A stretch of DNA of 33,982 bases from a virus (Duplodnaviria; Caudoviricetes). Each line of letters opens with the position of its first letter. Positions within the stretch are counted from its first letter, which is position 1. The translations under genes and the position numbers were made by a program. Below are positions 1-33,982 of the stretch, piece by piece. Where the stretch lies: IMG/VR virus record IMGVR_UViG_3300037465_000379, positions 1 through 33,982 of that record; one strand, written 5' to 3'. The notes beneath the pieces were generated by a model, which was given only the letters and a program-made list of their open reading frames with translations, made no database searches and had not been told where the DNA came from.

Positions 1-80
1 GCGCGGCAAAGCCCGACAGAAAACTAGCCGGGCGCCTAACACGGTATTGACGGCCAGGACTGACGCCCGCGTCGCGTTGC

Positions 81-180
81 CAGGGCCCCAGCGGGGCGCG
101 GAGGCGCGCGATCTGGTTGGAGGTGCTACCGGCCTAGCGCAGGCGGCCGGCGCGCGTCCTGGAGCCTCCTAGGCGCCCTG
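81..180 (-). repeat. Dispersed imperfect palindromic element, copy 1
   Basis: The reverse complement reads cagggcgcctaggaggc...GGTAGC-11nt-GATCGcgcgcctccgcgccccgctggggccctg. It aligns by eye with 14492-14594 and 32428-32530. Confidence 0.7.
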
Positions 181-362
181 GCGCGCGGTGCGCCTGGCGG
201 GGGCGCCGTGCGGGGCGCCGGGGTGGGGGCGGGTGCGGCGGGCGGCGGGCAGGTGCAGCGCTGCAGTTATTTCTTGGCGCCGCCTGCGGGGGCGGCGCCT
301 CGGAAAACCCTGCGCCTTGCCAACGTGCAGGGCGTCGGACATCGTTGCACCGTGAGGTGTGC

Positions 363-1016
363 ATGCCCAAAATGACGATCTCCGAATATGCGGCGCACCG
401 TGGCGTTACGCGGCCGGCGGTCTACGACGCCTTGAACAAGGGCAAGATCGTGCGCGAGCCCGACGGGCGGATCGACTCGGAGGTGGCGGATCGGCAATGG
501 CCGCCGCGCGAGGCGGTCCTGTTGCATCCGCGGGCGCACCGCACCGAGGCACAGACGGTGGGTTTGATTGACCAGGCGGCGCGGCTGCAGGAGGAGCATG
601 CGATGCGTCGTGGGGCGCAGAGGGTGAACGGTGCGGCGGCGGGAGGGGCGCGCGTGCGCCGGGATGAAAGTGCGCGGAACGGGCACGGCGGCGGGGAGGC
701 GGACCGGGGCCAGGCGCAGGCCGACGGCATGTCGTACCTGGCCGTGCGGATGCAGCACGAGCGGGTGCGTGCGACGATCGCGGCCCTGCGGCTGCGGCGG
801 GAGCGTGGCGAGCTGGTCGAGGTGGCGAAGGCCAGTCAGATGTTCGCGAAGGCGGCGCGGCAAATTCGCGACGCCTTGCAGAACTGGCCGGTGCGCATCG
901 CCGGGCCGCTGGCGGCGGAGCTGGGCGTCGATCCGCACCGCCTGCAGCAGGTCCTCTCGCGCGAGATCGGCGCGTTTCTGACCGAGATGGCGGAGCCGCG
1001 GCTGTACCTGGACTGA
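363..1016 (+). CDS. terS: Terminase small subunit (Nu1-like, N-terminal HTH)
   Basis: N-terminal HTH-like MTISEYAAHRGVTRPAVYDAL; C-terminal LRRERGELV...IRDALQNWPVRIAGPLAAELG is typical of GpA-associated TerS. GAGGTG RBS before ATG 363, directly upstream of TerL. Confidence 0.85.
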   Translation: MPKMTISEYAAHRGVTRPAVYDALNKGKIVREPDGRIDSEVADRQWPPREAVLLHPRAHRTEAQTVGLIDQAARLQEEHAMRRGAQRVNGAAAGGARVRRDESARNGHGGGEADRGQAQADGMSYLAVRMQHERVRATIAALRLRRERGELVEVAKASQMFAKAARQIRDALQNWPVRIAGPLAAELGVDPHRLQQVLSREIGAFLTEMAEPRLYLD

Positions 1017-1028
1017 TCGCGGGGACGG

Positions 1029-3071
1029 ATGCCTCTCGACGAGGGCGCGCTGGCCTACCAGGACTTGGCGATCGCTTGGGGAGGCGCGCTCAAGCCCGAA
1101 CCGGCGATGACGGTGTCGGAGTGGGCCGACCGGCATCGGGTGCTGGGCAATCGGCAGGCGGCCGAGCCCGGGCCCTGGCGGACGTCGCGGACGCCTTACC
1201 TGCGCGCGATCATGGACGCGCTCTCGCCGTCGCATCCGGCGCGGCGTGTGGTTTTCATGAAGGGGGCGCAGATCGGCGGCACGGAATGCGGGGTCAACTG
1301 GCTCGGGTTCATCATCCACCATGCCCCGGGCGCGATCCTGGCGGTGCAGCCGCACCTGGACCTGGCGAAGCGGTTCTCGCGGCAGCGCATCGACGCCCTG
1401 ATCCAGGAGACGCCGGCGGTGCGCGATCTGGTGGCGCCTGCGAAAGCGCGCGATCGTGCGAACAGCACGCTCATGAAGGAATTCCCGCTGGGCGTGCTGG
1501 TGATGACGGGGGCCAATGCGCCGGCCGGTCTGCGGCAGATGCCGGTGCGGTACCTGTTCCTGGACGAGGTGGACGCCTATCCGGTCTCGGCGGGCAAGGA
1601 GGGCGACCCGATCGCGCTGGCGGAGGCCCGGACGCAGAATTCGTCCTGGCGCGCGAAAATCTTCCTGGTCTCGACGCCGACGCTGGAGGGGGCGTCGCGG
1701 ATCGCGGACGAGTACGCGCGGTCGAACCGGCAGCGCTACTTCGTGCCGTGCCCGCATTGCGGTCACCGGCAATGGTTGCGCTGGGAGCGGCTGTCCTGGC
1801 GGGAAGGCGAGCCCGAGTCGGTGGTCTACCTCTGCGAGGCGTGCGGCGTCGGCATCGAGGAGCGGTACAAGACCGAGATGCTGACGGCGGGCTCGTGGGA
1901 GGCGACGGCGACGTCGGAGGACCCGCACACGGTCGGGTTCCATCTGTCGTCGCTCTATTCGCCGCTGGGGTGGTTGTCCTGGGCGTCGATCGTGCGGCAG
2001 CGCGAGCGGATCGTCACGGACGAGCAGCACCAGGCGTTCAAGAACAGCGTGCTGGGCGAGACGTGGCGGCCGCGGGGCGAGGCGCCGCCGTGGGAGGCGC
2101 TCCTTGAGCGGCGCGAGGAATGGTCGCCGCGGGCGTTGCCGGCGGGCGTGCTGCTGCTGACCGCCGGGGTGGACGTGCAGGGCGACCGGCTGGAGGCCCG
2201 GGTGTGGGGCTGGGGCCGAGGCGGGCAGCGCTGGCTCGTGGCGGTGGCGGTGATGCCGGGTGACCCGGCGCGTGCCGAGACCTGGCGTGGCGTGGACCAG
2301 ATGCTGAGCAGCGCGTGGCCGAGCGAGCTGGGTGGGCAACTGCAGATTTCGCGGATCGCGGTGGACACCGGCTACGCCACCGAGGACGTCTACACCTGGG
2401 CGCGGCGCTACGCGGCGTCGCTGGTGATGCTGGTCAAGGGCGACTCGCGGCGGCTCGGGGCGATCGGGGCGCGGCGTGCGGCGGAGGTGACCTCGCAGGG
2501 CAAGTCCCGGCGCTACGGGGTGCACGTCTGGCCGGTGAACCCGGGCCCGCTGAAATCCCGCCTCTACGGGGCGCTGCGGCAGCCCGCGCCCGGTGCGGGC
2601 GAGCCCTGGCCGCCGGGCTGGGTGCATCTTCCGAGCTGGTGCAGCGAGGACGAAATCCGGCAGCTCACCGCCGAGCAGTTGGTGCGGATCATCACGCGGT
2701 CGGGTGTCCCGAAGTTCGAATGGCAGTTGCCGTCGGGGCGGCGCAACGAGGCGCTGGACTGCGCGATCTACGCGCACGCGGCGGCGATCTCGCTCGGGAT
2801 CGACCGCTGGGCGGAGCAGCGCTGGGCGCAGTTGGAGCGGCAACTGACCGTCGCGCAGCGCTCGCTCTACGAGCTGCTGGACCGGCCTGACGCGCCCGCC
2901 GCGCCGGCCGAGCCGGCCGCCCCCGAGGCGCCCGAGGCGCCCGACGGGCCGCCGGGGCCGGTGCCGGTGCCGCCGATCGTGACGGGGCGCCTGCCGGCGC
3001 CAGGGCGGCCCGGTGCGGTGGGCCCGCCGGCGTCGCGGCGCCGGGTGGTCACGTCGAGCTACGTGCTCTGA
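1029..3071 (+). CDS. terL: Terminase large subunit, lambda GpA family
   Basis: Motifs TVSEWAD, GPWRTSRTPYLR, KGAQIGGTE (Walker A), LFLDEVDAY (Walker B), STPT, CPHC..CEAC, GVDVQ, DTG and RNEALDC; Pro-rich C-terminal tail. Confidence 0.97.
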   Translation: MPLDEGALAYQDLAIAWGGALKPEPAMTVSEWADRHRVLGNRQAAEPGPWRTSRTPYLRAIMDALSPSHPARRVVFMKGAQIGGTECGVNWLGFIIHHAPGAILAVQPHLDLAKRFSRQRIDALIQETPAVRDLVAPAKARDRANSTLMKEFPLGVLVMTGANAPAGLRQMPVRYLFLDEVDAYPVSAGKEGDPIALAEARTQNSSWRAKIFLVSTPTLEGASRIADEYARSNRQRYFVPCPHCGHRQWLRWERLSWREGEPESVVYLCEACGVGIEERYKTEMLTAGSWEATATSEDPHTVGFHLSSLYSPLGWLSWASIVRQRERIVTDEQHQAFKNSVLGETWRPRGEAPPWEALLERREEWSPRALPAGVLLLTAGVDVQGDRLEARVWGWGRGGQRWLVAVAVMPGDPARAETWRGVDQMLSSAWPSELGGQLQISRIAVDTGYATEDVYTWARRYAASLVMLVKGDSRRLGAIGARRAAEVTSQGKSRRYGVHVWPVNPGPLKSRLYGALRQPAPGAGEPWPPGWVHLPSWCSEDEIRQLTAEQLVRIITRSGVPKFEWQLPSGRRNEALDCAIYAHAAAISLGIDRWAEQRWAQLERQLTVAQRSLYELLDRPDAPAAPAEPAAPEAPEAPDGPPGPVPVPPIVTGRLPAPGRPGAVGPPASRRRVVTSSYVL

Positions 3072-3093
3072 GGCGGCGGATGGAGAGGGGCTG

Positions 3094-4410
3094 ATGGAGA
3101 CTGAGCGGCTGCAGGTGCAGCGCTGGCCGATCGGGCGGCTGCTGCCCTACGCGGCGAACGCGCGGACGCATTCGCCCGCGCAGGTGGCGCAGATCGCAAC
3201 GAGCATCGCGCGGTTCGGGTTCAACGTGCCGTGCACGGTAAACGGGCAGGGCGTGCTGATCGCCGGGCACGGGCGGCTCCTTGCGGCGCAGAGCCTGGGC
3301 ATGCAGGAGGTGCCCGTGATCGTGCTGGACGACCTGTCGGAGACGCAGGTCCGGGCCTACCGGCTGGCGGATAACCAGATCGCCCTGAACGCGTCCTGGG
3401 ACCAGGACCTGCTGGCGGCCGAGGTGGCGGCGTTGCGGGACCTGAACTTCGACCTGCCGGTGCTGGGCTTCGCGGACCGCGAGCTGGACGAGATGCTGCG
3501 GGCGGTGGACCAGCCGGCGGCGGCGGCGGGGCGGGACGAGGACGCGCTGCCGGAGGTCCCCACGACGGCGGTCACGCGCCGCGGCGACCTATGGCAACTG
3601 GGGCGCCATCGGCTGCTGTGCGGCGATGCGACGGCGGCGGCGGACGTGCAGCGGCTGCTGGATGGCGCCGTGCCGGTGCTGATGGTCACCGACCCGCCCT
3701 ACGGGGTGAATTACGACCCGATGTGGCGGGCCCGGGCGCGGCCGCAGCAGCCGCGCGGGACGGTGCCGAACGACGACCGGGCCGATTGGAGCGATGCGTG
3801 GCGGCTGTTCCCCGGGGGCGTCGCCTACGTGTGGCACGCGTCGTTGCAGATGCCGGCGGTGTGGGCCTCGCTGGTGGCGGCGGGCTTCGAAATCCGCAAC
3901 GCGATCATCTGGGTGAAATCGCGCATGGCGCTCAGCCGCGGCGACTACCATTGGCAGCACGAGCCGTGCTTCTACGCCGTGCGGCGCGGGGCCCGCTCGA
4001 ATTGGCAGGGCGATCGGACGCAGACGACCTGCTGGATGATTGCGCCGCACAGCGATTATGGGGATTTGTTCCACGGCACCCAGAAGGTGGTGGAGTGCAT
4101 GCGCCGACCAATCGTGAACAACACGGCGCGGGGCGAGGCGGTCTACGATCCGTTCGTCGGCTCGGGCACGACGCTGATCGCGGCGGAGGACACCGGGCGG
4201 GTCTGCTACGCAATGGACATCGACGAGCGCTATTGCGACCTGGCCATCGTGCGGTGGCAGCAATGGACCGGCGAGGCGGCCCGCCTGGTGGACGGCGGGC
4301 AGACGCTGGCGGAGCTGCAGCTCGCCCGGGAAGTGCGGGTGCCGGCGCCGCCTCCCGCGGCCAGGATCAGCAGGCGGTCAGGAACCCCTGCGCGACGAGC
4401 GAAGCGATGA
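3094..4410 (+). CDS. ParB-like N-terminal domain fused to N6A/N4C DNA methyltransferase
   Basis: ParB/Srx-like NARTHS..QVAQIA.SI..FGF..IAGHGR..YRLADN; catalytic TDPPY; SAM-binding DPFVGSGTT. GGAGAGG upstream of ATG 3094. Confidence 0.92.
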   Translation: METERLQVQRWPIGRLLPYAANARTHSPAQVAQIATSIARFGFNVPCTVNGQGVLIAGHGRLLAAQSLGMQEVPVIVLDDLSETQVRAYRLADNQIALNASWDQDLLAAEVAALRDLNFDLPVLGFADRELDEMLRAVDQPAAAAGRDEDALPEVPTTAVTRRGDLWQLGRHRLLCGDATAAADVQRLLDGAVPVLMVTDPPYGVNYDPMWRARARPQQPRGTVPNDDRADWSDAWRLFPGGVAYVWHASLQMPAVWASLVAAGFEIRNAIIWVKSRMALSRGDYHWQHEPCFYAVRRGARSNWQGDRTQTTCWMIAPHSDYGDLFHGTQKVVECMRRPIVNNTARGEAVYDPFVGSGTTLIAAEDTGRVCYAMDIDERYCDLAIVRWQQWTGEAARLVDGGQTLAELQLAREVRVPAPPPAARISRRSGTPARRAKR

Positions 4411-4663
4411 ACGCGGCCGGCGAGGAGGTGTCCAGGGTCTCGCCGTTCCAGCGCTTGTGACGGACCGCCATCTCCACCATGAACCCCTGACGGGTCGGTT
4501 GTGGGGCCATGCTCAGGCGGCGGAGCTGGTCGATGAGTTCCTCCGGGGTGCGGCCGCGGTAGATGCGCCCGTCGTCGGCGGCGCGGTAGCGCTGTGGGTG
4601 CGTGGTGCGGTGCGTCGTCCGGGTACTGCGTCGCGGCTCTGGCGGGTCGATGCCCTCGGTCAT
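4367..4663 (-). CDS. Small hypothetical protein, third gene of the amidoligase-GGCT cassette
   Basis: ATG 4663 overlaps the GGCT stop (ATGA coupling). Globular-looking C-terminal part GRIYRGRTPEELIDQLRR...FIASLVAQGFL. Confidence 0.7.
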   Translation of the reverse strand: MTEGIDPPEPRRSTRTTHRTTHPQRYRAADDGRIYRGRTPEELIDQLRRLSMAPQPTRQGFMVEMAVRHKRWNGETLDTSSPAAFIASLVAQGFLTAC

Positions 4664-5190
4664 CCCTTGGTTCCTCGCGTGTTGCGGCGGACGGTCTCCG
4701 CGGCGTTCAGGAGCCGCATCCAATCCGCCTGGGTCTCGGGAATGTGCGAAATCCGCGCGCTCCAGGCAAGGATGGCGGTGCGCTGCGCCGTGTGCACCGG
4801 CGACGGGTCGGCGAACCCGAAGTCGCGGTAACCGTCGAGGATGCCGCGGACGTAGGTGGGCGAGCCCGGGTGGTGCGGGCGGAGCGTCGCGCGGTTCATC
4901 TGGTAGGCCATCGCGCGGACCCGGCGCCCGCGCTGGTCATGGGCGGTGACCGTGATGCGCTGGTAGTGGCGCGGGACCCCCTCATAGACGTCGAGGGCCT
5001 GGAGGCAGCGGGGCGTGATGCGCCACAGCGCCGCCGGCACCCGCCCCTTGGGGTCCGCCTCGATGTCGGCGGCGCCGCGGAACACGAGGCGCCAGCCGCG
5101 CAGCATGACGGGCGCCAGCGGCTCGGCGTCCGGGCAGCGGTGGGCCATCTGTTCGAGGTTCATGTTCGATCCGTAGGCGAGATAAAGCAT
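4660..5190 (-). CDS. Gamma-glutamylcyclotransferase (AIG2/GGCT-like)
   Basis: Starts MLYLAYGSNMNLEQMAHRCP (YxAYGSN signature); GWRLVF, LDVYEG and Y..ILDGYRDFG. GGAG RBS upstream of ATG 5190. Confidence 0.92.
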   Translation of the reverse strand: MLYLAYGSNMNLEQMAHRCPDAEPLAPVMLRGWRLVFRGAADIEADPKGRVPAALWRITPRCLQALDVYEGVPRHYQRITVTAHDQRGRRVRAMAYQMNRATLRPHHPGSPTYVRGILDGYRDFGFADPSPVHTAQRTAILAWSARISHIPETQADWMRLLNAAETVRRNTRGTKG

Positions 5191-5195
5191 CGTCG

Positions 5196-6170
5196 TTACT
5201 CCACGGTGCTGCGGGGTGAGGCGCTGAAATGGGCGATCCGCTGCTGGAGGAAGGCTACGGTCTCCGGGCGGATGCCGGCGAAGACGTGGTCGCCCTGGTG
5301 ACTGGTCGCGTGGGTGATCCGGTAGCGGGTGCAGCGGTCGGCGCGCCGGGTGGCGACCACCATCCCGCGGCGGCGGACCTGGGTGGTGATGGCGGCCCGC
5401 ACGCTCTGGGCGCGCCATCCGGTGGCGTGGACCAGTTCGTCCATGGAGGCGCCGTCCTGGCGGCGCAGGAGCGCCACGAGATGGGCGATTTTGGTCCCGG
5501 CCGGAAACTGGATGGCGACCTCGGCGGCGGAGGCGAGCCGCTTGCTCTCGGCCACGAAGTCGAGGACGAAGGAGGCCCAATGGCAGATCTTGTCGGCGTC
5601 TACGGTCCCCCCATGGTGCCGAAACTCGATCGTGCGGTGGCGGATGAAAGACTGGAGGTTGATCTTGAAGTAGCGGTTCGGGAAGGCATGGATAGCCATC
5701 CGGCGCTCATGGTGGACGAGCATGTTGTGCACCGACGGCGTGCTCAGGGCGGCGCTGATCGAATGGCAATAGCGGTTGCTGTCGCCGCGCCGCGAGCGTG
5801 GCATCCAACTGTCGATCGTGGACTCGAACCGGGCGTAGCGGCGGACGATCGTGGCGATGTCCGCGGCGCTGAGGTCCTCCGCGTCGACGTGGACGTGGAG
5901 GCCGGTGCGCCGGTCGACCGTGGCGCCGAGCCGGTCGAGGACGCTGCAGACGCGGCGGATGGCCGCGAAGCCGTCGTCGCCGCAGAGGATCGGCGAGACC
6001 GCCTCGAAGCCGGACGGGATGCTCCCGTCGTAGGCGATCCGCCACGAATTCCTGGCGCGGTCGGGATCGTAGCCCCGAAGGAACGCAGGGATGCCGGCGT
6101 TCGCCAGGGCGGTCACGACCTGTTCGCGGCTGGCCCCGTAGGCCTCAATCTCAACGCCGAACCGTCGCAT
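5196..6170 (-). CDS. Putative amidoligase (glutamine-synthetase-fold COOH-NH2 ligase, Amidoligase_2-like) with an embedded DUF3489-like winged-helix domain
   Basis: Motifs FGVEIE, DGS, EAVSP, GLHVHV, RYFKINL and TIEFRHHGGT. The segment GTKIAHLVALLRRQDGASMDELVHATGWRAQSVRAAI..RYRI matches the DUF3489 pattern. AAGGAG RBS before ATG 6170. Confidence 0.88.
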   Translation of the reverse strand: MRRFGVEIEAYGASREQVVTALANAGIPAFLRGYDPDRARNSWRIAYDGSIPSGFEAVSPILCGDDGFAAIRRVCSVLDRLGATVDRRTGLHVHVDAEDLSAADIATIVRRYARFESTIDSWMPRSRRGDSNRYCHSISAALSTPSVHNMLVHHERRMAIHAFPNRYFKINLQSFIRHRTIEFRHHGGTVDADKICHWASFVLDFVAESKRLASAAEVAIQFPAGTKIAHLVALLRRQDGASMDELVHATGWRAQSVRAAITTQVRRRGMVVATRRADRCTRYRITHATSHQGDHVFAGIRPETVAFLQQRIAHFSASPRSTVE

Positions 6171-6351
6171 GGCAGGCTCCTTTTGGCGCCGGCAGTTCAT
6201 CGTGAAGCCGGGTGCAGCGGAAGCGCGCCTGCTGCATACCTGCCTTGCGCGTGGCGCATGGGCGGCCACGTTGGCGGCGCGGCGGGCGCGTGGTACGGTC
6301 TGGCGCCGCTTGCCCGACCGGTGTGAGCCGGCCCCCACGATGGAGGGAACG

Positions 6352-6561
6352 GTGCCCAGCACCATCGAGGAGCAGATTGCCGCGCTGGAGAAGGCGCTGG
6401 CGTCGCCCGAAAGCGAGGTGGAGTCGGGCGCGCACCGGGTGCGCTACCGCTCCGTCGAGGAGCTGCTCAACGCGATCGCGGCGCTGAGGCAGGCCGAGCA
6501 GGCGAGCACGCAGGGCGCGCCGCGGCGCGTGGTCAAGGTGATCGCCAGCAAGGACCTGTGA
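6352..6561 (+). CDS. Head-tail joining protein, gpW-like
   Basis: EQIAALEKALAS...RVRYRSVEELLNAIAAL pattern, immediately before the portal. GGAGGG RBS before GTG 6352 (alternative ATG 6340). Confidence 0.85.
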   Translation: MPSTIEEQIAALEKALASPESEVESGAHRVRYRSVEELLNAIAALRQAEQASTQGAPRRVVKVIASKDL

Positions 6562-6577
6562 GGCCGGAGAGGCGCCC

Positions 6578-8113
6578 ATGACGAAGCCGCGCATCCGGGT
6601 CCCGGCGGGGTACGATTACCGGACGGCCAGCCCGACGCAGGCGCTCAGCATCCGCGCCAACTTCGAGGCGACGCAGGGCCGGCGGCGGCTGGCGACCTGG
6701 AAGGCCACGTCGAGTCACGTCAACCGCATCCTGACCGGCAGCGGGCAGACGCTGCGGGACCGCGCGCGGGACCTGATCCGGAACAATGCCTACGCGGCCA
6801 GCGCCGCCGAGAGCTTCGCCGCGAACGTGGTCGGCGCGGGCATCGTCCCGCGCAGCCGGACCGGCGACGCGACGCTGCGCCTGGCGCTGCAGCAGGCGTT
6901 CGAGGCGTGGGTGGACGAGGCGGACCATGCCGGGCGGACCAGCTTCTACGGGCTGCAGGCGCTGGTGGCGCGGGCGCTGTTCGAGGCCGGCGAGGCGTTC
7001 GTCCGGCCGCTGGTGATCGATGACCAGGCGCCCGGGGTGGTGCCGTTGCAGCTCCAAGTGTTCGAGGCCGAGCAGGTGCCGGTGGAGGACACCCGCGCCC
7101 TGCCCGACGGGCGGGTGGTGCGCTGCGGCGTCGAGATGGACGCGCGCGGGCGCCGCCTGGCCTACTGGGTGTATCCGCAGCACCCGGGCGACACGCCGAG
7201 CCTCTTGGGGGCAAACGAGACGGTCCGCCTGCCGGCCGCGGAGCTGCTGCACGTCTACCAGCAGGGCCGGCCCGGGCAGGTGCGCGGGACGCCGTGGATC
7301 ACGCGGGCGATGGTCCGGATGCACCTGCTGGACCAGTACGACGACGCCGAGCTGGATCGGAAGAAGGTGGCGGCGCTGATCGCCGGCTTCATCCATGCGC
7401 CGCTCACCGGCGACGAGGCCCCGCAGGGCACGGAGCCTGATCCGGCGGACGAGAACGCGCTGCTGGCCAACTGGCAGCCCGGCACGCTGATGAAGCTGCT
7501 GCCCGGCGAGCAGGTGACGTTCTCGGAGCCCGCCGATCTGGGTGGCGCCTATGAGCAGTTCCAGTTCCGCTCGCTGAGCGCGATCTGCGCCGGCATGGGG
7601 CTGCCCTACTGGACCGTCACGGGCGACCTTCGGCAAGCCAACTACAGCTCGCTGCGCGCCGGGCTGGTCGAATTCCGGCAGCGGGTGGAGCAGTTGCAGT
7701 ACACCGTCCTGGTGCCGCAGCTCTGCCGGCCGGTCTGGCACGCTTGGTTGCGCACGGCGGCGATGGCGGGGACCATCCCTGGGCTCACGCCGCGGGTGTT
7801 GGCGCGGGACTGGGCCGACGTGAGCCGGGTCGAGTGGTTGGCGCCGAAGCAGGCGTGGGTGGACCCGGAGAAGGACGCGAAGGCGGAGGTCCTGGAGATC
7901 CAGGCCGGCCTCAAAAGCCGGTCGCAGGCGGTGGCGGAGCGCGGCTACGACGTCGAGGACGTCGACCGGCAGCAGGCCGAGGATCGCCAGCGCGAGCGTG
8001 CGCTGGGACTGGCGTACGGGATGGCGGGCGCGGTACCGCCGCAGCGGTCGGAGCCCGACCAGGACGAGGCGGGCCAGGGCGAGGCCGAGCCGGCACGGGA
8101 GAAGGCAGCATGA
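6578..8113 (+). CDS. Portal protein, lambda family
   Basis: LRDRARDLIRNN, GEAF, RPGQVRGTPW, GDLRQANYSSLR and WVDPEKD..GLKSRSQ motifs. Confidence 0.96.
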   Translation: MTKPRIRVPAGYDYRTASPTQALSIRANFEATQGRRRLATWKATSSHVNRILTGSGQTLRDRARDLIRNNAYAASAAESFAANVVGAGIVPRSRTGDATLRLALQQAFEAWVDEADHAGRTSFYGLQALVARALFEAGEAFVRPLVIDDQAPGVVPLQLQVFEAEQVPVEDTRALPDGRVVRCGVEMDARGRRLAYWVYPQHPGDTPSLLGANETVRLPAAELLHVYQQGRPGQVRGTPWITRAMVRMHLLDQYDDAELDRKKVAALIAGFIHAPLTGDEAPQGTEPDPADENALLANWQPGTLMKLLPGEQVTFSEPADLGGAYEQFQFRSLSAICAGMGLPYWTVTGDLRQANYSSLRAGLVEFRQRVEQLQYTVLVPQLCRPVWHAWLRTAAMAGTIPGLTPRVLARDWADVSRVEWLAPKQAWVDPEKDAKAEVLEIQAGLKSRSQAVAERGYDVEDVDRQQAEDRQRERALGLAYGMAGAVPPQRSEPDQDEAGQGEAEPAREKAA

Positions 8114-9285
8114 CGACGCTCCCTCGCATCCTTGCGCGGGTGTTCGACGCGCCGCTGGCGGTCGAGCCGGGCCGGGCCGAGACGCTGGCTCGGGTGCTGG
8201 CGCCGCGGCTGGTCGGGCAGGGCGTGTTGCCGGTGCCCGAGATCGCGGCCGACCGCGCCGACATGGCGGTGATGGACGGGGTGGCCAGGATCGCCGTGCA
8301 CGGGACGCTGGTGGCGCGCGGCGGGTTCGTCGACGCGGCGTCCGGGCTGCGCTCCTACGAGCAGATCGCGGCCGACCTGGAGGCGGCGCTGGCGGACCCC
8401 TCGGTCCGGGCGATCGTGCTGGACGTGGACTCGCCCGGCGGCGAGATGACCGGACTCGTGCCGCTGGTCCGGAAGCTGCGGGCGGCGCGGGCGGTGAAGC
8501 CCGTGTCGGCGGTGGCGCAGGACCAGGCGCTCTCGGCGGCCTACGCGATCGCGTCGGCGGCGGGCTCGCTCTACGCGAGCGAGACGGCGATCCTGGGCTC
8601 GATCGGGGTGATCGTGATGCACCTCGACCAGTCGGCGATGGACGAGCAACTCGGGCTGCGCTGGACGCCGATCATCGGCGGCGCGCACAAGGCGGACTTC
8701 TCCTCGCACACCCCGCTGTCCGACGGGGCCCGGGCGCGGCTGCAGGCGGTGGTGGACGAGGCGTATGCGGTCCTGGTGCACGAGGTGGCGGCCAACCTGG
8801 GCACGTCCGAGGCGGCGATCCGGGCGACGGAGGCGCGGATCATGACGGCGCGCGAGGCGGTCGCCTCGGGGTTCGCGGTGGGTATTTCGGGCGAGGGCGG
8901 CACAGGGTATCATAGGAGCAACACCACGAGGGCAAGCGCGATGGACGAGAGCGAGGATCAGGGTCGGCAGGTGATCGACCTGGACGCGGTGCGGGCCGAG
9001 GCGAAGGCCGCGGCCATGGAGGAGGTCCGCAAGCGGGTGCAGGAGATCACGGACCTGTGCCGTCTGGCGGGCGCCGAACATCGCGCCGCCGAGTTCATCG
9101 CGGCCAACGTGACGGTGGCGGAGGTGCGGGCGGCGCTGCTGGCGGAGCGGGCGAGCACGCCGGTCCTCTCGCCGATGCGCGCGGAGCCGCAGATGGTCGG
9201 CGGGCGCAGTCACGCCCAGAGGTGGGCGGAGGCCTACGCGCCTCTGCGGCATCGAGGTGGCCGTCCGATCGGCCAGGTCATGTGA
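8110..9285 (+). CDS. Capsid maturation protease (S49, gpC-like) with C-terminal scaffold region
   Basis: LDVDSPGG, SAAYAIAS (catalytic Ser), GSIGVI and GAHK; ATGA overlap with the portal stop; helical Ala/Glu-rich C-terminus. Confidence 0.92.
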   Translation: MTTLPRILARVFDAPLAVEPGRAETLARVLAPRLVGQGVLPVPEIAADRADMAVMDGVARIAVHGTLVARGGFVDAASGLRSYEQIAADLEAALADPSVRAIVLDVDSPGGEMTGLVPLVRKLRAARAVKPVSAVAQDQALSAAYAIASAAGSLYASETAILGSIGVIVMHLDQSAMDEQLGLRWTPIIGGAHKADFSSHTPLSDGARARLQAVVDEAYAVLVHEVAANLGTSEAAIRATEARIMTAREAVASGFAVGISGEGGTGYHRSNTTRASAMDESEDQGRQVIDLDAVRAEAKAAAMEEVRKRVQEITDLCRLAGAEHRAAEFIAANVTVAEVRAALLAERASTPVLSPMRAEPQMVGGRSHAQRWAEAYAPLRHRGGRPIGQVM

Positions 9286-9298
9286 GGAGGACGGCCCC

Positions 9299-10204
9299 AT
9301 GGGGACCATGATCCAGACGCCGGGCGCCGGCGCGGCGCTGCTCTCGGAGGCGGCGGGCTTCTACTCGCGCGAGGAGGTCGTGGTCGCCGCGGGGCAGAAC
9401 CTGGCGGCGAACGCGGTCATCGGGCAGGTGACCGCGACCGCGACGACGGTGGTCGCCGCCGCCGGCAACACCGGAAACGGCACGGTCGGCACGATCACGC
9501 TGCAGGCCGGGGTCCGCGAGGGCACCTACAAGGTGGTGTTCATCGAGGCGGCGGCCAATGCGGGCAAGTACGAGCTGCGCCGGCCCGATGGCACCCTGGT
9601 GGGCGTGGGGACCGTGGGCGGGGCGTTCGCCGCCGGCGAGCTGGCGTTCACCATCGCCGACGGCTCGACCGACTTCGCGGCGGGCGACTCCTTCGACATC
9701 ATCGTCCACGCCAGCTCGGTGGTGGCGGTGGCCGGCAACACCGGCAACGGCACGGTCACGCTGCTGGGAACCAGCCCGGGCGCCACCCCCGGGGTCTACA
9801 AGCTCCGCTGCACCGCGGCCGCAACCAACGGCGGCACGTTCTCGGTCGAGGACCCGAAGGGCGTGGCGCTGGGCAGCGCCACGGTGGGCACCACCTGGAA
9901 CGGCGAGATCGCCTTCCGGATCAACGACGGCTCGGCCGACTTCGCGGTGGGCGACGGGTTCGATGTCACGGTGACGCGGGGCCAGGTGGCGGCCTGGAAC
10001 CCGCTGGGCACCAACGGCACGGCGCAGGCCTACGGGGTGCTGTGGGACGCCGTGGATGCGACCGCGGCCGCCGCCGCCGGCGCGGCGGTGGTCCGCGACG
10101 CCGAGATCCGGATCGCGGCGCTGTCCTGGCTGGCCGGCATGTCCGAGGCCAACAAGGCGGTGGGCGTGGCGCAACTGGCCAAGCGTGGCCTGCTCGGTCG
10201 CTGA
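9299..10204 (+). CDS. Head decoration protein (gpD-like) with two tandem inserted beta-rich domains
   Basis: LLSEAAGFYSREEV..GQNL..NAVIG and WNP...GVLWDAVDA..VVRDAE..L.W flank a duplicated ~90-aa unit. GAGGAGG RBS; lies between protease and capsid. Confidence 0.88.
   Translation: MGTMIQTPGAGAALLSEAAGFYSREEVVVAAGQNLAANAVIGQVTATATTVVAAAGNTGNGTVGTITLQAGVREGTYKVVFIEAAANAGKYELRRPDGTLVGVGTVGGAFAAGELAFTIADGSTDFAAGDSFDIIVHASSVVAVAGNTGNGTVTLLGTSPGATPGVYKLRCTAAATNGGTFSVEDPKGVALGSATVGTTWNGEIAFRINDGSADFAVGDGFDVTVTRGQVAAWNPLGTNGTAQAYGVLWDAVDATAAAAAGAAVVRDAEIRIAALSWLAGMSEANKAVGVAQLAKRGLLGR
9449..9975 (+). repeat. Intragenic tandem domain duplication, 270-nt period
   Basis: gccggcaacaccgg(a/c)aacggcacggtc occurs at 9461 and 9731. 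Both units end DGSxDFAxGDxFD. Confidence 0.85.
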
Positions 10205-10215
10205 GGAGAGCCCCT

Positions 10216-11238
10216 ATGGCAACGATGGACGTCTTCGGGACCGATGCGTTCTCGCTGGTCGAGCTGACCAATGCGATCACGCACCAGGAGTACCTGCCGG
10301 GCTTCCTGGGCTCGCTGAACCTGTTCGCGGTGCAGCCCGTCCGGACCACCACGGTCGCGATCGAGAGCGTGGCGAACACGCTGCGGCTGGTGCAGACCAC
10401 GCCGCGCGGCGCGCCGCCGGACGTGCGGACCAATGAGATGCGGGAGATCCGGGACGTCCGCACCGTCCGGATCGCGCAGTCCGACACGCTGCAGGCCTCG
10501 GAGATCCAGGGGCTTCGGGCGTTCGGCTCGGAGGACCAGCTCGCGATGGTCCAGGCCGAGTGGGCGCGCCGCACGTCCGCCCTTCGCGACAACATCGCGC
10601 TCACCTGGGAGAACATGCGGCTCGGCGCGATCCAGGGCGTGGTGACCGACGCGGACGGCAGCGAGCTGGTCGACTGGTACGACCTGTTCGGCGTCGCCAA
10701 GCCGGCGGAAATCGACTTCGATCTGGACAACGCCAATCCGGCGGCGGGCGCGCTGCGGAAGGCGTGCACGGGCGTGATCCGGGCGATGCAGCGAGCCGCG
10801 GGCGGAGCCTGGACGCCGAACACGATGGCGTACGGGCTGTGCGGCGACGACTTCTGGGATGCGCTGATCGCTCACGAGGAGGTCAGGCAGACGTATCTCA
10901 ATTACGCGGCCGCCGCCGAGCTGCGCAATCCGACCGCGTGGGAAATGTTCCGCTTCGGCGGTATCATGTTCGTCAACTATCGGGGCACGGACGACAACAG
11001 CACGGTCGCGGTCCCGTCCGCGAAGTGCAAGTTCTTCCCGGTGGGCGCCAGCGACATGTTCGCGGTGGCGTTCTCGCCGGGCGAGAGCTTCGAGGTGGTC
11101 AACACGCTCGGCCGCCCGCTCTACAACATCGCGGTGACGGACCGCGATCGGAACGCCTGGGTGCGCAGCGAGCTGTATTCCTACCCGCTGTTCATCTGCC
11201 TGCGGCCGAAGGTGCTGCAGTCGGCGCGGATGACCTGA
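10216..11238 (+). CDS. Major capsid protein, lambda gpE family
   Basis: MDVF..DAFSLVELTNAI, TWENMRLGAIQG..DADG, SYPLFICLRP; GAGGAG RBS; 340 aa. Confidence 0.95.
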   Translation: MATMDVFGTDAFSLVELTNAITHQEYLPGFLGSLNLFAVQPVRTTTVAIESVANTLRLVQTTPRGAPPDVRTNEMREIRDVRTVRIAQSDTLQASEIQGLRAFGSEDQLAMVQAEWARRTSALRDNIALTWENMRLGAIQGVVTDADGSELVDWYDLFGVAKPAEIDFDLDNANPAAGALRKACTGVIRAMQRAAGGAWTPNTMAYGLCGDDFWDALIAHEEVRQTYLNYAAAAELRNPTAWEMFRFGGIMFVNYRGTDDNSTVAVPSAKCKFFPVGASDMFAVAFSPGESFEVVNTLGRPLYNIAVTDRDRNAWVRSELYSYPLFICLRPKVLQSARMT

Positions 11239-11255
11239 TCGGCGGACGAGCGGCG

Positions 11256-11570
11256 GTGGCGGATGCGTTCGAGCGGATGCGCGCCGCCGTGCTCGGCTCC
11301 GAGCTGGCCGTGGACGCGACCTGGCTGCCAGGCGGACAGGAGCCCGGCGCGGCGGTGCGCGCGCTGCTCACGCGGCCGGACGAGCGGGTGTCGCTCGGCC
11401 TGACGCCCGTGATCGTGGGCACGGCGCTGATCGAGGTCTCGACCGCCGACGTGCCGAGCCCCGTGGCGGGCGACGAGCTGCTGATCGAGGGCGTGCGCTG
11501 GGTGGTCCAGGGGGCGCCGATCCGAGACGAGCGCCAGCTGTTCTGGCGGCTGGACGCCGCCCCGCGGTGA
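11256..11570 (+). CDS. Head-tail joining/closure protein (gpFII-like)
   Basis: ~104 aa after the capsid gene; P.AGDELLIEGVRWVVQGAPIRDERQLFWRLD pattern. The GTG start is inferred. Confidence 0.75.
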   Translation: MADAFERMRAAVLGSELAVDATWLPGGQEPGAAVRALLTRPDERVSLGLTPVIVGTALIEVSTADVPSPVAGDELLIEGVRWVVQGAPIRDERQLFWRLDAAPR

Positions 11571-12334
11571 GCCTCCGCCTGCGGGTGGCGGCGAACACCA
11601 CGCTGCCGGCCCTGATGGACAAGGACGTCAACCTGATGGAGCGGGCGGTGACCCGCGCGGCTTCGGGCGCCGGGCGCCGGCTGCTGGAGCTGCTGCGGGC
11701 GACCACCCGGGCGGCGCTCAAGAAGGGCCGCGGCGTGGCGAACGCGTGGCGGCTGCGGGTCTACCCGGACCCGAAGAGGCAGGCCTCCCTGAGCCCGGCC
11801 GCCCTGCTGCGCACCAAGACGCCCGAGATCATCACCGCCTTCGACCGCGGCGAGGTGATCCGGGCGCTGGGCGCGCGCTATATGGTGATCCCCACCGGGT
11901 TCAACCTGATCGGCGGCCGCCGCCGGAAGGCGGACCGCTACGGGGCGGCGCAGCGCTACGCCCACCTGCGGGTGACGCCGCAGCAGATGATGGCGACGCA
12001 GATGTCGTTCACCCGGCCGGTCCCGGGCAAGCCGGGCCGGCTGCTGTGGTGCCTGCCGGTGTTCGAGCGCACGTCGCTCACCGCCAAGGGCCGCACGCGG
12101 CGCCAGGCGATGGCGGTCGGGCTCCTGGCGGTCGGGACGCGGGTTGCGGAACGCAAGCGGCTGCTGGCTCGGGGCTGGGTCCCGATGTTCATCCTGGCGG
12201 AGACCGTGAAGCAGCCGAAATACTGGGACCTGGAGGCGCACGCCAACGCCGGGCTGGCGTTCCTGGCGCTGGCGCTGGAGCGAAACGTGCGCCTGGAACA
12301 GACGCAGGGGGTCCTGCCGAATGACGACGCGTGA
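11567..12334 (+). CDS. Neck/minor tail protein (DUF6441-like)
   Basis: ERAVTRA..G..L...RVYP...SLSPAALL.TK.P.II.AFD.G.VIR...VPMFIL pattern. GTGA overlap; typical position after the FII-like gene. Confidence 0.7.
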   Translation: MSLRLRVAANTTLPALMDKDVNLMERAVTRAASGAGRRLLELLRATTRAALKKGRGVANAWRLRVYPDPKRQASLSPAALLRTKTPEIITAFDRGEVIRALGARYMVIPTGFNLIGGRRRKADRYGAAQRYAHLRVTPQQMMATQMSFTRPVPGKPGRLLWCLPVFERTSLTAKGRTRRQAMAVGLLAVGTRVAERKRLLARGWVPMFILAETVKQPKYWDLEAHANAGLAFLALALERNVRLEQTQGVLPNDDA

Positions 12335-12761
12335 GGCGGCGCTCGTGGAGCTGCTGGCGAGGCTGCGGGCGGAGTTCGAGCCGGACCTCCCGGTCGACCG
12401 CAACGTCACGATCGACGAGACCGTGCCGGCGCCGGGCTTGATCGTGCTGCGCGACGGGGACCCGGGCGAGCCCCTGATGGCGATCGGGGCGGCGACGCCT
12501 TGGTACCATTGGGAGCACGTAGCCGAGGCCGAGGTCATGGTGGCGGACCAGAACGACGCGGCGCGGTCCAGCCGGCTCGACCAGGTGATGGAGAGGATCG
12601 ACGCGGTGGTGCGGGCGGACCCGACGCTGGGCGGGCTGATCGCGGCGGCGCGGGTGATGGCGCCCGAAATCCTGCACGAGCGGGTGCCGGGGGCGGTGCC
12701 GCACGCATACGCGCGGCTGCCGATCGTGCTACAGTTTGCCACGAGCAGCGGCGTCGGCTGA
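12321..12761 (+). CDS. Tail terminator/completion protein (gpU-like)
   Basis: MTTRE..L..L, GLIVLRDGDPGEP, Y.WEH.AE.EV and ADPTLGGL; lies directly before the tail tube gene. Confidence 0.75.
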   Translation: MTTREAALVELLARLRAEFEPDLPVDRNVTIDETVPAPGLIVLRDGDPGEPLMAIGAATPWYHWEHVAEAEVMVADQNDAARSSRLDQVMERIDAVVRADPTLGGLIAAARVMAPEILHERVPGAVPHAYARLPIVLQFATSSGVG

Positions 12762-12798
12762 GGCCGCGTAGGGCGGACAGGCGGCGAGGAGGACGGTC

Positions 12799-13752
12799 AT
12801 GGCGGCACCGGCAAGCGGCGCGAACGCGAAGGTGGCGATGAAGCGCGAGACCACCTACGGGGTGGCGGCGAGCGGCAACTACGTGCTGGTGCCGGCCTAT
12901 TCGATCGAGCTGGCGCCGCGCCAGGAGTTCGAGCGGCAGCCGCTGATCGGGCTGGGGCGGCAGCCGGTCCGTCCGACGCGCGGCATCATCGAGGTGACCG
13001 GCACGGTGGAGCTGCCGATCGACCTGCGGGCGATCGGGCATTGGCTCACCATGCTGCTGGGGCTCCCGGCGACCAGCGGCAGCGGGCCCTACACGCACGT
13101 CTGGTCGAGCACGGCGACGGCGCTGCCCAGCTTCACCATGGAGGTGCAGCACGTCGATCTGGCGTCGCCGCGCTACCTGCGGACCGTGGGCGTGATGGCG
13201 AACCGGGCGGCGTTCCGGTTCGAGCCCGGCGGGTTCCCGCGGCTGCGGCTGGACCTGATCGGCGCCGCGCAGAGCAACGAGACCACCTCGGCCGCGGGGA
13301 CGCCCACCGAATTGGCATACACGCCGTTCAGCAACCTACAGTCCCTGATCAAGAAGGACGGGAGCAACTGGGCGAAGGTCTTGAACAGCAACATCAACTA
13401 CAACAACAACCTCGACCTCATGCGGTACGTCGGCGGCGGCGGCGTCGTCGAGGACATCGTGCCGGGCGCAATCGAGATCGACGGGGACATCACGCTGGCG
13501 CTCGCGGACGACAGCAGCCTGGACCTCGCCGAGGCGGCCACCGTGTTCGACCTGCAGATCGGCTGGACGGGCGGCGCGTCGCAGTCCTTCACGATCGAGC
13601 TGGACCAGGCGGAGCTGGGGCGCGCGGGCCCGCCGGTGAACGGCGGCGGGCGCGTCGAAGTGACGCACGAGATGGTGGGCTCCAAGGACAGCAGCGAGGG
13701 GCGCGCTCTGGCGATCACGGTGGTGAACGACGTCACGAGCTACGCGGTCTGA
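12799..13752 (+). CDS. Tail tube (major tail) protein
   Basis: GANAKVAMKRETTYG, LIGLGRQP, PIDLRAIGHWL.MLLG.P, LPSFTMEV and terminal VVNDVTSY; GAGGAGG RBS. No sheath gene is present. Confidence 0.9.
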   Translation: MAAPASGANAKVAMKRETTYGVAASGNYVLVPAYSIELAPRQEFERQPLIGLGRQPVRPTRGIIEVTGTVELPIDLRAIGHWLTMLLGLPATSGSGPYTHVWSSTATALPSFTMEVQHVDLASPRYLRTVGVMANRAAFRFEPGGFPRLRLDLIGAAQSNETTSAAGTPTELAYTPFSNLQSLIKKDGSNWAKVLNSNINYNNNLDLMRYVGGGGVVEDIVPGAIEIDGDITLALADDSSLDLAEAATVFDLQIGWTGGASQSFTIELDQAELGRAGPPVNGGGRVEVTHEMVGSKDSSEGRALAITVVNDVTSYAV

Positions 13753-13781
13753 GCGGGGCGGGCCGGCCGGCCGGGGGGCGC

Positions 13782-14198
13782 ATGGCAAAACTGATGCGAG
13801 GGCGGCCGACGGAGCCCGCCTGGTTGCCGTTGACCACCACCTGCCGGCTGCAGGTTCGGCTGTTCGATCCGGTGGCCGAGCACGCGGCGTGGATGGCGCA
13901 CCTGGACGCGCGGCGGCAGAACCCGGCCGACGTCGTGGCGGCGAGCTGGGCGGAGAAGATGGCCCTGGCGCAGCGCGTGATCGTCGGCTGGGAGGGCATC
14001 CTGGACGAGGCGGGCCAGCCGGCGCCGTGCACGCCGGAGAACGTGCGGCGGCTGCTGGAGGACGGGATCGACGAGGTGGCGATCTCGGTGCTCGACCTGT
14101 TCTACGTCATGTATCTGGCGGAGCGGGACCGCTGGAGGGCGGAGGGAAACGGCTCCGCGGCCTCGCCCGCTGGCAATGGCGGCGAGGCGGCGGTCTAG
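13782..14198 (+). CDS. Tail assembly chaperone (gpG-like)
   Basis: IVGWEGILDEAGQPAPCTPENV motif. Lies between tail tube and tape measure and ends with an EGN slippery site. Confidence 0.85.
   Translation: MAKLMRGRPTEPAWLPLTTTCRLQVRLFDPVAEHAAWMAHLDARRQNPADVVAASWAEKMALAQRVIVGWEGILDEAGQPAPCTPENVRRLLEDGIDEVAISVLDLFYVMYLAERDRWRAEGNGSAASPAGNGGEAAV
14144..14150 (+). promoter_or_regulatory. Programmed -1 ribosomal frameshift heptamer G GGA AAC
   Basis: X XXY YYZ in the correct phase of the chaperone ORF (GAG GGA AAC). The -1 frame stays open to 14503. Confidence 0.85.
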
Positions 14199-14503
14199 CC
14201 TTCTGCGGGCGGTGCCGGGACATCGCGGCGCCGTGCGCGACGAGCGAGCCCTGGCGGTGCGAGTACGCCCGGCATGCGCCGGAGACGGAGGCCGGCGCCG
14301 CGGTGTGGGCGGTGGTCGCGGCGATGCCCGGGGCGCTGCGGCTGGCCCCGATGGGCGGCGTGCTGGGCTTCGACGTGTCGACGCTGGTGCTGGTGGCCGA
14401 GGCGCAGGGCGTGGACCGCGCCAGCCTGCTCTTCTTCCTGCCCTGGATCGAGTCTGGCATGCTCGAAGCGGTGGCGGAGGAGCCCGCGCGCGAAGGCGCC
14501 TAG
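14144..14503 (+). CDS. Frameshift extension of the tail chaperone (gpGT-like T domain)
   Basis: The -1 frame reads LARWQW..FCGRC..C..C..PETEAGAAVWAV..GVLGFD..LLFFLPWIESGM. No convincing independent RBS or start. Confidence 0.8.
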   Translation, partial: GKRLRGLARWQWRRGGGLAFCGRCRDIAAPCATSEPWRCEYARHAPETEAGAAVWAVVAAMPGALRLAPMGGVLGFDVSTLVLVAEAQGVDRASLLFFLPWIESGMLEAVAEEPAREGA

Positions 14504-14594
14504 GAGGCGCGTAGGCGCGCGGGACGGGCACCCCGCCCCCCTGGGGTAGCGGGGGCGGTCGGATCGTGGCCCTACGGGGCGCCCAGGGGCCCTT
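14492..14594 (+). repeat. Dispersed imperfect palindromic element, copy 2
   Basis: gaaggcgcctaggaggc...GGTAGC(14545)-11nt-GATCGtggccctacggggcgcccaggggccctt. Confidence 0.75.
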
Positions 14595-14624
14595 ACGGGG
14601 CCGCCAGCGACGGGGTGCGGGACG

Positions 14625-17369
14625 ATGGCGACGACCGGCTCGCAGTTGACCAGGACCATCCGGCTGCAGGTCGACGGCGGCAACGTCGTCGTCCAGGAGA
14701 TCCGCAACGTCGCGACGCAGGGCGAACGCCAGCTCCAGCAGATGGCGACGTCCGCCGAAGACAGCATGCGCCGGTTCGGGCGCGCCACCCGCAACGCGGT
14801 AGGCGGCATCGCCCTGCAGCTTCAGGACGTGGCGGTTCAGCTCCAGAGCGGCCAGAACCCGCTGATCATCCTCACCCAGCAGGGCTCGCAGATCGCCTCG
14901 GTGTTCGGGCCGGGCGGGATCGTGGCGGGCGCGTTCCTCGCCATGGGCGGGCTGCTGGCGAACCTGGCCTTCGGGTTCGAGGACGTGAACAGGGAAGGCA
15001 AGACCACCCTGGAGCTGTTCGAGGACCTGCTCAAGACCGTGCCGCGCACGGCTGAGGAGATGGAGAAGCTCGTCACGCAGGTGCGGGGATTGAGCCCGCG
15101 GTCGCGCGAAGCGGGCACCGTGGCGTTGACCAGCGAGCTGAACCGGCTGGATGAGGAGCGGAAGAGGCTCACGGCGCAAATCGCCGAAGCGGCGCGCCCG
15201 ATCCTGGAGCAAATGGCCGAGGGCCGGCAAATCTACCAGACGACGTTGGCCCAGGCCTACCTGGCGCCAGACGATCGGGCAGTCGCCCAGCAGCGCTTGA
15301 AGATGCTCGAAGAGCAGGCGGCGGCGATCGAGCGTGTGGTCGCGCAAGAAAAGGGCGCGCTCATCGAGCTGCAAGGGCTGATGAAGCTGGAGTCCAACGC
15401 CGGGTTCGCCGCGCAGGTGGAGGAATTCTCCAAGCAAGCGGCGGACGCGATCGTGGATATCGACACGCTGCTCAAGAAGCAGAGCGCGCTGTCCGAGCAG
15501 TTGAAGGTTCTGCGCGGCGAGGTGCCCGCGGCGGAAGGCGGTGACCCGCGCGCCAAGCGCGAGGCGGAGCAGCGCGATCGGAAGCTCAACGAGGAGCTCG
15601 CGCGGGCGATGCAGGAGCGCCTCCGCGCCCAGCTCGACCTGCAGGAGCAGGCCGGGGAGCTGACCAAAGACCAGCGGGCACAGATGGAGGTGATCGCCGA
15701 CCTGGAGCGGCAGCAGCTCGACCTCACCGACGCCCGCGTCGCGAAGATGCTCGAAGAGGCGCGGGTGCGCGGGCAACTGCTGAAGGCCGCGGATGCCGCC
15801 AAGGAAGCCGAGAAGCTGTCCGGGTTCCTGCGCACCCTTGAAGGCAAGGTGCTGGAAAGCGAGGGCCGGCTCGGCAAGGAGGTCGGCAAGCCGTTGTCGC
15901 GGGCACAGGAGATCGCCCGCACGATCGCCGAGATCATGGCCGAGGCGAAGCGGGTGGCGGGCGACGCCGCGCTGGTCATGGAGGAGCGGGTCGCGGTGCT
16001 GGCGGGGCGCCTCGTCGACGCCAAGCGCGCCATCGAGGTGGAGCCGAAGATCGCCGACCTGGCGCGGCGCGCCGCCGAGGCGCAGCGCGAGCTGGCCGAG
16101 AAGCGCGGCACGCTCACGCGGGGCGAAGCGGTGCGGGCGCGCGAGACGGAACGGCTCGCCGCAGCGGGCCTGGGCGAGGAGGACCTGGCGCGGCCCGACG
16201 TGCAGGAGGCGCTGGACGCGCTCGCGCGCGCCGAGCAGGGCATGCGCGCCCTGGAGGAGGCGAAGCGAGCCGGCGAGGTGGTCGCGCAATCGCACGCCCG
16301 GCGGCTGGAGGCCGAGAACGCGCTGCTGCTGGCGCAGGGCAAGATCACCCGCGACGCCGTCGCGCAGCAGCAGGCGCGGCAGCAGTTGGTGCAGCAGGGG
16401 ATCGCCGCGACCTCGCAGGCCGGCAAGGAGATCCTGGCCAACGCGGCGGCGGCGGAGAAGGCGCGGGCGGCGCTGGAGGCCTGGAACAAGGAGGAGCAGC
16501 AGCGCCAGTCGCTGGCGCAGTTGACCGAGCGGCGGGTCCAGCAGGAGGAGCGGATCGCCGTCCTGCTGCGGCAGCAGACCCAGGCGCAGGTGGATGCGGC
16601 GAAGGCGCAGCGCGAGCTGGTGGCGGACAAGATCGCGCCCGACAGCGCGATCGGGCGGGCCCGCCTGGCGGAGCAGGCGCGGCTGAGCGAGCTGGAGAAG
16701 CGCGAAAAAGAGATCCTGGAGCAGCAGCGGCGGGCGGAGGAGATCGGGCAAGGGCTGGGCGAGGGCTTGGCGCGCGGCTTCGAGCGGGCGATCTTCCAGG
16801 CCGAGAACCTCACCGACGTAATGCGCGAGCTGGGCGAGGAGATGGCGCGACTCCTGCTGCGGATGCTGCTGCTGGAGCCCCTGGCGCGGTCCATCGGAAG
16901 CGCGGTGACCGGCTACCTGCAGCCGACGCCCGGCACGGCGCCGCCGCCGCGGGCCTACGTCCAGGGCTACGGAACGCCCCTGGCGCGGGGCGGGGTGATC
17001 GCGGACGGCCTGCTGCAGGCGTTCGCCTCGGGCGGCATCGTGCGGCGCCCGAAGCTGTTCCCGCTGGCCGACGGCGGCGTCGGCCTGATGGGCGAGGGCG
17101 GCCCCGAGGCGATCCTGCCGCTGCGCCGCGGCACCGGCGGCCGGCTCGGGGTCGAAGCCTCGGCGGCCCGCCCGGTCCTCAACGTCTCCGTCCAGACCAT
17201 CGACCAGCGCCGCGCCGGCGCCCCGGTCGAGACCGACGTGCAGCAGCAGGCAGACGGCAGCGTGACGATCCGGCAGGTCGTTCGGGATCTGGTCGCGAAC
17301 GGGCTGGCCCGCGGCGAGTACGACGCGTCCTTCCGGCGCCGCTATGGCGTCGTGCCGGCTGCGAGGTGA
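14625..17369 (+). CDS. Tail tape measure protein
   Basis: 914 aa, Ala/Glu/Gln/Arg helical. N-terminal QLQDVAVQLQSGQNPL.IL.QQG.QI (lambda-type TMP) and C-terminal FASGGIV..GLMGEGGPEAILPL. Confidence 0.95.
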   Translation: MATTGSQLTRTIRLQVDGGNVVVQEIRNVATQGERQLQQMATSAEDSMRRFGRATRNAVGGIALQLQDVAVQLQSGQNPLIILTQQGSQIASVFGPGGIVAGAFLAMGGLLANLAFGFEDVNREGKTTLELFEDLLKTVPRTAEEMEKLVTQVRGLSPRSREAGTVALTSELNRLDEERKRLTAQIAEAARPILEQMAEGRQIYQTTLAQAYLAPDDRAVAQQRLKMLEEQAAAIERVVAQEKGALIELQGLMKLESNAGFAAQVEEFSKQAADAIVDIDTLLKKQSALSEQLKVLRGEVPAAEGGDPRAKREAEQRDRKLNEELARAMQERLRAQLDLQEQAGELTKDQRAQMEVIADLERQQLDLTDARVAKMLEEARVRGQLLKAADAAKEAEKLSGFLRTLEGKVLESEGRLGKEVGKPLSRAQEIARTIAEIMAEAKRVAGDAALVMEERVAVLAGRLVDAKRAIEVEPKIADLARRAAEAQRELAEKRGTLTRGEAVRARETERLAAAGLGEEDLARPDVQEALDALARAEQGMRALEEAKRAGEVVAQSHARRLEAENALLLAQGKITRDAVAQQQARQQLVQQGIAATSQAGKEILANAAAAEKARAALEAWNKEEQQRQSLAQLTERRVQQEERIAVLLRQQTQAQVDAAKAQRELVADKIAPDSAIGRARLAEQARLSELEKREKEILEQQRRAEEIGQGLGEGLARGFERAIFQAENLTDVMRELGEEMARLLLRMLLLEPLARSIGSAVTGYLQPTPGTAPPPRAYVQGYGTPLARGGVIADGLLQAFASGGIVRRPKLFPLADGGVGLMGEGGPEAILPLRRGTGGRLGVEASAARPVLNVSVQTIDQRRAGAPVETDVQQQADGSVTIRQVVRDLVANGLARGEYDASFRRRYGVVPAAR

Positions 17370-17373
17370 GACG

Positions 17374-18468
17374 ATGCCCGTCTGGCACCACACCTGGCCC
17401 GCGCCGCTGGCGGACGGCTACCAATTGGAGCTGCTCGATCCGGTGCTGCGGTCGCCGATGGACGCCGGGCCGCCGAAGGCGCGGCGGAGGACCATCTGGC
17501 AGGGCCCTCGGGTAAGCGCCTCGTGGCAGATGACGGACGCCGAATACGAGGTGTTCGACGCCTGGTGGAGCCAGGACCTGGCGCAGGGGGCGCTGCCGTT
17601 CGTCTGGTACGAGCCGCTGCGCGGGCGCCCGGGACGGTGGATGTTCGCGGAGGCGCCGGCGCTGGTCGAGACGGGCCCCGGCCGGGTGCGGGTGCAAGCC
17701 CGCCTGGTGTGCCTTGAGGAATGGTGGCCCGGCGTGCTCGCCAAGCAAGGCCGGACGGTGCACGTCTGGGACGCCCATTGGCGCCCGTCGCTGTTCGCGG
17801 ACGTCGACGGGCGGCGGGCGGCCAGCCTGTTCGGGCCGATCGGGCGGTGGGTGGATCGGGTGGGGGGCGGCGTCCTGCAGGCGCCCGCCGCCGAACCGCT
17901 CAGATATCCCGAATATCTGGTGGATGACGCCAACCCGCCGCATCTGTGGACGGACGGCGAAGCGCGCATGGAGATGCCGGCGATCGCGCTCGATCTGCGC
18001 GAATTCGCCGTGGTGGTGGGCTGCTCCCTGGACCCGACCAGCAGCCTCTTCGCGCGCACCGTGTCGTTCGCGCCCACCAGCGGAAACGACTGGGACCAGC
18101 CCACCGCGTTCATCGTCTCGTCCTATGACCACACCGACATCACCGGGCTCGGCGGCGGCTACGGCTTGTCCTACGACACGGATGCGACGCTCACCCGGAT
18201 CGCGTTCCTGTTCACGGGCGGGGGCGGCAATGGAGAGCTGCGTATCGACGACGTGGTCCGCGGTATGCAGGGCGGGGTCACCTCCGCGCAGGTGACGACC
18301 GGATCGCTGTTCCTGGCGTGCGGCATGACCGGCGGCGGGATCAGCAACTACGGCAAGCGCCGCATCTTCGGGCTGGCGACGGTCTCGGGCTACTGCCCGG
18401 ACGCCGCGGAGCGGACGATGCTGTCACGATGGAGCATGGCGCTGATGGGTAAGGACCCCTATGGATAG
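17374..18468 (+). CDS. Distal tail protein (gpM/Dit-like) fused to a C-terminal LamG/concanavalin-like domain
   Basis: First ~120 aa: LRSPMDAGPPKARRR..FDAWW..L.QGALPF.W. Then a WDA...SLF..IGRWVDR.G..L.TDG beta-sandwich pattern. First gene after the tape measure. Confidence 0.75.
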   Translation: MPVWHHTWPAPLADGYQLELLDPVLRSPMDAGPPKARRRTIWQGPRVSASWQMTDAEYEVFDAWWSQDLAQGALPFVWYEPLRGRPGRWMFAEAPALVETGPGRVRVQARLVCLEEWWPGVLAKQGRTVHVWDAHWRPSLFADVDGRRAASLFGPIGRWVDRVGGGVLQAPAAEPLRYPEYLVDDANPPHLWTDGEARMEMPAIALDLREFAVVVGCSLDPTSSLFARTVSFAPTSGNDWDQPTAFIVSSYDHTDITGLGGGYGLSYDTDATLTRIAFLFTGGGGNGELRIDDVVRGMQGGVTSAQVTTGSLFLACGMTGGGISNYGKRRIFGLATVSGYCPDAAERTMLSRWSMALMGKDPYG

Positions 18469-18516
18469 CCGCCCTATGCGCAGTAGCGCCCGATCTTCGG
18501 CTGAGAGGGACGCGCC

Positions 18517-18978
18517 ATGACGGACCTCCGTCGCCACCTCTACGCGCCCACGACGTCGGAGGCGCTGATCGTCCTGGTGACGCTGACGAGCGAGGGCTGG
18601 ACCGGGCCGATCCGGGTCGCGCAATGGCCGCGCGACGTGGTCTCGCGCGGCGAAACCTTCATGGCCTCGCCGGTCGCCATCGTCCTGCCGGAGTCGAGCC
18701 GGGACGGGCTCGGCACCGGGCGCGTGGCGTTGCGCTTCGTCACCGGCGAGCTGGTGGCGCTGGTGCGCACGGTCGAGCACCCGATCCGGGCCAGTCTGGA
18801 GATCGTGCGCGCGAGCGACCCGGACGTGGTGGAGCTGCCGGCGCAGGTCCTGGATATTTCGGAGATTTCCTACAGCGCCTCCGACATGGAGATGTCGCTC
18901 GCCGCCGTCGACCTCACCGCGCAGCGCTACCCGGAGGGGCAGATGGGCCCGGCGCTGTTCCCCGGCATCTCGCGATGA
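18517..18978 (+). CDS. Tail tip protein, DUF1833-like (gpL position)
   Basis: VVSRGETF.A.P..IVLP, EIVRASDPDVVE and YP...P.LFPG; GAGGGA RBS. Confidence 0.8.
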   Translation: MTDLRRHLYAPTTSEALIVLVTLTSEGWTGPIRVAQWPRDVVSRGETFMASPVAIVLPESSRDGLGTGRVALRFVTGELVALVRTVEHPIRASLEIVRASDPDVVELPAQVLDISEISYSASDMEMSLAAVDLTAQRYPEGQMGPALFPGISR

Positions 18979-19373
18979 TCGCGACGACGCTCCGGCGCTA
19001 CCTCGGCATCCCGTGGCGGCTCCACGGCGACGACCACGACGGCGCCGACTGCTGGGGCCTCGTCCGGCTGATCTACCGCGAGGTCCTGGGCGTGGCGCTG
19101 CCGGGCTACCAGGACCATTACGCCGCCCCGGACGACGACGGCGTGCGGCGGGCGCTCGACGCCGGCCGCGACGCATGGTTCGAGGTGGACAGGCCGCAGC
19201 CCCTGGACGTCGTGCTGTTCCATGGGCTCGGCATGCCGCTGCACGCCGGGGTGTGCGCCGACGCGGGCAGGTTCCTCCACGTCCGCCGCGGTGGTACATC
19301 CCACGTCGAGCGACTGGCAGGCGTGTGGCTCCACCGCATGGAGGGGGTCTACCGGTGCAGGATGGCGCCCTGA
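18975..19373 (+). CDS. NlpC/P60 tail assembly peptidase (gpK-like)
   Basis: YLGIPW..G...GADCWGLVRL (catalytic Cys) and HAGV...FLH; ATGA overlap. Confidence 0.92.
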   Translation: MIATTLRRYLGIPWRLHGDDHDGADCWGLVRLIYREVLGVALPGYQDHYAAPDDDGVRRALDAGRDAWFEVDRPQPLDVVLFHGLGMPLHAGVCADAGRFLHVRRGGTSHVERLAGVWLHRMEGVYRCRMAP

Positions 19374-22300
19374 TCGCGGTCTATCGACCGCACCTACTCC
19401 GCCCGGAAAGGACCGTTGCGCATGTCGCCCATGGCCGTTCGCTTCGCGAGATCCTGGCGGAGGTGGCGCCCGGGCTGGATCACGGTCACGTCGTGGCTAC
19501 TGTGGACGGTCGCCGTGTCGATGATCTGGGTCATCGTCCTGAGCCGGGCGCCATCCTGAGCTTCGTCGCCTACCCGGGCGACGCCCAATCGCTGCGTCCG
19601 ATCCTGATGCTGGCGGTGGTCGTGGCGGCGGCGGTGATCGCGCCCTACGCCACGGCCGGGCTCGGGATCACCACCGCGGCGGGCTACTCGGCGGCAACCG
19701 TGGCCGGGGTGACCACGGGCATCGCCGCGGTCACCAGCGCCGCCGGGATGCTGCTGGTCAACACGCTGGTGCCCGTGCCGGCGGCGCTGGGCTCGCAGGG
19801 CCGCAAGTCGAGCGCCTGGTCCCTGGAGCGCGCCAGCAACGCGGCCCGCCCCTACTCGGCGATCCCGCGCGTCTTCGGGCGGCACCGCTACACCCCGCCC
19901 CTGGCGGCCGACGTGGTGCCCGAGGCGGAAGGCAAGACCAGCTCGATCCGGTTCGCGGTCACCTGGGGCTACGGGCCCGTCACGCTGTCCGACCTGCGCT
20001 TCGGGGACACCCCGATCGACACGATCGAGGGGCTCGACCAGGAGGACTTCCCGGGCACGCCTGGGCAGGTCGCCGACCTGGCGCTCTACAGCGACGACTA
20101 CGCGGTCGAGCCGGTCGACGCGGCGATCACGGTCGAGGCGGGCCCGATCACCCGCCGCTGCGCGCCGGGCGCCGACGAGGCGATCCTGCAGATCACGCTG
20201 CCGCGCGGCCTCGCGGACATGCAGAAAGGCTCGGCCGACGACCTGAAGGTGCAGTTCCAGATCGAGACCCGCCCGATCGGCGGGGCCTGGACCGTGTGGC
20301 AGGACGTCACGCTCACCAAGAAGACCACGACGCCGATCCGGCTGGTCTACCGGCAGGTGCTCACCGAGGACCTGGATTTCCGGGTCTCGCGGATCACCAA
20401 GGACCGCGGCGACGTGGCGAAGCTCGACGACATCGTCTGGACCGCCCTGATCTCGGTGCGCCACACCAACCCGTTCGCGGCCAAGGGCGTGGCGATCTCG
20501 GCGTTCCGGGTGCCGGCGGGCGAGAAGGCGTCGGGCAACCTGCAGGCGCTGAACGCGCTGGTGACCGCCCTGATCCGGGATTACGACACCGGGTCCGGGA
20601 CGTGGGTGGTGCGCGAGACCTCGAACCCGGCCTCGATCGCGCTGGAGGTGCTGCAAGGCAGCGCCAACGGCAGGCCGGTCGAGGACGATCGGATCGACTG
20701 GGACGCCTTCGCCGCCTGGCACGGCTACTGCGCGACGAAGGGGCTCACCTGCAACCTGGTGGTGGACTGGGACGGCGCCACGGTCGAGGACGTGCTCAAG
20801 ATCGTGGCCGCGTGCGGCGACGCGATCATCCGCCCGGTGGGCGGCAGGCTGGCGCCGGTCATCGACCAGCCGCAGCCGATCCCGGTGCAGCTCGTCACGC
20901 CGCGCAACAGTTGGGGCTTCGCCGCGACCCGCCTCCTGCCGGAGCGGCCGCACGGGCTGCGGGTGCGGTTCCTCGACGAGGAGGCCGACTACGCGCCCGA
21001 CGAGCGGGTGGTCTACGCCGACGGCTACGACGAGGGCAACGCCACCCGGATCGACGATTTCGAGCTGCCCGGGGTGACCAGCGCGGCGCTGGTCTACCGG
21101 CACGCCCGCCGCCGCCTGGCCGAGATCTGGTTCCGCCGCGAGAAGTACCAGTTCCAGATGGACTGGGAGCACCTCGTCTGCCGCATGGGCGACCGCATCG
21201 AGATCGCCCACGACGTCCTGGCGGTGGCGGTCGGCTGGGGGCGGGTGCGCAGCGTGGCCCGCGACGGCGCCAACAATGCGACGGCGCTGGCGCTCGACGA
21301 GGAGATCACGCTCACCGCCGGGGTGCCCTACGTCCTGACCGTCCGGTCGGCGACCACCGGGATCGCGCTGCATGCCCTGGCGCCGGTCACGGAGACCGGG
21401 CCCACCAGCCTGTTCACGCTTGCCACCCCGACGGCGGACGTGGCGGAGGTCGACGACCTGGTGGTGGTGGGCGAGCAAGGCATCGAGACGCTGCCGGCGC
21501 TGGTCACGATGGTGCGCCCGTCCGGCGACCTCTCCGCGATGATCGAGGCGGTGCCCTACGACGAGGGCATCTACTCCGCCGACAGCGAGCCGATCCCGGC
21601 CTGGAACCCGCGCGTCAACGTCTCGGCGATCGCCACGCCGCCGGTGATCCGCAGCGCCTGGCGCACCCTGGCCAGCCGGGACGTGCTCGTGGCGCTCGAT
21701 CCGGCGCTGGTCGAGATCTCGGCCCTGGAGATCGGCTGGAACGACGACCTGAGCGCCACGGACTGGTTCACCTCGTCCTGGCCCCCGGACACCGTGATGG
21801 CGCGGCTCGGCGCCGTCGGGACGGAGGGCACGGTCTACGTCCGCGCCCGCTGGCGCCTCCCGAATGGGCGGGCGTCGGTCTGGTCGGCGCCGGTGCTGGT
21901 GCAACTGACCGCGTACGGCGAGGCGCCGAACGTCACGGCGGCCTGGACCGACGGGAACGAGCTGGTCTGGCTGGCCCCGGCGCCGTCCGGGATCGCCGGA
22001 TACCGCATCCGCTGGGTGGTCTCGGGCGGCGACTGGTCCATGGCGGTGCCGGCGCACGACGGCCTCGTGGTGGGCACCCGCTGGTCGGCGCGGCAGCTCC
22101 CGGTCGCGCATTGCGACCTGCTGATCGTGGCGGTGACGCTGGCGGGCTCCGAGAGCCCGACGCCGTTCCGGGTGCCCTATGCGCGGGTGGACGAGACCGG
22201 CGGCTGGCACGCGCTGGTGCGGGATAGCGAGGCGGCCAAGGGGTTCCCCGGGGCGCTCACCGGCGGGCAGCGCGGCGCATTCGGCCTGGCGGGGGCGTCG

Positions 22301-22939
22301 TCGCCCTACCTGTGGCCGGACCCGACGGCGCCGGCGTGGCCGGACCCGGAGGCCTTCGCGTTCCCGACCTACGTGGAGGGGACGTGGAGCTATCACACGG
22401 AATGGGTCGTGCCGGAGACGGTGGAGCTCCTGGGCGAGGCGATCCCGGTCACCGCCGCCGACATGGTCGGGATCGCCGTCGACCTCATCGCGGGCACGCT
22501 CAACAGCGTGGACTACGCGATCACGGCGGCCGGGATGGAAGAGGTCCCGTTCGCGGACGAGCGGCTGTTCGCGGACGGGCGCGGCTTCGTGCGCGAGGGC
22601 GACCTGCCCTGGCTGCCCTGGCCGCGGATCATCCGCGCCGACCCGGGGCGGAAGCTGCGCGTGAGGATCGCCTGCACGGGCGTGGTGCGCGACGTGGTGC
22701 TGATCCTCTACCGGCAGCTCAAGTTCTCTCTCGTGAGCGACGTCGTGATCCCCCTGGCCGGGACCACGGTCGGCAGCGAGAAAGAGGTCGTGGCGCTGGT
22801 CAACGTCCAGGCCACCACGAAGTCGCCCGGCATCGTCATTTCGGCCACCACCAACGGGCGGACCGCCGAGCTGAAGGCATTCGATCTGACGGGCGCGCCG
22901 GCGGTGGCGGTGGCGGACGTGCTGATCGGAGGGGTGTGA
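19355..22939 (+). CDS. Tail tip/host specificity protein TipJ (gpI-like N-terminus fused to gpJ-like body)
   Basis: Ubiquitin-like start plus Gly/Ala hydrophobic segment, N.ARPY..IP.VFG, TSNPA, TPRNSWGF, LPGVT, GD.I..HDV and FN3-like C-terminal repeats. GGAGGGGG RBS before GTG 19355. Confidence 0.9.
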   Translation: MQDGALIAVYRPHLLRPERTVAHVAHGRSLREILAEVAPGLDHGHVVATVDGRRVDDLGHRPEPGAILSFVAYPGDAQSLRPILMLAVVVAAAVIAPYATAGLGITTAAGYSAATVAGVTTGIAAVTSAAGMLLVNTLVPVPAALGSQGRKSSAWSLERASNAARPYSAIPRVFGRHRYTPPLAADVVPEAEGKTSSIRFAVTWGYGPVTLSDLRFGDTPIDTIEGLDQEDFPGTPGQVADLALYSDDYAVEPVDAAITVEAGPITRRCAPGADEAILQITLPRGLADMQKGSADDLKVQFQIETRPIGGAWTVWQDVTLTKKTTTPIRLVYRQVLTEDLDFRVSRITKDRGDVAKLDDIVWTALISVRHTNPFAAKGVAISAFRVPAGEKASGNLQALNALVTALIRDYDTGSGTWVVRETSNPASIALEVLQGSANGRPVEDDRIDWDAFAAWHGYCATKGLTCNLVVDWDGATVEDVLKIVAACGDAIIRPVGGRLAPVIDQPQPIPVQLVTPRNSWGFAATRLLPERPHGLRVRFLDEEADYAPDERVVYADGYDEGNATRIDDFELPGVTSAALVYRHARRRLAEIWFRREKYQFQMDWEHLVCRMGDRIEIAHDVLAVAVGWGRVRSVARDGANNATALALDEEITLTAGVPYVLTVRSATTGIALHALAPVTETGPTSLFTLATPTADVAEVDDLVVVGEQGIETLPALVTMVRPSGDLSAMIEAVPYDEGIYSADSEPIPAWNPRVNVSAIATPPVIRSAWRTLASRDVLVALDPALVEISALEIGWNDDLSATDWFTSSWPPDTVMARLGAVGTEGTVYVRARWRLPNGRASVWSAPVLVQLTAYGEAPNVTAAWTDGNELVWLAPAPSGIAGYRIRWVVSGGDWSMAVPAHDGLVVGTRWSARQLPVAHCDLLIVAVTLAGSESPTPFRVPYARVDETGGWHALVRDSEAAKGFPGALTGGQRGAFGLAGASSPYLWPDPTAPAWPDPEAFAFPTYVEGTWSYHTEWVVPETVELLGEAIPVTAADMVGIAVDLIAGTLNSVDYAITAAGMEEVPFADERLFADGRGFVREGDLPWLPWPRIIRADPGRKLRVRIACTGVVRDVVLILYRQLKFSLVSDVVIPLAGTTVGSEKEVVALVNVQATTKSPGIVISATTNGRTAELKAFDLTGAPAVAVADVLIGGV

Positions 22940-23814
22940 TGGATACGCCGGACCTCAACTGGTCGTGGCCGCCCGCCACGGGCGACATCAGGGACGCCGA
23001 CGGGCGGGTGCTCCTGGAGCGCAGCGGGCTGATGCTGGGCCTGCTCGACACGGACCTGCCGGCGTACGCCAACCAGCTCGTGGCGGTGCGCGCCGACGGG
23101 CTCGGCCTCCAATTCCGCGCCGGCATCACGCAGTTCACGCGGACGGCCATCCAGCTCGACGCCAACACCACCCTGGGCGAGGACCAGGCGGCGGTGGCGG
23201 TGGACAGCCAGGGACGGCTGGTGACCAGGCTCTGCTACGTGCAGGCGAGCAACGCCACGAGCCCGGTGATCCTGACCGTGCCGGCGACGGCTCCGCCCGG
23301 GCTGGCATGGAACATCCTGCAGACGCCCGGGCAGACCGGGACCGTGACGATCCGGCCCGCCTCCGGCGTGACCCTCGGAGGCCAGACCAGCGACCTCACG
23401 CTGGACGGGCCCGGGGCGCTGGTGTCGATCGGCTGCTTCCGGAACAGCGGCGGCTCGGCGGCGGAGTGCTTCGTCAAGGGCGAAAGCTCGCTGGCCCAGA
23501 CCCTGTCGGGGCTGACCACGCTCGGCGCGGTGCGGGGCGCCTATCCGCAGCTCGGCGCCGACGTGACCGACAACCTGACGCTCACCGCCGACGATCGCGG
23601 CACCGAGCGGCGCATCACGGCGACGAGCCAGAAGACGATCACGGTGCCGAGCGCCTTCACCGGTACCGTGAAGCTGCGCAACGTCTCGTCCGTGGCGCAC
23701 CTGGTCGCGCTGCCGGGCGTGGGCAACCGGACGATCCCGGCCGGGGCGGCGGGCATCGTCGACTGCAACGGCCAGGACTACTGGCTCCACACCTCGACCC
23801 CGGCGAGCTCGTGA
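22939..23814 (+). CDS. Tail fibre/adapter protein with two related beta domains
   Basis: TGATG coupling to TipJ and GGAGGGG RBS. Two segments of the pattern TL..D......(L/I)TVP (VILTVPATA, KTITVPSAF). Confidence 0.65.
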   Translation: MDTPDLNWSWPPATGDIRDADGRVLLERSGLMLGLLDTDLPAYANQLVAVRADGLGLQFRAGITQFTRTAIQLDANTTLGEDQAAVAVDSQGRLVTRLCYVQASNATSPVILTVPATAPPGLAWNILQTPGQTGTVTIRPASGVTLGGQTSDLTLDGPGALVSIGCFRNSGGSAAECFVKGESSLAQTLSGLTTLGAVRGAYPQLGADVTDNLTLTADDRGTERRITATSQKTITVPSAFTGTVKLRNVSSVAHLVALPGVGNRTIPAGAAGIVDCNGQDYWLHTSTPASS

Positions 23815-23815
23815 G

Positions 23816-25480
23816 ATGATTATCCCGGGCGCGGCCATCGGCGGCGGCATGCTCGCGGCGGACATCGCCGAGCCGGCCCCGCCGCCGGTCGAGACCATCA
23901 CGCGGCTGGACATCGACGGGGACGCGGGCGGCTACGCCTGGGCCTACAGCGTGCCGAAGATGACCGGCGACGCGACCGTCGGGAACGGCATCACCGACGA
24001 CCGGGGCTTCGTAGGCACCGGCACGGCATGGGCGATCTTCACGCTCAAGGACCCGCCCGGGTCGCTGGTCGGGCAGCAGACGTTCCGGGTACGTGCCAAG
24101 GCCAGCGTGACGACGGGCGCGCCGAAGCTGCGCATGATCCTCTGCGAGGGCGGGGTGGAGGTGCGCGAGCTGGTCGTGGCGACGTTGACCACGGCGCTCG
24201 TGACCTACGAGGGCACCTGGGACAAGGCGGAGGTGGCCGGCGCCGCCGGCGGCGACGTCCAGGTCAAGATCGTCCACGAGGGCGGCACCGCGGGCGCGGG
24301 CTACACCAGCATCGACGCGATCGACTGGCTTTGCCGCCATGAGGCAGTCCCGACGGGCGGCGGCGGCGGCGGCGGCGGCGGCGGGACCGAGGTCGGCTGG
24401 CCGGAGGGCTGGGGCGCGCGGCCGGCGCTGGGCTCGCACCACGGGATCGGGCAGCCCTTCAACACGAGCTACGACAACAACGGCAACCTCGTCTGGTACC
24501 CGCGGCGCGACTACGACGGCTGGCTCGGCCGCGCGAGCAACATCGGCAAGGTGTGGTGCAACCTCGGCAACGGCAGCGCCACCTGGGACGAGGTGGCCGG
24601 CGGCGCGGGCAGCTCGGACGCCCTGTGGGCCGGGCAGCTCAACGAGACGAACCCGAACCGGGCGCTGGACCCGACCTGGTGGCCGCGGGAGTGGCCGTTC
24701 GTCTTCGCCCTTACGGCGGTGCCGAAGAGCCACCAGAACGCGCAGAACAGCTCGACCGGGCAATGGGGGCGGCCCGGGATCTGGTCCGAAATCGCCCGCG
24801 GCGACTTCGACGTCTATTACGAGCGCCTCTTCCGCCGGCTCGCCTACAAGTGCGGGCAGACCGGCCGCGATCCGCGCACGGTCGTCCTGCGCTGGTGCTG
24901 GGAGGCCAACGGCAACTGGTACCAGCACAGCATCGGCCCGGACAAAGCGAACTTCATCGAGCATTGGAAGCGCGTGATGGGCATCATGCGCTCGGCGGTC
25001 GGATCGGTGCTGGGCGCCGGCAAATCGTTCATGATCGAGTTCGGGCCGGCCGGCCACCTGCGCTTCGGCAACGGCGCGTCCGAGCGCTTGTGGAACATCT
25101 ACCCCGGCGACGACGTGGTCGACATCTGCGGGCTCGGCATCCACGACCAGCTCGGGATCACGACCCAGGCCGACTGGGACAAGTATCTCTATTATCCCAC
25201 GACCATCGCGGGCACGTCCTTCGAGGGGATCATCGACTGGTTCGATTACGCCACGTCACGCCGCAAGTGGCTCGGAACCAGCGAGATCGAGAGCAACTAC
25301 ATCGCCCGGACGTACTTCCCCAAGACCCAGAACATGGACGTCATGTGGCGCACCGGCTTCGAGCGGGTGCGGCAACGGTACGACGGGCGGTTCGTCTATT
25401 TCATCTATCTGTGGAACGGGGACAGCGCGCTGAAGCGGGCGGACGGGTGGGGCGAGCCCTATCGCCTCCTCTACAAGTGA
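23816..25480 (+). CDS. Virion-associated glycoside hydrolase, GH26-like C-terminal domain after a poly-Gly linker
   Basis: VLRWCWEANGNWY (acid/base Glu), YPGDDVVDICG and LGTSE (putative nucleophile). An N-terminal beta-rich domain and Gly10 linker precede the catalytic region. Confidence 0.8.
   Translation: MIIPGAAIGGGMLAADIAEPAPPPVETITRLDIDGDAGGYAWAYSVPKMTGDATVGNGITDDRGFVGTGTAWAIFTLKDPPGSLVGQQTFRVRAKASVTTGAPKLRMILCEGGVEVRELVVATLTTALVTYEGTWDKAEVAGAAGGDVQVKIVHEGGTAGAGYTSIDAIDWLCRHEAVPTGGGGGGGGGGTEVGWPEGWGARPALGSHHGIGQPFNTSYDNNGNLVWYPRRDYDGWLGRASNIGKVWCNLGNGSATWDEVAGGAGSSDALWAGQLNETNPNRALDPTWWPREWPFVFALTAVPKSHQNAQNSSTGQWGRPGIWSEIARGDFDVYYERLFRRLAYKCGQTGRDPRTVVLRWCWEANGNWYQHSIGPDKANFIEHWKRVMGIMRSAVGSVLGAGKSFMIEFGPAGHLRFGNGASERLWNIYPGDDVVDICGLGIHDQLGITTQADWDKYLYYPTTIAGTSFEGIIDWFDYATSRRKWLGTSEIESNYIARTYFPKTQNMDVMWRTGFERVRQRYDGRFVYFIYLWNGDSALKRADGWGEPYRLLYK
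24356..24382 (+). repeat. (GGC)9 perfect trinucleotide repeat encoding a poly-Gly linker
   Basis: Directly visible. It is followed by GGG, giving 10 Gly. Confidence 0.95.
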
Positions 25481-25487
25481 GGACGGC

Positions 25488-26186
25488 ATGATCACCATCC
25501 TGTCCGACGTCCTCCTGCAGGACAACAGCAACGTCGCCAACCCGAGCTGGCCCAGCATCCCCTTGCCGGCGGGCCGGGTGCTGCTGTCGATCGGCACCCG
25601 CGCCGGAAACCGCCGCAAGGTGACCGGCATCACGCACCCGGCGATCCTCTCGGCGACCGAGCTGCGCTACGGGCCGGTCGGGACGGCGGGCGCGAACAAG
25701 CTCACGCCGAACGCCTGGGAGGTGCAGAGCAGCGGCGGCACCGGCACGCTGCAGGTGACGTTCGACGGCGCCGCCTATAACACCATGGTCTGCGGGCTCC
25801 AGCTCTCGGACCTGGGCGCGCTGCTCGCCTACGACGAGGACGTGGTGGCGGCGGCGGCGAGCTTCACCCTGGCGGCCACGGCGTCCGGGGTCGGCGGCGG
25901 CGTGGCGCTCTGCTGCGCCGAGCCCGGCAACGGGTCCGGGGCGATGCTCTCCGGCTCGCCCTGGGACGATGCCTCCTCGCAGTTGGAGGGCGCGTCCGGC
26001 TACGCCCGGCTGCGGACCATCGCCGAGAACGGCAACGTCTCGGGGCAGACCGTGACGTTCCAGGTGACGTCTGGCACAATGGGAGGCGCCGGCCTCGTGC
26101 TGCTGTTTGCGGCGGCGGGGGGCGGCGGAGGTGGTGGCGGTGGGGCCGGGGCGCTGATCCCCGGGGTGGCGATCGCCGGCATGTAG
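25488..26186 (+). CDS. Putative tail appendage protein, beta-rich, with a poly-Gly C-terminal linker
   Basis: GAGGA RBS; Gly/Ala/Thr-rich; ends GGGGGGGGAGALIPGVAIAGM. Confidence 0.7.
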   Translation: MITILSDVLLQDNSNVANPSWPSIPLPAGRVLLSIGTRAGNRRKVTGITHPAILSATELRYGPVGTAGANKLTPNAWEVQSSGGTGTLQVTFDGAAYNTMVCGLQLSDLGALLAYDEDVVAAAASFTLAATASGVGGGVALCCAEPGNGSGAMLSGSPWDDASSQLEGASGYARLRTIAENGNVSGQTVTFQVTSGTMGGAGLVLLFAAAGGGGGGGGGAGALIPGVAIAGM

Positions 26187-26200
26187 CGGGGAGCTCGGGC

Positions 26201-27163
26201 ATGGCGACCATTCCGGGCCGGGTGAAGGCGGGCAGCGAGACCGACAGCACCAAGGCGCAGCAGGCGGTCGACACCATCAACAGCCTGCGGGACGTGCTGG
26301 CGCAGACCACCGGCACCTGGCCGTTCGTGGCGGCGGTGGTGAGCGGCGCCAAGGTGGCGCCCTGGGCCTCGACCGGGGCAACCATCACCAGCGGCGCGGC
26401 GCTGCGACTCGACACCAGCGGTGCGGCGCAGGTCGACCTGGATGTAATCGACCCGGCGGGGCTCCTGGACCTGTCCGACGCCAACGCCAGCCGGTTGCTC
26501 CTCCTGCGGATCACGGATGCGAGCCGCACGGTGCGGCTGCGGCACGCGCAGGGCTCGTCCGGGGCCCTGATCCTGCCGGGCGGCCAGCCGTGGACGCTGA
26601 CCAGCCCGGAGCAGGTCGTCCTCGCCATGTGGGACCCGGCCGCGAGCCCCAAGAGCTGGCGGGTGCTTGGCGCGCTGGCCAGCCCGGCGGAACCGCTGTT
26701 CGCGGTGCCGGTGGTCTCGCAGTCGTGGACCACGGCGGGGCGGCCGACGGCGCCGGCGGTGGGCCGCCGCGGCCTGAACACCGAGCTGGGCACCGAGGAG
26801 TATTGGACCGGCGCCGCGTGGCAGCCGATCAAGGCCGGCGCGGCGTACGAGACCACGTTCGCCCTGCAGGACGGCGCGATCGCCTACGCCGACCTGACGC
26901 ACGGGCTGGGCGCGGTGCCCGGCATCGTGCGCGCCACGCTGGAATGCCTCGTGGCCGAGCACGGCTACGCGGTGGGCGACGAGCTGGACGCGGCGTCGGT
27001 CCGGACGGACGGCGGCGGGGTCTGCATCGCGCTCTCGGCGAGCGGCACCAAGATCAAAATCACGCAGAAGGTGCGGCCGCGGGTGATCCGCCGGGACAGC
27101 CCGAACAACGACGCGGTGGCCACGATCGGCTCGTGGCGCTGGCGCGTGCGCGCCTGGCGCTGA
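26201..27163 (+). CDS. Putative tail fibre-like protein
   Basis: GGAG RBS. Segments WTTAGRPTAP.VG..GLNTELG..EYWTG.AW and THGLGAVP....LEC..AEHGYAVGDE..WRWRVRAW resemble fibre modules. Confidence 0.7.
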   Translation: MATIPGRVKAGSETDSTKAQQAVDTINSLRDVLAQTTGTWPFVAAVVSGAKVAPWASTGATITSGAALRLDTSGAAQVDLDVIDPAGLLDLSDANASRLLLLRITDASRTVRLRHAQGSSGALILPGGQPWTLTSPEQVVLAMWDPAASPKSWRVLGALASPAEPLFAVPVVSQSWTTAGRPTAPAVGRRGLNTELGTEEYWTGAAWQPIKAGAAYETTFALQDGAIAYADLTHGLGAVPGIVRATLECLVAEHGYAVGDELDAASVRTDGGGVCIALSASGTKIKITQKVRPRVIRRDSPNNDAVATIGSWRWRVRAWR

Positions 27164-27182
27164 GCGGGGGGAGGCAGCAGCG

Positions 27183-28529
27183 ATGCCGGCAGCACAGCCG
27201 ATGAACCCGAGCCGCCGCAATGCGTTGTTGTGGCTGCCGCGGCGGGAGGCACCGCTGGTGCCGGACGTGATGCTGGATTTCGAGACGGGCGCCGGCATCC
27301 CGCTCGAATTGGGCGGCATCGGCGGACCTGGCTCCGAGCTGGTGCAGGCAACGACGCCGCAGTCCGGGGTCGGGTTCTACAAGCGCGTCGCCAAGGCCTA
27401 CGACCCTGCGTGGCAGGGCTACCCGCTATTCGATTTGAAGCCGGCGAACCAGCTGGTCGGCTGGCCCGGCCCGCGCGCGGGCGGCTACTGGACCGGGCCG
27501 ATGTCGGCGCTGTCCAGCGTCAGCGAGACGGTCTCTGGCTACAACTCGACCACCGATCTGGCCGTTACGCCCGTAGCCGGCGGCGCGGTCGGGCCGGATG
27601 CGATTCGGTGTGATGTTGCCGCGGGGCAGAGTGGCGGCGGGTTGGCATTTTCGCCGAAGCCTACGATGACGTCCGGGTGGTACGTCGGCAGCAGCGGCAC
27701 AATTGTTTATGCGCATGCGGTCGTCGAGATCTTCAGCGACCCAGCAATATTCGAGCCCCGCGTGGGGTTGCGTGACGAAGGGGCCGGGACGTTCATCGAG
27801 ACCACGACGCAGAGCCTTGCCGCCGCAGATGGGCCGCGCTCAGGCAAAGTCCACCGCGGCACCGGCCCGCACGGCGGGCAGCTCTATGAGTGGTGGGGGA
27901 TCGCCCGGCTCCTGACGACGCCGACCGGGCCGTTGGCCGGGTATCTATACCTCCTCAATGCGCCGGCGGCGTCCGGCTTTCCGGCGCGCACAATCATCGT
28001 GCACGGGGTGCAGGTCTATTTTGTGCCGCGCCTGGATACATGGCCGATACATGGCGTGCCGCCATTCTTTTCCTACGCCCGCGGCGCGCCCGTGGTCTGG
28101 ACCGCGGAGAACCTGAATATCAACGGCGTGACTGGGGCGTATTCATTGGGGCTGCGGGGCCGCATAACGGCTTATGATACTCTTGGACTTGCGCTCACTT
28201 ATGCGCGGCTCTTCAGCCGTAATAATAACGCGAATGAAAGCGTTTATACAACGAGCGCGTCCGCGCTTGCAAGCTGGACGCCGTCGTTCACTGTGCCAGG
28301 TTTGGCCGATCGCGCGGTTGTGGCGGTGGACGCCGGTTACGGACGCCGAGCCACAGTGGACGGGGTAGCGGTTGTTGTTGGCAGCGCGTTCTCAACGCCA
28401 GCGCCAGCCCCGCAATACATTTCACTCGGCAGACCGGACGATTACTTCTACGGGCGGTTCCACAAGGCCGCGCTTTGGCGACGCTCGCTGACCGATGCCG
28501 AGATGTTGCAAGCATTCGGAGGGTTGTGA
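27183..28529 (+). CDS. Putative fibre/spike receptor-binding protein with LamG-like C-terminus
   Basis: GGAGG RBS; LDF near the N-terminus; terminal SLG....YFYGRFHKAALWRRSLTDAEM pattern. Visibly more AT-rich codons than neighbouring genes. Confidence 0.65.
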   Translation: MPAAQPMNPSRRNALLWLPRREAPLVPDVMLDFETGAGIPLELGGIGGPGSELVQATTPQSGVGFYKRVAKAYDPAWQGYPLFDLKPANQLVGWPGPRAGGYWTGPMSALSSVSETVSGYNSTTDLAVTPVAGGAVGPDAIRCDVAAGQSGGGLAFSPKPTMTSGWYVGSSGTIVYAHAVVEIFSDPAIFEPRVGLRDEGAGTFIETTTQSLAAADGPRSGKVHRGTGPHGGQLYEWWGIARLLTTPTGPLAGYLYLLNAPAASGFPARTIIVHGVQVYFVPRLDTWPIHGVPPFFSYARGAPVVWTAENLNINGVTGAYSLGLRGRITAYDTLGLALTYARLFSRNNNANESVYTTSASALASWTPSFTVPGLADRAVVAVDAGYGRRATVDGVAVVVGSAFSTPAPAPQYISLGRPDDYFYGRFHKAALWRRSLTDAEMLQAFGGL

Positions 28530-29032
28530 TGCGCGCGTTGGAGCTGATCAACTGCCCCGACCCGCGCGCGACCGTGCGCGCGGCCGTGGGCGCCACCCGT
28601 CGGCTGGCCAGCCTAGCCGAGGCGCTGGCCCCGCGTGAGATCGAGGAGCCGGGCGGGCAGCGCCGGACGGTCGAGCCGACGACGGCCGAGCTGGACGGGG
28701 CCAGGGTCCACGTGATCTCGATCACGCAGGAGCGGCGGGCCGATGAAACCGTTACCGCGCCGCAGGCTGTGGTGATCGTGGACGGCGAGCGCGCCGAGGA
28801 GGTGGTCGAGCTGATCGACGGGGCGCTGGCCGCGCGGGCGAAGGCAACGAAGGCCGACCACTACGAACTGCCGGGCGGGGCACAGGTGGTGCTGGCAGGC
28901 CCCGCGATCGCCGAGACCGGCGCCGCGCCGCGAAAGGCGCGCGCCGCGCGGCTTGCGCGGCTCGAAGCGATCAAGGCAGAGCTGTCGGGCGAGGTGATGA
29001 TCGTCGAGGCTGAGAAGGGGATCGCGCGATGA
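28529..29032 (+). CDS. Hypothetical protein
   Basis: GGAGGG RBS, TGATG coupling to the upstream gene, and typical GC-rich codon usage. Confidence 0.7.
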   Translation: MRALELINCPDPRATVRAAVGATRRLASLAEALAPREIEEPGGQRRTVEPTTAELDGARVHVISITQERRADETVTAPQAVVIVDGERAEEVVELIDGALAARAKATKADHYELPGGAQVVLAGPAIAETGAAPRKARAARLARLEAIKAELSGEVMIVEAEKGIAR

Positions 29033-29085
29033 GCTGGTTCTGGGGTGGTGGCCGCTCACGCGGCAAGAGGCGCCCGGCGCCGTGA
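29029..29085 (+). CDS. Candidate 18-aa micro-ORF MSWFWGGGRSRGKRRPAP
   Basis: ATGA overlap with the upstream stop, GTGA overlap with the downstream start, and GAAGGGG upstream. Confidence 0.45.
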   Translation: MSWFWGGGRSRGKRRPAP

Positions 29086-29459
29086 CAACGCCGCCGTCGT
29101 CCTCCGATCCTGTGGTGGCCGCCATTTCCCGCGAGGTCGGGCAGCTCGCGGCGATCGTTCAGGTGCTGCGCGAGGAGGTGCAGGGAATTCGGCACGATCG
29201 GCACGGCCTGCTGCAGGACGTCGCGGCGCTGCGTCCCTTGCCGAGGATGTTGGCCGACATGAGCAGCGAGCTGCGCACGCTAAGCGACCAGGTCGCCTCG
29301 ATCACCGTCCGCCTCGCAGCGGCGGACGCGGTCCGCGACGATCACGAGAGAGCCGGAGTGTGGGTCCGGTGGGGATTTCCTCTCGTCTGGGCGGCCGTGG
29401 TCGGGGTCTTCGCGTGGTTTGCGACGTGGTGGAACGGAACGAAGGGCGGCGGGAATTGA
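29082..29459 (+). CDS. Coiled-coil protein with one C-terminal TM helix (holin/antiholin-like)
   Basis: Heptad-like N-terminus and hydrophobic WGFPLVWAAVVGVFAWFATWW; directly before the endolysin. Confidence 0.7.
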   Translation: MTTPPSSSDPVVAAISREVGQLAAIVQVLREEVQGIRHDRHGLLQDVAALRPLPRMLADMSSELRTLSDQVASITVRLAAADAVRDDHERAGVWVRWGFPLVWAAVVGVFAWFATWWNGTKGGGN

Positions 29460-30082
29460 GCGAGCCGCGCGGGATCAGGAACAACAACCCGCTCAACGTC
29501 GAGCGGACGGGCCGCGACCGCTGGGTCGGGATGGCCGACGCCCAGACCGACGATCGGTTCGTCGTGTTCACGTCGCCGGAGTGCGGCATCCGGGCAGGAG
29601 CGCTGATCCTGCAGCGCTACCAGGACAAGCACGACCTGCACACGATCCGCGAGATCATCGCCCGCTGGGCGCCGGCGACCGAGAACGACACCAATGCCTA
29701 CGCCGAGGCCGTCGCCCGGCGGGTCGGCGTCAAGCCGGACGATCCGGTCAACGTGCAGGACTACCGCACCGCGCGCGCGATGATCGAGGCGATGATCCGG
29801 CTGGAGAACGGCCGACAGCCCTACCCGCCAAGCGTGATCGACGAGGGGCTGCGGCGCGCCGGCATCGTGCCAGGCCGGCCGCGCTCGATCGCGGCCGCGG
29901 CGCGGACCGACACCGCCACAGGCAGCGTCGCCGCGACCGTGCCCACGGCAGCAGCCGGCGCCGTCGCAGCGGTGGCGCCGCAGCTCTGGGGGCTCGACTG
30001 GCGCGTGGCGGTGGTGGCGATCGTCTCGGTCGCCGTGGTGGCCGTGGTCGCGGTGCTGATCTGGCGCAGCCGGAGGGATTGA
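29456..30082 (+). CDS. Putative endolysin (lysozyme-like RGIRNNNP family) with hydrophobic C-terminal tail
   Basis: PRGIRNNNPLN, F.SPE.GIRA, TIREII.RWAP..ENDT.AY and IRLENG. The TTG start overlaps the upstream stop. C-terminal VAVVAIVSVAVVAVVAVLIWRSRR. Confidence 0.82.
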   Translation: MSEPRGIRNNNPLNVERTGRDRWVGMADAQTDDRFVVFTSPECGIRAGALILQRYQDKHDLHTIREIIARWAPATENDTNAYAEAVARRVGVKPDDPVNVQDYRTARAMIEAMIRLENGRQPYPPSVIDEGLRRAGIVPGRPRSIAAAARTDTATGSVAATVPTAAAGAVAAVAPQLWGLDWRVAVVAIVSVAVVAVVAVLIWRSRRD

Positions 30083-30240
30083 TGGTGGTCTCGCTCGGCG
30101 AGCTGTTCATCCTCTCGCTGGCGTTCGGCGCGGGAGGCGCGGCCGTGGCCGTCGGCGTGCCCGCCTGGGCCGTCATCGGTGCGCCGCTCGCAGTCTGCGC
30201 CGCCGTGCTGATAGTCGAGCTGTCCGGCGGCCGACCGTGA
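30082..30240 (+). CDS. Small two-TM membrane protein (holin candidate)
   Basis: 52 aa, almost entirely hydrophobic; GGAGGG RBS; coupled at both ends. Confidence 0.6.
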   Translation: MVVSLGELFILSLAFGAGGAAVAVGVPAWAVIGAPLAVCAAVLIVELSGGRP

Positions 30241-30488
30241 AGCGGCAATACCGCCACGTCTGGGCCGCCGTCTGGTGGGACGGGCAAACCTGGGTCGCCA
30301 ACACCACCGGGCAGCCCGAGCGTGAGGGATCGGGCGAGACGATCGGCGCCGCGCTGGGCATGCTTGAGGCCGCGCTCGCGGACCGAGCTGCCCACAACCT
30401 CGGCGTGCTCGACGGCACGCCCGACCCGGATCTGCCGTGCTCCTATCTCGTGGCGCGCGTGCGCGTACGCGCGCCGGGCGTGTCATGA
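30237..30488 (+). CDS. Small protein with HicB-like (partial RNase H fold) pattern
   Basis: VWAAVWWDGQTWVA....P..EGSGETIGAALGMLEAAL; GTGA and ATGA overlaps on both sides. Confidence 0.6.
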   Translation: MKRQYRHVWAAVWWDGQTWVANTTGQPEREGSGETIGAALGMLEAALADRAAHNLGVLDGTPDPDLPCSYLVARVRVRAPGVS

Positions 30489-30886
30489 TCGGCTGGGCGC
30501 TCGGGCTCGCCCGCGGGCTGCTCGGTGGCGGCGCGGCGTGGCTGCCGGTCGCCATCATCGTGCTCGCCGTGGCCGGCGGGCTCGGGCTCGGCTGGTGGCG
30601 CCTTGAGGCGGCCCGAGCGGATGCCGCCGCCGCCCGCGCCGCACGCGACCAGGCGATCGCCGCCGAGGCGGTCGCGCGGGCCGAGCGGGATCAGGCACGG
30701 GCGGCCCTCGCCCGTGGCGAGCAGGAGCGCACCCGCGCCCGCGAGGCTGCCCGTGCTGCCGAGGCGCGCAGCACGACGATCAGGCGCGAGGTCGAGGCAA
30801 TGCGGAAGCGCTTGGCAACGGTGGCCGACGGTCGCGCCCGGTGCGAGGGCGCGCTCAATGAGATCAGGCGGGAGATGGGCAGATGA
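30485..30886 (+). CDS. Inner-membrane spanin (Rz-like)
   Basis: N-terminal TM (WLPVAIIVLAVAGGLGLGWW), long Ala/Arg coiled coil and a Cys near the C-terminus. Confidence 0.75.
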   Translation: MIGWALGLARGLLGGGAAWLPVAIIVLAVAGGLGLGWWRLEAARADAAAARAARDQAIAAEAVARAERDQARAALARGEQERTRAREAARAAEARSTTIRREVEAMRKRLATVADGRARCEGALNEIRREMGR

Positions 30887-31134
30887 TGGCGCGCATCGCA
30901 GCCGCGCTGCTGCTGGTCCTGCTGATCGGCGCGTGTGCCGGGTCGCCGCGCGTGGTCGAGATCGCGCCGCTGCTCGCCTGTCCGGTCGTAGACGGCAGCC
31001 TCTGGCAGGCAGGCGCCCTGCCCGACGGCCTGCCCGCCGATCCAGCCGACGCGGTGCTCGCGCTCTGGCGCGCCTATCTTGAGCGTGGCGCCGCCCTGGA
31101 CGCCATCCACCAGCAGCTTGATGGCGGGCGGTAG
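30883..31134 (+). CDS. Outer-membrane spanin lipoprotein (Rz1-like)
   Basis: Signal peptide with lipobox LIGAC and a Pro-rich mature part; ATGA overlap with the Rz-like gene. Confidence 0.75.
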   Translation: MMARIAAALLLVLLIGACAGSPRVVEIAPLLACPVVDGSLWQAGALPDGLPADPADAVLALWRAYLERGAALDAIHQQLDGGR

Positions 31135-31250
31135 GTCAGCCGCGCCGATCGCCGTCGGCCGCGGGACGAGCGGATCGCGGCGCTGGAGGCGACCGCGGCC
31201 ATGCTCACGCCCGTCGCCCTCGCCTACGCAACCCCCGAACCTGGGAGCCC

Positions 31251-32231
31251 GTGATACCGGGACGTCGTAACCTCTTGATCGCCGGGGCCGCAGGGCTCGC
31301 CGCCGCAGCGCTGCCGCGGGCCGCCGCCGGGCAGTTGTTCACGCCCACATGCAAGCAGACCGACAAGCGCCCAGCCGTGAAGCCGGGCAAGCCGTGGGTC
31401 AAGCAAGCCTGCCGCACCTACAACGTCGTGGGTGAGTACGGCTCGGGCATCTGGACCAGCCCGACCCGGCTCCTCAACTGGACGCAGCGCAAGGGCGTCG
31501 TCTACCGCCGCGAAATCAACACCAACCCCGGCGGGGCGATCGCCGTTCGGACGGCGGAGATCGCCTGCACGTTCAACCGGGGCGCCTCCGGCGCGCCCTA
31601 CACCAACTGGCGGGCGGTCGGCGTGGCGTTGCACCCCGCCAACCTCAACCAGGCGCTGTTGATCGGCGAGCTGATGGACACCTACGACGGCGGCGAGTAC
31701 CGCGCCGAGTGGTGGGCGACCTCGACCGACCAGGGCCGCGTCTGGACGATCGGTGGGCCGGTGGTCCTGCCCGACGTGCCGGTGGCGCCGGTGTGGCAGG
31801 CGACTTCGGGGCTGGCCTGGCTGCCGGATGGCCGGCGCATCTGGATGACGCCGGGCGCGGGGGCGCCGACGCGGGTGAACGTCTACGAGAGCCGCGACGG
31901 GCGGACGTGGTCGCTGCTTGCGGCCAACGTCTGGCCGTGGTCGGAGGACACGGCCCAGTTCCTCTCGCTGGCCGTCACGCCGGCGGCCTGGCATGCGGTG
32001 GCGTTGAACGCCTGGCACCAGCAGAACAGCCTCCGGCGGGTCCGCCACGCGGTCTCGACCGACGGCGGCCGGTCCTGGCGCAAGCGCTACAATGACATTG
32101 CGACCGGCTCCGGCCCGTTCGCGATGGTCGGAAACTCGGAACTCAAGGCGCCGATCATCTCGGCGCACCCGGACGGCGTCCTCGCGGGCTGGTACGGCGG
32201 GCAGGTGGCCTGGCGGCACGCGGCGCCCTGA
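31251..32231 (+). CDS. Tat-signal, Asp-box (BNR) repeat beta-propeller protein, sialidase-like fold
   Basis: GRRNLL, h-region and AAA cleavage site; Asp-boxes STDQGRVW, SRDGRTW and STDGGRSW; GGAG RBS before GTG. Confidence 0.8.
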   Translation: MIPGRRNLLIAGAAGLAAAALPRAAAGQLFTPTCKQTDKRPAVKPGKPWVKQACRTYNVVGEYGSGIWTSPTRLLNWTQRKGVVYRREINTNPGGAIAVRTAEIACTFNRGASGAPYTNWRAVGVALHPANLNQALLIGELMDTYDGGEYRAEWWATSTDQGRVWTIGGPVVLPDVPVAPVWQATSGLAWLPDGRRIWMTPGAGAPTRVNVYESRDGRTWSLLAANVWPWSEDTAQFLSLAVTPAAWHAVALNAWHQQNSLRRVRHAVSTDGGRSWRKRYNDIATGSGPFAMVGNSELKAPIISAHPDGVLAGWYGGQVAWRHAAP

Positions 32232-32427
32232 CGCCATTCGCGGAGATGCCGGTCTGTCAGCCGGGCACGCTGCGCGGCAGCGCGGACCTGGGCAGCGCGA
32301 TCATGCCCCTGCTACCCTACCTGCTGCGACCCGGCACGCTCCCCGCCCCCCCCGTCGGCCGCCGCCCCGGCCCGGCTGGAGGCGCCAGAGCCGCCGGAGG
32401 CCGCCGCCTCGACCCGGAGCCCGTCAC

Positions 32428-32530
32428 GGAGGCCCCAAATCGCCCCGTAGGGCCCCGATCCGGGGGGGGCGGTGGTTTTAAGGTAGCGGGGCGGGGCGAT
32501 CGTGACCCTACGCGCCCCGCAGGCGCCCTG
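32428..32530 (+). repeat. Dispersed imperfect palindromic element, copy 3
   Basis: cgccccgtagggccccgatc...GGTAGC(32482)-10nt-GATCGtgaccctacgcgccccgcaggcgccctg. 32441-32460 matches the reverse complement of 14562-14581 at 19/20 positions. Confidence 0.75.
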
Positions 32531-32562
32531 GCGACGGGGTCGCCGAGGAGGCACGGACGCCC

Positions 32563-32823
32563 ATGTCGGACCCATCGCGTCGCTGGCCGTGGCGGTACCT
32601 GACCGTCGCGCTGCAGCCCCTGCCGCAGGGCTGGCGGGCCCGGCTCACCGCGCACCCCGAGGTCGTCGTCGACGGGCCGGGCCCGGGCGAGGCGCTCCTG
32701 GCGCTGCAGGAGGAGGTGACCCGCCGCGCCGCCGCAGGCCAGCGCCTGGAGGCCGGCACGGATACCGCCCTCCTCGACGCCCCCTACCTCCTGGGCCGGG
32801 TTCGCCTGCCGATCGGCGATTGA
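32563..32823 (+). CDS. Small protein with HicB-like pattern (second copy)
   Basis: GAGGAGG RBS; YLTVALQPLPQGWRARLTAHPEVVVDGPGPGEALLALQEEV. Confidence 0.65.
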   Translation: MSDPSRRWPWRYLTVALQPLPQGWRARLTAHPEVVVDGPGPGEALLALQEEVTRRAAAGQRLEAGTDTALLDAPYLLGRVRLPIGD

Positions 32824-32894
32824 CCGGAGCCATGCGCCGGACGCATGCCCGCACCGTCAACTACGCAATGGTCGCCCGCCGCCGGGTCGGGTAG

Positions 32895-33330
32895 GACTGC
32901 CGGCGTCGATCGGCCCCACCGCGCGGGACGCGCGGCCGGCGTAAGGCGCCGGGGGCACGGACTTGCACCGTGCCCGAATGGAGACCGAAGCGGCGGCCGG
33001 TGAGAGCAACAGCCGGTCGTGCAGCAGGCTCCACCGAAAGGCGAACAGGCCCGCGACCGGGCGGGCACGGAAGGCTGCGGCTGGGGCCGGTTCGGCCACC
33101 CCAGCCGGAAGCGCAACGGGACGCCGGCGCGCAAGCCGTAAAGCCCTGAAGCCTCGACGGAGGATCGCCCGCGGGTGCTGGTCACGCCTGACGGGTGTAC
33201 GCGGACCCCCGGTCGCCCGCCGGGCGGCCCATTCGAGGGCCGGAACCCACCACAGCGTGCTCGGCTACCTGGTCGGGAGGGCATCTGGGCTGCAGCGGGC
33301 GGCGGGTGGCGACACCCGCCGCCTTCGCTC
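32895..33330 (+). ncRNA. Candidate large structured non-coding RNA, family not recognised
   Basis: About ten consecutive stems, long-range helix 32899-32907/33120-33128, GNRA- and UUCG-containing loops, G-U pairs consistent with the + strand, and no credible ORF. Confidence 0.65.
33298..33323 (+). terminator. Strong hairpin (3' end of the candidate RNA or terminator-like)
   Basis: GGCGGCGGGTG-GCGA-CACCCGCCGCC is a perfect 11-bp stem with a GNRA loop. Only a short TT follows, so intrinsic termination is uncertain. Confidence 0.5.
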
Positions 33331-33437
33331 ATGCTGTGACACCCCCCCCGACAAAAACGCAATGGTCGAGGCCCATGCCCTCGCTTAACGTCCACGCGCC
33401 GCCCGGAGTGATTGGGCGGGGCAAGGATGGCAAGGAC

Positions 33438-33866
33438 ATGAAGCCCAAGCCCGACGCATTGCGCCGCGCCACCGCCAAGGCAGCGGCGACCGTGCTGATC
33501 GCCGCCGGAGCGGTGGCGGCCGCACACCACTACGGCCAGCGCGCCGCCGCGGCGGCGCAGGACGAATGCCGCACGGTTAGCGACGCCGTGATGGCGTTCA
33601 TCAAGACGCGCTCCGTGATGCCGGCCGACGGCGAGTTGCACGTCGCCATATGGAGGCACCGCCGCGGAAGCCGCATCGTGCTGCTGATCAACCCCAGCGA
33701 TGCAACCGGTGAGATCCTGCACGTCCTGGACGACGATGCGGGCGTCGGGATCGAGCATCTGATCACATGCTTCTCGGTCCCGGTTTACGACGCCGGCGTC
33801 GCCGGCAAATCGCCGCCCGCGGCGCGCAACCTCGTGCCGCGTGACGGCAAGAGATCGACGCGCTGA
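33438..33866 (+). CDS. Hypothetical exported or membrane-anchored protein
   Basis: AAGGA upstream; basic N-terminus then hydrophobic AAATVLIAAGAVAAA; two Cys in the mature part. The start is uncertain (alternative ATG 33375). Confidence 0.55.
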   Translation: MKPKPDALRRATAKAAATVLIAAGAVAAAHHYGQRAAAAAQDECRTVSDAVMAFIKTRSVMPADGELHVAIWRHRRGSRIVLLINPSDATGEILHVLDDDAGVGIEHLITCFSVPVYDAGVAGKSPPAARNLVPRDGKRSTR

Positions 33867-33982
33867 GCGCGTTGCTCAGCCTGAATGCACCCTGGGCAGG
33901 TCGACCCGCTCGTCCAGGGCGCGCGCGAGCCGGTCGACGAGCCGCGCGAGCCGTACGGTCGCCTCCCAGGTGGCGCGCCGCT

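Follow-up and report, generated by a model that had tools for sequence, protein, structure and literature searches.

A candidate folded RNA in a non-coding gap of the accessory region of an uncultured freshwater phage

The window analysed here, all 33,982 nucleotides of IMG/VR record IMGVR_UViG_3300037465_000379, is the entire linear record of an uncultured freshwater phage, and the collection estimates its completeness at 68%. A lambda-like morphogenesis block that runs from terminase to tail fibre is followed by endolysin and spanin genes, the lysis cassette (29456-31134, plus strand) being made up of an endolysin, a small membrane gene, an Rz-like spanin and an Rz1-like lipoprotein. Between the terminase and the portal, at 3013-4410, lies a ParB-like domain fused to a DNA methyltransferase, an arrangement that is found also in Ralstonia and Paracoccus prophages. 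In prophages of the Roseococcus family there are terminases that match along most of the protein at up to 55% identity (matches at E 1e-100 in 45 of 401 genomes), but those of Ralstonia prophages come close at 51-52% identity, so the host can be narrowed just to what is probably a GC-rich proteobacterium. Among the sequencing runs listed, the whole stretch is present in one only, a freshwater metagenome, and none that contains the segment studied here is an RNA run. The two DNA runs that were mapped agree with the window and show no variants within the folded segment; one of them is probably where the record came from.

The lysis genes are followed by a 326-amino-acid gene, a gap of 330 nt, an 86-amino-acid gene, a gap of 550 nt and a 163-amino-acid gene, and the window ends 116 nt beyond the last of these. 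The genes that flank the 550-nt gap all lie on the same strand. The product of the 326-amino-acid accessory gene (31251-32231) has at its N-terminus a stretch that looks like a signal sequence, and it matches BNR/Asp-box weakly; its relatives are distant (24-35%), bar two short near-identical records. The 86-amino-acid gene (32563-32823, plus strand) is predicted to encode a HicB-antitoxin-like or integrase-arm-like fold (TM about 0.7 to HicB-like clusters, with feature scores below 0.9), and its product is possibly a solo antitoxin-like protein or an accessory protein that binds RNA or DNA; no hicA-like gene was seen upstream. The 163-amino-acid gene (33375-33866, plus strand; 142 amino acids if the start is at 33438) belongs to no family, and neither of these two proteins has a sequence homologue among 5.8 billion clusters. 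The smaller gap (32232-32562) folds with a z-score of about -1 and carries an imperfect inverted-repeat element at 32430-32527. This element has no match in the phage collection; there is a similar copy on another 6.2-kb contig of run X1 (15 differences and 4 gaps over 98 nt), and by eye it resembles positions 610-720 of L145, a long contig with related lysis genes.

The larger gap (32824-33374) is 550 nt long, has a GC content of 75% and separates two accessory genes. It is here that the first-pass annotation had placed a structured RNA, at 32895-33330, in an interval that it described as lacking any credible open reading frame, and our analysis bears out that description. With a codon model trained on 12 phage genes, the six frames of the gap score from -0.31 to -0.55 and ten neighbouring genes score from -0.03 to +0.35; just 3 of 72 tiles of the contig score as low as the gap. 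None of the eight overlapping open reading frames that were looked up is present in the collection as a called protein; ten sequences were looked up in this way and the only one present was the 326-amino-acid gene. When the overlapping frames were used as queries, none of the candidate stretches among the matches listed was confirmed in metagenomes (0/597) or genomes (0/600), and none of 17 was confirmed in viral sequences.

Two copies of a 19-nt imperfect direct repeat, both on the plus strand, bracket the folded block. The first is at 32856-32874 and the second follows 494 nt later at 33350-33368, just before the 163-amino-acid gene. The copies are identical at 16 of 19 positions with an exact core of 12 nt, they align over 27 nt at 81%, and the contig contains no third copy at up to three mismatches. 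A pattern drawn from its own two copies matches twice where 0.03 matches are expected, and no shuffle among 100 reaches two. The motif was found in none of 401 bacterial genomes and none of 155 loci, and it does not fit the sigma-70 scan. We infer that the repeat is a candidate shared promoter or operator; alternatively, it may be a duplication that flanks an insertion. An imperfect palindrome at 32821-32861 overlaps both the stop codon of the 86-amino-acid gene and the first repeat; with arms TTGAC (32819-32823) and GTCAA (32856-32860) and an inner ATGCG/CGCAT pair, it is a possible operator.

The helices of the segment are present as complementarity in the DNA, with all 15 of the arms that were checked found literally where they had been reported, and the fold described here is the predicted pairing ensemble of this single sequence. 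The 5' domain (32898-33129) is closed by a long-range helix, originally proposed as 9 bp starting at 32899 and 33120, which the ensemble extends to 10 bp (32898-32907/33120-33129) with a mean pair probability of 0.94. Within it, three abutting hairpins of 7, 7 and 8 bp (32919-32975; probabilities 0.96-0.98) are stacked without a linker, and they are followed by an interrupted helix (32979-33041) that consists of 32979-32983/33029-33033 and 32993-33001/33012-33020 and then a 2-bp GAAA-capped hairpin. The internal loop of this helix (GAA/AGCA) is purine-rich and resembles a bulged-G, or E-loop, motif. In the ensemble there follow a 6-bp hairpin at 33049-33066 and a 9-bp hairpin at 33078-33107 whose 12-nt loop has possible pseudoknot partners at 32908-32913, 33042-33046 and 33055-33060. 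An 11-bp pairing of 32908-32918 with 33082-33092 competes with this 9-bp stem, at probabilities of 0.30 and 0.67, respectively. The 3' domain (33131-33293) is predicted to form a long interrupted stem, a three-way junction and a branched tip, and here the ensemble departs from the original proposal: rather than a closing helix at 33142/33287 it favours 33134-33137/33288-33291 and 33143-33147/33278-33282, and rather than a local hairpin at 33214-33226 it prefers to pair 33214-33219 with 33192-33197. The last element of the block is an 11-bp hairpin with a GCGA cap and a 4-bp base (33294-33329; pair probability 1.0), which is terminator-like apart from having no U-run. In a bacterial locus, L200, convergent genes have a similar stem between them, and this likeness suggests a terminator-type stem, with the U-run missing. 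A scan of the plus strand turned up neither a sigma-70-type promoter nor a U-tailed terminator.

The proposal that the segment folds better than chance stands in part. Against dinucleotide shuffles, z-scores of -2.58 for 32895-33330 (reached by 0 of 100 shuffles), -3.56 for the 5' domain at 32895-33130 (0 of 200) and -2.31 for the 3' part at 33130-33335 (4 of 200) were obtained with boundaries that had been picked from the fold itself, but the whole gap (32824-33374), whose boundaries were unselected, gave -2.0 (2 of 40). The plus strand folds better than the minus strand over 32880-33340 (-2.28 versus -1.12), and the z-score of the 5' domain is below those of all 72 contig tiles of the same length, the lowest of which is -2.72. 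Perfect hairpins of at least 7 bp number four versus 0.87 in shuffles (5 of 300 shuffles reach this), the highest count of 154 contig tiles; hairpins of at least 5 bp are not enriched (11 versus 9.6; 113 of 300 shuffles). Five 150-nt segments starting at 33001-33201 have z-scores of -0.95 to +0.27, no better than shuffles, and one of 59 control segments of the same length elsewhere reaches -4.33. The folding signal is strong just in the 5' part, about 150 nt, and in the last hairpin. It does not exceed what is ordinary for GC-rich intergenic DNA in related bacteria: among 43 GC-matched non-coding control tiles of 236 nt, taken from 36 related loci, five reach a z-score of -3 or lower on the better strand. 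Two bacterial non-coding control tiles, L203:2427-2662 and L245:631-866, have z-scores of -7.6 and -6.6 and no Rfam match at the thresholds used.

The argument from A-rich linkers in an otherwise A-poor genome fails because the segment has nearly the A content of the contig (15.4% versus 14.5%) and its A residues are as unpaired as those of shuffles (pairing probability 0.219 versus 0.224). GNRA and UNCG tetraloops with two closing pairs are marginally in excess (7 versus 3.2; 41 of 1000 shuffles), and with three closing pairs the numbers are 2 and 1.3 (385 of 1000). The count of potential pseudoknots (19 versus 6.6; 3 of 200) was set aside as support because its control was crude and most of the candidates share one GC-rich loop.

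No homologues were found when patterns, BLAST, nhmmer and covariance models built from the single sequence were used to search collections of viral, metagenome and bacterial sequences, and the set of phage and metagenome relatives that the first-pass annotation had envisaged collecting with nhmmer and BLASTN did not materialise. Five exact-pattern scans of viral contigs returned 1, 27, 19, 17 and 25 loci; none of these 89 extends past the pattern, and the best nhmmer E-value among them was 0.42. BLASTN gave matches of up to 42 nt in eight phage records and of up to 53 nt in two plasmid records, a 47-nt match in one of 401 class-level genomes, and 18-nt matches in two of the 50 terminase-related viral records searched out of 80. 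Within the Roseococcus family, 51 of 401 genomes have short scattered matches, the longest being 86 nt at 74%; of 28 loci that were scored again, the terminator-like stem of L200 came out highest. The segment was missing from all of the loci anchored on the endolysin, 11 in metagenomes and 33 in genomes. Two covariance models, R1 (32915-33070) and R2 (33128-33297), had the window alone as their positive control. Beyond the window R1 gave weak matches only: one in 85 sources, and others in two of 151 genomes and three of 45 genomes that carry prophages; these scored 14-28 bits, compared with 178 for the self match, and their alignments break many of the pairs or span the three hairpins only. 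R2 found nothing in 45 genomes and itself alone in 75 sources. Diverged copies would escape an exact pattern, and the genomes sample a host group that was itself a guess; the status of homologues is 'not found' and not 'absent'.

One close relative of the lysis genes was found on a long contig, L145, with 74-81% DNA identity over the endolysin and spanin. The lysis module and parts of the preceding genes are common to 27257-31121 of the window and L145:1538-5489 at 70-81% DNA identity. Past its lysis genes L145 carries a terminase together with head and tail genes of the podovirus type; the segment is missing within 10 kb downstream of the lysis genes, in the 14.3 kb examined, and when R1 and R2 were run there unfiltered the best scores were 10 and 12 bits. 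The shared stretch suggests that a lambda-like siphovirus and a podovirus-type phage have exchanged modules in a common host.

The explanation that we favour, at roughly an even chance, is a stand-alone and trans-acting folded RNA gene in the accessory region of the phage. It is favoured because the gap is non-coding in six frames and its plus-strand fold beats shuffles while the minus strand is weaker, because its hairpins of at least 7 bp lead 154 tiles and its 5' domain lies below all 72, and because a closing helix of 10 bp at a probability of 0.94 encloses hairpins that are stacked without linkers. The motif comes first, then the folded block with its terminal hairpin, the motif again and the next gene, an order that fits two small transcription units, and large folded RNAs are known from phages and prophages (PMC12286853, PMC5737381). 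The same explanation is weakened because there is no homologue, the unselected gap reaches just -2.0 and the middle third behaves like shuffles; because five of the 43 control tiles do as well, A residues stay unpaired just as often in shuffles and the tetraloop excess is marginal; and because the plus strand offers neither a sigma-70-type promoter nor a U-tailed terminator and the contig has none of the tRNA genes that usually accompany GOLLD and ROOL.

Other explanations draw on the same observations. An unusual protein gene, either the 141-amino-acid frame that starts with TTG (32963-33388, plus strand) or a 324-amino-acid frame on the minus strand, is very improbable: both frames are open, but their codon scores are -0.40 and -0.45, their GC3 values of 0.76 and 0.72 compare with 0.85-0.95 in the neighbouring genes, and they have no family and no confirmed relatives and are not called as genes. 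It is unlikely that the gap holds a cluster of cis-acting elements in which a promoter at the first repeat is followed by a leader that can adopt two structures (an attenuator, an antiterminator or a processing site) and then by a terminator-type hairpin controlling how far transcription reads through to the 163-amino-acid gene and whatever follows the end of the contig. The mutually exclusive pairings of the 33078-33107 hairpin and 32908-32918/33082-33092, the resemblance of the last hairpin to the stem between convergent genes in L200 and the common strand of the flanking genes are all in keeping with such a cluster, but the alternative pairing leaves the terminal hairpin untouched, the downstream gene owns a copy of the repeat and Rfam has no cis-element that matches.

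We assign a similarly low probability to the absence of any selected long-range structure, in which case the gap would hold a few real short signals (a promoter repeat, a terminator stem and three small hairpins) and the other helices would have arisen by chance in DNA that is 75% GC. The modest score of the unselected gap, the control tiles at -3 or lower, the flat signal over 33000-33300, the ordinary number of hairpins of at least 5 bp and the lack of a conserved copy in anything searched are what this account would lead one to see; the longer hairpins, which exceed those of shuffles and of every other contig tile, and a 5' domain that beats 200 of 200 shuffles are harder to reconcile with it, and a 550-nt gap in a densely coding contig needs a reason. 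More improbable still is that a mobile element, for instance a group I or group II intron or a small non-autonomous insertion, entered between the direct repeats and has since decayed, leaving some residual structure. The repeats bracket the folded block exactly and 33133 partially matches the 5' strand of group II domain V, but there is no 3' strand of that domain, no group II 5' end on the plus strand and no group I core; the Rfam intron models are negative, no gene is interrupted, the flanking genes match no reverse transcriptase, endonuclease or transposase family, three of the 19 repeat positions differ between the copies and the element is single-copy in the contig.

If the favoured explanation of a stand-alone RNA is correct, the product would be a non-coding RNA of about 440-450 bases with two multi-helix domains and a terminal hairpin in its predicted fold. 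It would be transcribed on the plus strand from the repeat at 32856-32874 and would end near 33329, at the last hairpin, while the second copy of the repeat would drive the next gene. Its tertiary folding might depend on loop-loop or pseudoknot pairings of the 33087-33098 loop and on the E-loop-like internal loop, and it could work in trans as a compact scaffold for binding, as has been proposed for GOLLD and ROOL. Most speculatively, it might bind a host or phage protein, or its own copies, to the benefit of the phage in the lysogen or late in infection. The further proposition that it is the first of a new family of pseudoknotted two-domain RNAs of about 450 nt in phages of GC-rich proteobacteria that have a promoter to themselves, lack a link to tRNAs and self-assemble or sequester a host protein, as has been suggested for GOLLD and ROOL, is tentative and in our estimation somewhat doubtful. 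What had been suggested as a possibly undescribed large phage RNA is non-coding, phage-borne, better folded than shuffles on the plus strand and without a match in Rfam, but its folding signal stays within the range of GC-rich intergenic DNA; it is a plausible orphan lead for a large phage RNA and not a discovery.

The classes of large folded phage RNA are few and of unknown function, and two of them form RNA-only cages (PMC12286853). A shorter, very GC-rich RNA in an accessory region that lacks a tRNA would, if real, widen the known range, and the size of the candidate suits synthesis, probing and imaging; a lone sequence cannot yet test anything by comparison.

Comparison with known RNAs began from Rfam, which gave no match at gathering thresholds for the whole contig. 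The matches at E 10 (11 in 32200-33982, of which 2 are in 32850-33360) are far below the cut-off and we regard them as noise. The statement that there are no signatures of RNase P, tmRNA or a group II intron also holds: ARAGORN, Rfam and motif scans were negative bar the partial domain-V-like word at 33133. ARAGORN found no tRNA or tmRNA on the contig, itself 68% complete, and tmRNA, tRNA, RNase P and SRP RNA were rejected as no tRNA-like domain or conserved core was found. Group II and group I introns resemble the candidate in size and in having a multi-domain fold. A group II intron was rejected for want of a domain V partner strand, a plus-strand 5' end, splice ends and an Rfam model match. 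The group I model produced no candidate (2 of 14 controls scored over the cut-off), the P3/P7 core motifs are absent, and a group I intron was likewise rejected, the position being intergenic with no core, no interrupted gene and no Rfam match; subgroup IE introns may be poorly covered by RF00028. Apparent similarities to RNase P, SRP, permuted tmRNA, HEARO and subgroup IE introns were discarded since the defining pairings or a model match are missing, and the hammerhead motif is absent. The two flanking genes match no reverse transcriptase, IscB or TnpB of the kind that would accompany a retron, a DGR or an OMEGA-type guide RNA, in a contig that ends 116 nt downstream. In the literature on large non-coding RNAs of alphaproteobacterial prophages we found no report of such an element, and the portion of the PMC10690425 supplement that was searched contains no matching candidate viral RNA.

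The candidate likely belongs to no catalogued family, to judge from these sequence comparisons, and its nearest analogues are GOLLD, ROOL and the raiA motif. Like GOLLD (RF02032) it is phage-borne and multi-helix, and its predicted fold comprises two domains with a short linker between them; in GOLLD the 5' and 3' domains are separate, and that RNA is known from sequences of lakes and of phages (PMC12286853). GOLLD, however, is often longer than 800 nt and often near tRNA genes, whereas the candidate is about 440 nt in a gap of 550 nt with no tRNA, and it has neither a match to the GOLLD model nor known covariation; the model, which represents the conserved 3' domain, gave no candidates at E 10 in a search in which 5 of 14 controls gave matches below the cut-off. 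ROOL (RF03087), described as a large folded RNA of phages and prophages with an unknown function (PMC5737381, PMC12286853), has its setting in Ligilactobacillus and the rumen, in contrast to a candidate whose host is probably a GC-rich proteobacterium; the ROOL model did not match, a negative that is the weaker because no positive control matched either. The raiA motif (RF03072) had no match at E 10. It is about 200-250 nt long with a P3/P4/PK1/PK2 core whose pairings cannot be drawn on the candidate by eye, although a few short purine-rich words occur in a similar order when the candidate is compared by eye with the published sequence. The raiA RNA contains an E-loop motif and acts in trans (PMC12968392). 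By analogy, the candidate may act in trans in the manner of the GOLLD and ROOL cages and of the trans-acting raiA RNA while being a member of none of these classes.
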